Part shown: positions 1-64,000 of the stretch, piece by piece
Numbering within the stretch: the stretch's first letter is position 1
How the letters are laid out: the number at the start of each line of letters is the position of its first letter
Assembly (NCBI GenBank): GCA_947478395.1
Contig: CANJVR010000001.1
Span: forward strand, 800,001 to 864,000
Source: Opitutia bacterium
GTDB taxonomy: Bacteria > Verrucomicrobiota > Verrucomicrobiia > Opitutales > Opitutaceae
Reading direction: 5' to 3'
DNA: 64,000 nt
Program-made: the position numbers and the translations under genes
Notes under the pieces: model-generated
Seen by the model: only the letters and a program-made list of their open reading frames with translations
The model's database searches: none
What the model was told of the DNA's origin: nothing

Positions 1-60
1 AGAGTATGACGCGACGCGACCGACGCCGACTCGCAGGAAACTTCTACTGAGCAAAAAACC

Positions 61-1578
61 ATGAATACTCCGCTTGGAAAACTTCTCTCGAGCTTCGCCC
101 GCGTCTTCGCGCTGCTTCCACTCGCCGCAACGGCCTTAGCGCAAACGACCGCACCCGCTCCGGCTCCCGCGTCCTCCGCGCCCAAGCCACCCCCGGTGGG
201 CGCGTTCAGCAATGCCAGTCCGATTCTTTTCCGCGAGGGCGGCGCCGGATTGCCGCCGTATCCCGTGGTCGTCCGCGACGAGACACCGCCGGCGAAGGCG
301 GCGCGGATGAAATGGTTTCACGATGCGCGCTTCGGCATTTTTATTCATTGGGGCGTCTACGCGGTGCCGGCGAAGGGCGAATGGTACATGAGCAACGCCA
401 AGGTGCCGCAGGCGACCTACCGCGCGTTTGCCAAAGATTTCACGGCCGCGAAATACGATCCGACGGCGTGGGCCGCGCTCATCGAGGAAGCGGGGGCAAA
501 ATACATGGTCATCACCGCCAAGCACCATGACGGCTTCACGCTTTATGATTCCAAGTTTTCGGATTGGAACGCCGTGAAGACCTCCGCTGCCCATCGCGAT
601 TTGTTGCAACCGCTCGCCGACGCGGTCCGCGCGCGCGGGATCAAGTTCGGCCTTTATTATTCGCAATCGCAGGACTGGAACAATCCGGGCGGCGGCACCG
701 GCAACCGTCCAGCGTGGGACGAAGCGCAGAAGCAGGGCTCCTTCGACGACTACATCACCAAGATCGCCGTGCCGCAGGTGCGGGAAATTCTCGAAAAATA
801 TCATCCTGCGTACCTCTTCTGGGACACCGAGTATTCGATGTCACCGGAGCGCGCCCGGCCGTTCTTCGACCTGATGAGCGAGTATCCCGAACTCATCGGC
901 AACAACCGTCTCGGTGGCGGCGTGCTCGGTGACACGGGCACGCCCGAACAACGCATCGCGACCGATGCCCTCGGCCGCCAGTTCGAGGTCTGCATGACCA
1001 TCAACCGCGCGTGGGGCTATAACGCGACCGACCTCGCGTGGAAGTCCTCGCAGCAACTCATCCGCAATCTCTCCGATATCACGAGCAAGGGTGGAAATTA
1101 TCTCCTGAATGTCGGTCCCGATGCCGAAGGAATAATTCCCGAACCCGAGGTCGAACGGCTGAAAGCGATGGGCCGCTGGCTGCATACAAACGGCGACGCG
1201 ATCTATGGCACCGAGGCCGGCCCGTACGCGAAATCTCCCGAGTGGGGCCGTGTGACGCAGCGTTTTAAACCGAACGGCGGCTCGACGGTGTATGTCCATG
1301 TCTGGAACTGGCCGGCCAATGGAAAAATCGTCCTCAGCGGCGTGCCAGTTGCCGCGCTGTCAGGCAAACTCCTCGCAAACGGCGTGGCCGTCTCCACTTC
1401 AGTTTCACCGGCCGGTCTGATCGTGACCCTGCCCGGCTCCGCTCCGGATCAGGATGTTTCCGTCGCCGCGCTCGAATTTTCCGCCCCGATTCAGGTCATC
1501 GAAACCGTGGCTCGCACCGCCGACTCCAGCTCGAGCGGAACGCCGCTCGATCCCAGCGGCGGAACTCCGCAAAAATAA
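61..1578 (+). CDS. Alpha-L-fucosidase (GH29), secreted
   Basis: GH29 motifs RFGIFIHWGVY, TAKHHDGF, WGY and GGNYLLNVGP; N-terminal signal peptide and Pro/Ala linker. Confidence 0.9.
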   Translation: MNTPLGKLLSSFARVFALLPLAATALAQTTAPAPAPASSAPKPPPVGAFSNASPILFREGGAGLPPYPVVVRDETPPAKAARMKWFHDARFGIFIHWGVYAVPAKGEWYMSNAKVPQATYRAFAKDFTAAKYDPTAWAALIEEAGAKYMVITAKHHDGFTLYDSKFSDWNAVKTSAAHRDLLQPLADAVRARGIKFGLYYSQSQDWNNPGGGTGNRPAWDEAQKQGSFDDYITKIAVPQVREILEKYHPAYLFWDTEYSMSPERARPFFDLMSEYPELIGNNRLGGGVLGDTGTPEQRIATDALGRQFEVCMTINRAWGYNATDLAWKSSQQLIRNLSDITSKGGNYLLNVGPDAEGIIPEPEVERLKAMGRWLHTNGDAIYGTEAGPYAKSPEWGRVTQRFKPNGGSTVYVHVWNWPANGKIVLSGVPVAALSGKLLANGVAVSTSVSPAGLIVTLPGSAPDQDVSVAALEFSAPIQVIETVARTADSSSSGTPLDPSGGTPQK

Positions 1579-1699
1579 AGCGGCCTGAGTCAGGCCACGC
1601 CTACTTCGGCCCGGGCCGGCCGCCCCCCGGCCCCGCCGGATTTTTGCCCGCAGAGTTGCCAATCGACTCCCCGCGCACGACAATCCGCGCTCTTCGTCC

Positions 1700-2155
1700 A
1701 TGTCCGCCGATCTCTCCGAGCTTTATCAACAGGTCATCCTCGATCACAACCGCCGCCCGCGGAATCGCGGTAAACTTCCGACCGCCAATCGCGTCGCCCA
1801 CGGCGACAACCCGACCTGCGGCGATCAGTGCAACGTCTACCTGCGCCTCGACGGCGACCGCATTGCGGAAATTTCCTTCGACGGTTCCGGCTGCGCGATC
1901 TCGCAGGCCAGCGCGTCGCTGATGACAACGCAGCTCAAGGGGAAATCGTCCATCGAAGCCGTGAAACTCTACGACGAATTCCATCGCATCGTCACCACCG
2001 GTGAAACCTCCGATGAGATCAGCGACCTCGCCGCCTTTGCGGGTGTCCATACGTTTCCCGCCAGAATCAAATGCGCCACCCTCGGCTGGCACGCCGCACT
2101 CAACGCCCTCAAGGGCAATCCGGTCGACGCCACGACTGAAACGCACAAGGACTAA
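1700..2155 (+). CDS. sufU: SUF system Fe-S assembly protein, SufU/NifU family
   Basis: LYQQVILDH, NPTCGD, GCAISQASAS, ARIKCATL. Confidence 0.93.
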   Translation: MSADLSELYQQVILDHNRRPRNRGKLPTANRVAHGDNPTCGDQCNVYLRLDGDRIAEISFDGSGCAISQASASLMTTQLKGKSSIEAVKLYDEFHRIVTTGETSDEISDLAAFAGVHTFPARIKCATLGWHAALNALKGNPVDATTETHKD

Positions 2156-2192
2156 GCTCCACCGCGTCCGCGCTGCCCTCGACCTCGTCCGT

Positions 2193-3458
2193 GTGAACCC
2201 GAAACCCGCCACTCAAAACCTGAAGCTGAACGTCGGCGCCCTTCGCGCGGACTTTCCGATCCTGCAGCAGTCGATCAACGGTCATCCCCTCGTCTACCTC
2301 GACAACGGAGCCACATCGCAAAAGCCGCGGGCGGTGATCGACACGCTCGTCCGCTACTACGAGCGCGATAATTCCAACGTTCACCGCGGACTCCACGCGC
2401 TTTCGATGCGCGCCACGGACAGCTACGAAGGCGCCCGCGTTCGCGTGGCAAAATTCATCAATGCTGCTGATCCCGCGGAGATCATTTTTACTCGGGGCAC
2501 CACGGAAAGCATCAACATCGTCGCGCGCAGCTGGGCCCAGGCTCACCTCAAGCCCGGCGACGTGGTTCTTACCACCGAGATGGAGCATCACTCCAATCTC
2601 GTGCCGTGGCAGCAAGCCGCGCGCGCCACTGGCGCCACGATCCGATATGTTCCCGTCCTCGGCGCCGACGCCGAAGGCGGACTCGATCTCGCCGCGCTCG
2701 ACCAGCTGCTCACGCCGCAAGTGAAGCTCTTCGCGTTCACCCACATTTCCAACACGCTCGGCACCATCAATCCCGCCGCCGAACTCTGCCGGCGCGCGCG
2801 CGCCGTCGGCGCCGTCACCGTGATCGATGCCGCGCAATCCATCGGCCACGCGCCGCTCGATGTGCGCGAGCTTGGCTGCGATTTCCTCGCGTTCTCCGGC
2901 CACAAAATGTGCGGGCCCACCGGCATCGGGGTGCTCTACGGCCGCCACGCCCTCCTCGACCAGCTCGCCCCCGACGAAACGGGGGGAGGCATGGTCGTCA
3001 GCGTGACCTACGACGGCGCCACGTGGAAGCCGACGCCCGAACGCCACGAAGCGGGCACGCCCAACGTCGCCGGCGCCATCGGCCTCGGCGCGGCGTGCGA
3101 TTATCTCGACGCGGTCGGTCGTGACGCCATCGCCACGCACGACCATGAGCTCGCCCAACTCGCGCTGGAAAAACTGCAGGTGCTCCCCGGTATTCGCATC
3201 CTCGGCCCCCGCGCCGGCCAGCCGCGGGCCGGGTTGGTGAGCTTCGCGTTCGCTGACATCCACGCGCACGACATCGTGACGTTTGCCGATGAAGATGGGC
3301 TCGCGCTCCGTGGAGGTCACCACTGCAACCAACCCTTGATGCGCAAACTCGGCCTCACGAGCACGACCCGCGCGAGTTTCTACTTTTACAACACGGAGGA
3401 GGAAATCGATGTCCTCGTCGCGAGCCTGAAGCGCATCCAGAAATTTTTCCTAGGTTAG
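2193..3458 (+). CDS. sufS: Cysteine desulfurase SufS (start uncertain; GTG at 2193 chosen within ORF 2001..3458)
   Basis: RADFPIL, YLDNGATSQKP, SGHKMCGPTG (PLP Lys), RGGHHCNQP (catalytic Cys). Confidence 0.93.
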   Translation: MNPKPATQNLKLNVGALRADFPILQQSINGHPLVYLDNGATSQKPRAVIDTLVRYYERDNSNVHRGLHALSMRATDSYEGARVRVAKFINAADPAEIIFTRGTTESINIVARSWAQAHLKPGDVVLTTEMEHHSNLVPWQQAARATGATIRYVPVLGADAEGGLDLAALDQLLTPQVKLFAFTHISNTLGTINPAAELCRRARAVGAVTVIDAAQSIGHAPLDVRELGCDFLAFSGHKMCGPTGIGVLYGRHALLDQLAPDETGGGMVVSVTYDGATWKPTPERHEAGTPNVAGAIGLGAACDYLDAVGRDAIATHDHELAQLALEKLQVLPGIRILGPRAGQPRAGLVSFAFADIHAHDIVTFADEDGLALRGGHHCNQPLMRKLGLTSTTRASFYFYNTEEEIDVLVASLKRIQKFFLG

Positions 3459-3461
3459 ACG

Positions 3462-3485
3462 GGGAGCGCAGCCGCCCCCGGCCGC
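3462..3485 (+). repeat. REP-like repeat, family A (GGGAGCGCRGCCGCCCCCGGCYGC)
   Basis: Near-identical to the reverse complement of 50099-50122; related copies at 6270-6285 and 50066-50088; lies between converging genes. Confidence 0.6.
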
Positions 3486-3522
3486 ATTCTTGCCGGAGCA
3501 GACGAGGGCGGCCGCACTCCCT

Positions 3523-4821
3523 TCAAACAAAACTCCAGCCCCAGCCGGCCAAGCCGCCAGCGAGTACGATCCAGCCGAGGCCAACTTTCCCCCACTGCAT
3601 CGCCGCAAACGCCGCCACGCTCGCTACCGCCACGAACCAGTCCGGGCCACCGCCAAATCCCGACGGCCACACCGTGTGTCGCGCAAACCATACCGCGAGA
3701 TTCAAGATCACGCCGACCACCGCCGCGGTGACCGCGGCCAGCGCCGCGCTCAGCCGCGGGTTATCACGCAAGCGCTCCACGTAAGGCGCGCCCACCAAGA
3801 CAAAAAGATAGGTGGGCACGAATGTGACCCACGTCGTCATCGCCGCGCCGAACGTCGCGGCGCCGAGCGGTGGCAAGGTCCCCGGCTGCTGCCAGCCCGC
3901 GAGAAACCCGACGAATTGCAGCACCATGATCAGCGGCCCCGGCGTCGTCTCCGCAAACGCCAGGCCGTCGAGCATCTGCGTGGCGCCAACCCAGTGATAA
4001 TTCTCGACCGCCTGCTGTCCGACATACGGCAAAACCGCGTAAGCGCCGCCAAACGTCACGACGGCCGCCTTGCTGAAAAACCAACCGAGTTGGACGTAGA
4101 GACCGTCCCAACCCTGCGTCAATCCCGCGACCAGCACGGGCGCGAACCACAACGCCGCGCCGATCCCCGCAATCCGTGCCGTCCTGCCGAAGGAGGGGTG
4201 CGTTGACCCGAACGCACCGTGCGCCCCGCCCGCTTTCACCTCGCCGCTTCCCTTCCTCCTCGTCGTCGCAAACGCCGCCGGCCAGATCGTTTCGCCGAAA
4301 AATCCAACCGCGAGGGCCACAAACACCACCGCCGGAAACGGCGTCTGCCAAAAAGCCAGGGCCGCGAAAGCCGCCGCCGCGAGACTCCACCCCACGGCGT
4401 TCTGCCGTGCCTTGCGACCGACGCTTAGTACCGCGGCAAACACGATCGCCAGCACGGCCGCTTTTAGTCCGTGAAAAATCGCTTCCACCGCGGGCACCGT
4501 TCCGTAGCTCACATAAATCCAGCTCAACGCCCACAGCGCGATGGCCCCCGGCAGTACGAATAACACGCCCGCGACCAACCCGCCGCGCACGCCATGCAAG
4601 AGCCAGCCGCAATACGTCGCGAGCTGCGTCGCCTCAGGCCCCGGGAGCAGCATGCAGAAATTCAGCGCGTGCAAAAACCTCGCCTCCTCCACCCAACGCC
4701 GCTTCTCCACCAGTTCGCGATGCATCACCGCGATCTGTCCCGCCGGCCCGCCGAAACTGGTGCATCCCAGCTTCAGCCAAAACCGGAAAGCCTCGCGAAA
4801 GGTCGGATGCGGATGGCTCAT
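3523..4821 (-). CDS. chrA: Chromate efflux transporter (long-chain CHR)
   Basis: SFGGPAGQIAVMH, LPGPEATQ, FGGAYAVLP and ETTPGPLI motifs; start taken at MSHPHP. Confidence 0.92.
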   Translation of the reverse strand: MSHPHPTFREAFRFWLKLGCTSFGGPAGQIAVMHRELVEKRRWVEEARFLHALNFCMLLPGPEATQLATYCGWLLHGVRGGLVAGVLFVLPGAIALWALSWIYVSYGTVPAVEAIFHGLKAAVLAIVFAAVLSVGRKARQNAVGWSLAAAAFAALAFWQTPFPAVVFVALAVGFFGETIWPAAFATTRRKGSGEVKAGGAHGAFGSTHPSFGRTARIAGIGAALWFAPVLVAGLTQGWDGLYVQLGWFFSKAAVVTFGGAYAVLPYVGQQAVENYHWVGATQMLDGLAFAETTPGPLIMVLQFVGFLAGWQQPGTLPPLGAATFGAAMTTWVTFVPTYLFVLVGAPYVERLRDNPRLSAALAAVTAAVVGVILNLAVWFARHTVWPSGFGGGPDWFVAVASVAAFAAMQWGKVGLGWIVLAGGLAGWGWSFV

Positions 4822-4995
4822 CGTTCCACGCTCCTGCGACGAGCGAGCCTCGCAATCCAGAAAAACGCGGACACCGCGTGCAACGCATTGCTTTTCACTC
4901 GCCCCGAACCCGTGGGCCGGAGCCACGAGGCCAGCGCCCATTGACAGCTTTCGGTCCATCGGGCCATCGTCGCAGCTGATTTTTCTCTTCTCTTT

Positions 4996-6048
4996 GTGAG
5001 TAAGACTCCCCCGCTCAAGCCCATTGCTCCAATTCGATCCGCGGCGGAGTTCGCCCGGTACGTCGGGCTTGCCCGCACGACGGTGTCGCGCGTGCTCAAC
5101 GGCCAGCCCGGGCTCAAGGCCAAAACCATCGCGCAAGTCCACGCGGCGATGGAAGCGACGGGGTTCACGCCCAATGCCTACGCGCTACACCTCAAGGGCA
5201 AGCGCACCGCCACGATCGGCATCTGCATGGAGGATTTACTCACACCGCCTGCGGTGAAAAAACTGGCGGCCCTGCAGCGCCTCTTGCGCGCCCGCCACTA
5301 TGCTTCGCTGATCGAGGTGCTCGATCCGGGTCACAGCCGCCGCGTCGTCCGACATTTTCTTTCGATGCGGGTCGAGGCCATCGTTTTTATCGGCCATTTC
5401 ATCGAGGAGGAGATCACGCAACGCATCCAGGAACTGACCGCCCACAACCTGCCGCACCTCGTGATCGACCAGCCTAATATTGGCGGCGCCAACACCGTCA
5501 CGCTCGACCGCGCCGCAGGAATGGCCGCCGTGGTCGAACATCTGCTCGCGCTGGGCCACACGCAGTTTGGCTTGCTCGGAATGAGCAGTTCGCTCCGCAC
5601 CGTGCAGGATCGCGTCGAGGGCGTGCGCGATACGCTCCGGGCCCACCGGCTTGATTTCGACCGGTCGACCCACTCGCTCGATCATCTTCATGTGCGCGCC
5701 CGCGACTTTGACTACGGCCGGGCCCTCGCACGGAGTTTTGTCGCGGAGAAAAAATATCCCACGGCCTTCCTGGCGCTAAACGACGAGATCGCGATCGGCG
5801 CGATTCACGGCTTTCAGGATGCCGGCCTCGGGGTGCCGCAGGATGTGTCCGTCACGGGCTTCAACAACCAAGACATCTGCATCATGTCCACGCCGGCACT
5901 GACCAGCGTGGATCAGCAGATCGACGCGACCGCCGAGGCCGCCGCCGAAAGTTTGTTCGCACAAATGAACCCTGCCCATCGGCGCCGGGCTCAGGTCCGC
6001 ACGATCGCACCGCAACTCGTCGTCCGCGGATCAACCGGTCCAGTCTAA
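4996..6048 (+). CDS. LacI-family transcriptional regulator
   Basis: HTH ARYVGLARTTVSRVLNG, GFTPN hinge, VPQDVSVTGFN, PALTSV, LVVRGST. Confidence 0.92.
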   Translation: MSKTPPLKPIAPIRSAAEFARYVGLARTTVSRVLNGQPGLKAKTIAQVHAAMEATGFTPNAYALHLKGKRTATIGICMEDLLTPPAVKKLAALQRLLRARHYASLIEVLDPGHSRRVVRHFLSMRVEAIVFIGHFIEEEITQRIQELTAHNLPHLVIDQPNIGGANTVTLDRAAGMAAVVEHLLALGHTQFGLLGMSSSLRTVQDRVEGVRDTLRAHRLDFDRSTHSLDHLHVRARDFDYGRALARSFVAEKKYPTAFLALNDEIAIGAIHGFQDAGLGVPQDVSVTGFNNQDICIMSTPALTSVDQQIDATAEAAAESLFAQMNPAHRRRAQVRTIAPQLVVRGSTGPV

Positions 6049-6269
6049 TCTGGCGCGAGAGCGGAACGGCTCCGGGCACTCCCCACGATTTCCTCCTCGT
6101 CAACGACCCGCGCGGCGGATCGTTCATCGGCGAGCTGCCAGCTCAAAACGTCTGCGACCAGCGGGATAACCTTCACGCTAATCAGCCGCACGAACATCCC
6201 GACCAACAGCGGAAGCATCACCACCTCGAACAACCTCGACTCTTTCGTCGCAAACTACGGCGCCGCCAC

Positions 6270-6285
6270 GCGGCCGCGCTCCCAC
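6270..6285 (-). repeat. REP-like repeat, family A, partial copy
   Basis: GCGGCCGCGCTCCCAC is identical to 50109-50124. Confidence 0.45.
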
Positions 6286-6406
6286 CGGGACTACGCCTTA
6301 GTCGCTCCCTCGACACGACGCCACAATCCGCTTGCCGCCCCGCCGACATGCGCGTGAATCCATCGTTACGTCCACGTCCACGTCCGCCAACCCCACCCTC
6401 CCGCCC

Positions 6407-7447
6407 ATGCCCCGCCCTGTCACCCTCTTCACCGGCCAGTGGGCCGATCTCCCCCTCGAAACGCTCGCACCCCTCGTCAAGAAAATGGGCTACGACGGCG
6501 TGGAGCTCGCCTGCTGGGGCGACCATTTCGACGTCGACCAAGCCGCGAATTCCAAAAAATACGTCCATGACAAATGGGCGCTGCTGAAAGCCCACGGTCT
6601 CACCTGCTACGCGATTTCCAGTCACCTCGTCGGACAGGCCGTGTGCGACCGCATCGACGAACGTCACCAGGCGATCCTGCCCGCCGACGTCTGGGGCGAC
6701 GGCGATCCCGAGGGCGTCCGCAAGCGTGCCGCCCGCAAACTCATCACCGCCGCCCGTGGCGCCCGCGCTTTCTTCGACGCCAAGCCGGGGCGTAAAAACG
6801 GCGACGACTTTCCCGCCGTGGTAAACGGCTTCACCGGCTCCAGCATCTGGCACTCGATCTACGCTTTCCCGCCGACGTCGCAGGCCTACTGGGACGCCGG
6901 CTATGCCGATTTCGCCAAGCGCTTCGGTCCGATCCTCGACGCCTTCGACAAGGTCAACGTGAACTTCGCCCTCGAGGTTCACCCCACCGAGATCGCGTTC
7001 GACATCGCCAGCGCGCAACGCGCCCTCGCCGCCGTCAAGGATCACAAGCGCTTCGGTTTCAACTACGACCCCTCGCACCTCGGTTACCAAGGCGTCGACT
7101 ACGTGAAGTTCATCCGCACCTTCGGCAACCGCATCCATCACGCCCACATGAAGGACGTGTGGTGGGGTCACGGCGACGGCACGGTCGGCACCTTCGGCGG
7201 CCATGTGAGCTTCGGCGATGCCCGACGCGCCTGGGATTTCCGCTCGCTCGGTCACGGCGACATCAATTTCGAGGAGATCATCGTTGCGCTCAACGATGTC
7301 GGCTATCGTGGTCCGCTTTCCGTCGAATGGGAAGACAGCCGCATGGATCGCATTCACGGTGCCGCCGAGGCCGCCGCCTTTCTTCGGAAACTAGATTTCC
7401 CCTCGAGTGCGATCGTCTTCGACGCGCAGTTCGACAAAAAAGGCTAG
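6407..7447 (+). CDS. Sugar phosphate isomerase/epimerase (xylose-isomerase-like TIM barrel)
   Basis: [51 protein letters not shown]. Confidence 0.88.
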
Positions 7448-7479
7448 AGCGGTTTAACCAAAAGCATCGCCGCTCACGA

Positions 7480-7512
7480 CGTTTCGGCAGGCGTCCGTGC
7501 CTGCCGAAACGC
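7480..7512. repeat. Intergenic hairpin with a 13-bp perfect stem
   Basis: CGTTTCGGCAGGC-gtccgt-GCCTGCCGAAACG. Confidence 0.6.
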
Positions 7513-7514
7513 AT

Positions 7515-7590
7515 ACGCCAAACCCCGCCGGCCGAGACGCCCGCCGCTACCCTCCAAAAAACGGCCACGGAAAAACTTAAACCGCATTAA
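7515..7590 (+). repeat. Dispersed repeat B copy 1 (REP-like, contains GCCGCTAC)
   Basis: First 38 nt match 20856-20893 with 4 mismatches; both copies continue into CGGCCACGGAAAAA. Confidence 0.65.
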
Positions 7591-7673
7591 CCCTTCGTTA
7601 CGGGTAGCGACCTTCGGACTCCGAATCATCTTCTACTCACTCCTCGCTACTCACTCCTTGCCCCTTTTTTACC

Positions 7674-8831
7674 ATGAATCGCAAACTTCGCTTTGGGATG
7701 ATCGGCGGCGGTCGCGGCGCCTTTATCGGCGCGGTGCATCGCATCGCCGCGCAAATGGACGGAAAAGCCCAGCTGGTTGCCGGCGCTTTTTCCTCCGATC
7801 CCGATCGCTCGCGGGCGTCCGGCGCCGATCTTTTCCTCGAGCCATCCCGCGTCTACGGCACCTACGCCGAGATGGCGCGAGCCGAAGCGAAACGACCAGA
7901 GGATCAACGTCTCGATTTTGTCGTGATCGTGACGCCCAACCATCAGCACTTCGGACCCGCGAAATGTTTTTTGGAATCGGGTTTCAATGTCATCTGCGAC
8001 AAGCCGGTGACGTTCAATCTGACCGAAGCCCGCGCCCTCGAAAAGATCGTGCGGAAGACCGGCAAAGTTTTCGTGCTGACCCACAATTACACGGGTAACG
8101 CGATGGTGAAGCAGGCGCGCGATCTCGTGCGCACCGGCGTGCTGGGCGAACTGCGTAAAGTCGTCGTCGAATATCCCCAAGGCTGGCTTTCGACCCATTT
8201 GGAAAATTCCGGCCAGAAACAGGCGAGCTGGCGCACCGATCCGAAGCGCAGCGGCGCCGCCGGCTGCATGGGCGATATCGGCACGCACGCGGAAAATCTT
8301 GCGCGTTACGTCACCGGACTTGCGATCGATTCCCTGTGCGCCGACCTCACCACATTCGTGAAGGGCCGACGCCTGGACGACGACGGCAATGTCCTGCTCC
8401 GCTTCAAGGGCGGCGCAAAAGGGGTGCTGCATGCCTCGCAGATTTGCGTCGGCGACGAAAATAACCTGAACCTGCGCGTCTACGGCGAAAAGGCCGCGAT
8501 CGAGTGGCACCAGGAACACCCGAACGAGCTCGTCGTGAAATTCCCCGACCAGCCGCGTCAAATCTGGCGGCGCGGCAACGGCTACAACGGCGCCACGGCC
8601 CAGCGCTTCACCCGGATCCCGGCGGGACATCCCGAGGGTTATCTCGAAGCCTTCGGCAACGTGTATCAGGAAGCCTTCCGCGCCATCGCCGCTGAGGTCG
8701 CGGGCGAACCGCTGCCGAAAGATCTCGATTTTCCCACGATCGCGGACGGCGTGGAAGGCATGGCCTTCATCGCGACCGTCGTGAAATCATCCAAGCTGGG
8801 TGCAAGGTGGGTAAAGTTTCCGAAGGTCTGA
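7674..8831 (+). CDS. Gfo/Idh/MocA family oxidoreductase
   Basis: [42 protein letters not shown]. Confidence 0.92.
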
Positions 8832-8879
8832 TTGCCCCGACATGGCGAGCCGTCGAAGGCGACGCGCCATGACCAGGCC

Positions 8880-9503
8880 CTACTTCGCTCCGCCCGCTGC
8901 ATTCTTCGCCACCCAGGTCTCGTACGCCTTCCGCGGCACGAAACGCAGCGACGCGCTGTTGATGCAGTAGCGTAATCCGGTCGGCTCCGGGCCGTCCACA
9001 AACACGTGCCCCAGATGCGCGCCGTCGACATTCGAGTGCACCTCGACGCGACGCATGCCGAAACTTGTGTCGACGGTCTCCCCCACAAAAGCTTGCTCAA
9101 TCGGCTTCGAGAAACTCGGCCAGCCGGTGCCCGACTCAAATTTATCCCGGCTATCGAACAGCGGCGTGTCGCTGCAGACGGAGAAGTAAACGCCGTCCGC
9201 GTGGTTGTTATAATACTCGTTCTGAAACGGCGGCTCGGTCCCTTGCTGGCGCGCCACGCGAAACTGGATCGGAGTGAGTCGCGCTTTCCACTCGGCGTCG
9301 CTGCGCTGGATCTTCGTTTTGCTCAGGTCGATCACGACATTCGACGGCAGCCCGCACGCGGAGATCTCGCCGGGCAGGCAAACCAACGCATCTTTAACGG
9401 CAGGAACCGCGGAAATTTCAGGAGTCTTGGTTTTCATTTCAGCAAAGGCGAAACCCGCGACGATCGCGGCGGCGCCGACAAAAATTAGCACCCGTGGGTT
9501 CAT
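8880..9503 (-). CDS. msrB: Methionine-R-sulfoxide reductase MsrB, exported
   Basis: GTEPPF, KFESGTGWPSF, HLGHVF, GLRYCINSASL; N-terminal signal peptide. Confidence 0.93.
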   Translation of the reverse strand: MNPRVLIFVGAAAIVAGFAFAEMKTKTPEISAVPAVKDALVCLPGEISACGLPSNVVIDLSKTKIQRSDAEWKARLTPIQFRVARQQGTEPPFQNEYYNNHADGVYFSVCSDTPLFDSRDKFESGTGWPSFSKPIEQAFVGETVDTSFGMRRVEVHSNVDGAHLGHVFVDGPEPTGLRYCINSASLRFVPRKAYETWVAKNAAGGAK

Positions 9504-9532
9504 GGGGAAAGTGCAAGGCGGCCGAATCAGGT

Positions 9533-10822
9533 TTATTCCGACCTGACCGGCACCGTGCCGTCGGCAAACTCCGCGGTCAACTTCTGCCCGGAACTCACCG
9601 CCGCGCGCCGCAACACGGGCCGCCCCGCTTCATCACGTATGATCGCAAACCCGCGATTCAACACCGACGCCGGGCTCGCCGCTTGCAACCGTTTCCATAG
9701 CGCCAGCAACCGGTGCGACTCCAATTGTACCCGTCCTTCGGGCGACACCCGCGCCAAACCCGCGCGGGCTTCGTTCAACGCCTGCCGCCGCGACTGCGTT
9801 GTCCCACGCAGCGCCGCCGCCAGCCGGTTCGACAGATCGTCCAAGCGCAAGAATCCTTGTTCGATCTGCGCCGACGGCGAAAGTAGGCGCAACCGCGACC
9901 GCGCATGATCCAGGCGTTCCCGTGCTTCGGCGGCCGCCCGCTCGAGGGCCGTCGCCATAGCCGCGCCCGCCTGCTGCGCCCGTTCCGCGCATGCCACAAA
10001 GGTGCTCGAGATCAACTCCGCGGCCGCACTCGGCGTTTCCGCGCGCACGTCCGCCGCAAAATCGCAGAGCGTAAAATCGATCTCGTGGCCCACCGCCGAT
10101 ATCACCGGCACCCGGCACGCCGCTACCGCGCGCACCAGCACCTCCTCGTTGAACGCCCACAAATCCTCCGTGCTGCCACCGCCGCGACCGATTACGATGA
10201 GATCGAAAATTCCCAACTCCTGCGCCAGCCCAAGCATCGCCGCCATTTCCGCCGCCGCGCCGTCGCCCTGAACTTTCACCGGTAATACCACGACCCGCCC
10301 GCGCCAACCGCGCCGCACGAAAATGCGCACGAAATCCTGCACGGCCGCGCCCGTTGCCGACGTGACAAATCCCACCGTTGCCGGCATCGCAGGTAGCCGC
10401 CGCTTTTTTTCCGGCGCGAACAGTCCTTCCGCCGTCAGCCGCGCTTTCAGCGCCTCGAACTCGCGCTGCAATTTCCCCACGCCGTCCTCGACGATCGCGC
10501 GCACGATCAACTGATATTGTCCGCGCGCTTCGTAGACGCTCACCTCGCCGAGCACCACCACCTGCAGGCCGTCGCGTAACTTTACCGTTTGCCGCAGCGC
10601 ATCGCCGCGAAACAACACCGCGCTCACCTGGGCCGCGGCATCCTTCAGCGAAAAATAAACGTGGCCGCTGCCCTGCGCCCGCACGTTCGAAACTTCGCCC
10701 CGCACCCACGCCAGCCCGATGCTGCTTTCGAGCAGCGTTTTCACGCGACGCGTGAATTCACCCACCGACTCAACCTGGGTTTCGCCCTGCGCGCCGAAAA
10801 GCGTTTCCGAGTCGGGTCTCAT
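9533..10822 (-). CDS. xseA: Exodeoxyribonuclease VII large subunit
   Basis: WVRGEVSN, SGHVYFSLKD, RGGGSTEDLWAFN, VGHEIDFTL, ETPSAAAE. Confidence 0.95.
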   Translation of the reverse strand: MRPDSETLFGAQGETQVESVGEFTRRVKTLLESSIGLAWVRGEVSNVRAQGSGHVYFSLKDAAAQVSAVLFRGDALRQTVKLRDGLQVVVLGEVSVYEARGQYQLIVRAIVEDGVGKLQREFEALKARLTAEGLFAPEKKRRLPAMPATVGFVTSATGAAVQDFVRIFVRRGWRGRVVVLPVKVQGDGAAAEMAAMLGLAQELGIFDLIVIGRGGGSTEDLWAFNEEVLVRAVAACRVPVISAVGHEIDFTLCDFAADVRAETPSAAAELISSTFVACAERAQQAGAAMATALERAAAEARERLDHARSRLRLLSPSAQIEQGFLRLDDLSNRLAAALRGTTQSRRQALNEARAGLARVSPEGRVQLESHRLLALWKRLQAASPASVLNRGFAIIRDEAGRPVLRRAAVSSGQKLTAEFADGTVPVRSE

Positions 10823-11520
10823 GCCACGAGACGTTGCTTGGCGTAATATTTCCGCACGACCCGAGTCGCAACCGCGAGCGCCGCGATCAACAGACCGGCG
10901 AACAGCACTTTCATCCCCTTGCCGTTGCTCAAAGCCTCACCGAAGTACACGAACGCCGCGTTTTGCGGACACGCGATGATGATCGAAATCGCCATGTACC
11001 GGCCGAACGGCATCTCGGCGAGACCGAGCATATAATTTTGCACGCAGAAGGGCACGCCCGGCGTCAACCGGAGCAGCAGCATCAGATCCGTGACGTTGTC
11101 CGGATCAACCTCCGGTAGTTTGTAGCCGAAACGAATCAACAGTTTCTCCAACACCGGGCGCAGGCCGCGGCGCGCCAGTCCGTAGGCGAGCGCCATGTTC
11201 GCGATCAACGCGAGTTCCGAGAGCGCGATGACCGTGCCCATGCCGAGTTTTTCTCCAAACGCCGGACCGGCCGGTAAAGCGAACGTAAGCATCGGGACGC
11301 CCGCCGCCGGCAAAATGGCATTCGCGGTGAAAAACGCCCACGGACCGGCCGCGCGAATCGTCCCCATCCCCCGATCGACGATCTGCCGACCGCGCTGCAT
11401 CAGCTCGCGCGGATTCGCGTCGCGCAAGAGCACCGCCGCGATCACGAGCAACACCGCGAGCGCCGTGGCGAGTTGCAGCCAAGACACCTTGCGTTTCATC
11501 GGAACGACCTCGGAAGACAT
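10819..11520 (-). CDS. TVP38/TMEM64 (DedA/VTT) membrane protein
   Basis: Multiple TM segments; LLRLTPGVPFCVQNY motif. Confidence 0.8.
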   Translation of the reverse strand: MSSEVVPMKRKVSWLQLATALAVLLVIAAVLLRDANPRELMQRGRQIVDRGMGTIRAAGPWAFFTANAILPAAGVPMLTFALPAGPAFGEKLGMGTVIALSELALIANMALAYGLARRGLRPVLEKLLIRFGYKLPEVDPDNVTDLMLLLRLTPGVPFCVQNYMLGLAEMPFGRYMAISIIIACPQNAAFVYFGEALSNGKGMKVLFAGLLIAALAVATRVVRKYYAKQRLVA

Positions 11521-11621
11521 GCCCGGCAGCGTGCCCGCGGCCCGCGGCCCGGAGCAATTTTATTTGCGAGCCCTTCCGGGCCTGCGCATCACCATCCGCC
11601 GCCTATCCCGTCTTTCCGAAC

Positions 11622-12410
11622 ATGCCCGCGCTGCTGAATTTTCTCTCCAACGACTGGATGCCCTTCGCCATCCTGACCAAGCTCGCGTGGCTCGGGCAGC
11701 TCGCGCTCATGGTCCACGTGTTCAAAACCGGCCGGCCTTACTGGTGGTTCTGGGTGCTTTTCAGCGCGCCGCTGATCGGCGGCATCGTTTATTTTCTCGT
11801 CGAACTTCTGCCCGATCAACGCACCACCGGCGCCAGCGGCCTCTTCGCCCGCCTCAAGCCCCGGTCCTGGCGTATTCGCGCCGCCCGCGCCGCACTCGAG
11901 GAAACCCCCAGCGTGAAAACGCGGCTCGCCCTCGCCCACGAACTTCTCGAGGCCGGCGAACCCACCGCGGCTCACGCCGTGGCGGTCGAGGCATTGTCGG
12001 GCGTTTTTAAAGACGATCCCCACACGCTCGCGACGGTTGCTCGTTATGCGATCGAACTTACCCGCTGGGACGAAGCCCTCGCCCTGCTCGGCAAAATCGA
12101 CACCCGCGCCGATCGCATGCTCGCGCTGACGGTTACGCTGCTGAAGGGCCGGGCCTTGTTAGGCGCAGGACGCCATGTCGAAGCGGAGGCGGAATTGCGC
12201 CAAGCCGCCGATCGCTCCGTGAGCGAAGAACCACGGTACTTCATCGCGCTGACCTTGCGGGCCACAGCACGAGAATCCGAGGCGGTCGAACTCTTGCAGG
12301 AAATTCGCACCCGTTTTCGGAAAGCCGGTCCCGCTTGGCGTCGCACGGAAAAGCGCTGGTACCGCCTCGCGTCCGAAGCGCTCAAAAAGCCCGCCGCGAG
12401 TCCGAAGTAG
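11622..12410 (+). CDS. Membrane protein with TPR-like repeats (COG4700-like)
   Basis: HVFKTGRPYWW...PLIGGIVYF TM hairpin followed by helical repeats. Confidence 0.7.
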   Translation: MPALLNFLSNDWMPFAILTKLAWLGQLALMVHVFKTGRPYWWFWVLFSAPLIGGIVYFLVELLPDQRTTGASGLFARLKPRSWRIRAARAALEETPSVKTRLALAHELLEAGEPTAAHAVAVEALSGVFKDDPHTLATVARYAIELTRWDEALALLGKIDTRADRMLALTVTLLKGRALLGAGRHVEAEAELRQAADRSVSEEPRYFIALTLRATARESEAVELLQEIRTRFRKAGPAWRRTEKRWYRLASEALKKPAASPK

Positions 12411-12598
12411 CGCGAAGCCTTAAGTTCGGCGGCCGGAAGGCGTGAAGCGCACGGTCGCTCGAATAGATTGTCGCAACGGCCCGGCGCGATGGAGCGTCGC
12501 ACGATCACGAATGGCGGAGCCCACAGTATTTTGGTAAGTCGGCAGAAATTCCGCTTCCCACGCCTCGCCGGAGCCGTAGCGTGACCCGTACCGCGCGC

Positions 12599-13288
12599 AT
12601 GAAGCTCACCGTCGTCATTCCCTGCTACAACGAGGCCAAGACCATCCGCCTGATCGTCGATCGCGTTCGCGCGGCGCCCGTGGCGGACAAGGAAATCATC
12701 ATCGTCGACGACTGTTCGCGCGACGGCACCCGCGATCTGCTCCGCACCCAAATCGCCCCGCTCGTCTCAAAAATCCTCTACCACGAGGTGAACCAAGGCA
12801 AAGGCGCCGCCCTCCGCACCGGGTTCGCGGCCGCGACCGGCGACATCGTGATCATCCAGGATGCCGATCTCGAATACGATCCGAACGAATACCCGAAGCT
12901 CATCAAACCGATCGTCGAGGGTCAGGCCGATGTCGTCTTCGGTTCGCGCTTCATGGGCGCCGATGCCCACCGCGTCGTTTATTTCTGGCACATGGTCGGC
13001 AACAAGTTCCTGACGCTGCTCTCGAACATGTTCACCAACCTGAATCTCACGGACATGGAAACGTGCTACAAAGTTTTCCGCCGCGAGATCGTGCAGAAAA
13101 TCGTCATCGAGGAAAATCGCTTTGGCTTCGAGCCCGAGATCACGGCGAAAGTCGCCAAGCTGAATTGCGTGATCTATGAAGTCGGCATCGGCTACTATGG
13201 CCGTACCTACGCCGAGGGGAAAAAAATCGGCTGGCGCGACGGCTTTCGCGCGATCTGGGCGATCGTGAAATATAATCTGTTCAGTTGA
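12599..13288 (+). CDS. Glycosyltransferase family 2 (polyprenol-P-mannose synthase-like)
   Basis: [45 protein letters not shown]. Confidence 0.92.
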
Positions 13289-13679
13289 CCCAGCCCGCGC
13301 GCCTCGCGCTCCGTCGCACGTCCGAGCCCGGATATTCCGCGCTTTCCGTCCCGATTTTTTGCCCCCGAGCAGACGGCGCCCAACATGCGGTCGTGCTCCG
13401 TAAGCTCTGCGGCCCGTGGCTTGGCTTGATTCAGGGGTAGATTTTTTAAACCAGGCCGCCGACACCTGATCCTGTCCTGGTCGCGCAGGCTCGGTGGTTG
13501 GATCATTCGGCGCCGGGCTAACCGCCGGATTTCAACCACGGTACGCTCACGAATCTCGCGGGCAAACTGCCGCATCGTCTCTTGTTCGCCGCAGATTTTA
13601 GATCGGTGCCCGATGCACTAATGCTCGCGCTGCCCGCGACGATTCGCATGTTCGCAATCGTTCGCGCCCACACCGTGAT

Positions 13680-14660
13680 GTGTCCTTCCTCCAGCCCGAC
13701 ATGCCCGTCCCGCCGCTCGTCGCCATCGTGATCCCGGTTTTCAACGAGGAAGCGGTGCTGCCTGCGTTACTGACGCGGCTCACGGCCATCTTCGCCGCCC
13801 AGCCCGATTGCACGTGGCGCGCGCTCCTCGTCGATGACGGCAGCCGCGATCGTTCCGCCGACCTCGCGCGCGCGCAGACCGCCGGCGATGCCCGTTTCGA
13901 ACTCGTCGAACTCTCGCGCAACTTTGGTTTTCAAAGCGCCCTCGCTGCCGGGTTGGCCCGCGCGCATGCCATCGCAGCCGATGCGGTGGTCACCATGGAC
14001 TCCGATCTGCAGGACCCGCCGGAACTCATTCCCCAACTCGTCGCGGCCTGGCGAGGCGGGGCCGAAGTCGTCCGCGCCACCCGACGCTCGCGCGCCGAGC
14101 GCGGACTGCGGCGGGCGGGCTTCGATCTGTTTCACGCGGTCTTCGGCCAGCTCATCGATTATCCGATCGAGCCGAACACCGGCACCTTCGGTCTCATCGG
14201 ACGCCATGCGCTCGCCGCGTTTCAACAGATGCCCGAGCGCCATCGTTTTTTCCCCGGCCTGCGGGCGTGGGTGGGATTCCCGAGCACCGACGTGCTTTAC
14301 GACCGCCAGGAACGCGCGGCCGGCCAGCCGCAACAAAGTTTCGGGCGGCTCATGCGCTACGCGCTCGACGGACTTTTTAGCTTTTCCTACCTGCCGCTGC
14401 GCGTCCTGACCTACGCCGGATTTGTCATCAGCGGACTCGGCTTTGCGCTCGCGTTGTTTTTCGTCGTGCGCCGTTTGCTCGGCATCGAGATCGCGCAGGT
14501 TGGTTTCACGACCCTGATCACAGTCGTCACGTTTCTCGGCGGCGTGCAGTTGATCGGCATCGGCGTGCTCGGGGAATATCTCGGCCGCATCTACGACGAA
14601 GTGAAACAACGTCCCGTCTATCTGGTGAAGCCCGCGCACCCGGAGTCGCCGCCGCGCTGA
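13680..14660 (+). CDS. Glycosyltransferase family 2 (GtrB/ArnC-like); alternative start ATG at 13701
   Basis: VIPVFNEE, DDGSRD, LSRNFG, MDSDLQDPPE, two C-terminal TMs, GEYLGRIYDEVKQRP. Confidence 0.92.
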   Translation: MSFLQPDMPVPPLVAIVIPVFNEEAVLPALLTRLTAIFAAQPDCTWRALLVDDGSRDRSADLARAQTAGDARFELVELSRNFGFQSALAAGLARAHAIAADAVVTMDSDLQDPPELIPQLVAAWRGGAEVVRATRRSRAERGLRRAGFDLFHAVFGQLIDYPIEPNTGTFGLIGRHALAAFQQMPERHRFFPGLRAWVGFPSTDVLYDRQERAAGQPQQSFGRLMRYALDGLFSFSYLPLRVLTYAGFVISGLGFALALFFVVRRLLGIEIAQVGFTTLITVVTFLGGVQLIGIGVLGEYLGRIYDEVKQRPVYLVKPAHPESPPR

Positions 14661-14850
14661 CGGCCTCCGCCTGCGCCGTTTCCGGCTCGCCCCGCTCGCT
14701 CTCATCCCCGCCACCGCCGGGCGCGCCCAAGACCAGGATCACAGCGGCCGCATCCGATGCTCGTTGTTGGCCGGCGGCTTTCATCGATTAAACGAAGGAA
14801 TGATTTGCGAGCGGCGCAGGGAAAACTAACGCTCACTTTCACACCGCCCT

Positions 14851-15417
14851 ATGCCCTTGCGAATTGTGCACTACAACGAATCCGTCCTCCGAAAAAAGGG
14901 CGAAAAGGTAAGTAAATTCGACGTCAGCCTGCGCGCGCTCGCCAAGGAAATGATCGCGACGATGCACGAGGCCGCGGGTATCGGCCTGGCGGCGCAGCAG
15001 ATCGGACGTGCACTCCAGCTCTGCGTCGTCGACCTGAGTGAAGTGGAAGCGGAGTTCGCGTGGGAACTCGACGGGGTCCGACTGCCGCTCGAATTATTCA
15101 TGCCAATGACCATTGCCAATCCGGTCATCACGGTGGCTAAAGACGCGCCCGAGGATATTTTCGAGGAAGGCTGCCTGTCCTTTCCTAAAATTCGCGGCGA
15201 CGTGCAACGCCCCGAGGCGATTGCGGTGAAATACCAGGATGAGTTCGGCGCGACCCACACCTTGAAGTGCAACGGCCTCCTCGCTCGCTGCGTTCAGCAC
15301 GAGGCGGATCATCTCAACGGCGTGCTCTTCATCGACCACATGACCAAAAAGACGCTGGCCGAAATCGACGACGCGGTGAAGACCCTCGCCAAGGCGACGC
15401 GCGCGGCGAAAAAATAA
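14851..15417 (+). CDS. def: Peptide deformylase
   Basis: GIGLAAQQ, EGCLS, QHEADHLNG. Confidence 0.96.
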   Translation: MPLRIVHYNESVLRKKGEKVSKFDVSLRALAKEMIATMHEAAGIGLAAQQIGRALQLCVVDLSEVEAEFAWELDGVRLPLELFMPMTIANPVITVAKDAPEDIFEEGCLSFPKIRGDVQRPEAIAVKYQDEFGATHTLKCNGLLARCVQHEADHLNGVLFIDHMTKKTLAEIDDAVKTLAKATRAAKK

Positions 15418-15443
15418 TCTCACGCTCACCTCTCGAAATTTTC

Positions 15444-16523
15444 ATGAGCCAAAAATCTGACGGCCAGAATTACGCCCCCCAGGGCAAACCCAGTCCCGTA
15501 GTGAAGCCCGGCGAATTCATTTTCGCCGCCGCCCATCTCGAGCACGGCCACATCTATGGCCAGTGCAACGGCCTGCTCGAAGCCGGCGGCGAGTTGAAAT
15601 GGGTCTACGATTCCGATGCGAAGAAAGTAGACGCTTTCCTCGCAAAATATCCCGGCGTGAAGGTCGCCCGCAGCTTCGATGAGATCCTCGCTGACCCCGC
15701 CGTGAAATTGGTCGCGGGCGCGGCCGTGCCGAACGAACGCGGCGGTCTGGGGTGTCGCGTCATGGAAGCAGGCAAAGACTATTTCACCGACAAAACGCCC
15801 TTCACCACGCTCGACCAACTCGATCGCGCGAAGGCCGTCGTGGCCCGCACCGGCCGCAAATATGCGGTCTATTACAGCGAGCGTCTCCACGTGGAGTCAG
15901 CGATGTTCGCCACGGATCTCGTGGCCGGTGGCGCCATCGGGCGCGTCATTCAGGTCCTTGGGCTCGGGCCGCATCGCCTGGGCAAGCCCGCACGGCCGGC
16001 CTGGTTTTTCGAAAAGGAAAAATATGGCGGCATCCTCTGCGATATCGGCAGCCACCAGTTTGAACAATTTCTGACTTACGCCGGCGCGACGGACGCCACC
16101 GTTACCCAGGCCGCGGTCGGCAATTTCGCCAATGCTGACACCCCCGAGTTCGAGGATTTCGGTGAAGCCTCGCTCCTCGGCAACAACGGCACCTCGAATT
16201 ACATTCGCGTCGACTGGTTCAACCCCGCCGGCCTGAGCACATGGGGCGATGGTCGCACTGTGATCCTCGGGACGAAAGGCTACATCGAGCTGCGTAAATA
16301 CGTGGACGTCGCCCGCGAAAAAACCGGCGACCACGTCTACATCGTCGACGAAAAGGGCGAGCAGCACCTCAATGTTACCGGCCAGGTCGGATTCCGGTTC
16401 TTTGGGCAGTTGATCCTCGATTGCCTCAACCGCACGGAGACCGCGATGACGCAGGCCCATGCTTTCAAGGCGGCGGAGCTGTGTTTGCGCGCGCAGATGG
16501 CCGCGCGGAAAATTACACCGTGA
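15444..16523 (+). CDS. Gfo/Idh/MocA family oxidoreductase
   Basis: HGHIYG, FTDKTP, GGILCDIGSHQ; start at MSQKSDG. Confidence 0.85.
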   Translation: MSQKSDGQNYAPQGKPSPVVKPGEFIFAAAHLEHGHIYGQCNGLLEAGGELKWVYDSDAKKVDAFLAKYPGVKVARSFDEILADPAVKLVAGAAVPNERGGLGCRVMEAGKDYFTDKTPFTTLDQLDRAKAVVARTGRKYAVYYSERLHVESAMFATDLVAGGAIGRVIQVLGLGPHRLGKPARPAWFFEKEKYGGILCDIGSHQFEQFLTYAGATDATVTQAAVGNFANADTPEFEDFGEASLLGNNGTSNYIRVDWFNPAGLSTWGDGRTVILGTKGYIELRKYVDVAREKTGDHVYIVDEKGEQHLNVTGQVGFRFFGQLILDCLNRTETAMTQAHAFKAAELCLRAQMAARKITP

Positions 16524-16605
16524 CGCCAAGCGCGGATTCGCGGCCTGTGCCACCCATCGTAAGTCAACGCGCTCGCCTACATAAAGTGAGTCGAAGTTTT
16601 GCATT

Positions 16606-17130
16606 ATGAGCATTGCCACTCGCACGGGTGACGACGGCACGACGGGCCTCCTTTACGGCCAGCGCGTGCCGAAAGATCATCCGCAGATAGAAGCCGTGGG
16701 CGCGTTTGACGAACTCAACGTCGCCCTCGGTGCCACGCGTCCGCTGCTCACAGAAGAATCCTCGCGAGCGCTGATTCACGCGGTCCAAAAAAACTTGATC
16801 GCGCTCATGGGGGAGGTGGCGTGCGCCGAGTCCGATTTACCCCGTTACGCCGGGTCGAAGTTCTCCCGGCTCACGAGCGATGACGTGCAACATCTCGACG
16901 CAGCGGTCGCGGCCCTCGAGGGCCGCGGCTTGAAGTTCGACGGCTGGGCCACACCCGGCGCGAACCCCTTGAGCGCGGCGTTCGATAACGCCCGCGTGGT
17001 CGCGCGACGCGCGGAACGGAGACTCTGCGCCCTGCCCGCGCACGGCCGGTCCGTGCGGACGGAATTGCGCCAGTTTACGAATCGTCTCGCCGATCTGTTG
17101 TGGCTCCTCGCGCGCGCCGCTGAGCAGTGA
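16606..17130 (+). CDS. ATP:cob(I)alamin adenosyltransferase, PduO type
   Basis: SIATRTGDDGTT, GAFDELN, ARRAERR, NRLADLLWLLAR. Confidence 0.92.
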   Translation: MSIATRTGDDGTTGLLYGQRVPKDHPQIEAVGAFDELNVALGATRPLLTEESSRALIHAVQKNLIALMGEVACAESDLPRYAGSKFSRLTSDDVQHLDAAVAALEGRGLKFDGWATPGANPLSAAFDNARVVARRAERRLCALPAHGRSVRTELRQFTNRLADLLWLLARAAEQ

Positions 17131-17298
17131 TTTCTGGGTCGGGTGCGTAATCATTCACGCGCCGGTTCGACGCCGCCGGCGCGAAGCGCGGTCGGGGTTC
17201 AACGCGGGGGATTGAATCGTTTGCCCAACCCGCGATTCCCCGCTGGCCAACCGGAAAAAATTCTGTCCATCCCCTGTATTCTGCCCAATAACCGGCCC

Positions 17299-17877
17299 AT
17301 GCCCATCGCCCTCGTCGTTCTAATTTTAGCCGCCGCCTGGCGCATTCTGGCGTTGCACGTGCCGGAGCTGAGCAATTTTTCGCCGCTCATGGCCTTGGCC
17401 TTTTGCAGCGGTATTTATTTCCGTAATCGCTGGCTCTGGCTCGCTCCCTTCGCGGCCCTGATGTTGACCGATCTCTACATCGATTACTACTACGCGACGC
17501 AGTACCATTATCATTGGACCGCCGGCGGCTCGGTCGTGCGCACGCTGTGCTTTGCCTCCGCGGTGGGGTTGGGTCGGATCGTCTCGACGCGGCGCAGCTG
17601 GCTTAATTTTTTTAGCGGCGCGCTCGGAGGTTCGCTGCTGTTTTACCTCGCGACCAACACCGCGTCGTGGCTCGGCGACGCCGGTTACGCGCCCACGGCC
17701 GCAGGCTGGTGGCAGGCCCTCACCGTGGGGCACCCCCAATTCGCGCCTACTTTCTTTTTCTTCCGCAACACGCTCGCGAGTGACTTGATTTTCACCGCGG
17801 CGTTTGCGCTGGCGATGGAGTCCGCGGCGCAGCGACGGGGTGAATGCAGCCTGTTGGCCAGTCGGCCAACCGTCTGA
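17299..17877 (+). CDS. DUF6580 / BtuM-like putative membrane transport protein
   Basis: R...NFSPLMALAF motif, FYLATN, PTFFFFRNTLASDL; about 6 TMs; follows the adenosyltransferase. Confidence 0.7.
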   Translation: MPIALVVLILAAAWRILALHVPELSNFSPLMALAFCSGIYFRNRWLWLAPFAALMLTDLYIDYYYATQYHYHWTAGGSVVRTLCFASAVGLGRIVSTRRSWLNFFSGALGGSLLFYLATNTASWLGDAGYAPTAAGWWQALTVGHPQFAPTFFFFRNTLASDLIFTAAFALAMESAAQRRGECSLLASRPTV

Positions 17878-18006
17878 GGTAGCGCGCAGTCGGTTCGACA
17901 AGCCCAGAGCCTTGAGCCTGACCGGAAAGGCGGCGCGGGCGTGCGATTAAGCCGTATGCTGAATGAGTAGCGCCGTCCGCAAAACAGACGGTTTCTAAAT
18001 ATAACC

Positions 18007-19548
18007 TCAGAGCAAATCCGCCGCGAGCTCAGCCAGACGCGAGCGTTCGCCCTTCGTCAACTTTACGTGCGCGGCGATGGACTGGCCCTTCATGCGATTG
18101 TGACAGTAAACGAGTCCGTTACTTCGCGCGTCGACGTACGGATTATCGATCTGCGCCGGGTCGCCGATCAGCACGATTTTTGATCCTTCGGAAATGCGGG
18201 TGATGACCGTTTTCACCTCGTGCGGCGTCAGCTGCTGCGCTTCATCCAAAATAAAGAAACGCCGCGCAATCGAGCGACCGCGGATAAAGGCCAGCGCCTC
18301 GATCTCGACCAGGCCGCTGCGCAGCAAACGCTCGTATGGTTTCATCGCCGGCGCACTCCCGTGGCCACCGCCGTGGCTCGAATGACTGGGCTGGGGCGCG
18401 CTCATTGGCGCGCTAAAATGATCGTCGCGCTTCTTGAATTTATTCTTGGATACTTTTTTCGCGGCGAACTGCGGTTCCTTTTGCGGCTTCGAGGGAATGA
18501 GCACCTCGAGGGCATCGTGGTAGGGTTGCAGCCACGGTTTCATTTTTTCCTCGAGCGAACCGGGGAGAAACCCGATGTCCTTGCCCAGCGCGATGACCGG
18601 CCGCGAAATCGAAACGCCGTCGTACTGCGAATGATCGTCGTGCGTTTGATGCAGCGCGCAGGCGGTGGACAGCAGCGTCTTACCGGTGCCGGCTTTGCCG
18701 TAGCACGTGAGCATATGAATGCTGTCGTCGAGCAGGCCATCCATGAAAAACTGCTGCTCGAGATTGCGAGGCCGGATCGGAATGCCGCCGGGCGCCTTGA
18801 CGAAATCGGGAATTTTCAGGCGGCGCACGAGCCCATCGCCGTAATAGCGGGCGGGCATCGTCTTCCCCTCGTCGGAGCGCAACAAAACATACTCGTTGAG
18901 ATAAAGCGGCTGGGCCGAACCGGCATCGAGATCGAACGCGCCCTCGGAGCAGAAACGCTGCAGCTCATAGACGTTGAGCGAAATCTCGCGGTAGCTCGCC
19001 TCCTCATCCGTCTCTGGGACTTTGTCGTTGAGGTAATCCTGCGATTCCAGTCCGACCGCGCGGGCCTTGAGCTGCACATTGACGTCCTTGGTGACGAGAA
19101 TGGTTGGTGGCGGAAAACGTTCTTGGACGAAAAGCGCGGCCGCGATGATGCGGTTATCCTTTTTTGAAAGGTCGGGCAGGATGGCCCGCAAGCGATCCAT
19201 GGCCGGCGAACGGCGCGAGGGATCGGCGAGATAGGGGTTGATGATGATCGAGAGCGTACCCCCGTTGGAAAGTTTCACGCCCTCGTGCATCGAGCGGGAA
19301 TCCGGCAGCAACTCCTGCAGGATGCGGTGCACGCGGCGGGCGTTGCGGCCGCGCTCGGTCGACTGCTCGCCCTTGATGCCGTCGAGTTCCTCCAGCACCT
19401 CCACCGGAATGGCGAGGTTGTTATCCTCGAATTTATAGATCGACTGGGGGTCGTGCAGGAGGACGTTCGTGTCGAGCACGAAGGTCTTAACTTTAGCTGC
19501 AACCCTGAGCCGCGGACTTGAGGCGGAAGCCCCGTGAAGGTTTTCCAT
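18007..19548 (-). CDS. phoH: PIN-PhoH (PhoH2) protein
   Basis: PIN FVLDTNVLLHDP, DNRII, TKDVN; ATPase GKAGTGKT, GFLPG, IRGRS, DEAQQ, GDPAQID. Confidence 0.92.
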   Translation of the reverse strand: MENLHGASASSPRLRVAAKVKTFVLDTNVLLHDPQSIYKFEDNNLAIPVEVLEELDGIKGEQSTERGRNARRVHRILQELLPDSRSMHEGVKLSNGGTLSIIINPYLADPSRRSPAMDRLRAILPDLSKKDNRIIAAALFVQERFPPPTILVTKDVNVQLKARAVGLESQDYLNDKVPETDEEASYREISLNVYELQRFCSEGAFDLDAGSAQPLYLNEYVLLRSDEGKTMPARYYGDGLVRRLKIPDFVKAPGGIPIRPRNLEQQFFMDGLLDDSIHMLTCYGKAGTGKTLLSTACALHQTHDDHSQYDGVSISRPVIALGKDIGFLPGSLEEKMKPWLQPYHDALEVLIPSKPQKEPQFAAKKVSKNKFKKRDDHFSAPMSAPQPSHSSHGGGHGSAPAMKPYERLLRSGLVEIEALAFIRGRSIARRFFILDEAQQLTPHEVKTVITRISEGSKIVLIGDPAQIDNPYVDARSNGLVYCHNRMKGQSIAAHVKLTKGERSRLAELAADLL

Positions 19549-19672
19549 TCGCGTTGGAATTTCTGCGCAGAAAGTGAAAAAAAGGCGGTGGATTGTCCAC
19601 GCTAGAGTTGGTCAGTCACCGCAAAGTCACAGAAAAATCGTAATCGGCCGATAGAAAATCGGCCGCGCCGGA

Positions 19673-20617
19673 TCAGACTCCCTCGGTCGCGCCGCGCGGG
19701 CTTTTCAGGCCCAGCCCATCGGCGACTGAATCGCACAAATCGACAAATGTCTCTTCGGCGAGAACGAGCCGCCGACCCTTGAGGTGGGCGACGCCCCAGC
19801 GCCGGCGCAGCTTGCGGGGCCCGAGCGGCAGAGCAACGAGCGCGCCGCTCGCGAGTTCCTCTTTTACGATCCACGGCGCGAGCAAACCGGCGCCCAGCCC
19901 GATTTTCACCAACTCCTTGATCGCCTCCATGCTCCCGAGCTCGATGACGTTCAGGAGGGTGATTTTTTCCTCCCGGAAATACTCGGCCACCAGCCGCGAA
20001 GTAAAACTGCTCTTGATATGCATAATCACAGTCTCGTTGGCGATTTGCTCGCGGGACGGACGGGGGAGTTTCGCCCAAGGATGCATCGGGGCGACGAGGA
20101 AACGTACTTCATCCCGGAAAAGAGGCACAAAGATAAACTCCTCCTGCACGCCACAAGCAGGCTCGATGACTAATGCGAGATCGACCTGCCCAGCCCGTAA
20201 CAAGTCGAGCTGGTGACCGTGATCTCCGGGCTCGATCCGGATCTCACACTGCGGAAACCTCTGCCGGAATTCGCGCAGGACCGTCGGCAAAATATGCTGA
20301 CAGGCCGTCTCGCTGGCGCCGACGCGCAGGCGGCTGTGGCCCCACGTGGAAAGATGGTCGAGGCCCACGCGCGCCGCTTCCATCTCGCGCAAGATTTTTT
20401 CCGTGTGACGGAGGAATCGTTCGCCCGATTGCGTCAGCATCACGCGCCGGCCCACGCGATCGACCAGGCGGGTGCCAAGATCGTCCTCCAGCGCCTTAAT
20501 CGCATAACTCACCGCCGACTGCGTCAGAAATAAATCCTTGGCCGCGAGCGTGAAGCTCCCGCGCCGCGCCAGCGCCGCAAACGCATGAAGCTGACGGCTG
20601 TCGAGCGTGGGTTTCAT
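19673..20617 (-). CDS. LysR-family transcriptional regulator
   Basis: HTH GSFTLAAKDLFLTQSAVSYAIKALE; substrate domain with SMEAIKELVKIGLG. Confidence 0.93.
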   Translation of the reverse strand: MKPTLDSRQLHAFAALARRGSFTLAAKDLFLTQSAVSYAIKALEDDLGTRLVDRVGRRVMLTQSGERFLRHTEKILREMEAARVGLDHLSTWGHSRLRVGASETACQHILPTVLREFRQRFPQCEIRIEPGDHGHQLDLLRAGQVDLALVIEPACGVQEEFIFVPLFRDEVRFLVAPMHPWAKLPRPSREQIANETVIMHIKSSFTSRLVAEYFREEKITLLNVIELGSMEAIKELVKIGLGAGLLAPWIVKEELASGALVALPLGPRKLRRRWGVAHLKGRRLVLAEETFVDLCDSVADGLGLKSPRGATEGV

Positions 20618-20855
20618 GAATGAATCCAGTTGATGGGTCCGGTCGATGTTCGAACTAGCAGCAATTGCGCCACATCCGCCCGCTCGCCCACGGCGCGCTG
20701 CAGGCGCCGTAACCGATCTGGCCGTCTTGCCGCCTTCATCCACCGCGCACGAAATGCAGGTGGTGCGACATTGCGAATCCCTCGCCGCACTGCTCGCCGC
20801 AGCGAAATACCTCAACCTTCCAGTGCGCGCCGTCGTCGGCCTGCACGGAATCACA

Positions 20856-20926
20856 ACGCCGAACCCGGCCGGCAGAGACGCCTGCCGCTACCCAAGTCGG
20901 CCACGGAAAAAGATCAGCCGCTTTAG
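20856..20926 (+). repeat. Dispersed repeat B copy 2
   Basis: ACGCCGAACCCGGCCGGCAGAGACGCCTGCCGCTACCC...CGGCCACGGAAAAA, matching 7515-7590. Confidence 0.65.
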
Positions 20927-21064
20927 CCGATCAGCCCCACCCCATCCGCTAAACCTAGACCAAACGTAAATCTATTCTGACGTCGCCCGTCACGACCCGC
21001 CGCGCTGCCTCCCATTCGCTTCTTCGCCGCCTTCAGAAGGACAACCTCGTTTTGAACGCACTCC

Positions 21065-21478
21065 TTAGATGAAATACATTTCGGTGGGATTCTTCGTCGC
21101 GATCTGGTCCAGCGTGTAGCTCTTGGTTTTCTCGACCAATATTTTCCCAATCTCGTCCCACACCTGTTTCAACCGGCGGCCGCTGCGGCCCTCGAAGTTT
21201 CCGCTGAGGTGCAGGCACTCGCCCTCGACGGCCATCAGGACGTCGTAGAGCGAGATTTCGTCTGGGGAACGCGCGATGGCGTATCCGCCGCGATTGCCCC
21301 GGCGGCTCGTGATCAGACCGTGTTCGCGCAAATCGCCCAGAATCTGCGCGAGAAAATTTGCCGGCACGGCCTCCGTGCGGGCGAGTTGTTCGATTTGCGC
21401 CAGTTCGCCCGAACCATGCAGCCGCGCCAGCTCCGCCATAACGCGGCAGGCATAATCGACTTTGACGGAAATCTTCAC
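21065..21478 (-). CDS. Rrf2-family regulator (CymR-like, lacks the IscR three-Cys cluster motif)
   Basis: MKISVKVDYA, FLAQIL, SRRGNRGGY, ISLYDVLMAVEG; last gene of the cysHDN operon. Confidence 0.9.
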   Translation of the reverse strand: MKISVKVDYACRVMAELARLHGSGELAQIEQLARTEAVPANFLAQILGDLREHGLITSRRGNRGGYAIARSPDEISLYDVLMAVEGECLHLSGNFEGRSGRRLKQVWDEIGKILVEKTKSYTLDQIATKNPTEMYFI

Positions 21479-21509
21479 GGCGACGGTCCGGGGATTTTTC
21501 GCGGCGCGC

Positions 21510-22832
21510 TTAGATCACGAAATCACCGTTCTCCTGCTTCGCGATTTCGCGAGGCGGATTCAACATGCCCGCAGCCACGGTGGCATTGGTGCCCTGCTCG
21601 ATAAGAATAAATGAACCCGTCAGCCGGTTCGTGGCGTAACCGTCGAACACGAGCGGTTTCGCCGCGCGCAGGCGGATTTCACCGATGTCGTTCATCGCGA
21701 GCTCGGCGGGGTCGGGCTCCGTTTCGAGCGTGCTCATGTTGAGCCGGTTCGTGATGCCCGTGACGACGACTTGGACGGTGTGCGTGGTGTGCTTGAGGAA
21801 ATATTTCTTCCCGCGTTGCAGCGCGCGCGGATGCATCCAGCACACCTCCGCCTCCAATTCACTGCTCGAGCCCGGCAATTGATCGGCTGCAATGATCATG
21901 CTACCACGGCTGATGTCGATGTCGTGCTCGAGGACCAGCGTGACCGACTGCGGACAAAACGCCTCGGCGACCGGACCGTCGTAGGTCCAGATTTGTTTTA
22001 CCGTCGTCACGATGCCCGCGGGCAGCGCGATTACTTTTTGTCCCGTGCGGACAATCCCGCCAGCGATCTGGCCGCTAAAACCGCGGAAATCATGGAGCGC
22101 GGGATCGCTCGGATTGTTGGGGCGGTTGACCCACTGCACGGGCAGGCGAAAGCCGTTGAGGTTCCAATCGCTCGCGATGTGCACGGTTTCCAAATGACCG
22201 AGCAGCGTCGGTCCGGAATACCACGGGGTATGCGGTGATGCATCGACAACGTTGTCCCCGTTCAGCGCGCTCAGCGGAATGAACTTCACATCCTTGATGT
22301 CAAAGCGTGGGAGGAACTCCTCGAACTGCGCGCGAATCTCGAGGAAGCGCGCCTCACTCCAGCCCACGAGGTCCATTTTGTTGATGGCCACGACCAAATG
22401 AGGAATGCGCAGCAGGGCGGCGATGGCGGTGTGGCGCCGGCTCTGCTCAATCACGCCGAGCCGGGCATCGACCAATACGATCGCGAGATTCGAGAGCGAC
22501 GCCCCGGTCACCATGTTGCGCGTGTACTGCACGTGGCCCGGCGTGTCCGCGATGATGAACTTGCGGCGCGGCGTCGCAAAGTAACGGTACGCGACGTCGA
22601 TGGTGATGCCCTGTTCGCGCTCGGCGCGAAGGCCATCGGTGAGGTTGGCAAGATTGATCTGACCGCCGCCGGTGATGTCGGCCGAACGCTCGAGGGCCTC
22701 GATTTGGTCCTCCATGAGCGATTTTGAATCGTAGAGCAGACGACCGATCAGCGTGGATTTTCCATCGTCGACGCTGCCGCACGTATTGAGGCGCAGGATA
22801 TCGACGGGAACAGTGGCAGATAAAACAGACAT
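21510..22832 (-). CDS. cysN: Sulfate adenylyltransferase subunit 1 (no fused APS kinase)
   Basis: CGSVDDGKSTLIGRLL, EREQGITIDVAYRYF, ADTPGH, NKMD. Confidence 0.96.
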   Translation of the reverse strand: MSVLSATVPVDILRLNTCGSVDDGKSTLIGRLLYDSKSLMEDQIEALERSADITGGGQINLANLTDGLRAEREQGITIDVAYRYFATPRRKFIIADTPGHVQYTRNMVTGASLSNLAIVLVDARLGVIEQSRRHTAIAALLRIPHLVVAINKMDLVGWSEARFLEIRAQFEEFLPRFDIKDVKFIPLSALNGDNVVDASPHTPWYSGPTLLGHLETVHIASDWNLNGFRLPVQWVNRPNNPSDPALHDFRGFSGQIAGGIVRTGQKVIALPAGIVTTVKQIWTYDGPVAEAFCPQSVTLVLEHDIDISRGSMIIAADQLPGSSSELEAEVCWMHPRALQRGKKYFLKHTTHTVQVVVTGITNRLNMSTLETEPDPAELAMNDIGEIRLRAAKPLVFDGYATNRLTGSFILIEQGTNATVAAGMLNPPREIAKQENGDFVI

Positions 22833-22858
22833 AGGAGAACTTCGAGCGTGATACGGGT

Positions 22859-23761
22859 TTAGAAGTAGCCGGCTTTTTTCCGATCTTCCATGGCAGCCTC
22901 GGAGGATTTGTCGTCGGCGCGCGAGCCGCGTTCGGTCACGCGAGCGGCGGCGATTTCGGCAATGATATCGTCCACCGTGGTGGCCGGTGACTCGACGCAG
23001 CCCGTGCTGATGATGTCGCCAATGGTCCGAACCCGCACCACGAGATCGCGGACCTCCTCGGTGGGTTTCGGCGGCACGAGATCATTGACCGGCAGCCACT
23101 GGCCGCCGCGACGCACGCATTTGCGGCGGTGGCTAAAGTAGATGCTGGGGACTTCGAGCTTCTCACGCTTGATGTATTCCCAGACGTCCATCTCGGTCCA
23201 ATTGCTGAGCGGGAAAACGCGCATGTTTTCCCCGGGATTGAGCCGGCCGTTGTAGAGATTCCAGATTTCGGGGCGCTGGTTTTTCGGATCCCACTGGCCG
23301 AAGCTGTCGCGGAAACTGAAGAAGCGCTCCTTCGCGCGCGCCTTTTCCTCGTCGCGCCGGGCACCACCAATGCAGCAGTCGAAACGAAATTCCTCGATGG
23401 CGGCGAGCAGGACCGGGATTTGGAGTCGGTTGCGGCTGATTTCGCCGGACGCGGGTTGAGCGATGCCTTTGGCGATGGCCTCCTCGACGGTGCGAATGAT
23501 GAGTTTTCCGCCCAGTTGTTTTGCCCGCCGATCGCGAAACTCATTGAGTTCGGGAAAGTGGTGGCCGGTGTCGACGTTGAGAAACGGCATCGGCAGGTCC
23601 GAAGGACGGAATGCTTTTTCCGCGAGCCGGAGCAGACAGATTGAATCCTTGCCGCCGGAGAAAAGCAGCGCGGGTCGCTCAAATTCCCCGGCGACTTCAC
23701 GCATGATGTGAATCGCCTCGGTTTCGAGATGCTGGAGATGATCGAGATGGTAGCTGGTCAT
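22859..23761 (-). CDS. cysD: Sulfate adenylyltransferase subunit 2
   Basis: FSGGKDS, GGARRDEEKARAKER, WDPKNQRPE, MEDRKKAGYF; start at MTSYHL. Confidence 0.96.
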   Translation of the reverse strand: MTSYHLDHLQHLETEAIHIMREVAGEFERPALLFSGGKDSICLLRLAEKAFRPSDLPMPFLNVDTGHHFPELNEFRDRRAKQLGGKLIIRTVEEAIAKGIAQPASGEISRNRLQIPVLLAAIEEFRFDCCIGGARRDEEKARAKERFFSFRDSFGQWDPKNQRPEIWNLYNGRLNPGENMRVFPLSNWTEMDVWEYIKREKLEVPSIYFSHRRKCVRRGGQWLPVNDLVPPKPTEEVRDLVVRVRTIGDIISTGCVESPATTVDDIIAEIAAARVTERGSRADDKSSEAAMEDRKKAGYF

Positions 23762-23810
23762 GGTCGGGGAAAAAGCGGGGCTCACGAAGGAGCGGCCGGC
23801 ATTGGCTGGT

Positions 23811-24467
23811 TTAGGCGTTGACCGCCTTTTTGCCCCATGCGGCGTGCAGCCCGCATTCACGTTTCTCATCGGCTTTGGCCGGATCGAAGTAGTCCCACTC
23901 GTTGGGCAACTGATGTTGCGCCAGGTAAGCGTCGAGATCGGCGTCGCTGCAATAAAAGAGCGGACTGACCTTGAGCGCGCCGAAATTTTCATCGAGTGAA
24001 ACGATGTCGAGACCGGCGCGATTCGGATTCTGCACTTTGCGCAACGCCGTGATCCAAACCGTGGGCGCGAGCTCCTTCATGCCGCGCTGAAAAGGTTCCA
24101 GTTTCATGACCGCACTAAACTTCTTCAGGCCCGCCTCATCCTCGGTCGTGGGAATCGGTCCATAGATCGCGTCCCGATGAGCCGCGGTCATCCTCGGCAG
24201 GTAAGGTTTTAGGTTAAGCTTCAACCGCGCCCGCAATTCTTCGGCCTGCTTGTAAGTCGCCGGACGGTTATACCCGTGATCAACCCACAGCACCGGAATG
24301 TCGGCCTGCCCTTGGACGGCGAGATGGAGAATAGCCGCTTCATACGGCCGAAAATTGGTGGAGACCACGGCCCGACCCCCGGATTGGGCGATCGCCCACC
24401 GGACAATATCGAGAGGAGATTGCCTACGTAATTCAGCGTTCCAAAGGACGAGTTCAGAAGGTGTCAT
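23811..24467 (-). CDS. cysH: (P)APS reductase lacking the Fe-S cysteine motifs
   Basis: WVDHGY, KLEPF, C-terminal KRECGLH; lies in the cys operon. Confidence 0.88.
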   Translation of the reverse strand: MTPSELVLWNAELRRQSPLDIVRWAIAQSGGRAVVSTNFRPYEAAILHLAVQGQADIPVLWVDHGYNRPATYKQAEELRARLKLNLKPYLPRMTAAHRDAIYGPIPTTEDEAGLKKFSAVMKLEPFQRGMKELAPTVWITALRKVQNPNRAGLDIVSLDENFGALKVSPLFYCSDADLDAYLAQHQLPNEWDYFDPAKADEKRECGLHAAWGKKAVNA

Positions 24468-24519
24468 GGGAAAGTTTGCAGGGACGGAAAAGGAGAAGGC
24501 TTGCCCCCGCGGATTAGTG

Positions 24520-24610
24520 CGTAAAGTTTAAAAGTACTCATTTCTACTAAAGATGTCATGTTGACATTAAACCCTTCCTTTTCAAACGATTTCCGTTAAG
24601 TAAAGACTGC
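24520..24610. promoter_or_regulatory. AT-rich divergent promoter region between cysH and cobA, with a palindrome
   Basis: ATGTCA-tgt-TGACAT at 24553-24567 overlaps a perfect TTGACA (24561-24566). Confidence 0.5.
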
Positions 24611-24616
24611 ACGTTT

Positions 24617-25402
24617 ATGAATGGCATAGTCTATCTCGTCGGCGCCGGCCCCGGCGACCCTGAGCTGCTCACCCTCAAAGCCCACCGCCTAATCGGTGCG
24701 GCGGACGCGGTGGTTTACGACTATCTGGTGGCCCCGGCCATTCTCGGGCTCGCTCGGCCGGACGCGGCAAAAATTTTCGTCGGTAAAAAAGGCGGGGGCT
24801 TCTGCTGCCCGCAAACCGACATCGAGGCCATCCTCGTGCGACTCGCCGGTGAGGGCAAAGCGGTGGTACGACTCAAAGGTGGAGATCCCTTTATCTTTGG
24901 CCGCGGTGGCGAGGAAGCGGAAACGTTGGCCGCCGCCGGTATTCCGTTTGAAATCGTGCCTGGCGTGACATCGGCGCTGGCGGCGGCGGCGTACGCGGGA
25001 ATTCCGCTCACCCACCGCACGCACGCGAGTGGCGTGGTCTTTCTCACCGGCCACGAAGATCCCGCGAAACCCGACGCTGCAATTCGCTGGGAGGAATACG
25101 GCCGGCTCGGCGCCACGATCTGCCTCTACATGGGCATGAAAAACCTGGAAACGATCACCCGCCGTCTCCAAGCCGGAGGCCTCGCCCCGCACACACCCGT
25201 CGCGGTCATTCAGTCTGCGACCACCGGCCAGCACCGCCAGCTTCTCTCGACGCTCGAAGCGGTCGCGCTCGAATCCGAACACGCCGGCTTCGGCGCTCCG
25301 GCCATCGTCGTGATCGGCGAAGTCGCCGCTCTCAGCGAGAAACTTGCCTGGTTTCACGCGTCCGACCTTGCCGCGGAAGCCTTGGCCAAGGAGGGCGGAT
25401 GA
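24617..25402 (+). CDS. cobA: Uroporphyrinogen-III C-methyltransferase
   Basis: VYLVGAGPGDPELLTLKA, RLKGGDPFIFGRGGEE, VPGVTS, GIPLTHR. Confidence 0.95.
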   Translation: MNGIVYLVGAGPGDPELLTLKAHRLIGAADAVVYDYLVAPAILGLARPDAAKIFVGKKGGGFCCPQTDIEAILVRLAGEGKAVVRLKGGDPFIFGRGGEEAETLAAAGIPFEIVPGVTSALAAAAYAGIPLTHRTHASGVVFLTGHEDPAKPDAAIRWEEYGRLGATICLYMGMKNLETITRRLQAGGLAPHTPVAVIQSATTGQHRQLLSTLEAVALESEHAGFGAPAIVVIGEVAALSEKLAWFHASDLAAEALAKEGG

Positions 25403-26280
25403 TCGTCGCGCTCATCGACAACGGCTCACTCGAACCGGCCGCGACCATCAACCTTCGCGCCGTCGCCGCCCGCCTTGCCGCGGACGCCGGCGTGCCTGTC
25501 CATGCGGTTTCCTGGAAGCACAGCGATCGCATCCCGGCCGGCCAGCTCGACGACGAGCCCGCCGCGACGTTGACGCCTTGGATGGAAACCCAGCTCGCCG
25601 CCGGCCAAACTGAGTTTTTATTCGTCCCGTTTTTCATCAGCGCCCAAGGCGCGATCGGCTCAGCACTGCGCCGCGATCTCGAAAAACTCCAGGCCGACTC
25701 CGCGCCGTTCACGTTCACTTTTACTGGCAGTCTGGCCAGCAGCGGCGTGATCCCACGGACGATCGCGGCCCGCGTGCGCGAAACCATTTCCCTCGCGTCG
25801 CTGGAGTTTCCCCGGGTCATCGTGGTCGATCACGGCGGCCCCTCGCTCGCATCCGGGGAACTTCGCAACCGCATCGCCCAGGAAGTCGGCTCGCTCCTCC
25901 TGCCGGAACCGAGCCCCCTTCCGCCGCCGCCCGGCATTGACGGCGCTCAACTCGATCGCCGGCCCACGCAGTGCGTGGTTAACGCCGCATCGATGGAAGG
26001 TGAGGAACACGCCCACAACCATCCCTTGCTCGCGCAACAACTCCGCTCACCGGGATTTTCCTCCGGTGACGTCGTGATCGCATTGCTCTTTCTCTCCCCA
26101 GGCCGCCACGCCGGCCCGGGCGGCGACGTAGCTCAGATCTGCGCCGCCGCGGAAGCCGAGAATCCTGGATTGCAGTGCCATCTCACCGATCTCGTCGGCA
26201 CACACCCACTCGCCCTCGACGCCCTCAGCGCTGCGTTGCAGAACGCCCTTTCCCCTGAATCTTCTTCCCGTCTTCCATGA
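25399..26280 (+). CDS. Sirohydrochlorin chelatase (CbiX/SirB family)
   Basis: DNGSL, VPFFIS, VDHGGP, LFLSPGRHAG; between cobA and cysI with 4-nt overlaps. Confidence 0.75.
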   Translation: MIVALIDNGSLEPAATINLRAVAARLAADAGVPVHAVSWKHSDRIPAGQLDDEPAATLTPWMETQLAAGQTEFLFVPFFISAQGAIGSALRRDLEKLQADSAPFTFTFTGSLASSGVIPRTIAARVRETISLASLEFPRVIVVDHGGPSLASGELRNRIAQEVGSLLLPEPSPLPPPPGIDGAQLDRRPTQCVVNAASMEGEEHAHNHPLLAQQLRSPGFSSGDVVIALLFLSPGRHAGPGGDVAQICAAAEAENPGLQCHLTDLVGTHPLALDALSAALQNALSPESSSRLP

Positions 26281-28055
26281 GCATCCCTCCTGAAAAATCG
26301 TCCGCGCCCACACCCGCTGCCAAGCCCCTTTCGAAAAACGAAGGCCTGAAAGCCCAAAGTAATTTCCTGCGGGGCCATATCCTGCGCGATCTCGCCGACC
26401 AGAGCACCGGAACGATCACCGAGGATAGCGCCCAGCTCACGAAATTCCACGGCATCTACGCCCAGGATGATCGCGATCTCCGGAATCAACGCCGCAAGGA
26501 AAACAAAGAAAAAGCCTTCAGTTTCATGGCGCGCATCCGCGTTCCCGGCGGCGTCTGCACGCCCGCCCAATGGCTCGCGCTCGACACCATCGCCGACACC
26601 CACGCCAACGGCACCCTCAAACTCACCACCCGCCAAGCGTTCCAGTTTCACGGCATCCTAAAGGGCGATCTCTGGCGCGCGATCAACGGCGTCAACCTGA
26701 CCCTCCTCGACACGCTGGCGGCGTGCGGCGACGTCAACCGCAACGTGATGTGCAATCCGAATCCCGAGCAGTCCGAGCTGCACGCCGAGGCACTCCGCAT
26801 CACCAAAGCCATTAGCGATCACCTGTCCCCACGTACCCGCGCCTACCATGAACTCTGGGTCGGCGGCGAACTCGTCCGCGGGGGCGAGCCCGAAGCTGAG
26901 CCGCTCTACGGCCCCACCTATCTTCCGCGCAAATTCAAGATCGTCGTCGCCATCCCTCCGAGCAACGACGTCGATATCTACGCCCACGATCTCGGTTTCA
27001 TCGCCATCGCCGATGCCTCCGGCAAAAATCTTTTGGGGTTCAATGTCACCGTCGGCGGCGGCCTCGGGATGTCGCACAACCAGATCGAAACCTACCCGCG
27101 GCTCGCCGATTCACTCGGCTTCTGCACGGTCGCTCAGGCCGTCGACGTCGCGGAAAAAATCATGGTCGTGCAACGCGACTACGGTGATCGCACGGAGCGC
27201 AAACACGCGCGTCTTAAGTACACAATCGCGGACCGCGGCATCGTCTGGTTCCGCGCTGAAGTCGAGCAACGCCTCGGCTACCGCCTCGGTTCCCCGCGCC
27301 CATTCGAGTTTACCCACACGGGAGACCGCTACGGCTGGGTCGAAGGCAAAAACGGCACGAGCCACTTCACGCTTTTCCTGCAGAGCGGCCGGATCAAGAA
27401 CACGCCCGACTACCAGCTGAAGACCGCACTCCGCGAAATCGCCCTCGCCCACACCGGCGACTTCCGCCTGACCGCAAATCAAAATTTGATGATCGCCGGC
27501 ATCACGGCGTCGAATCGCCCGCGCATCGAGGAACTCCTCCGCCAGCACAAGCTCGACACCGCCAACCAAGCCACGGGGCTGAAGCTCAACGCCATGTCCT
27601 GCGTCGCACTTCCCACCTGCGGCCTCGCCCTCGCCGAAAGCGAACGCTACCTGCCCGAACTCGTGCAAAATCTCGAAGCCGAGATTGAAGCCGCCGGTCT
27701 CCGCGACGACGCCATCACCCTGCGCATCACGGGCTGTCCCAACGGTTGCGGGCGCCCGTATCTCGCAGAAATCGGCTTCGTCGGCCGGGCTCCCGGCAAG
27801 TACAACGTCTACCTCGGCGCCGCCTTCAACGGTTCCCGTTTCAACACCCTCTACAAACCGAGCGTGCTCATCGCCGACATCGTGCCGCTCCTTAGTCCGA
27901 TCATCCGTCGCTATGCTCTGGAGCGAAACAAGCACGAGAGCTTTGGCGACTTCGTGCTTCGCGCCGGTTACGTGCAGCACACGGGCACCCCCGCGGATTT
28001 CCATGAGGCCAAGGCCGATAAATCCACCGCGATCGCCGCAACCACGCCTGCCTAA
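26277..28055 (+). CDS. cysI: Assimilatory sulfite reductase hemoprotein subunit
   Basis: KFHGIYAQDDRD, TTRQAFQFHG, ACGDVNRN, YLPRKFK, CVALPTC, TGCPNGC. Confidence 0.96.
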   Translation: MSIPPEKSSAPTPAAKPLSKNEGLKAQSNFLRGHILRDLADQSTGTITEDSAQLTKFHGIYAQDDRDLRNQRRKENKEKAFSFMARIRVPGGVCTPAQWLALDTIADTHANGTLKLTTRQAFQFHGILKGDLWRAINGVNLTLLDTLAACGDVNRNVMCNPNPEQSELHAEALRITKAISDHLSPRTRAYHELWVGGELVRGGEPEAEPLYGPTYLPRKFKIVVAIPPSNDVDIYAHDLGFIAIADASGKNLLGFNVTVGGGLGMSHNQIETYPRLADSLGFCTVAQAVDVAEKIMVVQRDYGDRTERKHARLKYTIADRGIVWFRAEVEQRLGYRLGSPRPFEFTHTGDRYGWVEGKNGTSHFTLFLQSGRIKNTPDYQLKTALREIALAHTGDFRLTANQNLMIAGITASNRPRIEELLRQHKLDTANQATGLKLNAMSCVALPTCGLALAESERYLPELVQNLEAEIEAAGLRDDAITLRITGCPNGCGRPYLAEIGFVGRAPGKYNVYLGAAFNGSRFNTLYKPSVLIADIVPLLSPIIRRYALERNKHESFGDFVLRAGYVQHTGTPADFHEAKADKSTAIAATTPA

Positions 28056-28183
28056 CCGCCTTTCACTGCGCGCGGGGTGCCCTCACCCCGCAAAACGTGG
28101 ATCTGCTAGCGACATCGCTGCAGGGCTAGGGCGCCCCGCCTACAGTTAATATCCGTCGCACGTTTCCGCCTTACTCTTCGGTT

Positions 28184-28232
28184 AAAAAAAGTTGGCCGGC
28201 CGTGTACCCCTACACGGCCGGCCTTTGCTTTC
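28184..28232. terminator. Bidirectional intrinsic terminator
   Basis: A7-gtt-GGCCGGCCGTGTA-cccc-TACACGGCCGGCC-TTTGCTTTC, 13-bp stem. Confidence 0.8.
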
Positions 28233-28430
28233 TTACTTACCCCAATCTCCCCACTAGGCGGAGGAGAAATCCGACTCCCCCTGAAGATAGCATAAATCGG
28301 GCAAAGTTCCAGCAACCGCACATTTTTTCCTAAAAAGCGTGCGGGTTGCCCCACCCCCGGTCGGCTCCCCGCCCCCTTTATCCGTAAACTTATTCGTGCG
28401 TTTCATCGGCTAAACGACCAATCATCCGGC

Positions 28431-29201
28431 ATGAAGACCCGTCGCGAAATCGTCCGAAACTGGCTTCCCCGGTACACCGGCGTCCCGCTCAAACAATTTG
28501 GCGAGTACATCCTGCTCACCAATTTTTCCCGCTACGTGCAGCTTTTTGCCCAGTGGCACAAGGTTCCCGTGCAAGGCATCGACAAGCCGATGCAAAGCGC
28601 CACCGCCGGCGATATCACGATCATCAATTTCGGGATGGGCAGCGCCACCGCCGCCACCGTCATGGACTTGCTCAGCGCGATCAAACCGAAGGCCGTGCTG
28701 TTTCTCGGCAAATGCGGCGCCGTGAAACACCGCGCCGAGATCGGCGATCTCATTTTGCCCATCGCCGCGATTCGCGGTGAAGGCACGAGCAATGACTACT
28801 TCCCACCGGAAGTCCCCGCCCTGCCCGCATTCGCTCTCCAAAAGGCGATCTCCACAACCATCCGCGATCACGCCCGCGACTACTGGACCGGTACGATCTA
28901 CACCACGAACCGCCGGGTCTGGGAGCATGACGAGGTGTTCAAAACCTACCTGAAAAAAATCCACGCGATGGCCGTAGACATGGAAACCGCGACGATTTTC
29001 ATGACCGGATTTTTCAACGGAATCCCCACGGGCGCCCTCCTGCTCGTCTCCGATCAACCCATGGTGCCGGAGGGCGTAAAAACCGCCGTCAGCGATAAGA
29101 AAGTCGATACCCACTACGTCGATGCCCACTTGAAAATCGGCATCGATTCGCTGAAGCAACTCCTCAACAAGGGGCTCACCGTGAAGCATCTCAAATTCTG
29201 A
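28431..29201 (+). CDS. amn: AMP nucleosidase (short form, PNP/UDP family)
   Basis: NWLPRYTG, INFGMGS, FLGKCG, IRGEGTSNDY, NRRVWE, AVDMETAT. Confidence 0.9.
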   Translation: MKTRREIVRNWLPRYTGVPLKQFGEYILLTNFSRYVQLFAQWHKVPVQGIDKPMQSATAGDITIINFGMGSATAATVMDLLSAIKPKAVLFLGKCGAVKHRAEIGDLILPIAAIRGEGTSNDYFPPEVPALPAFALQKAISTTIRDHARDYWTGTIYTTNRRVWEHDEVFKTYLKKIHAMAVDMETATIFMTGFFNGIPTGALLLVSDQPMVPEGVKTAVSDKKVDTHYVDAHLKIGIDSLKQLLNKGLTVKHLKF

Positions 29202-29233
29202 GTTTTCGCCGTAGAATATTCGCCCAAGCCGCC

Positions 29234-29662
29234 GTGCCACTCGCCTTCAAACTTGCCCAGCTGGTCGACGACTTCGCGCCCATCGAGGACGCCCACGAAC
29301 GCCTGGCCTTCGCCGTCGACCGCTCCCGAAGCCAGCCGCCGCGGCCCGCAATTCACACCGACGACAAGCGCGTCCTCGGCTGCATTTCCACGGTGTGGCT
29401 GGCCGCAGAGCTGCGCGATGGCCTTCTTTATTTCCAGGCGGACGCCGACTCCCCGCTCGTCCGAGGTCTCGCACTGCTTCTGACCGAATTCTTCAGCGAA
29501 ACGACTCCCGCCGAAGTTTCCGCCAGCGACGCTGATCCCCTCGCCGCGCTAAGTCTCACCGCGAACCTTTCTCCGACCCGTCAAAACGGCCTCGCCGCTG
29601 TGCGAGCGCAAATCCGCGCTCTAGCGAAGCAGCACCTCGAGGTTAAAAAATCTCCGCCCTAA
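29234..29662 (+). CDS. sufE: SufE-family sulfur acceptor
   Basis: VLGCISTVWL, ADSPLVRGL, LSPTRQNGL. Confidence 0.88.
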   Translation: MPLAFKLAQLVDDFAPIEDAHERLAFAVDRSRSQPPRPAIHTDDKRVLGCISTVWLAAELRDGLLYFQADADSPLVRGLALLLTEFFSETTPAEVSASDADPLAALSLTANLSPTRQNGLAAVRAQIRALAKQHLEVKKSPP

Positions 29663-29746
29663 TGGCGCCCGGCGCCTGCACGTGGGCCGCCCAAATTCTA
29701 ACGCCGGCCGGCCGCCCGGGGAAAATCCAGCGCCTTTAAGCCCCGC

Positions 29747-30622
29747 ATGATGAATTTATCGGACGCCCACAACCACCTCGCCTCCAGCCGACTCGCTCCG
29801 CACCTGCCGCAAATTTTTGCCGATCTTGCTGCCGCCGGCATCACGCACGCGGTTGTCAATGGCACCGACGAAACCGATTGGCTCGAGGTCGCGCGTCTCG
29901 CGGCCACGCGTTCGATGGTTATCCCGAGTTACGGTTTGCATCCTTGGGATGTAGGCAACCGTTCACCCGCGTGGTTCGATTCGCTGCGGCAACATCTCGT
30001 CGCGGACCCTCGCGCTGCGGTCGGTGAAATTGGGCTCGACCGGTGGATGCTCGATCGCGCGCGCAGCGACGACCCGCGCCTCGCGGGCCTCCGTCGCGCT
30101 CCGCTCGACGAACAGCTTTCCACCTTCACCACCCAACTCGCGCTGGCCACCGAACTACACCGGCCGGTTACCGTCCACTGCATCGATGCATTCGGTCTTC
30201 TGCTCGAAACCCTTCAAGCCGCCCAGCGCGAGCAACGCCTTCCCCCGCGGTTTCTGCTCCACGCCTACAGCGGCGCCGGTGAACTCGTGAAACCGTTTGC
30301 CGACCTCGGCGCTTATTTCTCCTTTAACGCGGCCTACCTCGCACCACGTCACGTCCGCCTGCGGGAAGTATTCCAGCTCGTGCCGCGCGATCGCCTCCTC
30401 GTCGAAACCGACGCACCCGCGATGCAGGCGCCGACGGCCTACGCACCCTTTTCACTGCCAGCCGGCCCTGACGGTCTCCGCCCCAATCATCCGGCCAACC
30501 TCGCCGCCGCCTATGCCGGACTCGCCGAGCTCAGACAGGAACCGCTCGAAATCCTTGCCTCCAACATCGCAGAAAATTTCCGGCGGTTGTTCGAAGCGAA
30601 ATCGACGGAGGCCAGCCCATAA
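29747..30622 (+). CDS. TatD-family hydrolase
   Basis: DAHNHL, GLHPW, VGEIGLD, VTVHC, LHAYSG, LVETDAP. Confidence 0.92.
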   Translation: MMNLSDAHNHLASSRLAPHLPQIFADLAAAGITHAVVNGTDETDWLEVARLAATRSMVIPSYGLHPWDVGNRSPAWFDSLRQHLVADPRAAVGEIGLDRWMLDRARSDDPRLAGLRRAPLDEQLSTFTTQLALATELHRPVTVHCIDAFGLLLETLQAAQREQRLPPRFLLHAYSGAGELVKPFADLGAYFSFNAAYLAPRHVRLREVFQLVPRDRLLVETDAPAMQAPTAYAPFSLPAGPDGLRPNHPANLAAAYAGLAELRQEPLEILASNIAENFRRLFEAKSTEASP

Positions 30623-30682
30623 AGACCGACCAGGAAAACGGTTAAATTTACCGAAAACGACAGCAGCAAGCGCATCCCGGCA

Positions 30683-30823
30683 CCGCTCGTGTTTACGCGG
30701 CGAAAAAGCGGCGGAAGCGGACGGAATGATTCCCACCTTCACTGATTCAGAAAAACAAAACCCGAGGAGTATAATCCTCAAGTTACGGCACGCGGCTCAC
30801 GACTCGGAAAGAGCCGCCAGCGA
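30683..30823 (-). repeat. Structured repeat copy 1 (degenerate; lacks the first hairpin)
   Basis: Shares CCGAGGA..TCCTC and GACTCGGAAAGAGCCGC with copies 2/3, and the left flank CCGCTCGT..GCGGCGGAAGC with copy 2. Confidence 0.75.
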
Positions 30824-30870
30824 GCTCCAACTTGATCTAGTGTGGCCGTAGCTACGGTACAACCACCGTT

Positions 30871-31045
30871 CCGCTCGTTTTTGCCCCGGTGAAACGGCGG
30901 CGGCGGAAGCAGAACTAGCGCCGCCTCCCCTGACTCAGGAAAACGAAAAAACCGAGGACGTTGAATCCTCGGTTTTCGAAACGTCGCCCACAGCTCGAAA
31001 ACGAGCCGCGGGCGACGGTGGGCAGTTAAAAGTTAACTGTTACAG
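30871..31045 (-). repeat. Structured repeat copy 2 (three hairpins ending in an intrinsic terminator), directly after the small ORF stop
   Basis: Core 30938-31045 aligns to 31454-31560 with about 10 substitutions and 1 gap (manual count). Confidence 0.9.
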
Positions 31046-31050
31046 AACAA

Positions 31051-31230
31051 TCAGCGGCTATCGCCATCGTGATCCACATCGCCCGCTGGGACGGCTGGAG
31101 CCGCGGCAGGGGCGGCGGAAGCAGCTTTCGCGGCTTGTTTAGCGGCGATTTGCGCGGCTAGTCTTTCTTGGTAAATAGAGGCGGCATCGCTGCCAGAAGA
31201 AGAACCGTAGCTGCTGATGGAGGAGGACAT
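31051..31230 (-). CDS. Small protein, 59 aa, not in the ORF track: MSSSISSYGSSSGSDAASIYQERLAAQIAAKQAAKAASAAPAAAPAVPAGDVDHDGDSR
   Basis: Manual translation from ATG 31230 to TGA 31051; A-rich translation-initiation region; promoter-like motif upstream and terminator element downstream. Confidence 0.75.
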   Translation of the reverse strand: MSSSISSYGSSSGSDAASIYQERLAAQIAAKQAAKAASAAPAAAPAVPAGDVDHDGDSR

Positions 31231-31302
31231 TTTATTTTGTCTTTAAGGAACTGCTGGGAGCTATTGGCGGTTAACACCGGCATGAAAGCTCCTGTTACCT
31301 AC

Positions 31303-31329
31303 CTAACGGTTAATTATGAATTTACTTAA
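31303..31329 (-). promoter_or_regulatory. Candidate sigma28 (FliA)-type promoter
   Basis: TTAAGTAA-N11-ACCGTTAG versus consensus TAAAGTTT-N11-GCCGATAA. Confidence 0.45.
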
Positions 31330-31424
31330 GGCATAGCTCTTGGCTGAGGCATAATAGTTTGCGAGGTGCCACCCTAGGAACGCGGGGCATGCACCCTGCC
31401 GCAGATAAATGCCGATGGAGAAAC

Positions 31425-31560
31425 CGGAGCTAGCGTCGCCTGCGCTCTCATTCGGAAAACGAAAAAACCGAGGACGTTAAATCCTCGGTTTTCGGAACGC
31501 CGCTCATGACTCGGAAAGAGCCGCGAGCGACGGTGGGCAGTTAAAAGTTAACTGTTATAG
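31425..31560 (-). repeat. Structured repeat copy 3 = glnII 3' UTR/terminator
   Basis: Begins 5 nt after the glnII stop: CAGTTAA-ctt-TTAACTG hairpin, a long second hairpin, then AAAACCGAGGA-loop-TCCTCGGTTTTTT with U-tract. Confidence 0.9.
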
Positions 31561-31565
31561 GAATC

Positions 31566-32603
31566 TTACTTCGTCGGGACGGACTGGATCGTTTTTACGA
31601 TGCGACCGGCCACGAGGTACGGATCGGCCGCGGAGTTCGGACGACGGTCCTCGAGGTAGCCCTTATAGCCGGCGTTGACGAAGCTGTGCGGCATACGGAC
31701 CGACGCGCCGCGGTCGGCGAGACCGTAGCTGAACTTGTCGATCGACTGGGTCTCGTGAAGGCCAGTGAGGCGGAGGTGATTCTCCGGGCCGTAAACGGCG
31801 ATGTGCTCGTCGCGGTATTTGTTGAAGGCTGCCATGAGTTTCTCGAAGTAGGCCTTGCCGCCTTTTTCGCGCAGGAACTTCGTCGAGAAGTTCGCATGCA
31901 TACCGGAGCCGTTCCAGTCGAGCGGCTGGTTGAACGGTGCGAGGATGGGCTTACAGCGCCATTCGATATCGATGCAATAGGCCTCGGCCAGACGAGCGAG
32001 AATGTAACGGGCGACCCACATTTGGTCGGCGGCGTTCTTGGAGCCTTTGCCGAAGATCTGGAATTCCCACTGGCCCTTGGCGACCTCGGCATTGATGCCC
32101 TCGAGGTTGATGCCGGCATCGAGACAGATATCGATGTGCTTCTCGACAATCTCACGAGCAACCGCGCCGACATTCTTGTAGCCAACGCCGGTGTAGTAAG
32201 GACCTTGGGGCGCCGGGAAACCGCCGCCCACTGGGAACCCGAGCGGAACGCCGTCCTGGTAAAAGAAATATTCCTGCTCGAAGCCAAACCACGTATCAGG
32301 ATCATCCGGGATCGTGGCGCGGGAGTTTGACACGTGCGGGGTTTTCCCGTCCGGCATCATGACCTCGCACATCACCAGCACGCCATTCTTGCGCGTGCTG
32401 TCAGGATATACCGCCACCGGCCTCAACACGCAGTCGGAGCTTCTGCCCTCGGCCTGCTGCGTCGAGCTGCCATCGAAGCCCCAGTTGGGGAGCTCTTCGA
32501 GCTTTGGAAGGCTCTTAAACTCTTTGATCTGGGTCTTGCTGCGGAGACTGGCCAACGGCTTGTAGCCATCCAGCCAGATGTATTCTAATTTATATTTAGC
32601 CAT
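31566..32603 (-). CDS. glnII: Glutamine synthetase type II
   Basis: 345 aa; EYIWLDG, WGFDGSST, GFEQEY, NAEVAKGQWEFQ, DWNGSGMHANFST, RLTGLHET, EDRRP. Confidence 0.95.
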   Translation of the reverse strand: MAKYKLEYIWLDGYKPLASLRSKTQIKEFKSLPKLEELPNWGFDGSSTQQAEGRSSDCVLRPVAVYPDSTRKNGVLVMCEVMMPDGKTPHVSNSRATIPDDPDTWFGFEQEYFFYQDGVPLGFPVGGGFPAPQGPYYTGVGYKNVGAVAREIVEKHIDICLDAGINLEGINAEVAKGQWEFQIFGKGSKNAADQMWVARYILARLAEAYCIDIEWRCKPILAPFNQPLDWNGSGMHANFSTKFLREKGGKAYFEKLMAAFNKYRDEHIAVYGPENHLRLTGLHETQSIDKFSYGLADRGASVRMPHSFVNAGYKGYLEDRRPNSAADPYLVAGRIVKTIQSVPTK

Positions 32604-32692
32604 AGGAGTGCGGGTTTTGGAGGAGTCTCACATGAACCCGCCAACCACGATAGTTGGATGACGGAGCCCACGGGAAAACCCAGAACGTATTC

Positions 32693-32708
32693 AGCACCTG
32701 ACATGCCA
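32693..32708 (-). promoter_or_regulatory. sigma54 (-24/-12) promoter of glnII
   Basis: TGGCATGTCAGGTGCT: GG-N10-GC spacing, about 90 nt upstream of the GS start. Confidence 0.7.
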
Positions 32709-32829
32709 GCGGCAACTAGAAATTCGGCCTATGCGACAGGTTTTTTTCAAAAAAACCACCCAAGCCATCGTCACCCCTTGCTCCAGGACCCCAACCCCCC
32801 ACAGTAGGGGTCTCCGACGTCGCCGCGCC

Positions 32830-33249
32830 ATGCATGAAGTCAAAGACACCCAGCGCGCCGTCGTTCGCATCGGCTACGATGGCCGGGTGCACAAGACCTT
32901 CCGCGGACCCAAGGCCCAGGAACGCTTCGACAACGAGGTTCGCGTGCTTCGCCACTTGGAGCAACGGGCCTGCGACTTTGTGCCCCGGCTGATCGAAGTC
33001 GATCCGGCGGCACTGAAGATCATCACCACAAACTGCGGCTCCATCGTCCAGCAGCTCGATCCGCAAAGGATGCAGGAACTGTTTGCCGAACTCGCCCAGT
33101 ACGGCGTCCGCCACGACGACGCGTTCCTCCGCAACGTGACCTATCGCGCAACCGACGGTCGGTTTTGTCTCATCGATTTCGAGTTCGCCACCCTCCTTGA
33201 CGAAACCAAAATCGCCGACGCGAAGGCCAAGCCTCTTCCGAAAAATTGA
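32830..33249 (+). CDS. Minimal protein-kinase-like protein (139 aa)
   Basis: VHK (beta3 Lys), FDNE (helix C Glu), HDDAFLRN (HxDxxxxN), LIDFE (DFG-like). Confidence 0.75.
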   Translation: MHEVKDTQRAVVRIGYDGRVHKTFRGPKAQERFDNEVRVLRHLEQRACDFVPRLIEVDPAALKIITTNCGSIVQQLDPQRMQELFAELAQYGVRHDDAFLRNVTYRATDGRFCLIDFEFATLLDETKIADAKAKPLPKN

Positions 33250-34112
33250 TGCCCCCACCTCGTCGCCTCCCTTCGACCGACCATCCCCACCCCGATCTTC
33301 GCTGGTCCGGCCTCACGCATCGCGGTCACGTCCGGACCAACAACGAGGACAACTTTCTCGCGCTCGCGTTCGACAGCCGCGAAATCCGCTACCTCGGCAA
33401 AACCGGCGAGGCTTCGTCAGCGGAAAACGATTTCGTCTTTGCGGTCAGCGATGGCATGGGCGGCGCGAAATCGGGCGAGTTTGCCAGCCGCATCACTCTG
33501 GACCGCATCACCCGGTTGCTGCCGAAAAGCTTTCACCTCGGCGCGCAAGGCCTCGCCAGCGGGTTCGCCGATATCCTTCAAGAATTGTTCAGCGAAATTC
33601 ATGACGATCTCATGCACCTCGGCCGCAGCTACGAGGAATGCTCCGGCATGGGCACGACTCTAAGTCTCGCCTGGATCACCCCGGGATCGGTTTATTTTGG
33701 CCACATCGGCGACAGCCGGATCTATTTTCTGCCCCGACTCGGCGGTCTTATTCAACTGACGCATGATCATTCGCACGTCGGCTGGCTCCACCGTCAGGGT
33801 CAAATCAACGAGCGGGAGGCCCGCTCCCACCCTATGCGAAACGCGCTCCATCAGGCACTCGGCTCCGGCCACCAGCTGATCGATCCGCAGTTTGGCACCA
33901 TGGCGTGCTCCCCGGGCGATCGCTTTCTAATTTGCTCGGACGGCCTCGTGGACGGCCTCTGGGACCGGCAACTGGAGGAAATTATCCGCGAGCCGGGCGC
34001 CGGGCCGATCGCCCAGCGCCTCGTGCATGCGTCGCTAGAAAATTCGGGTAAAGACAACACCACCGCCGTCGTCGTCGAGATCCTCGGCGGAGCGGAGGCG
34101 AGCCCAGGTTAG
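33249..34112 (+). CDS. PP2C/PPM-family Ser/Thr phosphatase
   Basis: GHVRTNNED, VSDGMGG, GMGTT, HIGDSR, CSDGL, GKDNTT; TGATG overlap with the kinase stop. Confidence 0.93.
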   Translation: MPPPRRLPSTDHPHPDLRWSGLTHRGHVRTNNEDNFLALAFDSREIRYLGKTGEASSAENDFVFAVSDGMGGAKSGEFASRITLDRITRLLPKSFHLGAQGLASGFADILQELFSEIHDDLMHLGRSYEECSGMGTTLSLAWITPGSVYFGHIGDSRIYFLPRLGGLIQLTHDHSHVGWLHRQGQINEREARSHPMRNALHQALGSGHQLIDPQFGTMACSPGDRFLICSDGLVDGLWDRQLEEIIREPGAGPIAQRLVHASLENSGKDNTTAVVVEILGGAEASPG

Positions 34113-34126
34113 ACCCCGATCGGCCC

Positions 34127-34498
34127 ATGCCATTGCTCTTTGTCTACGGCACGTTGAAACGCGACGGTCCTAATCACGCTCACCTCGCCCTTCAGAAACT
34201 GATCGGCGCGGCGCGCACGGCGCAGGGGTTTACGCTGTATTCCCTTGGGGATTATCCCGGAATGGTGCGAGCGCCGGACGATCACGACGGTGTCACCGGT
34301 GAAGTCTGGGCGGTCGATGAAGCCTGCTTGCAACGCCTCGATCACCTCGAAGGCGTCGCCGAAAATCTTTACCGACGCGGTCCGGTTCCGCTCCGGGATC
34401 CGTTCGAAGCGTCCACGGTTCAAACCTATTTCTATCTGAGGCCCATAGCGGCGCGACCGCACGTCGGCGCGACTTGGCGCGGGGACGCGAACACGTGA
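34127..34498 (+). CDS. Gamma-glutamylcyclotransferase (AIG2-like) family protein
   Basis: LFVYGTLK, YPG, VTGEV, LDHLEG...YRR. Confidence 0.88.
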   Translation: MPLLFVYGTLKRDGPNHAHLALQKLIGAARTAQGFTLYSLGDYPGMVRAPDDHDGVTGEVWAVDEACLQRLDHLEGVAENLYRRGPVPLRDPFEASTVQTYFYLRPIAARPHVGATWRGDANT

Positions 34499-34528
34499 CG
34501 GAAAGAGACCAGTGAGATTTGGTCGGCC

Positions 34529-34997
34529 TTAGGTCTTTTCCAGATCTCGGGCTGCCACCCGTCGCACCACGGTAAATTTCGCTCGAAAAAGATCTTCCAG
34601 CGTTTCACGCACCTCGGCCGGAATCCTACTCACCAGTGAATCGAGCGAAGGCAGGGGTGCCTTGGCCGCGTCGGTTTCCTCCGGCGGAGCGGCCGACCCG
34701 GATACGACCGGCGTGACAGGCCCGCTGGGCTCCACCGCTAAAATGGGCCAGGCCGCGGCGCTGAATTCTTCAGTGGGCCACGGGGCCTCGTCATCGCCTC
34801 CCACGGGTGGTGCAACGGCTCCGGCCGCCAGCGCGGGCGCCGAGGCGCGGGTAACGGATGGCGCGTTTACGGCCTCTGAAAAATTCGCCACGGCCACCGG
34901 GCGGCTGACCTCAGCTGCCGATGGCGTCGCGCCCTTGTTATCCGAGTTCCGTGCCAGCGCGGTCTCTAGCCGTTGCTCCAACCGATCAATCAGGCCT
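34529..34997 (-). CDS. Probable C-terminal (tau-specific) part of DnaX, reached by a -1 shift at the A10 run
   Basis: Open -1 frame from the A-run ([11 protein letters not shown]...), Ala/Pro linker, terminal helical segment [17 protein letters not shown]; no ATG start, only TTG at 34981. Confidence 0.65.
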
Positions 34998-36180
34998 TTT
35001 TTTTTTCGCCTTCGTTGTCCGCGCCCACGACGGCCGGCGCGGTTTCGTCGGCGAGAGCGGCCAGTTCCTTGATCAAGCTGTCGATGGCCCGTGAACGGCT
35101 CGCATCGATGGCTTTCAGGAGCGTCACTTCGAAATTAATTTTTTCCGCCAACCCGAGTTTCACACTGCCTTCGCCCTCGCGTAGTCCATCAAGGAGGCGG
35201 GTCAGCTGCTCGGTCGTCATCGACCCGGCGGCCGCGCCACGGCCGGCCGCACGACCCAGCATTTCGCTCTTTCCGCCGTGAGCGATGGCGTCGAGCAGAG
35301 CGTGGCGTACGACGGCCTGCAGATCGGACAGGAGCCGCACGAGATCGCGCCCGGCGCGGTCGCACTCATCGACGATCGCGACGAGGCGCGCGTGATCCCC
35401 GGTCGCGAGCGTGGCCGCGAGTTCGGCCACCTTCTCCGCCGACACCAGGCCGTAGACATCGAGCACATCCGGCTCGGCGATCTCGGCCCCGCAGAAAGAA
35501 ATCATCTGGTCGAAGACCGACTGCGCATCGCGCATCCCGCCGTCGGCCATGCGCGCGATGCAGGCGAGCGCCTCGTCCGTCACTTTGATTTTCTCCTCAA
35601 CCGCGATTTTCTTCAGGCGCTCGACAATCAAATCCGCGGGGATGGGCTTCAGATCGAAGCGCTGACAGCGCGAGAGTATCGTCGGCAGAACTTTCTGCAC
35701 CTCGGTCGTGGCGAAGACGAACTTCACGTGCGGCGGCGGCTCCTCGAGCGTCTTCAGCAAAGCGTTAAACGCCTGCGGCGAGAGCATGTGCACCTCGTCG
35801 ATGATGTAGACCTTGAACTTGCCTTGCGCCGGCGAGTACCGCGCGGTTTCCCGCAGGTCGCGCACTTGGTCGACGCCGTTGTTTGAGGCGCCGTCGATTT
35901 CGATGACATCGAGATGCGAACCTTCCGCAATGGCCACGCACGCGGGATCGTTGACGTCAAAGTCTGCCTTCGGTCCGTCCGTGCAATTCAGCGCCTTCGC
36001 GAAGATGCGCGCGGTTGACGTTTTTCCGGTGCCGCGCGGGCCGACGAAAAGATAGGCGTGGGCAATCCGGCCGCGAGTGATCGCATTCTTCAGCGTGCGA
36101 ACAACGTGATCCTGCCCCACCACGTCGTCGAACGTCTGGGGCCGCCACTTGCGCGCGATGACTTGATAGGAAGAGGACAT
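34990..36180 (-). CDS. dnaX: DNA polymerase III subunit gamma/tau (zero-frame product, 396 aa)
   Basis: [48 protein letters not shown]. Confidence 0.97.
34996..35006 (-). other. Slippery site: A10 run containing A_AAA_AAG
   Basis: Minus strand reads GGC GAA AAA AAA AAG GCC TGA. Confidence 0.7.
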
Positions 36181-36291
36181 CTCAGGATGGAGGGGCCGCC
36201 GGCCGGCTACGGGGAGAGCAACGGAACCATGGCATCGCTGGCAAGCAAGCTCCTACCGCCGCTCAGATCCGATTCGCTCGGCAAAAAAAGT

Positions 36292-36387
36292 GGCCAGGCA
36301 CTCCACGGCACTGGGAGGACGTCGTTACCGTTGCTGCCTTCCGGCCCTGGCGGGGTTCACGCGCCTGCCCATGCATGGCACCTGGCC
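36292..36387 (-). ncRNA. ffs: Signal recognition particle RNA (small 4.5S type)
   Basis: GAACCCCGCCAGGGCCGGAAGGCAGCAACGG domain IV; terminal stem GGCCAGG/CCTGGCC; T7 tail; usual position upstream of dnaX. Confidence 0.93.
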
Positions 36388-36470
36388 GGCGCGAACCATG
36401 CGACGGCACTTCCGTCGCGCAACATCTATTTCCCGATCACCTGCGGCCCGCATTTCAACGCGGGCAGCAA

Positions 36471-36905
36471 TCAAGGATTGGCCCGTTTCGGGCGGGGCGG
36501 CGGCGGCGGACCGCGATCCTCACGCAAAAGCTCGCCCTGCCGCTCCTGCAGTTTTTCCAGTTTCTTGCGCTGCACGGGGGTGAGCTCACTGGCAAAATCG
36601 CCCTGCACCCGGCGCAAAATCACACCGGTTTCGCGCAGCCCATTCTGTCGGACCCGCCGGATGTCTTCCTCGGCGCGTTCAACCATCGGGCGGAATTTTT
36701 CGCGTTGTTCAGGCGTGAGGTCGAGCCGGTCCGCTAAATGACGGAGGATGCCCGGCAAGGGATTTAACGGCCCAGCGCCTGGACCTTGCACCGGCCGTCG
36801 GACGGCCGCCCGCTGGTCGAAACGCAACGCCAACAGTCCGCCGAAGATGGACCCGAAGATAAAAACCCCGACGAACGCCGCGATGACTTTCCAAGGCTTT
36901 TCCAT
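36471..36905 (-). CDS. Membrane-anchored periplasmic helical protein (Spy/CpxP or heavy-metal-sensor-like)
   Basis: N-terminal TM; LDLTPEQ and ELTPVQ (LTxxQ) motifs. Confidence 0.7.
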   Translation of the reverse strand: MEKPWKVIAAFVGVFIFGSIFGGLLALRFDQRAAVRRPVQGPGAGPLNPLPGILRHLADRLDLTPEQREKFRPMVERAEEDIRRVRQNGLRETGVILRRVQGDFASELTPVQRKKLEKLQERQGELLREDRGPPPPPRPKRANP

Positions 36906-36908
36906 ACG

Positions 36909-37220
36909 TCAGGATTCGTCGAACAACACGGCCACCGGATCGTCGCCGCTCAGGGACGAATCATCATCGCCGACCCAATTCGTGAGAAAGGTATAATTGG
37001 CCGCCACGCTGACCAGTGCCAGCAAACTGGCGACGCCCAAGGCCCGCAGAGAGAAACGCTCAAAAAGCGAAGCGACCGGCCGCTCCGCGGCAAAAGCCAG
37101 AGCCACGACTCGCGTGGAAAAACCATAAGGAGCCGCGGTCTCGCGTCCATCGGAGGTGGCCGCACGGCGGGCCCCGGCGGCGAGGCGGGCCCAAGGGTGA
37201 TTTGGATCGGACGGTTTCAT
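36909..37220 (-). CDS. Putative anti-sigma factor (single TM)
   Basis: APYGFSTRV motif plus TM; 4-nt overlap with the sigma gene. Confidence 0.65.
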   Translation of the reverse strand: MKPSDPNHPWARLAAGARRAATSDGRETAAPYGFSTRVVALAFAAERPVASLFERFSLRALGVASLLALVSVAANYTFLTNWVGDDDSSLSGDDPVAVLFDES

Positions 37221-37807
37221 GAACGTTCGCTGTCTTTTAGTTGTTGAAAAAATTTCTGCAACTTCCGTCTGGCGCGAAAAGCCCGCACTTTGATGAGTGA
37301 CTCGTTCCAGCCCGTGAGCGCGCTGATTTCGGCAATCGTCTTTTGCTCAAGATCCAGCAGCTGGATCACCATGCGGTCAGCGGGCTTGAGCTGATCGAGC
37401 AGCTTGTGCACGAGCTCGCGGGACGCGAGGGCGTCGTTGGCGGGGACATCCTGGGCGTTGGTGATCACCGCGTCCAAGACGTTGGCCTCGCTCTCGGAGA
37501 GGTCGGCCCAACGGAATTCGGGGCGGCGTTTTTGCGCGCGCAAGTGATCGATACAGGTCGTCAACGCAATGCGCGAAACCCAGTGCGACAGCGGCACCGC
37601 CCCCTCGTACTGATCGAGCCGGGAAAACATTTTCATGAAGACTTCCTGGGTGAGATCTTGCTCGAGTACCCGGCGCGGGAGATGGGCGCGCACAATCCGA
37701 ATGACAAGAGGGTGGAGGTGATCGACCAATTCGCGCGCCGCGACTTGATCACGCCGACGCACGCGTTCCAGGCAGCCCGGCACATCGAACGGCTCGTCGT
37801 CAGGCAT
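37217..37807 (-). CDS. ECF RNA polymerase sigma factor
   Basis: DLTQEVF, WVSRIALTTCIDHLR, IAEISALTG..IKVRAFRARRKL. Confidence 0.93.
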   Translation of the reverse strand: MPDDEPFDVPGCLERVRRRDQVAARELVDHLHPLVIRIVRAHLPRRVLEQDLTQEVFMKMFSRLDQYEGAVPLSHWVSRIALTTCIDHLRAQKRRPEFRWADLSESEANVLDAVITNAQDVPANDALASRELVHKLLDQLKPADRMVIQLLDLEQKTIAEISALTGWNESLIKVRAFRARRKLQKFFQQLKDSERS

Positions 37808-37841
37808 AGAAAGATGGAAGCAGCAACAGACACAGCCGGGA

Positions 37842-37868
37842 AGACGAGGCCACCCTCGAACGGTTACA
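37842..37868 (-). promoter_or_regulatory. ECF-type (probably autoregulated) promoter
   Basis: TGTAAC-N16-CGTCT, about 35 nt upstream of the ATG at 37807. Confidence 0.65.
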
Positions 37869-38176
37869 GACACGACCGGGATTGTCCCGGCCAAACTCCG
37901 CGCGCCTAAAAATTCGGACGCAGCGGCGCCGGAGGTGCGCCTTGACTTCGCTCTAAACGTGCCGGTAGCAACAACGCTGCGAGATGTTTATTTTCTGCCA
38001 GGCCCATCGACTTACTAACACGCACGATCGCTAAAGCCGCGTAGCGGTTGATCGTGCGTTGGCCTGTGCGTTTCCCGTCGCCGCTCGTCTGCGGCCAGAC
38101 GGTTCGTCGGCTCGCTTCGGGCCGACTCTTCCTCCAACCTCGTTCCCGTCGTCCATTTTTTGCCCGTCTCGTTCCC

Positions 38177-39847
38177 ATGCAATCCGCACCCGTTACGAAA
38201 TACCGTCCGTTCCCGCCCGTCGATTTGCCCAACCGCCAGTGGCCCAGCCGCACGCTCAATCGCGCCCCCATTTGGTGCAGCGTCGATCTCCGCGACGGCA
38301 ACCAAGCTCTCGCCCAACCGATGAGCGTCGAGGAGAAGCTCGAATATTTCGGGATGCTCGTGAAAATCGGCTTCAAGGAAATTGAGGTCGGCTTTCCCAG
38401 CGCCTCTCAGATCGAATTCGATTTCTGCCGGCGGCTGATCGAGGAAAATCGCATCCCCGACGACGTCGCGATCCAGATCCTCTGCCAGTGTCGCGAGGAA
38501 CTCATTGTGCGCAGCATCGCCGCGCTCAGCGGCGCGAAGAACGCAATTTTCCATCTCTACAACTCGACCTCGCCGGCACAGCGGAAGCATGTCTTCAACG
38601 CCTCACGCGCCGACATCGTGGCGATCGCGACGCGCGGCACCGCGTGGGTAAAACAGTATTCGCAGCCGCTCGTCGCGGCCGGCACCCGGATGCGTTTCGA
38701 ATATTCGCCAGAGAGTTTCTGCAGCACCGAACTCGATTTCGCCTTGGAGATTTGCGAGGCCGTCACCGCCGTCTGGCAGCCCACGGTCTCGGACAAAATC
38801 ATTCTCAATCTCCCCGCAACCGTTGAGTACGCGACGCCCAACGTCCACGCTGACCAGATCGAGTGGATGGCCACCCATCTCACCCGGCGCGACCGCACGA
38901 TCATCTCGCTCCACACCCACAACGACCGCGGCACCGGCATCGCCGCGACCGAGCTGGCCTTGCTCGCCGGCGCCGACCGCGTCGAAGGTACGCTCTTCGG
39001 CAACGGCGAACGTACGGGCAATCTCGATATCGTAACCGTGGCGCTGAATCTCTACACGCAAGGCATCCATCCGGCCCTCGATTTCAGCGACATCAACGGC
39101 ATCCGCGAAATCTACGAGCGGACCACGCGGCTGGAAGTTCCCGCCCGCCAGCCGTACGCCGGCGAGCTCACGTTCACGGCGTTCAGCGGTTCGCACCAGG
39201 ATGCCATCAAGAAATCCTGGGCGGTGCAGAAGCCGGACGAGCCGTGGGACGTGCTCTACATCCCCATTGATCCGGCCGACATCGGTCGCAGCTACAAGGC
39301 GATCATCCGCATCAATTCCCAATCGGGCAAAGGCGGCGTCGCGTACGTGCTCGAAAACGAGTTCGGCTTTCAGCTGCCGAAACTCATGCACAAGGAGATC
39401 GGCAAACTCATCAATGACCGCGCCGATGCCAAAGGCACCGAACTCACGTCGGTTGAGATCAATGATATCTTCCGTCGCGAATATCTCGAGCAGCCCGCGC
39501 CCCCGGTCACGTTGCAGCATTTCAAAACCACCGAGCGCGACCGCACGGTGAAGTGCGAAGCCAGCATCGCGTTCGCCGGCACCACGCACCCTCTCGCCGG
39601 CGCGGGTAACGGGCCGATCGACGCCTTCGTCCGCGCGCTCGGCACGACGGGTCTGCCAAAATTCGACGTGATGAGTTATAGCGAACACTCCCTCGGCCAA
39701 GGCGCTGAGGCGCGCGCGGTGAGTTATATCCAGATCAAGACTGACCGCGGACTCAGCCTCTTCGGGGCCGGAATCGACACCAACATCGAACTTGCGTCGA
39801 TCAAAGCGATCGTGAGCGCGATCAATCGCGCCCTCGCGAAACGCTAA
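38177..39847 (+). CDS. leuA: 2-isopropylmalate synthase (yeast/LeuA2 type)
   Basis: WCSVDLRDGNQAL, EYSPESF, SLHTHNDRG, GNGERTGN, SGSHQDAI, RINSQSGKGG, GNGPIDA. Confidence 0.96.
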   Translation: MQSAPVTKYRPFPPVDLPNRQWPSRTLNRAPIWCSVDLRDGNQALAQPMSVEEKLEYFGMLVKIGFKEIEVGFPSASQIEFDFCRRLIEENRIPDDVAIQILCQCREELIVRSIAALSGAKNAIFHLYNSTSPAQRKHVFNASRADIVAIATRGTAWVKQYSQPLVAAGTRMRFEYSPESFCSTELDFALEICEAVTAVWQPTVSDKIILNLPATVEYATPNVHADQIEWMATHLTRRDRTIISLHTHNDRGTGIAATELALLAGADRVEGTLFGNGERTGNLDIVTVALNLYTQGIHPALDFSDINGIREIYERTTRLEVPARQPYAGELTFTAFSGSHQDAIKKSWAVQKPDEPWDVLYIPIDPADIGRSYKAIIRINSQSGKGGVAYVLENEFGFQLPKLMHKEIGKLINDRADAKGTELTSVEINDIFRREYLEQPAPPVTLQHFKTTERDRTVKCEASIAFAGTTHPLAGAGNGPIDAFVRALGTTGLPKFDVMSYSEHSLGQGAEARAVSYIQIKTDRGLSLFGAGIDTNIELASIKAIVSAINRALAKR

Positions 39848-39905
39848 GGCTTGGATGCGGGTGGGAGGAGAGCAGCCCGCCCCCATTGACGAAAACGGGC
39901 CGCGG

Positions 39906-40334
39906 CTAGTTCGCCGCCGGCCGTGGGTCCGATGCGATCTCGAACTGGACGCCGCGCGTGGCGCTCAGTTCGAGCATCGCGGCCGAACGACCATTGGGGC
40001 CGCAATGCGGCTGCTTGTTGCGCACCGGTAGGCCCAAGCCCGGCAGCGTGACCATCGATTCCGCCACGTTGTCGACCTTGAAACAAAGATGCTGCAGGCC
40101 CTCGCCGTTTTTATCCAGCCAGGCGCTGAGCGGGTGCTCGGCGCTCAAGGGCTGGACGAGTTGCAGATGCACACCACCACCAGCATCGAGATGCGTCAGC
40201 CGCACGGGAGCGTCCGGCATCACCTGGCTGAAAAGCAGCGGCAGACCCAGCCGATCGCGATAAAACGTCAACGCTTCGTCGGTATCGCGGACGATGATGG
40301 CAATGTGATCAAGGCGTTGAAAAGGAGCGGACAT
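39906..40334 (-). CDS. VOC-family protein (methylmalonyl-CoA epimerase-like)
   Basis: LDHIAIIV, GEGLQHLCFKVDN, TRGVQFE. Confidence 0.8.
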   Translation of the reverse strand: MSAPFQRLDHIAIIVRDTDEALTFYRDRLGLPLLFSQVMPDAPVRLTHLDAGGGVHLQLVQPLSAEHPLSAWLDKNGEGLQHLCFKVDNVAESMVTLPGLGLPVRNKQPHCGPNGRSAAMLELSATRGVQFEIASDPRPAAN

Positions 40335-40593
40335 GCGAGGGTGAACGGGGTTGCGCGTGCGACTCAAGGCCCGACGACCCCGGTGAACGAGTAAATTTTC
40401 GCCGGCGCTAACACCAGAAGGACGCGCGACCACGTCGGCTTCGAATATTGGTCACCGGCCCCGCGTTCATTTCTTGCGTCACTCCGCAACGCGCCACTAT
40501 TGAACAGGACGAAACCGAAATTCGATTTTAGTTTCCGGGCCTCACGCCCCGCTTCCCTCCACCCCGATACACGATCAGAGCACTGGCATTGTT

Positions 40594-41598
40594 ATGAACA
40601 ACACCAACCCCATGAACGACGCTACCCCCACGAACGAGACCAAAGCCGCGACCAGCGCGCCTTCCATCAACCGGCGCGATTTCCTCGCCGCGACGGCCGG
40701 CTTGGTCGCGCTGACTACTTCCGTCGCCAACGCGCAGCAACCCGCACCCGCGGCCGCAGCGGCGACCCCGGCTGCGCCCGCCGGCGGCGGCGGTCGAGGT
40801 GGTCCCGGCATTCCCGCCGGATCGCTCACCTTCAACACCGTCATCACGAAGCTGAAGGAAGGAAAACAGATTTTCAGCAACACGATCATCCAGCCGGACC
40901 TCGAGGCGGTGAAGAAAGCCTGCGTCGGTCAGGACTTCATCTGGATTGAGATGCAACACTCCCGACTCACCTGGCGCGAAACCGAGAACATCATCAAGGT
41001 GGTCGTGGATGCCGGTTGCATCCCGTTTGTCCGCGTGCCGGGCGCATTTGAAGGCGACATCCAGAAGGCCTGCGATGCCGGCGCGCTCGGCATCATCGTT
41101 CCCATGGTTGACGACGTCGAAGAAGCCCGGAACGCCGTCAAGTTTTCCAAATGGCCGATCGGTCATCGCGACAATCCCAACGTCAAGCCGTGGGGCCATC
41201 GTAGCTCGGGCGGCGGCCAGTTTACCGCCCTGTACGGCCCCGGGTACCAGACGAACGCCAACAACAATATCATGGTCATGATCCAAATCGAGAACCCGGA
41301 AGGTGTGGGCCTGATCGACACGATCCTTACCGAGGTTCCCGGCATCGATATCGTCATGGTCGCGAGCAACGATTTCGGCTGGCAGGCGGGCGACCGCGAT
41401 GGCGACGCGAGCTACAACGCGCGGGAAAAGCTGGTCCGCGAAGCCGTGCTCAAGCACGGCAAAATTCTGGCCGGCCCCTCGAGCTGGCAAAACCGCCCCG
41501 GCTACCGCCTCTTCCAAGGCACCCGTAGCGCCACCAACACGGGCTACGATGCTTCGGGCAACCGAATCGAGACGCCCCCAGCCCCCGCCGCCAAATAA
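40594..41598 (+). CDS. HpcH/HpaI aldolase family protein with a twin-arginine signal
   Basis: NRRDFL...ANA signal; WIEMQHS, FVRVP, DAGALGIIVPMV, QIEN, ASND. Confidence 0.8.
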   Translation: MNNTNPMNDATPTNETKAATSAPSINRRDFLAATAGLVALTTSVANAQQPAPAAAAATPAAPAGGGGRGGPGIPAGSLTFNTVITKLKEGKQIFSNTIIQPDLEAVKKACVGQDFIWIEMQHSRLTWRETENIIKVVVDAGCIPFVRVPGAFEGDIQKACDAGALGIIVPMVDDVEEARNAVKFSKWPIGHRDNPNVKPWGHRSSGGGQFTALYGPGYQTNANNNIMVMIQIENPEGVGLIDTILTEVPGIDIVMVASNDFGWQAGDRDGDASYNAREKLVREAVLKHGKILAGPSSWQNRPGYRLFQGTRSATNTGYDASGNRIETPPAPAAK

Positions 41599-41707
41599 TA
41601 ATTCCACCGGGCCGGCCAGAAGGCGTGAGCCTTCCAGCCGGCCCGTTCGTCTTTTTCCCATGCAAAAATCCCTGCCACCCACCGCGAGGGATTCTGATCT
41701 CAAGTGA

Positions 41708-42205
41708 ATGAACTCCACCTCCGCTAAATTCGTCGCGTCTCGCGTTCAACGTCGTCTCCAGGCCGTCGCCGCGGCGACGCTGGCCACGGGGCTGACCCTT
41801 TCGATTGTAACCGCCGAGGAAACTCCCGCCGCGGCGCCAGCCGCTGACGGCGCCGCGGCGAACGTGTGGTCGGGAGTTTTTTCGCCTGAGCAAGTCGTCC
41901 GCGGGCGCCGCAGCTACAATTCGCTCTGTGCGCGCTGCCACGGCGAAGCGCTGGGCGGCGGCGAAGATTCGCCCACGCTCGTCGACAAAGATTTCCTCAA
42001 AAACTGGTACGGAAAAACCGTCGGCGAACTCGTCGAATACACCCGCACGGAAATGCCTTCCGATGGTCCCGGCAAAGTAACGCGCAAACAAAGTACCGAT
42101 ATCACGACCTACGTCCTCGCGACTAATGGCTTCCCGACGGGCGCCAGCGAGCTCGCGCCCGATCCGGACAAGATGAACCAGATTCAAATTACCCCAAAAA
42201 AATGA
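41708..42205 (+). CDS. Monoheme cytochrome c
   Basis: Signal/TM segment, CARCH, distal MP motif. Confidence 0.88.
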   Translation: MNSTSAKFVASRVQRRLQAVAAATLATGLTLSIVTAEETPAAAPAADGAAANVWSGVFSPEQVVRGRRSYNSLCARCHGEALGGGEDSPTLVDKDFLKNWYGKTVGELVEYTRTEMPSDGPGKVTRKQSTDITTYVLATNGFPTGASELAPDPDKMNQIQITPKK

Positions 42206-44220
42206 GACTATACCCTGCCTGTTTTTTATTAAGCCTGATTTTGCCGGCCACGTTTGTCCCCTGCGCTTTAGCGCAACAGGGCGCCAAAGGCGGCGAATGG
42301 CGTTTCTACGGCGGCGACGCCGGCAACACGAAGTATTCGCCGCTTGATCAAATCAACGCGTCGAACGCCAAGAACCTCACCATCGCCTGGCGCTGGAAGG
42401 CCGAGAACTTCGGCCCTCGCCCCGATTATAACTGGGAAGTCACACCCCTGATGGTTGGCGGCGTGCTGTATTTCACCGCCGGCTCCCGCCGTGACGTTGT
42501 CGCCGTGGACGGCGCCACCGGTGAAACACTGTGGATGTACCGGCTCCAAGAGGGCGAGCGCGGCGATCGCGCCGTGCGCACGCAAAATCGCGGACTCGCC
42601 TACTGGAGCGACGGCAAAAACGATCAGCGCATCATCCTTATTTCCCCCGGCTTTCAATTGGTCGCACTCGACGCGAAAACCGGCCGGCCTGTACCGACAT
42701 TCGGCAAAGAAGGGATCGTCGATCTCACCGAAGGTCTCGACCGCGATGTCGTGAAGCCCGGCCAGATCGGCTCCAGTTCACCCGCCATTGTCATCAAAGA
42801 CACCGTCGTCGTCGGCGCCGCGCTGCTCGCTGGCACCGCGCCGGCTTCGAAAACGAATGTCCCAGGCTACATCCGCGGCTTCGACGTTCGCACGGGTAAA
42901 CGTACCTGGACGTTCAAGACCGTTCCTCAGGCCGGCGAAGAAGGTAACGAAACGTGGGAAAAAGATTCCTGGAAGTACACCGGTAACACCGGTGCCTGGG
43001 CCCCGCTCGCGGGCGACGAAGAACTCGGCTACGTCTACATCCCTGTCGAGGCCCCAACCGGCGATTTCTACGGCGGTCATCGCCCCGGCGATAATCTGTT
43101 TTCCTCCAGCTTAGTCTGCCTTGACGCCAAGACCGGCAAGAAAGTCTGGCACTTCCAGGTCATTCACCACGACATCTGGGACTACGAGCCGTCGTCGCCG
43201 CCGATACTCGCCGATGTCACGGTCGCGGGGAAGAAAATCAAGATCGTCGCACTCGTGACGAAATTCGCCCACACGTTCGTGTTCGATCGCATCACCGGCA
43301 AACCCGTGTGGCCCATCGTGGAGACGCCCGTGCCGCAGTCCGACGTCCCCGGCGAAAAAACCTCCCCCACCCAGCCGATTCCCACCAAGCCGCTGCCCTT
43401 CGACCGGCAGAGCATTACGGTTGATGATCTCGTCGATTTCAGCCCTGCGATCAGGGCCGAGGCGGAAAAGATTCTCGCGAAATACCGGACCGGGCCGCTC
43501 TTCCTGCCGCCGATGGTCCGCGATACGGATGGAAAAATTGCGACGCTCATCCTCCCCCATCACACCGGCGGCGCCAATTGGCCCGGTGGCGCACTCGATC
43601 CCGAGACGGGTATCATGTACGTGTCTTCCCTCACCAATCCGGACGCCCTCGCGGTCGCAGCGGCCGACCCCAAGCGCACCGACATGGCTTACACCGGAGC
43701 TGTCGGCGGCCGTACCGCCGCCAATTCCGGCAGCGGACCGGGCGGACAACCCGTCCTGACCGGCGAAGGTCCGTCACGGCCTAATATCGGGCCGCAGGGC
43801 CTGCCCTTGATTCGTCCACCCTGGGGCCGCATCACCGCGATCGATCTGAACTCCGGCGACCACGTCTGGATGATCGCGAACGGTGAGGCGCCCGATATGG
43901 TAAAAAACAATCCGGCGCTCAAGGGTCTCAACATCGATCTCTCGCGCGCCGGCAAACCGGAGCGTTCGCCGTTGATGGTCACGAAGACCCTCCTCTTCGG
44001 CGCCGATGGCTCAGGCCTCTTCAACGCCGGACCAGGCGGCGGCGGGAAAATCTTCCGCGCGATCGACAAGAAAACCGGCGCCATCGTCCACGAGATGGCC
44101 CTCCCCTCCAGCACGACCGGCATTCCGATGACCTACATGGTCAACGACCGGCAGTATATCGTCGTGGCCGTCGGCGCGCGCGGCGTTCCGGCCGAATTGA
44201 TCGCCCTCGCTGTTCCCTAA
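42202..44220 (+). CDS. PQQ-dependent dehydrogenase (glucose/quinate type, soluble periplasmic)
   Basis: YSPLDQIN, Trp-docking repeats, HHDIWDY, GGANWPG, PPWGRITAIDL, PMTY..RQYIV. Confidence 0.9.
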   Translation: MRLYPACFLLSLILPATFVPCALAQQGAKGGEWRFYGGDAGNTKYSPLDQINASNAKNLTIAWRWKAENFGPRPDYNWEVTPLMVGGVLYFTAGSRRDVVAVDGATGETLWMYRLQEGERGDRAVRTQNRGLAYWSDGKNDQRIILISPGFQLVALDAKTGRPVPTFGKEGIVDLTEGLDRDVVKPGQIGSSSPAIVIKDTVVVGAALLAGTAPASKTNVPGYIRGFDVRTGKRTWTFKTVPQAGEEGNETWEKDSWKYTGNTGAWAPLAGDEELGYVYIPVEAPTGDFYGGHRPGDNLFSSSLVCLDAKTGKKVWHFQVIHHDIWDYEPSSPPILADVTVAGKKIKIVALVTKFAHTFVFDRITGKPVWPIVETPVPQSDVPGEKTSPTQPIPTKPLPFDRQSITVDDLVDFSPAIRAEAEKILAKYRTGPLFLPPMVRDTDGKIATLILPHHTGGANWPGGALDPETGIMYVSSLTNPDALAVAAADPKRTDMAYTGAVGGRTAANSGSGPGGQPVLTGEGPSRPNIGPQGLPLIRPPWGRITAIDLNSGDHVWMIANGEAPDMVKNNPALKGLNIDLSRAGKPERSPLMVTKTLLFGADGSGLFNAGPGGGGKIFRAIDKKTGAIVHEMALPSSTTGIPMTYMVNDRQYIVVAVGARGVPAELIALAVP

Positions 44221-44232
44221 ACAAAACGGGCC

Positions 44233-44264
44233 AACGGTCGCCGCGCGGGTCGGCGGCCGTTTTT
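44233..44264 (+). terminator. Probable intrinsic terminator
   Basis: AACGGTCGCCG-loop-CGGCGGCCGTT followed by Ts. Confidence 0.6.
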
Positions 44265-44353
44265 CCCGGACCGTGCAGATACGTTCCCGCCGCAGCTTCG
44301 GGTCCGCCGCGATCTAAAATGATTCGGCTATTCGCGTAGCCGTCACCCCGCTC

Positions 44354-45379
44354 ATGAAAAATAGCTTATCCCTCCTCGCCGGCCTAGCCCTCTGCTTGAT
44401 CGCACCGCACATCGCGGCCGCCGATACTCGCGCCGACTTCCTTAAACTCATCGACCGCCCGCGGGTCGCCCTTGCACCGGAAATCAAGGACACGCCGTCC
44501 ACCGATGGCCTCTCGCAAACCGCGTTCAGTTACGCCTCCGACGCCAACAACCGGGTCCCGGGAATTTTGCTCAAGGCTCCGCACGTCTCCGGCCGCCGGC
44601 CCGTGATCATCGTGCTGCACGGCACCGGCGGCACCAAGGAAGGCGAGCTGCCCTACATGGCTGACCTCGTGCAGGCCGGCTTTATCGCGGTTTCCATCGA
44701 CGGCCGTTATCACGGCGCGCGCACCAAATCCGGCAAAGGCTCCGTCGAGTATGTCGATGCGATCCTGCGCACCTTCCGCACCGGCAAGGAACTTCCGTTC
44801 TTCTACGACACCGCGTGGGACACCATGCGCCTCGTCGACTATCTCGTCACGCGCGATGACGTTGATCCGAAGCGCATCGGCATTTTCGGCACATCCAAAG
44901 GCGGCATCGAAGCCTATCTCACCGCAGCCGCTGATCCGCGCATCGCGGTTACCGTGCCGTGCATCGGATTGGAAAGTTTCCAATGGGCCACCGAAAACAA
45001 TTCGTGGCAGTCGCGCATCGGGACCGTGCAGGTGGCGTTCGACGCCGCGGCGAAAGATAGCGGCGTCGAAAACCCCAGCGGCGAATTTGTCCACACGTTT
45101 TACTCGCGTATCGCCCCGGGCCTTGATCGCGAATTCGACGGGCCCTCGATGGTGAAGATGATCGCGCCGCGGCCCCTGCTCTCGATCAACGGCGAAATCG
45201 ATCCCCGCACACCCCTGCCCGGTTTGAATCTCTGCGTCGACTCCGCCCGGGCCGCCTACGGTGCCGCCGGCGCCGCGGAAAAATTTGTCCTGCAGATTCA
45301 GCCCAATACCGGGCACAAAGTGAATCCCGAGTCCAAGGTGCTCGCCCGCGATTGGTTCGTGCGGTGGTTGAAGCCGTAA
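44354..45379 (+). CDS. Secreted alpha/beta hydrolase (esterase)
   Basis: LHGTGG, GTSKGG nucleophile elbow, NGEID, TGH. Confidence 0.85.
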   Translation: MKNSLSLLAGLALCLIAPHIAAADTRADFLKLIDRPRVALAPEIKDTPSTDGLSQTAFSYASDANNRVPGILLKAPHVSGRRPVIIVLHGTGGTKEGELPYMADLVQAGFIAVSIDGRYHGARTKSGKGSVEYVDAILRTFRTGKELPFFYDTAWDTMRLVDYLVTRDDVDPKRIGIFGTSKGGIEAYLTAAADPRIAVTVPCIGLESFQWATENNSWQSRIGTVQVAFDAAAKDSGVENPSGEFVHTFYSRIAPGLDREFDGPSMVKMIAPRPLLSINGEIDPRTPLPGLNLCVDSARAAYGAAGAAEKFVLQIQPNTGHKVNPESKVLARDWFVRWLKP

Positions 45380-45488
45380 GCGGGCAGAAAGTAGGGCACC
45401 TAGCCCTAACGCGCCGTGGCGGGATACTAAGCGTTTTCGAACCAGGCGAATCAGGGATAATCCGCCCCACCAAAGCCGCCCAAGAAAT

Positions 45489-46364
45489 CTATCCCTCCGC
45501 CAGCTTCTCGAGGAGCGCGACGACCATCTGATTACACGGCGTCGGTATGCCGTGCTTACGGCCGAACCGCACCACCGCGCCGTTCCGCGCGTCGATTTCC
45601 ATCCGCCGCCCGGCAAGCCGGTCGGCGTGCAGCGAATTCAAAATATCCGCCGGCCCTTTCCGAAAAATATCGAGCGTGCCCTCGATCATCGAATCATCGA
45701 GCGCCGCGCCTTCCGCCCGGGCAACGGCGATGCATTCACGCATCATGTCGCGCGACACGGCGGCGATACGCTCGTCGCGAAAAATGCCGTTCGGCTGGAG
45801 CAGGATCGCCGTCAACGCCCCCGGCGCATTGAGGCACAGCTTCCGCCAAAGTTCGGTCGTGAAATCGGGCGTCGTCTCCACCCCGATCTCGGTGCCGGCA
45901 AACAACGCCGCGAATTCGCGCCCCGGCCCGCCTTCCTCCACCACCAGGCGCGCCGCCCGCCGCTGGCGAATGCGACCGGGCTCAGAACGCTCCGCAGGAC
46001 AATAGACGAGCACCGGTAGAATTTTCTCCGGCGCGAGATACGGCGCGAAGCGGGCGCGGTGCTCGACGCCATTTTGCAAAATTGCCACGCGCGCGCCGTG
46101 GGCGGTGAGTTGGGAAAACCATGCCGCTGTGCTCTCGGCGTCGTAGGCCTTCGTCGCCACCAGCACCCAGTCGACGGCGGGCGCTTCGGCCGGCGCGGTC
46201 ACGACCCTTGGCTGCGTCGAGAACGTTTCGGTCGGCGTCTCAACGGTAAGGTTTTCCAGCGCACGACGCGCGCAGACGGTGACGTCGTGCGCGCCCGTAC
46301 GGCCGAGCCAGGCGGCCATCACGCCGCCGATGGCACCCGGACCGATGATCGCAACGCGAGCCAC
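45489..46364 (-). CDS. panE: 2-dehydropantoate 2-reductase family protein
   Basis: IIGPGAIGG, ATKAY, LQNG, WRKLCLN, SLHAD..RRMEIDARNG; GTG start. Confidence 0.85.
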   Translation of the reverse strand: MARVAIIGPGAIGGVMAAWLGRTGAHDVTVCARRALENLTVETPTETFSTQPRVVTAPAEAPAVDWVLVATKAYDAESTAAWFSQLTAHGARVAILQNGVEHRARFAPYLAPEKILPVLVYCPAERSEPGRIRQRRAARLVVEEGGPGREFAALFAGTEIGVETTPDFTTELWRKLCLNAPGALTAILLQPNGIFRDERIAAVSRDMMRECIAVARAEGAALDDSMIEGTLDIFRKGPADILNSLHADRLAGRRMEIDARNGAVVRFGRKHGIPTPCNQMVVALLEKLAEG

Positions 46365-46374
46365 GCGCGGGCCG

Positions 46375-47373
46375 TTACCAGCCCGCGCCCTTGGTGAGCG
46401 TCGCCACGCGGACGACGAAATAGTCGGAAGTGATGTAAAGCACGGAGCCGTCATCGCCCCAGTTGCAGTTGCTCGACTGCTCGCCGGTGTGGATGCGGCC
46501 GATAAGCTTGGCGGCGGGCGAGATCACGAGGACGCCGCCGGCGCCGCTACTCCAGATATTGCCGGCGCGGTCAACTTTGAGGCCGTCGCAGCCGCCCTTG
46601 TTCTGGTCGTTCACCATCGGCTGGGCGTTGAAGAAAATCCGTTCATTGGCGAGCGTGCCGTCGGCCTTCACGTCGTAGGCGTAGATGCGCGCGGCGTCGG
46701 CCTCGGTGGAGCCAACGTAGAGAATTTTTTCGTCGGGCGAGAGAGCCAGGCCGTTGGGATAGGGCAAGCTCTTCGAAAGGAGCGTGACCTTGCCGTCGGT
46801 CGCGATGCGGTAGATGCCGGCAAAGTCCACTTCGCGCAGCTTCGACTTCGAGATGTCGGTCAGGCCGTAGGGCGGGTCGGTGAAGAGAACGTCGCCGCTC
46901 TTCTTCACGATGAGATCGTTCGGGCTATTAAAACGCTTACCTTCGTACCGGTCGGCCAGGACGGTAAAGGTGCCGTTTTCCCACCGGGCCACGCGGCGCT
47001 CGCCGTGCTGGCAGAGCAGGAGGCGGCCCTGCGCATCGCGAGTCATGCCGTTGCTGCCGGGCTCGCGGATCCCTGCGTTGGCAGTGAAGAGTCCACTGGG
47101 GCGCAAATAGGGGACGGCGTTCGGCATGCCGGACTTCCACTGGTAGGCGGTGTTGGCGAGCACGTCCGAGAACAGGATGCCGCCGTCATACCACACCGGC
47201 CCTTCAGACCAGCGGAGTCCCTCGGCGATTTTTTCGATCTTGGTGGTCGGAGCGACGAGCTGGTCAAAGGCCGGATCGAGGCGCTCAACGCTACCGACAA
47301 ACGGATGCGGTTTCTCGTCGAAGGCGAACAGCGCCAGCGGCGCAAGGAGGAGGAATAGGAGCGAGGATTTCAT
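46375..47373 (-). CDS. SMP-30/gluconolactonase family protein, secreted
   Basis: SEGPVW, GSNG, FNSPND, FTDPPYG, PNGLALSPD, DGLKVD. Confidence 0.9.
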   Translation of the reverse strand: MKSSLLFLLLAPLALFAFDEKPHPFVGSVERLDPAFDQLVAPTTKIEKIAEGLRWSEGPVWYDGGILFSDVLANTAYQWKSGMPNAVPYLRPSGLFTANAGIREPGSNGMTRDAQGRLLLCQHGERRVARWENGTFTVLADRYEGKRFNSPNDLIVKKSGDVLFTDPPYGLTDISKSKLREVDFAGIYRIATDGKVTLLSKSLPYPNGLALSPDEKILYVGSTEADAARIYAYDVKADGTLANERIFFNAQPMVNDQNKGGCDGLKVDRAGNIWSSGAGGVLVISPAAKLIGRIHTGEQSSNCNWGDDGSVLYITSDYFVVRVATLTKGAGW

Positions 47374-47539
47374 GGCGTCGAGCGTGTTTAGCATCCGGCC
47401 ACGTCGGATCAACGTTCAACCTCACGCAGCGCCAGTTTTTATCGCCCAGCATTTGGCGCCTGATGGCATTCCATCGGCCTTTGGCTATCGGACCGCTGGA
47501 CACCCGCTGGGGATTGGGCACGGTGAGATTTCGACTATT

Positions 47540-48655
47540 ATGAAGTTCACTCCCGACAAACCGCCGCTGACCGGTGAAACGCTCGACACGCTCACCACGC
47601 GTCTGGCGGAACAGGGCCAACCGACATTTCGCGCGAAACAAATTCTCGACTGGGTTTATAAAAAACGCGCGCGCACCTGGGACGAGATGACGAATCTCCC
47701 CAAGCCGCTCCGCGCCTGGCTCGACACGACCTTCGATCTCGTTCCGACCTCGCTCGTGCTCCACAAGGAATCGCACGACGTCACCGACAAACTTCTCCTC
47801 GAGATGCGCGATGGTTCGCTCATCGAAACCGTCATCATCCGCGCCCCGCAGGACGACGTTGGGGAAGAGCACTCGCGCAAGACCATCTGCATCTCCACTC
47901 AGGTCGGCTGCGCCATGGCCTGCGTGTTTTGCGCGAGCGGCCTCGCCGGCTTGAAACGTGATCTCTCCGCCGGCGAGATTGTCGCCCAGCTCCTGCAGGT
48001 GTGTTACCGCGAAGACGCCCGCACGCCGCGGGCCCGCCCCGAGTTGGCGTCGTTCGACAACATCGTCGTCATGGGCATGGGCGAACCGCTCGCCAATTAC
48101 GACGCGCTCATCCGCGCGCTCACCATCCTTAACGCCGAGTGGGGCCTCGGCTTTGGCGCGCGCCGTATCACCGTTTCAACCAGCGGCCTCGTCCCGAAAA
48201 TCCTGAAACTCGCCGAGGAGCCGCTCGGGTTTCGCCTCGCGGTTTCCCTCCATGGCGCGACCGACGAAGTGCGCGAGAAAATCATGCCGATTAACAAGGC
48301 GTACCCGCTGGCGAAACTGATTCCCGCCGTCCGCGAGTTTTCAGAAAAGCACGGCCGCATGATCACACTGGAGTTTATCCTCATCGAGGACGTGAACGAC
48401 TCGATCGACCAGGCCGGCGAACTACGTGACATCGCTCGGGACCTCCACGCCCACGTGAACATCATTCCTTACAACACGGTGGAAGGCCTGCCTTGGAAAC
48501 GTCCGAGCGTAGAACGCCAGGAAAGTTTCGCCGATGTGCTGCGAGCGGCGCGCGTGCCCGTGACGCTGCGCCGGGAAAAAGGCCACGACATCGCCGCCGC
48601 CTGTGGGCAACTTCGCCTCAAAACCGAAAAAGACCGCGAGCTGGCGGCGATGTAG
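47540..48655 (+). CDS. rlmN: 23S rRNA m2A2503 / tRNA methyltransferase
   Basis: CISTQVGCAMACVFC, MGMGEP, STSG, SLH, DIAAACGQL. Confidence 0.96.
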   Translation: MKFTPDKPPLTGETLDTLTTRLAEQGQPTFRAKQILDWVYKKRARTWDEMTNLPKPLRAWLDTTFDLVPTSLVLHKESHDVTDKLLLEMRDGSLIETVIIRAPQDDVGEEHSRKTICISTQVGCAMACVFCASGLAGLKRDLSAGEIVAQLLQVCYREDARTPRARPELASFDNIVVMGMGEPLANYDALIRALTILNAEWGLGFGARRITVSTSGLVPKILKLAEEPLGFRLAVSLHGATDEVREKIMPINKAYPLAKLIPAVREFSEKHGRMITLEFILIEDVNDSIDQAGELRDIARDLHAHVNIIPYNTVEGLPWKRPSVERQESFADVLRAARVPVTLRREKGHDIAAACGQLRLKTEKDRELAAM

Positions 48656-49004
48656 CGCTGCGACCGCGCCGAAGAACCGGCGCAGCGACACCCCGCCAGT
48701 GAGCACCCCTATCAGAGAGGAGATTTTCGGCGCTGGATTGATTTCCCTCTTGAGCCGGCCTCGACCCTGAGCGCCGTCGATCGGGGCGCCCGCAGGGTGC
48801 GGTTCTTTTCCGCCGCGCGCTGGTGGCGCGAATCCGGATTGCGCGTCGTGTTCCACTCAAAATTCGCGCCTGCGATCGACTTCGTGAACCGCCACGCACC
48901 TTGGTGCCAGCCGCCGTTTCGCGCTCAACGCGTCGACGAAACCGCCGCCTTCCTGGTTTTGGCCGTCGCTGCGCTGCCGTAACCGACCGAGTAAAACTCC
49001 GCTC

Positions 49005-49065
49005 GTAGGCCAGCGCGCTTGCGCGCACCATGCGACCCGAAGCGCGCGCCATCGCGCTGATCTAC
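49005..49065. repeat. GTAG...CTAC-bounded inverted REP pair
   Basis: GTAGGCCAGCGCG..GCGCGC / GCGCGC..TCGCGCTGATCTAC. Confidence 0.55.
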
Positions 49066-49340
49066 ACCGAAGATCGGCCGAGGTGATTCAAATCAGCTCT
49101 ACGCCAAAAATGTGCGTTCACGAAAATTCCCGTCACGGCCCGAAATATCTGGTGTCCTGAGCCAGCGGCCCATCCGCTGACGGCCGCCCCACCGCCGTCG
49201 GCGCGCTTAAAAATTTTCTCTTGCCCGGCCCCAGCCATTTTTTTTACGCACCTCTTTCGTCGGCAACCCAACGCGGAACTTTTCGCAGCCGGCGCCGTCC
49301 CAGCGGCTAGCTCTCTTTTCTCGTTTACCCCCCTTCTCTC

Positions 49341-50063
49341 ATGATCGAAGTCAACGGCCTCGTTAAAACCTACGGCGCCAAGCGCGCGGTGGACGGCGTC
49401 ACGTTCAAGGTCAACCGCGGTGACATCCTCGGTTTCCTCGGCCCCAACGGCGCCGGAAAATCCACTACGATGAAGATGATCACTGGCTTCATCCGTCCCG
49501 ATGCCGGCACCGCAACCGTCGGCGGGATCGACGTCACGGCCGATCCCGTGGGCGTGAAACGGCAGCTCGGTTACCTGCCAGAAAGCGCGCCGGCCTACCC
49601 GGAGATGACAGTGAACGAATTCCTCGGTTTCATCGCGGAGATCCGCGGCTTTCGCGCGACCGTCGAAAAACGCGCGCGGGTCGAACACGTCCTCGGCCTC
49701 ACTCACCTGCTCTCCGTGCGCCACCAGACGATCGAAACGCTCTCGAAGGGCTACAAGCAACGCGTCGGTTTCGCCCAAGCCCTGCTCCACAATCCGCCCG
49801 CGCTCATCCTCGATGAACCGACCGACGGTCTCGACCCGAATCAGAAAAACGAAGTCCGCACGCTCATTAAAAACATGGCCGCCGAAAAGGCGGTGATTCT
49901 CTCGACCCACATTCTCGAGGAGGTCGATGCGATCTGTACCCGTGTGATCGTCATTTCGCGCGGCCGCGTCGTCGCCGACGAAACACCCGCCCAACTCCAC
50001 GCGCGCGCGCCGGGCGCCCGGCTCGACGAAATCTTCCGCACGCTCACGAGCTCAGACACCTAA
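49341..50063 (+). CDS. ABC transporter ATP-binding protein (GldA-like)
   Basis: GPNGAGKST, LSKGYKQR, ILDEPT, STH. Confidence 0.93.
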   Translation: MIEVNGLVKTYGAKRAVDGVTFKVNRGDILGFLGPNGAGKSTTMKMITGFIRPDAGTATVGGIDVTADPVGVKRQLGYLPESAPAYPEMTVNEFLGFIAEIRGFRATVEKRARVEHVLGLTHLLSVRHQTIETLSKGYKQRVGFAQALLHNPPALILDEPTDGLDPNQKNEVRTLIKNMAAEKAVILSTHILEEVDAICTRVIVISRGRVVADETPAQLHARAPGARLDEIFRTLTSSDT

Positions 50064-50065
50064 AC

Positions 50066-50124
50066 GGAAGCGCGGCCGCCCCGACCGCATTGCATCCCGC
50101 AGCCGGGGGCGGCCGCGCTCCCAC
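50066..50124. repeat. Inverted pair of family A REP-like repeats
   Basis: GGAAGCGCGGCCGCCCCGACCGC ... GCAGCCGGGGGCGGCCGCGCTCCC. Confidence 0.6.
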
Positions 50125-50139
50125 TTAAAACTTTTCCCC

Positions 50140-50865
50140 ATGTCCCAGATTCGTCCCCTCTTCAAACGCGAGTTCCTCGGCTATTTTCGTTCGCCGGTCG
50201 CCTACGTTTTCCTCGTCTCTTTTCTCGTGATCTCGGTGTCGCTGGCGTTTTCCCGCTACGGCAATTTTTTCAAAGCCGGCGTCGCCAGCCTGGAAACCTA
50301 CTTCGTGTTTTTTCCCTGGCTCTTCATGTTCATCGTGCCGGCCGTCGGCATGCGGCTGTGGTCCGAGGAGAAACGCGCGGGCACCGTCGAGCTCCTCTTC
50401 ACGCTGCCCGTCACCACGCTCGAAGCCGTGCTCGGGAAATTTCTCGCCGGCTGGGCGTTCCTCACGCTGGCCATTGCGTTGAGTTTTCCCATGGCACTGA
50501 CGATCGCCTACCTGGGCCACCCCGATTGGGGCGTAATGGCGGCCACGTATTTCGGCGCCGTCCTGATGGCGGGCGCTTACCTCGGGGTGTGCGCGCTCAC
50601 GTCGGCCCTCACCAAGAACCAGGTGATCAGCTTCGTCCTCAGTCTCGCCGCGTGTGCCGCGCTCGTTTTTCTCGGCCTCAGCAGCTTCACGACCACGCTG
50701 GAAAGCGTCCTGCCGGTCAGTATGGCCGACACGATTTCCAATTTCAGCTTCGTTACTCATTTCGACGCGTTCACCAAGGGAATCGTCGATCCCAAAGACG
50801 TGATCTTCTTCCTCTCGTTCACCGGCTTCACGCTTTTCCTCAACGTCGTCGCCCTCGAACGCTAA
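50140..50865 (+). CDS. ABC-2 permease (GldF-like)
   Basis: KREFLGYFRSPVAY, MRLWSEEKRAGTVELL, LGKF, NQVI. Confidence 0.9.
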   Translation: MSQIRPLFKREFLGYFRSPVAYVFLVSFLVISVSLAFSRYGNFFKAGVASLETYFVFFPWLFMFIVPAVGMRLWSEEKRAGTVELLFTLPVTTLEAVLGKFLAGWAFLTLAIALSFPMALTIAYLGHPDWGVMAATYFGAVLMAGAYLGVCALTSALTKNQVISFVLSLAACAALVFLGLSSFTTTLESVLPVSMADTISNFSFVTHFDAFTKGIVDPKDVIFFLSFTGFTLFLNVVALER

Positions 50866-50879
50866 GCGGATCTCAAATC

Positions 50880-50969
50880 TTAAGCGCCAAGACGCGAAGC
50901 CCGAGAAGTATTCAAACCAAGTTTCTGATCCTTCCTCCGCACTTACGGCCTATGCGCCTTCGCGCTTAA
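50880..50969. repeat. Imperfect long inverted repeat (TTAAGCGCCAAGACGCGAAG...CTATGCGCCTTCGCGCTTAA)
   Basis: Terminal arms complementary at 16 of 20 positions; intergenic within the operon. Confidence 0.5.
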
Positions 50970-50997
50970 CCCTGATTCGCCTCCCCTTTTTCGACCC

Positions 50998-52881
50998 ATG
51001 AAACCCAGCGGCAAAGTCATCGCCCTCGTCCTTCTTTTCGTCGGCCTCGTGCTCATTAACTACCTCGCCTCGTCGCTGCCCGTGCGCGTCGACGCCACCG
51101 CGGAGCGGATCTACACGCTCTCGTCCGGCACCCGGGCCCTGCTCGGGAAAGTCGAGGAGCCGATCATACTCGATTTTTATTTCTCCAAATCTGCCAGTGG
51201 CCTGCCCATCGCGTACAAGAACTACGCCGCCCGCGTGGAAGAAATGCTTCGGCAATACGCCCGCGGATCGCGGGGCAAGATCACGCTCAACGTCATCGAC
51301 CCGCGCCCCGACACGCCCGAGGAGGAACGCGCCACGGCGGCCGGCATCCAGCCCCAGCTCATTCCTGCGACGGGCGAGCAAATCCAGTTCGGCCTCATCG
51401 CGACTCAGGCCGACCAGCAAAAGCTCCTTTCGACGCTCACGCCACAGCGCGAACAATTTCTCGAATACGATCTCTCGCAGCTCATCTACAGCGTGCAGCA
51501 GATCGACAAAAAGAAGCTCGGCCTCCTGACCAGCCTGCCGCTGCAAGGCACCAGCCCGCAGGAAATGCAAATGATGATGATGATGCGCCAGCAGCCGCAG
51601 CCCGGGCAGTTCGTCGTCAGCGAATGGGAAAAAACTTTTCAGATCGTCCGCGTCGAAGCCTCCGCCACCGAGCTCCCCGCCGGCCTCGACGCGCTCGCCG
51701 TGATCCATCCCCAAAATCTCCCGCCCAAACTTCAGTTTGCCATCGATCAATTCCTGCTCGCGGGCAAGCCCGTGTTCCTCGCGGTCGATCCTTCCTCCCA
51801 ATATTTCAAACGTCAGGGTGGTCAGCAGGCCATGATGGGCGGACCTCAGCCCAACGTTTCATCGGATCTGCCGGCGCTCCTTCACGCTTACGGGGTGAAT
51901 TACGATTCGCAAAAAGTTTCCGGCGACCTCGATCACGCCGCCCAAGTCCAAACGCAGAGCGGCCAGGCGGCGCGTTTTCCCCTGTGGATGAATCTCCGTC
52001 ACGAAAATTTCAACGCGACGTCGCTCGCCACGGCCCAGCTTAATTCCGCGCTGTTTATCGAAGCCGGATCGCTCTCTTTCACGCCAGCCCCCGGTCTAAC
52101 GTTCACGCCCCTCGTCGAAACGTCGGCGCAAGCGGGCGACGTCGCCGCCGCTTCCCTTCAATTTATCCAGCCCGAGGAAGCGGCCCGCCAGATCGTGCCC
52201 TCGGGTAAGCGGACGATTGCCGCGCTCATCACCGGAAAATTCAAAACCGCCTTCCCTGAGGGCCCGCCCAAAGATGAGAAAACCGCCGACCCCGCAGCCG
52301 GACCGAAACCCGAAACCCCGACTGCCGCACTCGCCGAGTCGAAGACGAGTTCCGCGTTGTTCCTGATCGCAGACACCGACTGGCTTTTCGACAACTACAT
52401 GTTCGATATGCGCTATCGGAATGCGGGCATGCTTGTGCCGATGAACGACAATCTCGCCCTCGCTTCGAACTCGCTCGATTTCATCTCGGGATCATCCGAC
52501 TTGATCTCGATCCGCGGCAAAGGCACGTCGGTCCGTGATTTCGAAGTCGTCCGCACGATGGAAATTTCCGCCCAGAAAAAATATCAGGAAAAACTCACCG
52601 CCCTGGAAGCGCGCCTGCAACAAGTGCAGGCCAAGCTCACCGAACTGCAGGGTAAGAAAGGCGAAGCCAACCGTCTCGTCGTCTCACCGGAAGTGATGAA
52701 GGCCATCGAGGATTTTCAAAAGCAGCAGTCGGCCATCCAGAGCGAGCGCCGCCAAATCCGCCGCGCGCTGCGCGAAGACACCGACGCCCTCGAGAACCGG
52801 CTGCTCCTCGTCAACCTGCTGAGCGGTCCGCTCCTCATCGGGGCCTTCGGCCTCTGGTTCGCGCGCAGTCGGAAGAAATAA
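50998..52881 (+). CDS. GldG-family ABC auxiliary protein
   Basis: RVDATAERIYTLS, LEYDL, AIDQFLL, IADTD, LISIRGKG; N- and C-terminal TMs. Confidence 0.88.
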   Translation: MKPSGKVIALVLLFVGLVLINYLASSLPVRVDATAERIYTLSSGTRALLGKVEEPIILDFYFSKSASGLPIAYKNYAARVEEMLRQYARGSRGKITLNVIDPRPDTPEEERATAAGIQPQLIPATGEQIQFGLIATQADQQKLLSTLTPQREQFLEYDLSQLIYSVQQIDKKKLGLLTSLPLQGTSPQEMQMMMMMRQQPQPGQFVVSEWEKTFQIVRVEASATELPAGLDALAVIHPQNLPPKLQFAIDQFLLAGKPVFLAVDPSSQYFKRQGGQQAMMGGPQPNVSSDLPALLHAYGVNYDSQKVSGDLDHAAQVQTQSGQAARFPLWMNLRHENFNATSLATAQLNSALFIEAGSLSFTPAPGLTFTPLVETSAQAGDVAAASLQFIQPEEAARQIVPSGKRTIAALITGKFKTAFPEGPPKDEKTADPAAGPKPETPTAALAESKTSSALFLIADTDWLFDNYMFDMRYRNAGMLVPMNDNLALASNSLDFISGSSDLISIRGKGTSVRDFEVVRTMEISAQKKYQEKLTALEARLQQVQAKLTELQGKKGEANRLVVSPEVMKAIEDFQKQQSAIQSERRQIRRALREDTDALENRLLLVNLLSGPLLIGAFGLWFARSRKK

Positions 52882-52963
52882 TCACGACGTTTCGGCCGAC
52901 ACTCGCGCGCTTGGGGCAGCCCCAAGTTCATTTTCACCCGCTTTCCTATTTTTCTGTTTCCCG

Positions 52964-54106
52964 ATGAAACTTCGCACGCTCCTTATCGCTGTCGCCGTTC
53001 TGGCGGCTCTCTCTCTCGCGGTCTTTTTCGCGAGCCATCCGTCCGCGGCGGTCAGCAACGATGCCCGTCTCGGCCACGCGTTGCTCGATCAAGCGGTCAT
53101 CGAGCAAGCCACCCAGCTCCGATTCTCCGACGAGGGTAAGACCATCTCGCTCGTCAAACAATCCGATGGGTCCTGGCGCGTGCCGGCTTACTACGATTTT
53201 CCGGCCGATGTGGCGAAGATCGCCCGTTCGGTCAGCGAATTGTCCGAGGCCAAACTCACCCGCCTCGTGACCACGAACCCGGAGCGAATTGCCCGGCTCG
53301 AGTTCAAGGACAGCCAGATTTCGCTCCTTGGCGCGGGCGACAAGCCACTGTGGACGGTCACGCTCGGAAAAACCAACGAGAGCGGAGGCCGCTTCGTTCG
53401 TTTCGGCGCCGAGCCGAAAGCGTATCTCGCCTCGCTCAACAGCAACCTCGACCTCGAGCCGAAAAACTGGGCGCGGACCGACTTACTCAGCCTGAAATCC
53501 GAGGACATCGCGCAACTCGAGATCCCATTCGACCAGGCCGCCCCCATTGTGGTCACCCGCGAAAAAAAGGACACACCGTTCACCTCCGCCAATCTTCCCA
53601 CCGGGCAAAAATTGAAAGCAGATCGGATCACTTCGACCCTGAACAGTCTAACGGCCCTCGCGTTCACCGAGACCAGTGATCCGAGCGACGCCAATGCGGT
53701 GGCGGCAAAAGCAAATCAACGTGTTTTCAAGCTCAAGACCTTCGACGGAAAAAACTACACCGTGGCGCTCGGCCGCAAACCCGAGGAGAAAAAAATCAAG
53801 GCGCCGGTGGCGGACGAAAAGGGCGGCCTCGCGGCTTTAGGAAAATCCACCGACTTGCTACCGCAGGGCGGTGACGCGAAACCGGGCGAGCCGAAGTCCG
53901 CGACGGACGCACTGACGAAGATTCAACCCGAATTTGAAACGATCCCGGCCGGACCGGTTTACGTGTCCGCGACGAGCAGCGATGAGAAAGCTTCGGTCAA
54001 CGCGCTCATGCAAAAGCGCGCCTTTCAAATCAGCGATTACGTGCTCACGAGCCTGCCGCAAAAGCCCGACGAGCTTTTCGAACCCGCGCCCGCCGCGGCC
54101 AAGTAG
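52964..54106 (+). CDS. DUF4340-domain protein
   Basis: N-terminal anchor, W..P.YDFPAD motif; typical fourth gene after gldAFG-like genes. Confidence 0.7.
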   Translation: MKLRTLLIAVAVLAALSLAVFFASHPSAAVSNDARLGHALLDQAVIEQATQLRFSDEGKTISLVKQSDGSWRVPAYYDFPADVAKIARSVSELSEAKLTRLVTTNPERIARLEFKDSQISLLGAGDKPLWTVTLGKTNESGGRFVRFGAEPKAYLASLNSNLDLEPKNWARTDLLSLKSEDIAQLEIPFDQAAPIVVTREKKDTPFTSANLPTGQKLKADRITSTLNSLTALAFTETSDPSDANAVAAKANQRVFKLKTFDGKNYTVALGRKPEEKKIKAPVADEKGGLAALGKSTDLLPQGGDAKPGEPKSATDALTKIQPEFETIPAGPVYVSATSSDEKASVNALMQKRAFQISDYVLTSLPQKPDELFEPAPAAAK

Positions 54107-54178
54107 TTTGCGCGACTGATTGGGCCTGCCCCCAACTCTCCCCTTTACACGTATCAACGCTTTCATATGCGTTGATAT

Positions 54179-55060
54179 GTGATTTCGCCCGACCGAGCCA
54201 TCGCCGATCTTTTCGCGCTGCAACGCCCCCTGCGTTCGCTGGAGTTTTTCCCGCCCAAGGATGAAGCCGGCGTCGATGCGCTGCGGGCTACGGCCACCGC
54301 GCTCAAGCGGATGAATCCGGATTTTGTCTCGGTCACGTACGGAGCTGGCGGCACCACTCGCGATCGCACGGCGCAAATCTGCGATTTTCTGAAACGCGAT
54401 TTTGGGTTCACGGTGATGCCGCATCTTACGTGCGTGGGTCACACCCAGGCCGAGCTTTCCGAGGTGGCCGACCGCATTTACGCCGGCGGTTTCCGCAACA
54501 TCATGACGCTGCGCGGCGATCCGCCGAAGGGCGAGACGACCTTCACGCCCTACAAAGATGGACTGCGCTACGCGAGCGATCTGGCCGCGTTGCTCAAGGA
54601 GCGCCACCCCGATTTCTGTCTCGGCGTGGGCGGGTATCCGGAAAAGCACCCGGAAGCGCCGAGCGCCGAAGCGGACCTCGCCAATCTGAAAACCAAAGTC
54701 GATGCGGGGGCCGCGTTCATCACCACGCAGCTCTTTTTCGACAACGCCGTCTATTATCGCTTTGTCGACAAATGCCGCGCGGCCGGGATTACCGTGCCGA
54801 TTGTCCCGGGCATCATGCCCGTGCTTTCGCTGAAACAAATCCAGCGCTTCACCACGATGTGCGGCGCCACCTTGCCGCCAAAACTCATCACGCGATTGGA
54901 AGCCGGGGCGGAAAACACCGAGGTGGTTGAAACCATCGGGATCGATTGGGCGCTGACTCAGATCCGGGATCTCATCGCCCACGGCGCACCCGGCTATCAC
55001 CTCTACATTTTGAATCGCGCCAAAGGCGCCCTCGCGTTGGCCGCGGGACTGGCGGCGTAG
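54179..55060 (+). CDS. metF: Methylenetetrahydrofolate reductase
   Basis: SLEFFPPK, SVTYGAGG, PHLTC, LRGDPP, YPEKHPE, ITTQLFFDN. Confidence 0.96.
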   Translation: MISPDRAIADLFALQRPLRSLEFFPPKDEAGVDALRATATALKRMNPDFVSVTYGAGGTTRDRTAQICDFLKRDFGFTVMPHLTCVGHTQAELSEVADRIYAGGFRNIMTLRGDPPKGETTFTPYKDGLRYASDLAALLKERHPDFCLGVGGYPEKHPEAPSAEADLANLKTKVDAGAAFITTQLFFDNAVYYRFVDKCRAAGITVPIVPGIMPVLSLKQIQRFTTMCGATLPPKLITRLEAGAENTEVVETIGIDWALTQIRDLIAHGAPGYHLYILNRAKGALALAAGLAA

Positions 55061-55470
55061 GAGCAGGGTCCTTCGGCCCGGCCGGCACCGCTACCTCCCA
55101 GCCAATTTTTTTCCCAACCTCACAAATGCCCGCGGCCTTCAAAGGCGTGAGCATCGCCGACTGCGGCCAGACCGCGGGAGTGAAAGCCAGCGCCGTCAGA
55201 GCTAACAGAAAGCGACTGACGGAAAGCGTGTAGGGAGTAATCAGGGGGAGCGGGGCGGGGTTGAACTACGACCGACGAGACAAAGCAGAGAGGGTGACGA
55301 GACCGGATCAGCGGTAGAGTCTAAGGCTAAATCAAGCGGCATCGCCTCCGTATTTTAAAACGGTGCACGATTCGGTCTTGGCTTGGAAAAAAGAACGGCC
55401 GCATTTCTCTTTCGGGAGCACTCCAACCCGCCGTATCGCCAAATCGCCCGAACCTTGCCCCCCCATCACG

Positions 55471-56436
55471 ATGAAAACTCTCCCCACCCGCTCCGCTCAA
55501 CGGCTTGGTCTTGCTGTGATACTGGCGCTCGCAACCCCGGCATTCCTGCCGGCTCAGGCCGGCCGGGGGCAGGAACCGTCCGCGAATCTGCGCGAAGCCA
55601 CTGCCTTCATGAAGGCCGACAAAACGGCCGACGCCATCGCGGCGGTCAAACGCGAGCTCGCCACCAATCCAAACTCGGCGGCGGCGGCGAACCTACTCGA
55701 CACCTTAGGTGCGACGGCGGAGGCGCGAGTCGTCTTCCAACGGCGCATCGAGGCCGCGGCCGATCCGGCGGCGAAGGCCGTGGCGCAGCGCGCGATGGCG
55801 ATGTCATTTGCTTTCGATGGCGACGCGAAGAATACGGTGAAATACGAGGAAATGGTCATCGCCTATTGGGTGACGCGGGAAGCGGCCGAGCCGCAAAATG
55901 CGTTTTATCAACAAGGGGAAATGGCCAATGAAGCGGCGCGCGTTTGCATCGACGCCGGCGATTTCGCTGCCGCCGAAAAATGGTACCGTAAAGGCACGGA
56001 GCTGGGTCTCAAGGAGCCCGATCCGAAAACACATCCGAAAAGTTTGTGGGACTTTCGCCTCGCGCATGCCCTCGCCCGCCTCGCCGCGCGCCACGGAGAC
56101 AAAGCCGAGGCTCAACGGCAAATCGCGGTGGGGCGGAAGATTCTAGATAGTGATCCGAAGATGGCGGAAGCGCAGGAGCGCTATTTCCCGTACCTCGTCG
56201 GCTACGTGGCCCTCTACACCAATGATCTGAAAACGGCGGAGGCGGAACTCACCAAAGCCGTCGCCGGTTTGGGGAACGACCCGTTCATGACGTCACTGCT
56301 CGCGATGACCTTGGAGAAATCGGGACCGGCCGATAAAGCGAAGGAGCTTTATCGCAAAGCCTACGATCTCGCGACGGCGCACAATCCGCCGGCCGCGTTT
56401 GTCCGGCCCTTCGCGCGGAAAAAATTGGGGCTGTGA
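55471..56436 (+). CDS. Secreted TPR-like helical hypothetical protein
   Basis: Signal peptide ending PAQA; alanine-rich helical repeats. Confidence 0.7.
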   Translation: MKTLPTRSAQRLGLAVILALATPAFLPAQAGRGQEPSANLREATAFMKADKTADAIAAVKRELATNPNSAAAANLLDTLGATAEARVVFQRRIEAAADPAAKAVAQRAMAMSFAFDGDAKNTVKYEEMVIAYWVTREAAEPQNAFYQQGEMANEAARVCIDAGDFAAAEKWYRKGTELGLKEPDPKTHPKSLWDFRLAHALARLAARHGDKAEAQRQIAVGRKILDSDPKMAEAQERYFPYLVGYVALYTNDLKTAEAELTKAVAGLGNDPFMTSLLAMTLEKSGPADKAKELYRKAYDLATAHNPPAAFVRPFARKKLGL

Positions 56437-56467
56437 GCCGGAGGGCCGCGCCCCCGGCTCCCGGCCG

Positions 56468-57430
56468 TCAGCGGGCCTTGAAGCCGGCGACCGCGTTCAC
56501 CGGCACATACCCGCCGACCTTTAGCCACTTCACCATCAACTCCGGCCATTGGCCAAGCTGAGGATCACCCGGGGACATGCTCGTGCCGTGGGGTCCGACT
56601 TGATAGAAATGGGCTTCGACCGGGACGCCCGCCGTGCGGAGCGCGTTCATCACCTGAATTTCCGGCGTGAGATGTCCACCGTCCTCGATGGTGTTAAACA
56701 TGAATGTTGGCGGCGCATCCGCCGGCTTCTGAGGATTCCGGCCGCCGTAAATGAGCGCCGCAAAATTCGCGCGCGCCGAGGGACGGTCGAGTGGATCAGC
56801 CGCGGTTGGATCGGCATCGGCGATGTTGTTGAAGAAGGCGTCGCCCTCGAGTTCGGAGCCCGCGGAAAAACCGATCACGCCGAGGCGATCCGGCACAAGG
56901 CCGTATTCCGCAGCGTGAGCGCGGATGTAGCGCATCGCCCGGTGCGCGTCCAACTGCGACGCGGTGCGCTGATAATTCGGCCCAATGCGATACCGCAGAA
57001 CGAAGCCCGCCATGCCGTTTCGATTGAGAAATTTCGCGATCTGCACGCCTTCGTTGTCCATACAGCGGTTGGTGAAACCGCCGCCGGCGAGCACCAGAAA
57101 GGCCGCGCCCGTGTTGTTGCCTTTGGCCGCTGGAAAAATGTAGAGGGCCGGCTTGTCTTCGTCGCCAAACGCACCGTTCGCATCCGCCACCGCGCCGGGC
57201 GCGCCGTTGGGCCAGAGCAGAATTGGCTCGGGAATACCGGAGACCGGGCCGGGGCCCATCAGCTTGGCCTGCTCCACGTAGGCCACCTGCCCCGGGTTTT
57301 TCGGTCCACCCAAGATACCACCGATGGCGGGCTCGTCCGCGGCGCGAGCTGTGATAGCGGTGAGATCGAAAGCGCCCAGCAAGGTGACGGCGACCAAGGA
57401 CGCGCGAGAGAAAGGAAAAAAAGTTTTCAT
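56468..57430 (-). CDS. Secreted alpha/beta hydrolase (carbohydrate-esterase-like)
   Basis: LWPNGAPG, GGGF, GFSAG, PPTF, GPHG. Confidence 0.85.
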   Translation of the reverse strand: MKTFFPFSRASLVAVTLLGAFDLTAITARAADEPAIGGILGGPKNPGQVAYVEQAKLMGPGPVSGIPEPILLWPNGAPGAVADANGAFGDEDKPALYIFPAAKGNNTGAAFLVLAGGGFTNRCMDNEGVQIAKFLNRNGMAGFVLRYRIGPNYQRTASQLDAHRAMRYIRAHAAEYGLVPDRLGVIGFSAGSELEGDAFFNNIADADPTAADPLDRPSARANFAALIYGGRNPQKPADAPPTFMFNTIEDGGHLTPEIQVMNALRTAGVPVEAHFYQVGPHGTSMSPGDPQLGQWPELMVKWLKVGGYVPVNAVAGFKAR

Positions 57431-57459
57431 GACAAAGAAGGAGGTCGGATGCGAAAGGT

Positions 57460-58635
57460 TCACTTGCTGAAGACTTCGATTTTCAAATCCAGGTTGGCGT
57501 CAGCGCCGGATTTGAACTCGACGAAGAGATCGCTGCGGTCTGAAGGCCGGGCCTTAGAAAAAACGTGATAGTCGTCGATCGTCGGGGACAGCAGCCGGTA
57601 GTGCCCGAAATAGGTTTTCTCCGGCGACGCGCCGCCGCGGCCACCGACGAGGTCGCTGCTAAAGCTATTACTGAGCCAGCGGTTCATCGTCTGGTAGACT
57701 TCGACTTTGTACCGACCCGCGATCGGCCCTTGATCGGCCGGGATCTTAAACAAGCCGAGCGCTTCGCCCGCGGTGGAGTTTAACACCCGGCCAATGATCG
57801 GACCGGCGCCGACAAAATCGACCGGCGTGAAAATGACGTACCCGTGCGGCAGCGTGTGGCCGTTGAGATAGACCATGCCCTTCACCGGGAGTCGCTTCTC
57901 CTCCGTCATCAGGCCACAGAAACGCGTCCACGCATAAAATATTTCAGGCCACGACCCGACCGAGGCATTGTCGGCGGCGAGCACCGTCTTGAGGTCGGCC
58001 TTGGCGAAAAAATGGGCGTCCACCGAAGCGCGAGCAGCCCGCAATTTATTCCAGAGCTCGATCGAGCCCGACAAATTGTCGCCGGTGCTCGTGGACCCCA
58101 CGATAAACGTGGGCGGGAGCGTCCCAGCCGGAGGCAATACCGACGTCGGGCCCCAAATCACCGCGAGCAAATCGGGGCGGCTGGAGAATTTCCCTGCGGC
58201 ATCGGTCGCGGCGACATTGGCCTCGACGACCTGATTATAAGCCGCTTCGGCCGCGATGTCGGCGCCGCCGCCAAAACCGAGCAACGCGACGCGCTTCGCC
58301 GAAATTTTGTATTCGGCCGCGTGCGCCCGCAACTGCTGCACCGCTCGGGCGACGCTGGCCGCTGCTGCCGTTTTGTCCGCGGCCGGGCCGGAGGCCCGAA
58401 AGACGAACGCGGCGAGTCCGCGGTCATTCAGCCACTTTGCCAGCGTGGTGGGGTCGGCCGATTTGGCGGCCGGATCCGGCACGATCAGCACCGCTCCTCC
58501 CGTGTTATCCTTCGCGGTGGGCAGCGAAACCGAATAAGGGGCCGATTCGGCGGCGTTCGAGACGGCCGCAGAAAAGCCCAGCGTGGCCAGACCGAGGATC
58601 AGGCAAAATTTATTTTTCAGGAAACGAGGTAGCAT
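57460..58635 (-). CDS. Secreted alpha/beta-hydrolase-like protein lacking the catalytic Ser, with a C-terminal beta domain
   Basis: Paralog of the neighbouring gene but GFGGG replaces GFSAG; C-terminal VKGMVYLNG..GYVIFTP..GRYKVEV. Confidence 0.7.
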   Translation of the reverse strand: MLPRFLKNKFCLILGLATLGFSAAVSNAAESAPYSVSLPTAKDNTGGAVLIVPDPAAKSADPTTLAKWLNDRGLAAFVFRASGPAADKTAAAASVARAVQQLRAHAAEYKISAKRVALLGFGGGADIAAEAAYNQVVEANVAATDAAGKFSSRPDLLAVIWGPTSVLPPAGTLPPTFIVGSTSTGDNLSGSIELWNKLRAARASVDAHFFAKADLKTVLAADNASVGSWPEIFYAWTRFCGLMTEEKRLPVKGMVYLNGHTLPHGYVIFTPVDFVGAGPIIGRVLNSTAGEALGLFKIPADQGPIAGRYKVEVYQTMNRWLSNSFSSDLVGGRGGASPEKTYFGHYRLLSPTIDDYHVFSKARPSDRSDLFVEFKSGADANLDLKIEVFSK

Positions 58636-58771
58636 GGTGAGACCGATACAGCGGGGTTGCGAACAGAGCTGGGCTCCGGTCGAGAGGATGAGTGAAGTAA
58701 CAGACGAGCCAAAGAGGGGAAGGATTTAGTCCGCGGCAGAAAATTCTGCTGAGGAATGCGGGACCTTAACC

Positions 58772-58795
58772 CGCGGGCTGGAAGCCTCGCGCTAC
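58772..58795. repeat. REP-like repeat family C (CGCGGGCTGGAAGCCTCGCGCTAC)
   Basis: Near-identical to 63360-63382; its CTAC supplies the TAG stop of the adjacent minus-strand gene. Confidence 0.65.
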
Positions 58796-59946
58796 CTCGG
58801 ATCGAAAAAGGTCAGATCAACTGGATGCCGGTGCTTCACGCCCGAGTGAGCAATCAGGATGATTTCATCGCCCTCGAATTGAATGGAACGCACGCGATCG
58901 AATTTCGGACCCGGCGTGGCGATGCCCATAATGTAGTTCACCCGGGTCGTCTCGGTCGGTCGCAAGCGCAACGCCGTCGGCACGCCCCGCGCGTTGAGCG
59001 AATTCGGGCGCGCCGATTCGTCGAGGCCGTAGTGGAAATAGCTTGTGACATCCTCAACCCCCAGGACCCGACGGTGCCGCCCCAACCACGGCGCGTAATG
59101 ACGTCCGCCGTTGGAATGCCAGAGGATCGTCGAGGCCAGCACGCGTGGTTCCTTGAGCGCAAACCAGACGTAGCCCGGGTTGCCGCTGACGGTGACCGCC
59201 GACCACGCCAGCCCCGCGCTCTTGCGCGATGACACCATCACCAGATCTTCGAAGCCCTCGCGCGCGGGATAGTTGGCGAGATCAGCCCAGCCGCCTTGCG
59301 CCAGTGGAACGTGGCCGAGGCGGGTGAAGGGAGCCCCCGGCTTGAGCGTAAAGTATCCGCCCTGAGCCGGATCCTCGAAGGGCAAGGGGCACACCCGTCC
59401 CTCGCGCCACGGACTCAACGACACTGCTGCCGAACTTCCCTCGGGAAATTGGAGCGTCGCGTGATGGCCGATGGGCATGGGTCCGGTGAAACCGGAGAGT
59501 TCATGCCGGCAATAAAGATTCGTCTCCCCCGCGCGCAGCTGAAGGCGCTTGACCACGCGGCCGGGGCGAATGGTGGGATGCAGTTCGGCCGCGAATTCGA
59601 CCCGCTCGCCGCTGGCCTGCAGCCGCGCCCCTTTCCACCGCGCGCCCGCCGTTTCGCCATGCACCGAATGCGATTCCCCCCGCCATGGCGTCACATTGGC
59701 GCCAAACGGCAGGCAGAAGAAATCTCCGCGCAATGCTCGCAATACCGGCGGCGTTTCGCGCGCGAGCGACTCGCCGCTCCATGGCGCAACGGCAAACGGC
59801 TGCACCGGTCCGCGTGCCGTCTGAAAAGTCACCGGCGCCAGATGCCCGCCGTCCCGCGTGACAAAAGCCTCCACGCAGTCACTGGCAATCCGCCACGAAG
59901 GCGCACCTCGCACCGTCTGGAGCGTCGGCGAAATCCCGCGGCTCAT
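58792..59946 (-). CDS. Hypothetical protein, possibly galactose-mutarotase-like fold
   Basis: LRGDFFCLPFG, HGET, GHHATL; beta-rich; overlaps the upstream gene by 4 nt. Confidence 0.65.
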   Translation of the reverse strand: MSRGISPTLQTVRGAPSWRIASDCVEAFVTRDGGHLAPVTFQTARGPVQPFAVAPWSGESLARETPPVLRALRGDFFCLPFGANVTPWRGESHSVHGETAGARWKGARLQASGERVEFAAELHPTIRPGRVVKRLQLRAGETNLYCRHELSGFTGPMPIGHHATLQFPEGSSAAVSLSPWREGRVCPLPFEDPAQGGYFTLKPGAPFTRLGHVPLAQGGWADLANYPAREGFEDLVMVSSRKSAGLAWSAVTVSGNPGYVWFALKEPRVLASTILWHSNGGRHYAPWLGRHRRVLGVEDVTSYFHYGLDESARPNSLNARGVPTALRLRPTETTRVNYIMGIATPGPKFDRVRSIQFEGDEIILIAHSGVKHRHPVDLTFFDPR

Positions 59947-62561
59947 GGCGCCGGACGAAACAGCTTATCCGAGGAATTTCCGCCGGATAATATGTAAGCG
60001 ACGAGATCGGAAACTTCCGACTCGTTCAGTGAATTGATCAGCCCCGGCGGCATCATCGACACCGGATAAACGGAGCGCGACTTTACCAAGGCTGTTTTAA
60101 CGCGGACCTTTTCTTCGGGCATGAAGGGGTTGCTCAACACGATCAGCTCGCCGTTTTCTTCCCCCGCCACGCGGCCGACAATCGTTGCTCCGTCCGTGCT
60201 TAGAATTTGCTCGGTGCCGTATTGGTCGCTGATCACGCGCGAAGGCTCGATGATATTCTCGAGCAGATCACGCACGCTATATCGGCTGCCCGCGACACTC
60301 AGATCCGGACCAATACCCCCGCCCTCGCCGTTGAAGCGGTGGCAAACAATACAACCTCCGGCGGAGAACATGGCCCGGCCTTGCGCAAAGTCGCGACCCT
60401 GCATCTTCGCCGATACAATCGTGGCCGTTTCGCTGGTGGCGTATGAACGCCCCGGGCCTTTCGCCGGAATCGCCGCCGCCATGAAGGCCGGAGACGGTGG
60501 CTTCGAAAGACCGTCGAGCGCCGCTCGCTCTGCGGAATCAGCCACGTGCGTGAGTGCATCGGTGCGGATGTTACGCAAAAATCCCTCGAAGCTCGCGCCC
60601 CCTTTCCAAGCGCGCGTCCGAGCGAACCAAGAGAAATAATCGGCGTGTAATTTCGGCGTCCAACCCGCTGTCGCATTGCGAAGATTGTAAGCGAAATGGA
60701 TCTGCTGGCGGTCCGGCCGGCTGGCGCCGACGCTGTCCACGACTTTGCCGTAGGAATCGTTGCGCGTAGTGAGCTCCGGTCCGCCAAACGCTTCAGCGGT
60801 GCGAACCAGCGGTTCGGAGACGCTGAGCAACGGGATCGTTTTTGCCACCACGGTAGGCGAATCGAGATAGATCAGCAGGGAGACGAGCTCACGATTTACG
60901 AACCGGTCCGCGTGCGGAAACTGGACGTCCCATTTGGCGGCGAGTCGCGCGCAAACGTCGGGGGCCGGTTTGCCCATCCGCGTGAACGCGAGCTGCCACG
61001 CCCGCAAAACCGGCAAGCGCAAATCCGCCGGCAGTGCCGCGAACTCCAAACGCTCGAGGGCTGCGATGAGACGTGGCTGCAATGCGCGGTCTCCCCGGCG
61101 CGCCAGCGCGATCAGGGCCTCGACTGCGGCCTGGGGATTTTTTTCCGCGAGCGCGCGCTCCGCCCATTTTTCCGCGGGCTGACGTTCGATCGCGACGCGA
61201 GCGGCGAAGCGGATGAAACGGTCTGCATTGGCGAGGTGAGGCCAGGCTTGGTCGATCGCCTCCGGCCCGACCCCATCGGCGTGCAAGGCTTCAATCGACC
61301 GGCGCAGTAGTGCCGCGGCGTTCGGCGGAGCGATCGTGGCGGGCGCGGTGCTTTCGGAGCCGACGTAGGTCACGCGATAAAGCGCGGCCTGCGTGCGGCG
61401 GCCACCGACCGCAAAGTACATCGCACCGTCGTGCGGATTGATCACGAGATCGGTCAACGGCAGCGGCTTGCCCGTAATAAATTCTTCCCGTTCCGCGCGG
61501 TAGCTCGCGCCATCGGGTTGGAGGTGGATCGCGTAGAGCGTGCCAAACGTCCAATCGCAGGCAAACAGTGCACGCTGGTACTTCGCGGAAAATTTCGCGT
61601 TCGTGCCGAAAGTCAGGCCGGTGGGACAACCCGGTCCCAAGTCGATGGCGCCGGGCAGGCTGTCGGCGTAGTACGCCGGCCAGCGACCTGCGCCACTCCG
61701 CCAGCCGAAGTCGGCTCCGCTCACCGCGTGATTGATCCGGGTCGGAAGGTACCAAGGTGAACCTTGGTCCCACTCCATGTCGGAATCGTAGGTGAAGAGT
61801 TCGCCGTTTTGATCGAACGCGACATCGAACGCATTGCGAAAGCCCATGCTAAAAAGATCGATCGTTTTCCCGTCGCGATCCATGCGCGCGATATAGCCGC
61901 CCGGGGCATATTTGTCGCGGGCGTGGCCGCGAGCATCCCACATCCGCGGCAGGAGATGATCTTCGCCCCAACCGACCGGGCGTGATTTTTCCATGTCCTT
62001 CGGTAAATCGGTGTGGTTCCCGTTGGTGAAATAAATCGACTGACCATCGGGGCTGAGCACCAACGCATGCGGGCCATGCTCGCCGCTGCCATTCATCGTA
62101 CGCAGAAGTTCCGGCGCCGCGAAATCGTCATCGCCCGTCGTGTCGCGCAGACGCCACAGCCCGGACTTCGCTTTGTCTTCGTTCACCATCACGTAGAGGC
62201 TATTGAATGCATACAGCAAACCGTGCGCACCGGTGAGACCGGTCTTGAGTGGCTCAACCTTGGTGCCCGTCGTGGAATTCGGGGAAGGCAACGTCACCCG
62301 ATATACGCCGCCGTATTGGTCGCTGACAATCAGCCGGCCCTTGGGATCGACGGTCATCGCGACCCACGAGCCCTGCTCGACGCGCGGCACCGTGTAGAGC
62401 AGATCGACCTTGAAGCCGGGAGCAACGTGCAAGACCGCCGGGTCGGTCGCAGGCGGCAGTTGGATCGCCGGAGGAGGTGGCGCCGGAGCGGGAGCCGGAG
62501 CTTGGGCGAACGCCGAGGCGATCGCGCCGAAAAACAAAACCGCGGAAAGGTTGGAGGCCAT
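59943..62561 (-). CDS. PVC-type heme-binding protein (beta-propeller + HEAT repeats + cytochrome c)
   Basis: GEHGPH, GFRNAFD, DSDMEWD, CIVCH, IGPDLS, IIEPS, SMMPPGL. Confidence 0.88.
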   Translation of the reverse strand: MASNLSAVLFFGAIASAFAQAPAPAPAPPPPAIQLPPATDPAVLHVAPGFKVDLLYTVPRVEQGSWVAMTVDPKGRLIVSDQYGGVYRVTLPSPNSTTGTKVEPLKTGLTGAHGLLYAFNSLYVMVNEDKAKSGLWRLRDTTGDDDFAAPELLRTMNGSGEHGPHALVLSPDGQSIYFTNGNHTDLPKDMEKSRPVGWGEDHLLPRMWDARGHARDKYAPGGYIARMDRDGKTIDLFSMGFRNAFDVAFDQNGELFTYDSDMEWDQGSPWYLPTRINHAVSGADFGWRSGAGRWPAYYADSLPGAIDLGPGCPTGLTFGTNAKFSAKYQRALFACDWTFGTLYAIHLQPDGASYRAEREEFITGKPLPLTDLVINPHDGAMYFAVGGRRTQAALYRVTYVGSESTAPATIAPPNAAALLRRSIEALHADGVGPEAIDQAWPHLANADRFIRFAARVAIERQPAEKWAERALAEKNPQAAVEALIALARRGDRALQPRLIAALERLEFAALPADLRLPVLRAWQLAFTRMGKPAPDVCARLAAKWDVQFPHADRFVNRELVSLLIYLDSPTVVAKTIPLLSVSEPLVRTAEAFGGPELTTRNDSYGKVVDSVGASRPDRQQIHFAYNLRNATAGWTPKLHADYFSWFARTRAWKGGASFEGFLRNIRTDALTHVADSAERAALDGLSKPPSPAFMAAAIPAKGPGRSYATSETATIVSAKMQGRDFAQGRAMFSAGGCIVCHRFNGEGGGIGPDLSVAGSRYSVRDLLENIIEPSRVISDQYGTEQILSTDGATIVGRVAGEENGELIVLSNPFMPEEKVRVKTALVKSRSVYPVSMMPPGLINSLNESEVSDLVAYILSGGNSSDKLFRPAP

Positions 62562-62577
62562 GGAGGTAATCCTTAGC

Positions 62578-63312
62578 TCAGGGCAGCGTTTTGAGTTGAA
62601 TATCCTTATACTGAATCGTCATCGGCGGACCGACGTGCAGCTGGAACGCGAGCACGCCTGCTTTTGAAGCACGCACCGCATCGAGGTCCAAGACATCGGC
62701 GGTAAGCGTGCCGTTGAGATACTGGCGGACGTGCTCGCCTTCCGCGATAATCACGAACTCGTTCCATTCGCTTTTCTTGTAGGCGGCCGTAGCGACGGCC
62801 GGCGCGGTCGGAGTGCCGAGAATTTCCACCGCGTGCTTGCCGTCGGCTCCGGTGACGATGCGAATTTTTTCGCCCGGCTTCATCATGATGCCGCGGCCTT
62901 TTTCCTCGTAGAGCATGCCGACGTAAGGCCGCGTGAAATCGATGTCGGCCTGATAGCCGCCGACCACGAACGTGGCGGCGTCGAGTACTTTGCTGCGGAA
63001 CTGAATCCCGGAATTGGCCTTCGCCTCGTTGTTATCGGCCAACAGGCGAAACGAAAGTCGCAGCTCAAAGTTAGCGACCTCGCCGCCCTGCCAGACGAGA
63101 AACGTGTTCGCCTTGAGCATATTCTCCGCGGTCGTCTGACCCGTGATCATGCCATCGCGCACGGACCAAAATCCGGGCAGTCCGGCCCAACCATTCAGAT
63201 CGCGGCCGTTGAAGATCGATTTGAAACCAGGGTCCGCGGCAAACGCGGACACCGAAAGCGCGGCCACAAGCCCGAGCAGGCTAAGCAGGCGATAGGAACG
63301 AGGGGTATTCAT
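62578..63312 (-). CDS. DUF1080 (3-keto-disaccharide hydrolase-like) protein, secreted
   Basis: FNGRDLNGW, NSGIQFRS, GYQADI, EWNE, QLHVG. Confidence 0.88.
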   Translation of the reverse strand: MNTPRSYRLLSLLGLVAALSVSAFAADPGFKSIFNGRDLNGWAGLPGFWSVRDGMITGQTTAENMLKANTFLVWQGGEVANFELRLSFRLLADNNEAKANSGIQFRSKVLDAATFVVGGYQADIDFTRPYVGMLYEEKGRGIMMKPGEKIRIVTGADGKHAVEILGTPTAPAVATAAYKKSEWNEFVIIAEGEHVRQYLNGTLTADVLDLDAVRASKAGVLAFQLHVGPPMTIQYKDIQLKTLP

Positions 63313-63359
63313 GGGGTAAAGGGAGCGCGCGACTGCAGCGCGCGGCGGGGGTTTCAAAA

Positions 63360-63382
63360 CGCGGGCTGAAACCTCGCGCTAC
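63360..63382. repeat. REP-like repeat family C copy
   Basis: CGCGGGCTGAAACCTCGCGCTAC; overlaps the TAG stop at 63379. Confidence 0.65.
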
Positions 63383-64000
63383 TTGCTACGCGCCGATTTC
63401 ACATTTTGCCAGCGCCGCGATTTGGCGGATTTCAAAACCGCGTCGGTGACGTAATCCGTGGCTAGACCATCGCGGAACGTCGGCGCCGCCGGCTGGCCGT
63501 TCGACAGACCCGCCACGAAATCTGCCACTTGGTGCACGAAGCTATGCTCGTAGCCGATCTGCAGTCCCGGCACCCACCAATGTTTCATGTACGGTTGGTC
63601 GCCGTCGCTCACGTGAATCGAGCGCCAGCCGCGCACGTTGCCGGCATCGCGATGATCGAAGAACTGCAGGCGATGCAGGTCATGGAGATCCCAGCAGAGC
63701 GAGCCGTGTTCGCCGTTGATCTCAAAAGTGTAGAGCGCTTTGTGTCCACGCGCGTAACGCGTCGCCTCGAAAGTGGCGAGCGAGCCATTGCTGAAACGCG
63801 CGAGAAACGCCGACGCGTCGTCGATCAGCACTTTCTGCTTTTTGCCGCTGAGCGCGTGCTTGCGCTCCTTCACGAAGGTCTCGGTCATCGCCGTCACCGA
63901 GTCGATCCCGCCATTGAGCCAGAGCGCCGTATCGATGCAGTGCGCGAGCAAATCGCCCGTGACGCCGCTGCCGGCGACCGATGCGTCGAGCCGCCACGTG
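63379..64000 (-). CDS. Gfo/Idh/MocA oxidoreductase, C-terminal part (5' end outside the window)
   Basis: [38 protein letters not shown]. Confidence 0.85.

Follow-up and report, generated by a model that had tools for sequence, protein, structure and literature searches.

The three related repeats behind glnII in the window (the whole 64,000-nucleotide stretch of DNA analysed here) are very probably the recombinase-side end of a small integrative element, namely a P′ arm followed by three hairpins, and are probably what remains after a large serine recombinase (LSR) had inserted such elements one after another into the last codons of glnII, at a CC dinucleotide. Repeated integration, which would explain the triplication, was absent from the readings offered in an earlier note on this DNA. 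The repeats are minus-strand copies in a micro-island between glnII and a convergent tatD-like gene, and its parts are as follows, in the direction in which glnII is read:

31566..32603, minus strand: glnII-type glutamine synthetase, 345 aa, the putative integration target (NCBIfam NF041605 GlnII, E 2e-111, with a score of 372, under the cut-off of 500)
31553..31577, minus strand: putative attL junction, made up of the crossover CC (31577-31576), an inner arm and an outer motif
31575-31563, minus strand: attL inner arm, 13 bp, carrying the last glnII codons and the stop
31562-31553, minus strand: attL outer motif, 10 bp, a putative site for the zinc-ribbon domain
31447..31554, minus strand: copy 3 hairpin unit, with hairpin 1 (31554-31538), hairpin 2 (31532-31498) and terminator (31493-31463) plus U-tract
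31417..31433, plus strand: tip of an LSR gene, a few last codons and a TAG stop (copy 3 aligns with the intact LSR gene of contig L045 at 83%, through the stop codon of that gene)
31051..31230, minus strand: 59-aa alanine-rich ORF, putative cargo, with homologs in genomes G003 and G013 and a unit after each
30936..31047, minus strand: copy 2, a headless unit that starts with the outer motif (31047-31038), followed by hairpin 1, hairpin 2 and terminator (30977-30947)
30859..30918, plus strand: LSR C-terminal remnant, 19 codons and a stop (18/19 aa identical to the C-terminus of P0005)
30742..30823, minus strand: copy 1, a decayed hairpin 2 and terminator (30784-30759), without hairpin 1 or att arm
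30629..30706, plus strand: older, decayed LSR C-terminal remnant of 26 codons that adjoins the tatD stop (C-terminus of P0006)
29747..30622, plus strand: TatD-family hydrolase (TIGR00010, E 1e-38, below the cut-off), a convergent chromosomal gene that marks the limit of the micro-island

That the minus strand carries three related copies, as the earlier note had claimed, is borne out: copy 3 matches copy 2 at 85% over 137 nt and copy 1 at 80% over 84 nt. In the whole 3.31-Mb genome, BLAST at word size 7 gave no fourth copy. The triplication is no assembly artefact, as overlapping contigs from an independent lake metagenome of another study (DNA run X3) cover 29700-31041 and 31013-31556 with 0 differences. 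The proposed boundaries had to be moved. Copy 3 was said to begin 5 nt after the glnII stop but actually starts inside the gene, at 31577, with the putative att site within the final glnII codons, and what had been taken for the 3′ tails of copies 1 and 2 are really remnants of recombinase genes on the plus strand. Copy 2 has lost both the crossover dinucleotide and the inner arm. In a local search the remnant at 30859..30918 matches the 551-aa LSR P0005 with E 8e-10, while the older one is 50% identical to the P0006 C-terminus (E 2e-5) and, as DNA, 76% identical over 68 nt to the LSR gene of locus L046.

The fold proposed for the copies, consisting of hairpin 1, hairpin 2 and a terminator, is upheld for copies 3 and 2 (z = -6.4 and -7.3, with 0/200 shuffles as good) but not for copy 1, which lacks hairpin 1 and whose fold is not significant (z = -1.2, 24/200 shuffles as good). 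All three copies have the GC-rich stem and U-tract of intrinsic terminators and are predicted to act as such. The compensatory change described for hairpin 2 (CUC/GAG against CCC/GGG) is there as a single pair, T-A in copy 3 and C-G in copy 2. The further statement that most other stem differences are G-U pairs on the minus strand holds as a bias, but hairpin 2 of copy 3 has one minus-strand C-A mismatch. Among 19 related copies, hairpin 2 has 59 minus-strand G-U cells against 7 A-C cells, which reduce to 11 against 4 when distinct column types are counted. The bias favours a single-stranded structure that would form on the glnII-sense strand.

To look beyond the window we aligned 24 of the 28 units collected (alignment A3), leaving out four divergent copies from G277 and G173 in which hairpin 2 could not be aligned; these four keep the three-hairpin layout with a different sequence, and their hairpin 2 has no consistent strand preference. 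Over the 24 units, pairing is kept in 88% of the cells of hairpin 2 and 97% of those of the terminator, compared with only 38-48% for slid structures. Cells changed on both sides number 21, and 0/500 shuffles reach the covariation score. Hairpin 1 does not fold, or stays above -1.5 kcal/mol, in 6 of the 18 copies that have the 5′ part. What stands of the claim that the structure is selected as minus-strand RNA is that pairing in hairpin 2 and the terminator survives sequence changes and that the wobble bias is present; the covariation figures themselves overstate selection because the copies are kin. The stability role that the earlier note also raised may apply at the 3′ end. At the gathering threshold, the only Rfam match in the window is the bacterial small SRP RNA (36289-36387, minus strand), an ordinary gene upstream of a dnaX-like gene, and none falls on the unit. 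Assembled RNA contigs (run X17) cover glnII only (31552-32616) and none of the copies; a DNA run also breaks at 31552, and such contigs are unable to show RNA ends and are evidence neither for nor against transcription of the copies. A sigma-70-like promoter within copy 1 (30746-30775) was set aside as chance, with 1 found and 0.7 expected.

Complete units share one order: a CC in Val-Pro codons near the end of glnII, 13 bp that carry the last codons and the stop, and the 10-bp motif TC[CG]TATAACA, for an arm of 23 bp after the CC. The CC core was found in 27/27 glnII ends read, and the full geometry in 10 of them, where the motif scores 9-10 of 10; the other 17 score 1-5. In G003 (locus L031) and G277 (L058) an inverted arm, in place of glnII, stands before a unit, giving a symmetric site of 48 bp (motif-13-CC-13-motif), of which the window retains one arm. 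For the A118 family of integrases, the sections of PMC3783163 used here place the zinc-domain motif at half-site positions 16-24 in attP and 5 bp further in for attB, some of the attB cases being weak. With the crossover base counted as 1, the motif of the unit spans positions 15-24, and a search for an attB motif shifted 5 bp inward gave scores of 1-6 of 10 across the 27 glnII ends. Judged by this comparison, the first 23 bp of the unit has the geometry of an LSR att arm of the attP kind. The arm motif is also the only strongly conserved unpaired stretch of the unit.

The full-length relatives of the remnants are LSRs; they measure 530-552 aa and combine Resolvase, Recombinase and zinc-ribbon domains. 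One named relative of the recombinase, P0054, points to an Opitutaceae-like host. In the metagenome contig L045 an intact operon, encoding a 199-aa tyrosine recombinase and a 529-aa LSR, converges on glnII, and exactly one unit lies between the glnII and LSR stop codons. The tyrosine recombinase consists of the catalytic domain only and is encoded upstream of the LSR in 7/10 loci; a REP_ORF2-G2P protein is found in G050 and L046, and in the island of G277 a 72-aa stretch at the far end also matches. For 9 of the 28 units an LSR tip within 300 nt is clear and for 2 it is weak or wrongly oriented. The remaining 17 have none, including copy 3, where the tip at 31417..31433 is too short for tblastn; for some of the 17 an LSR remnant lies further away, beyond cargo (G013, G003). 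In G003, G013, G014 and G016 there are further downstream copies with varying cargo and fragments of one ORF, the LSR. In G016 (L002, from about 2075 onward) the LSR stop region behind the unit is immediately followed by the start of a transposase-like ORF, and the LSR remnant continues on another contig. Taken over intact and remnant elements, the unit is seen in these alignments to have the glnII stop on one side and the stop of the converging LSR gene on the other. No LSR relatives were found in viral contigs.

The window genome itself has no intact LSR gene, no close tyrosine recombinase and no left-arm junction, and because both the intact LSR gene and the left-arm junction are missing the island is, to judge by its sequence, now a relic. 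Its 59-aa ORF has no family match, and the Atlas holds hypothetical clusters only, at 0.89-0.90. Compared with the homologs in G003 and G013, its codon changes are 10 synonymous to 3 non-synonymous and 9 to 6, and it likely uses copy 2 as its terminator. Other cargo recurs, such as ~80-aa repressor-like ORFs (weak CopG, E 0.15) with a divergent small ORF (L031 6836-7081 and 9049-9294; L032 6479-6715). Pfam gave nothing significant for the LSR remnants, the 59-aa ORF, the small repressor-like ORFs or a 192-aa ORF. On the other side of glnII, a short kinase-like ORF and a PP2C phosphatase gene (window 32731-34112, plus strand) are divergent from it, an arrangement kept in nearly all loci fetched.

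Both ends of an element at glnII can be followed in G277, a genome found via its recombinase. Its 5.6-kb island begins with glnII, to which a unit and a fragment of the LSR gene are attached, continues through the internal symmetric junction, and also holds a headless unit behind a cargo gene. At the far end, a left arm and CC lead into the native P-T-A-stop and then a plain terminator. Next comes the gene that stands behind glnII in genomes without the unit; 7/17 unit-free loci give a tblastx match to it. Displaced host sequence is in this way found at the far end, and the two ends share only the core dinucleotide. The native glnII terminator kept there is a plain hairpin, unlike the unit.

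The unit is not confined to glnII. In G128 and G284 it is joined at the CC to non-glnII DNA and followed by LSR remnants of 97-99% identity. The G128 junction is the end of another gene with similar last few codons, and is likely a secondary att site; by eye, the gene entered (L095 364-600) is glycoside-hydrolase-like, with an end ..VIQFVPTK that resembles that of glnII. Complete related elements of the same LSR family (LSR identity 43-46%), each with a tyrosine recombinase and a REP_ORF2-G2P protein, were found in the last codons of glmS in two genomes:

L056 5040-16030: the G050 element, 11 kb
L057 8550-15970: the G156 element, 7.4 kb

Both have the same motif at either end, 13 nt from a shared dinucleotide, and the hairpin unit is absent at their LSR end. 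The G050 element also has a 400-aa ORF, cytosine methyltransferase-like by eye, and a 1049-aa ORF without a Pfam match.

Across the family, the unit matched 24/401 genomes, ten matches of 19-37 nt, one of them at a glnII end itself, being set aside as uninformative. Matches of at least 120 nt outside the genus of the window occur in four genomes (G128, G173, G284, G300) of four different genera. At the 27 glnII ends the unit is directly behind the gene in 10, all of the window's genus, and absent in 17, of which 5 belong to the same genus and which mostly have a plain terminator instead. Such a patchy spread fits a mobile element.

The same locus varies within lake populations, where strains differ in the cargo between 30859 and 31417. 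In run X9 position 30859 is joined to 31417 through 434 other bases, and the sequence of run X15 parts from the reference at 30859, with 11 bases inserted at 31416. Position 30859 is a breakpoint in both runs and also the edge of an LSR remnant. The glnII 3′ end is a variable micro-island in these populations.

These observations can be put together in a simple scheme. The LSR would recombine the attP of a circular element with the end of glnII (attB) at the CC. The incoming arm would restore the last glnII codons and the stop, and the native terminator would be pushed away. Because integration would displace that terminator, the P′ arm would carry its own, which would end glnII transcription and shield the LSR gene that is met head-on. 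A later element entering the existing left junction would shift the older P′ unit downstream, and deletions would later strip the recombinase genes while sparing terminators still used by cargo such as the 59-aa ORF. Hairpin 2 is predicted in the glnII-sense RNA as part of the replacement 3′ end, where it may serve protection or stronger termination. The location of the unit, at a point where host transcription meets the LSR gene head-on and from which the native terminator has been moved away, suits a substitute 3′ end brought in by the element, as we infer it to be. It is rather unlikely, in our estimate, that this structured 3′UTR of a mobile element has been domesticated in a clade of at least 10 species, outliving its recombinase, with hairpin 2 setting glnII mRNA decay or yielding an Hfq-independent small RNA.

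The wobble bias on which the RNA reading draws is also compatible with G-T pairs in DNA, so hairpin 2 might act in single-stranded DNA, either as a rolling-circle origin or as an attC-like site for the capture of cargo by the 199-aa tyrosine recombinase. The REP_ORF2-G2P protein and the position of the tyrosine recombinase gene upstream of the LSR speak for such a role, and two headless copies (window copy 2 and one from G277) open with the motif, placed right on a cargo stop codon or immediately behind it. However, the glmS-type elements and L046 have both Rep and the tyrosine recombinase and no hairpin unit at the LSR end, and six other headless copies begin later, at hairpin 2, with 5′ ends that vary as with deletions. 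For an integron attC array a fixed recombination point is missing, since the headless 5′ ends vary, and no IntI-type integrase was found. In rolling-circle replicons the displaced strand is usually the rep coding strand, whereas the strand favoured by the wobble is antisense to both rep and the LSR gene. We regard a function in single-stranded DNA as very unlikely.

Highly improbable, too, is an origin of the repeats by local duplication of the native terminator region or as a REP/MITE-type repeat. The case for duplication comes from G300, where a second copy includes ~70 nt of glnII upstream of the CC and resembles a homologous duplication, and from the similar terminator stems behind tRNA-Glu in G003, G006 and G013. 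Yet the native glnII terminator, as preserved in G277, is a plain hairpin of another kind, and duplication alone leaves the CC junctions and LSR tips unexplained. As the origin of the unit, local duplication is contradicted; it could account for one window copy. The REP/MITE variant, for which the earlier note expected many copies genome-wide, is excluded by the copy number, with just 3 in the genome and all at one locus.

At L094 5706-5933 (G300) and L097 4258-4631 (G173) the copies extend 70-260 nt into glnII on the upstream side of the crossover, suggesting duplication or an imprecise excision that took part of the target along. The tRNA-Glu(TTC) genes with the similar stem are on the far side of the island (L032 7339-7413 in G013, L031 6128-6202 in G003, L035 4090-4164 in G006), and may be cargo because their sequence differs from that of the tRNA-Glu(TTC) of the window genome. 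A derivation of the unit from tRNA-Glu was rejected: there is a 14-nt likeness besides the stems, the two are not colinear, and the window's two tRNA-Glu genes are elsewhere with other terminators.

The most improbable reading is that of a glnII 3′UTR-derived regulatory sRNA like GlnZ, cleaved free and pairing with other mRNAs under nitrogen limitation. In 10 genomes of the genus the unit does come immediately after glnII, its hairpin 2 covaries with a wobble bias on the sense strand, and it matches no Rfam family. In enterobacteria, GlnZ comes from the glnA 3′UTR and needs Hfq and RNase E as well as a conserved seed (PMC9731577, in the part cited here), and like GlnZ the unit lies between a glutamine synthetase stop and an intrinsic terminator. 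In contrast to GlnZ, it has no conserved seed, as the linker sequences vary among units, its spread is patchy and recombinase-linked, and the gene is of the GSII rather than the GSI type. No Hfq was found with PF17209 in the 98.8% complete genome, a search that was positive in 5/14 controls (PF01423 matched archaeal controls only). The one unpaired stretch that is strongly conserved is the motif of the att arm, and this motif also borders the hairpin-less glmS elements. With the unit lacking at 17/27 glnII ends and present with LSR remnants at non-glnII DNA (G128, G284), neither a glnII-specific sRNA, which the earlier note had raised as a possibility, nor general conservation of the hairpins downstream of glnII orthologs is supported.

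Reading the repeats as the recombinase-side ends of successive elements removes a tempting but false sRNA candidate and carries a more general warning, that in covariation screens an att arm with its terminator looks like a conserved RNA motif. An LSR family is defined at the same time, including the crossover, the motif of the arm and two target genes (glnII and glmS), and we did not find this family in print: the titles and abstracts searched, subscription papers aside, name no LSR that targets glnII, nor do eight supplements of the large LSR survey PMC10083194, the part of that source covered here. All 27 glnII ends read have the CC core, and the gene would be restored upon integration; this makes the LSR, together with its site, a candidate tool for inserting DNA into Opitutaceae-like bacteria.

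Among known systems, the large serine integrases (A118/LI, Bxb1, phiC31), as the same sections of PMC3783163 describe them, share the ~530-aa LSR with catalytic, recombinase and zinc-ribbon domains and a symmetric site of 48 bp in which outer motifs at positions 15-24 flank a central dinucleotide. The glnII element differs in that the 5-bp-shifted motif was not found in the chromosomal glnII site, a 199-aa tyrosine recombinase gene precedes the LSR, no directionality factor was identified and the element is, as far as seen, not a phage. Both recombinase types in one element are also known from the VEIME marine phage satellites (PMC9618062, in part); virion packaging belongs to the VEIMEs, whereas the glnII element is known from sequence and the likeness is one of description. 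SCC and SCCmec, in the portion of PMC12648241 drawn on here, offer Ccr recombinases that act at the 3′ end of rlmH/orfX, with composite and recombinase-less forms. In both, a recombinase drives insertion at the 3′ end of a conserved protein-coding gene, and composite and recombinase-less forms exist, but the glnII elements use one LSR and a tyrosine recombinase rather than CcrAB/C, target glnII and, in relatives, glmS, measure 1-11 kb including the glmS elements, and bring an arm with a three-hairpin 3′ end.

Tandem accretion at an att site is already a known kind of event. It has been described, together with integrase fragments, for the ssrA islands of Dehalococcoides (DsiB, PMC3146451, in part), and likewise for the tycheposons of Prochlorococcus (bioRxiv 10.1101/2020.12.28.424599, in part). 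There, too, the integrase gene lies by the left junction, new elements displace old ones, and att repeats and integrase fragments are left as relics. The targets in those sources are tmRNA and tRNA genes and the repeats are short direct ones, whereas the repeat at glnII would be the element's own arm and terminator, placed behind a protein gene.

Follow-up and report, generated by a model that had tools for sequence, protein, structure and literature searches.

Type I glutamine synthetase (GSI) is controlled by GlnE adenylylation, whereas the type II enzyme (GSII) is not, and we know of no established enzymatic answer to how bacteria without GlnE shut off GSII quickly. In rhizobia, gstI, the gene of a translational inhibitor of GSII, is divergent from glnII (available text of PMC8829014). 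In mammals, PKA inactivates GS by phosphorylating the glutamate-flap residue T301 (available text of PMC6536897), and kinases with subdomains I–VII alone are active, as reported for OspG and NleH in the accessible parts of PMC3585378 and PMC12756638. Here we describe a locus of an Opitutia bacterium in which a mini-kinase and a PP2C phosphatase are encoded divergent from glnII. On sequence comparison, this pair is probably an undescribed on/off switch for the main nitrogen-assimilating enzyme of the cell; no description of a mini-kinase/PP2C/GSII system was found in the open-access full text searched.

The window, a stretch of 64,000 nucleotides (contig CANJVR010000001.1, positions 800,001 to 864,000), derives from a genome that falls among the Opitutaceae by its relatives. 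The mini-kinase gene (32830–33249, + strand) encodes 139 aa, of which approximately 125 form the core. It is followed by the gene for the cognate PP2C/PPM phosphatase (33249–34112, +; 287 aa, PF13672 over the cut-off) and a gene for a GGACT/YtfP-like gamma-glutamylcyclotransferase (GGCT; 34127–34498, +; 123 aa, PF06094). On the other strand lies glnII (31566–32603, −; 345 aa), and the divergent intergenic region (32604–32829) measures 226 nt, close to the approximately 225 nt given in the original prediction, which was made from the sequence alone. The same prediction described an overlap of the kinase ORF with an intact PP2C gene and a GGCT-family gene 14 nt further on, and both are found as described: the kinase TGA (33247–33249) overlaps the PP2C ATG as TGATG, and the GGCT gene starts 14 nt after the PP2C gene ends. 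Through this overlap, the kinase and PP2C genes are predicted to be translationally coupled. An upstream ATG at 32731, in frame with the kinase ORF, would give a product of 172 aa, and was rejected as the start because the relatives do not use it and align from M1.

A sigma-54 −24/−12 promoter-like site (32693–32708, −) was identified by pattern match 105 nt upstream of glnII. Such a pattern is present 5' of GSII in 110 of 138 loci (a count that includes some duplicate loci) against 1.7 in shuffles, and rpoN is present in the source genome. No sigma-70-like promoter for the kinase operon was found in the 226-nt divergent region. Three freshwater metatranscriptome contig sets cover only glnII and part of dnaX (shares 0.21, 0.06, and 0.06).

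Other features of the window are recorded here for completeness. Three copies of a 64-nt hairpin-containing repeat (61–88% alike) and, placed after it, two copies of a 46-nt repeat occur at 30747–31560; the last copy is also the terminator-like site 3' of glnII, and a short Ser/Ala-rich ORF between repeat copies (approximately 31230–31050, −) was spotted by eye. A bacterial small SRP RNA (36289–36387, −) lies upstream of dnaX (36180–34990, −). The latter stops at 396 aa just past an A9 run, and a second ORF of 150 aa in another frame comes after its end (region of interest 34973–35281), a possible case of programmed frameshift or slippage yielding tau and gamma forms.

The glnII product is assigned by its sequence to GSII, the eukaryote-type GS of approximately 345 aa. 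All 16 of its PDB matches are GSII-type, and it is 72% identical to the GS of Sinorhizobium meliloti pSymB and 70–73% to rhizobial GSIIs, with a score on NF041605 (372) that is under the cut-off of 500. It is the only glutamine synthetase found in the source genome, in which neither GSI nor GSIII was found; GlnE was not found there either, the GlnE match being by eye a GlnD-like protein.

The kinase ORF contains the catalytic elements originally predicted, K22 (beta3), E36 (helix C), H95-x-D97-x4-N102 (HDDAFLRN), and D116-F-E, and ends 21 residues after DFE. A truncated pseudogene had been named as one outcome that would undo the prediction, but the homologs are equally short. In a search limited to 76–244 aa, 7987 of the 8000 scored candidates were homologs; the best 120 measure 127–183 aa (median 136 aa). 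The motif pattern matched in 118 of these closest homologs, and there the stretch past DxE has a median length of 18 residues. A length-unrestricted search gave 296 clusters. Among the 150 of these that were listed, 19 extend into PP2C, including 13 complete fusion proteins 381–420 aa in length, and no kinase C-lobe was recognized by eye in homologs longer than 190 aa. Conservation was counted over 145 kinases and 96 GSIIs, with locus L114 left out. Within the kinases, K22 (144/145), E36 (143/145), D97 (141/145), N102 (144/145), D116 (145/145), F117 (144/145), and E118 (144/145) are nearly invariant, and the catalytic residues are retained in all 125 locus kinases.

Structural modeling with AlphaFold (pLDDT 90.7) predicts an N-lobe, helix E, the catalytic loop, and the DFE strand, and the model ends in one short helix. 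The best folds by VIA are RIO2 (Z 12.9), ArkI (12.3), and RIO1 (12.3), which are effectively tied, and ArkI is the top Foldseek match. The AlphaFold/Foldseek comparison suggested along with the prediction thus returned a confident kinase fold, with RIO2, ArkI, and RIO1 nearest. The 139-aa protein is a natively short kinase-fold protein with subdomains I–VII only. Its bilobal fold, together with the beta3 Lys, the helix C Glu, and the HxDx4N and DFx motifs, places it in the PKL superfamily. No solved kinase-fold chain among the structural matches listed is as small as its core of approximately 125 residues.

As judged from sequence, the kinase appears to belong to no named kinase family among those tested. 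PF01636 (APH) is matched with a score of 31.4 against a cut-off of 23.2, over residues 76–122 only (profile positions 150–199 of 239). Across 55 family members, APH is matched by 48 and Kdo by 33, choline-kinase matches occur too, and no RIO1 Pfam match was obtained. Membership of the APH/Kdo small-molecule kinases was rejected, as the domain match is partial and does not cover the substrate pocket, and so was membership of Bud32/RIO, whose family HMM cut-offs are not reached (TIGR03724, 23.3 vs. 125; NF011460, 13.2 vs. 199). A Hanks-type Ser/Thr kinase was discarded because subdomains VIII–XI (activation segment, APE, helix F) and an HRDLKPEN-type Lys are missing, and full protein tyrosine kinase membership because the activation-loop and C-lobe substrate-binding segments of that group are absent. 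NleH1 and OspG are not among the 60 PDB sequence matches shown for the kinase and have middling fold scores.

The position of ArkI in the structural comparison raises the idea that the protein is an RNA kinase like ArkI, with tRNA or the glnII message as its substrate, in a functional echo of GstI. ArkI leads in Foldseek and is second by VIA, DFE is common to both proteins, and several surface Arg residues are conserved on the kinase. We nevertheless consider this highly improbable: the HGQ loop and helices 6 and 7 with the YKR motif, as described for ArkI in the available text of PMC9095486, are absent, there is no basic RNA face (which likewise excluded ArkI/AQ578 membership), the core has a median net charge of −2, and the eraser is a protein phosphatase and not KptA.

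The catalytic loop is H-[DE]-D across the family. At position 99, two residues past the catalytic Asp, the six commonest states are F, E, D, Y, A, or H, none of them Lys, and R101, four residues past it, is present in 140 of 145 kinases. An Arg at D+4 without Lys at D+2 is the arrangement of tyrosine kinases (available text of PMC4771162); this likeness concerns a single residue and is only a hint.

Databases label the kinase gene "serine/threonine protein phosphatase" or Bud32, the latter for many members at JGI; both labels are wrong. A 182-aa homolog (38% identity) occurs on phage-like IMG/VR contigs (L127:416–961 and L128:3001–3549); its catalytic loop is interrupted by a 25-aa insert, and no PP2C match lies nearby. 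A 142-aa phage cluster of 451 members in Atlas has similar features. The kinase had no match in phage or plasmid records, nor did an IMG/VR search with the single kinase protein give one.

Among the 80 best loci out of 165, 79 have a PP2C gene after the kinase gene, and the sole locus without it ends 40 nt past the kinase. In 33 of 125 loci, the two are one ORF, joined by a variable linker of 14–40 aa, so that the conserved kinase/PP2C linkage that was predicted extends to fusion. A tree of weak resolution shows 8 switches between the fused and the split state, at least 2 of which are forced by well-supported branches. The metal-binding motifs of the PP2C (NED, DGMGG, GD-R, DG, and D-N-T) are intact; D34, D68, G69, D155, D231, G232, and D269 are at least 90% conserved (124 sequences), and a family-specific insert is present near residues 40–60. 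The protein scores 185 on NF033484 (cut-off 230), and mean identity is 59%, compared to 68% for the kinase. All six positive controls carry a cognate PP2C (50–60% identity), whereas none was found in 50 kinase-negative genomes, where the best matches are at most 36% identical. Two fusions depart from this picture, P0152 being without PP2C metal motifs and P0205 without kinase catalytic residues.

In Verrucomicrobia, the kinase and PP2C are almost always inherited together with one GSII clade, in a near-perfect pattern. Among 251 Verrucomicrobiae genomes, 106 have the kinase and 105 have GSII; both are present in 104 and neither in 144, leaving 2 with the kinase only and 1 with GSII only, although the compared genomes are kin and such counts overstate independence. 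The two kinase-only drafts contain no PF00120 or GSIII match at all, which points to assembly gaps. The GSII-only genome, G466, has a GSI gene directly downstream of GSII. The same holds for G325, a planctomycete in a single contig with a 78%-identical GSII but neither kinase nor cognate PP2C, so that both same-clade PVC GSIIs without the kinase have an adjacent GSI. In a phylum sample of 201 genomes, which overlaps the set of 251, all 35 kinase genomes have a GSII at ≥68% identity, and 4 more distant GSIIs occur without the kinase. For the Planctomycetota, the kinase was found in 2 of 201 genomes, both with a same-clade GSII, and with none of the 15 more distant GSIIs; the planctomycetes with a fused kinase-PP2C gene carry a same-clade GSII elsewhere in 5 of 5 cases. 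Other GS types largely exclude the kinase, which is present in 0 of 41 genomes with GSIII, in 8 of 100 with GSI, and in one further genome whose GSI is split. GSII is the sole canonical GS in 97 of the 106 kinase-bearing genomes, and the other 9 also have GSI. Three Opitutaceae with GSIII in place of GSII lack the kinase, GSII, the cognate PP2C, and GGCT alike, and the presence/absence pattern splits several families (f1, f9, f54, and f59).

Among the 80 best loci out of 165, gene order is kept for GSII in 60, for PP2C in 79, and for GGCT in 51. The kinase and glnII are divergent in 84 of the 104 genomes with both, co-directional in 3, and unlinked in 17, 2 of the unlinked cases lying at contig ends and possibly reflecting breaks. 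The predicted linkage to glnII therefore stands, and co-occurrence holds even in the 17 genomes where the genes are apart. In G587, the kinase, PP2C, and glnII are on three separate contigs; in G525, the kinase has moved away and PP2C is still beside glnII. A separate observation concerns family f9, where in at least three genomes (loci L112, L165, and L167) the kinase gene directly follows an mgtE-like gene, apart from PP2C and glnII. These data bear on the reading that the ORF is a truncated pseudogene, or its company mere synteny inertia. Its short length and the single arrangement in 84 of 104 genomes, which could be passive inheritance, fit such a reading, but it is hardly credible in view of the thousands of equally short homologs, the confident fold, the co-occurrence in the 17 unlinked genomes, the four different arrangements, and the joint absence in the GSIII species; we regard it as largely refuted already.

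The pair might alternatively act one level up, on PII or another nitrogen regulator. The source genome has a single PII with Ser49, as in cyanobacteria; cyanobacterial PII phosphorylation is reversed by a PP2C, and to our knowledge the kinase responsible is unidentified. We hold a PII target to be very unlikely, as PII is present in 26 of 26 genomes tested, kinase-bearing or not, Ser49 occurs in 12 PII copies of kinase-negative genomes and is Ala in the kinase-positive G398, and the unit co-inherited with the kinase is GSII. Verrucomicrobial PII (L197–L227) has Ser49 like cyanobacterial PII regardless of the kinase, and planctomycete copies have Ala.

GGCT was originally taken as a member of the kinase operon. 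It is present in 12 of 13 kinase-bearing Opitutaceae and in none of 30 kinase-negative genomes. Of the 37 remaining genomes with the kinase, only 4 have it, in each case unlinked or at a distance. A core role fails on its absence from 33 of the 37 kinase genomes beyond the Opitutaceae; GGCT is an Opitutaceae-specific accessory outside the core module. The distribution also weighs on a reading in terms of metabolite repair, in which a small by-product or inhibitor of GSII chemistry (a gamma-glutamyl adduct) is phosphorylated by the kinase and PP2C and GGCT complete the clean-up. The APH, Kdo, and choline-kinase Pfam matches are compatible with this, as are the attachment of GGCT in Opitutaceae and the fact that the three species with GSIII lack both GGCT and the module. 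It is nonetheless quite improbable, given that these matches span only the catalytic loop to DFE, that the C-lobe forming the APH-type small-molecule pocket is missing, that GGCT was not found in those 33 genomes, that rhizobial GSII does the same chemistry without the module, and that a kinase and a phosphatase on one metabolite would make a futile cycle.

All kinase-linked GSIIs fall into a single well-supported clade, and the 8 alphaproteobacterial GSIIs sampled belong to it as well. The kinase was found in none of 121 plasmid or chromid records carrying a same-clade GS; as far as these plasmid and chromid records go, same-clade GSII works without the module in rhizobia, where GSI and GstI perhaps cover the need. 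A DUF2735 gene occupies the gstI position, divergent from glnII, in two rhizobial records, and is presumably gstI. As to the origin of rhizobial glnII, the alphaproteobacterial GSIIs (L130–L132 and L183–L187) nest within Verrucomicrobiae GSII in both of two quick trees. This hints that the donor was verrucomicrobial, although an AU test does not reject PVC GSII monophyly (p 0.32). Excluded from the second of these trees and from the AU test were loci L113 and L114 of G081, two GSII copies resembling reciprocal verrucomicrobial/rhizobial chimeras that probably represent misassembly.

No Ser, Thr, or Tyr is conserved in the 96–97 kinase-linked GSIIs yet absent from the 8 rhizobial-type GSIIs. 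T280 is invariant in the kinase-linked GSIIs (96/96) and equally so in kinase-less ones; Y316 (96/96) is also present in kinase-less GSIIs, and Y313 (94/96) is Trp in most of the sister clade. Residues E266, L282, Q286, D289, and R334 differ from rhizobial GSII, and were rejected as kinase-specific marks because they are mostly common to the kinase-less sister clade and G466.

The kinase and the protein phosphatase accompany a single enzyme and take the place of neither GSI nor GSIII control, which is most simply accounted for by reversible phosphorylation of GSII. We therefore favor, at a rough probability of 55%, the reading that the kinase and PP2C are a writer/eraser pair that phosphorylates GSII reversibly, as a substitute for adenylylation by GlnE. 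Without a peptide-binding C-lobe, the kinase would recognize one folded substrate, GSII, and phosphorylate a residue of its active-site loop, switching the enzyme off at nitrogen excess; PP2C would restore activity under nitrogen scarcity, and the pair would have a role for GSII in PVC bacteria equivalent to that of GlnE adenylylation for GSI. That control runs in this direction is a guess, as is the input signal (GlnD/PII, glutamine, or 2-oxoglutarate). The candidate site is T280 in the GSII glutamate flap, which we assume to correspond to mammalian T301 from the human sequence and the flap range of PMC6536897. Tyrosines such as Y316 or Y313 are alternative candidates because of the Arg four residues past the catalytic Asp. 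Several observations count against phosphorylation of GSII: the absence of a kinase-specific GSII phosphosite, the kinase-less GSIIs of G325 and rhizobia, the 9 of 106 kinase genomes with GSI, the f9 kinases beside an mgtE-like gene, and the best Pfam families and folds, which are small-molecule kinases and RIO/ArkI, respectively, and not typical protein-substrate kinases.

A more specific version would make the approximately 125-residue kinase a bacterial tyrosine kinase that independently gained the PTK-type Arg and phosphorylates a GSII tyrosine near the ATP site, with PP2C as the eraser. We regard it as doubtful; if true, it would be the phosphorylation counterpart of GlnE tyrosine adenylylation, letting PVC bacteria live on GSII alone. 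Unlikely too, though carrying some weight, is an ATP-dependent binding regulator in the style of RIO/Bud32, in which GSII itself stays unphosphorylated and ATP hydrolysis, or phosphorylation of the kinase itself or of PP2C, sets GSII binding or inhibition. RIO and Bud32 proteins are known mainly as ATPases. The top folds RIO2, RIO1, and Bud32, the missing activation segment, the failure to find a GSII-specific phosphosite, and the better conservation of the kinase relative to PP2C (expected of a constrained interface) all speak for such a regulator; yet a PP2C of its own would have no use without a phosphoprotein, all 125 locus kinases retain the complete catalytic Asp/Asn set, and the variable linker of the fusions suits a tether over a fixed kinase-on-phosphatase geometry.

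The favored reading, reversible phosphorylation of GSII, concerns a class of bacteria common in lakes, sea, and soil, in which the two-enzyme module tracks GSII almost perfectly. The three-protein system could be rebuilt in E. coli; it would also establish what a minimal working kinase core consists of and allow substrate recognition without a C-lobe to be tested. New here are the exclusion with respect to GSI and GSIII, the finding that the exceptions have a GSI next to GSII, and the rhizobial counter-case, as well as the restriction of GGCT to a narrow range, the test of PII, and the Arg resembling that of tyrosine kinases.

Compared to known systems, the mini-kinase resembles OspG and NleH in having subdomains I–VII only and no activation segment (available parts of PMC3585378 and PMC12756638), with NleH1 (4lrj, Z 9.6) and OspG (4bvu) among its fold matches. 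Those proteins are secreted T3SS effectors of 160–196 aa that act in host cells, whereas the mini-kinase is chromosomal, with a core of approximately 125 aa, a cognate PP2C, a tie to GSII, and a metabolic gene context. ArkI (AQ578/COG2112, with KptA) shares the small PKL fold, DFE, and a reversible writer/eraser logic (rmsd 2.7 over 113 residues and 25% identity at VIA Z 12.3). It differs in its HGQ loop (available text of PMC9095486), where the mini-kinase has HDDx4N and keeps the catalytic Asp and Asn; the mini-kinase also has neither the YKR motif nor subdomains IX and XI, it is not basic, and its partner is a PP2C. RIO2 (Z 12.9), RIO1 (12.3), and Bud32 (10.9–11.2) give the best structural scores, but the mini-kinase is at least 100 residues shorter, and no ribosome or KEOPS genes were seen alongside it.

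As a regulatory device, the proposed module is like GlnE in being a reversible covalent off-switch of GS whose writer and eraser are often one polypeptide. It differs in its unrelated fold and chemistry and in acting on GSII instead of GSI, and it is largely mutually exclusive with GSI (8 of 100 GSI genomes). GstI of rhizobia is likewise a GSII-specific negative regulator encoded divergent from a same-clade glnII (available text of PMC8829014), but is a translational inhibitor of approximately 60 aa with no kinase or phosphatase. With PKA and T301 of mammalian GS, the proposal shares the switching-off of a type II GS via flap phosphorylation (available text of PMC6536897); PKA, however, is a general eukaryotic kinase with no dedicated gene pair. 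In the Hanks-type operons PrkC/PrpC, Stk1/Stp1, and PknB/PstP, a phosphatase gene also lies beside the kinase gene. Unlike those kinases, the mini-kinase has no membrane anchor, sensor domain, activation loop, or C-lobe, and unlike those operons the module has the kinase first, is often fused, and is tied to one metabolic enzyme.
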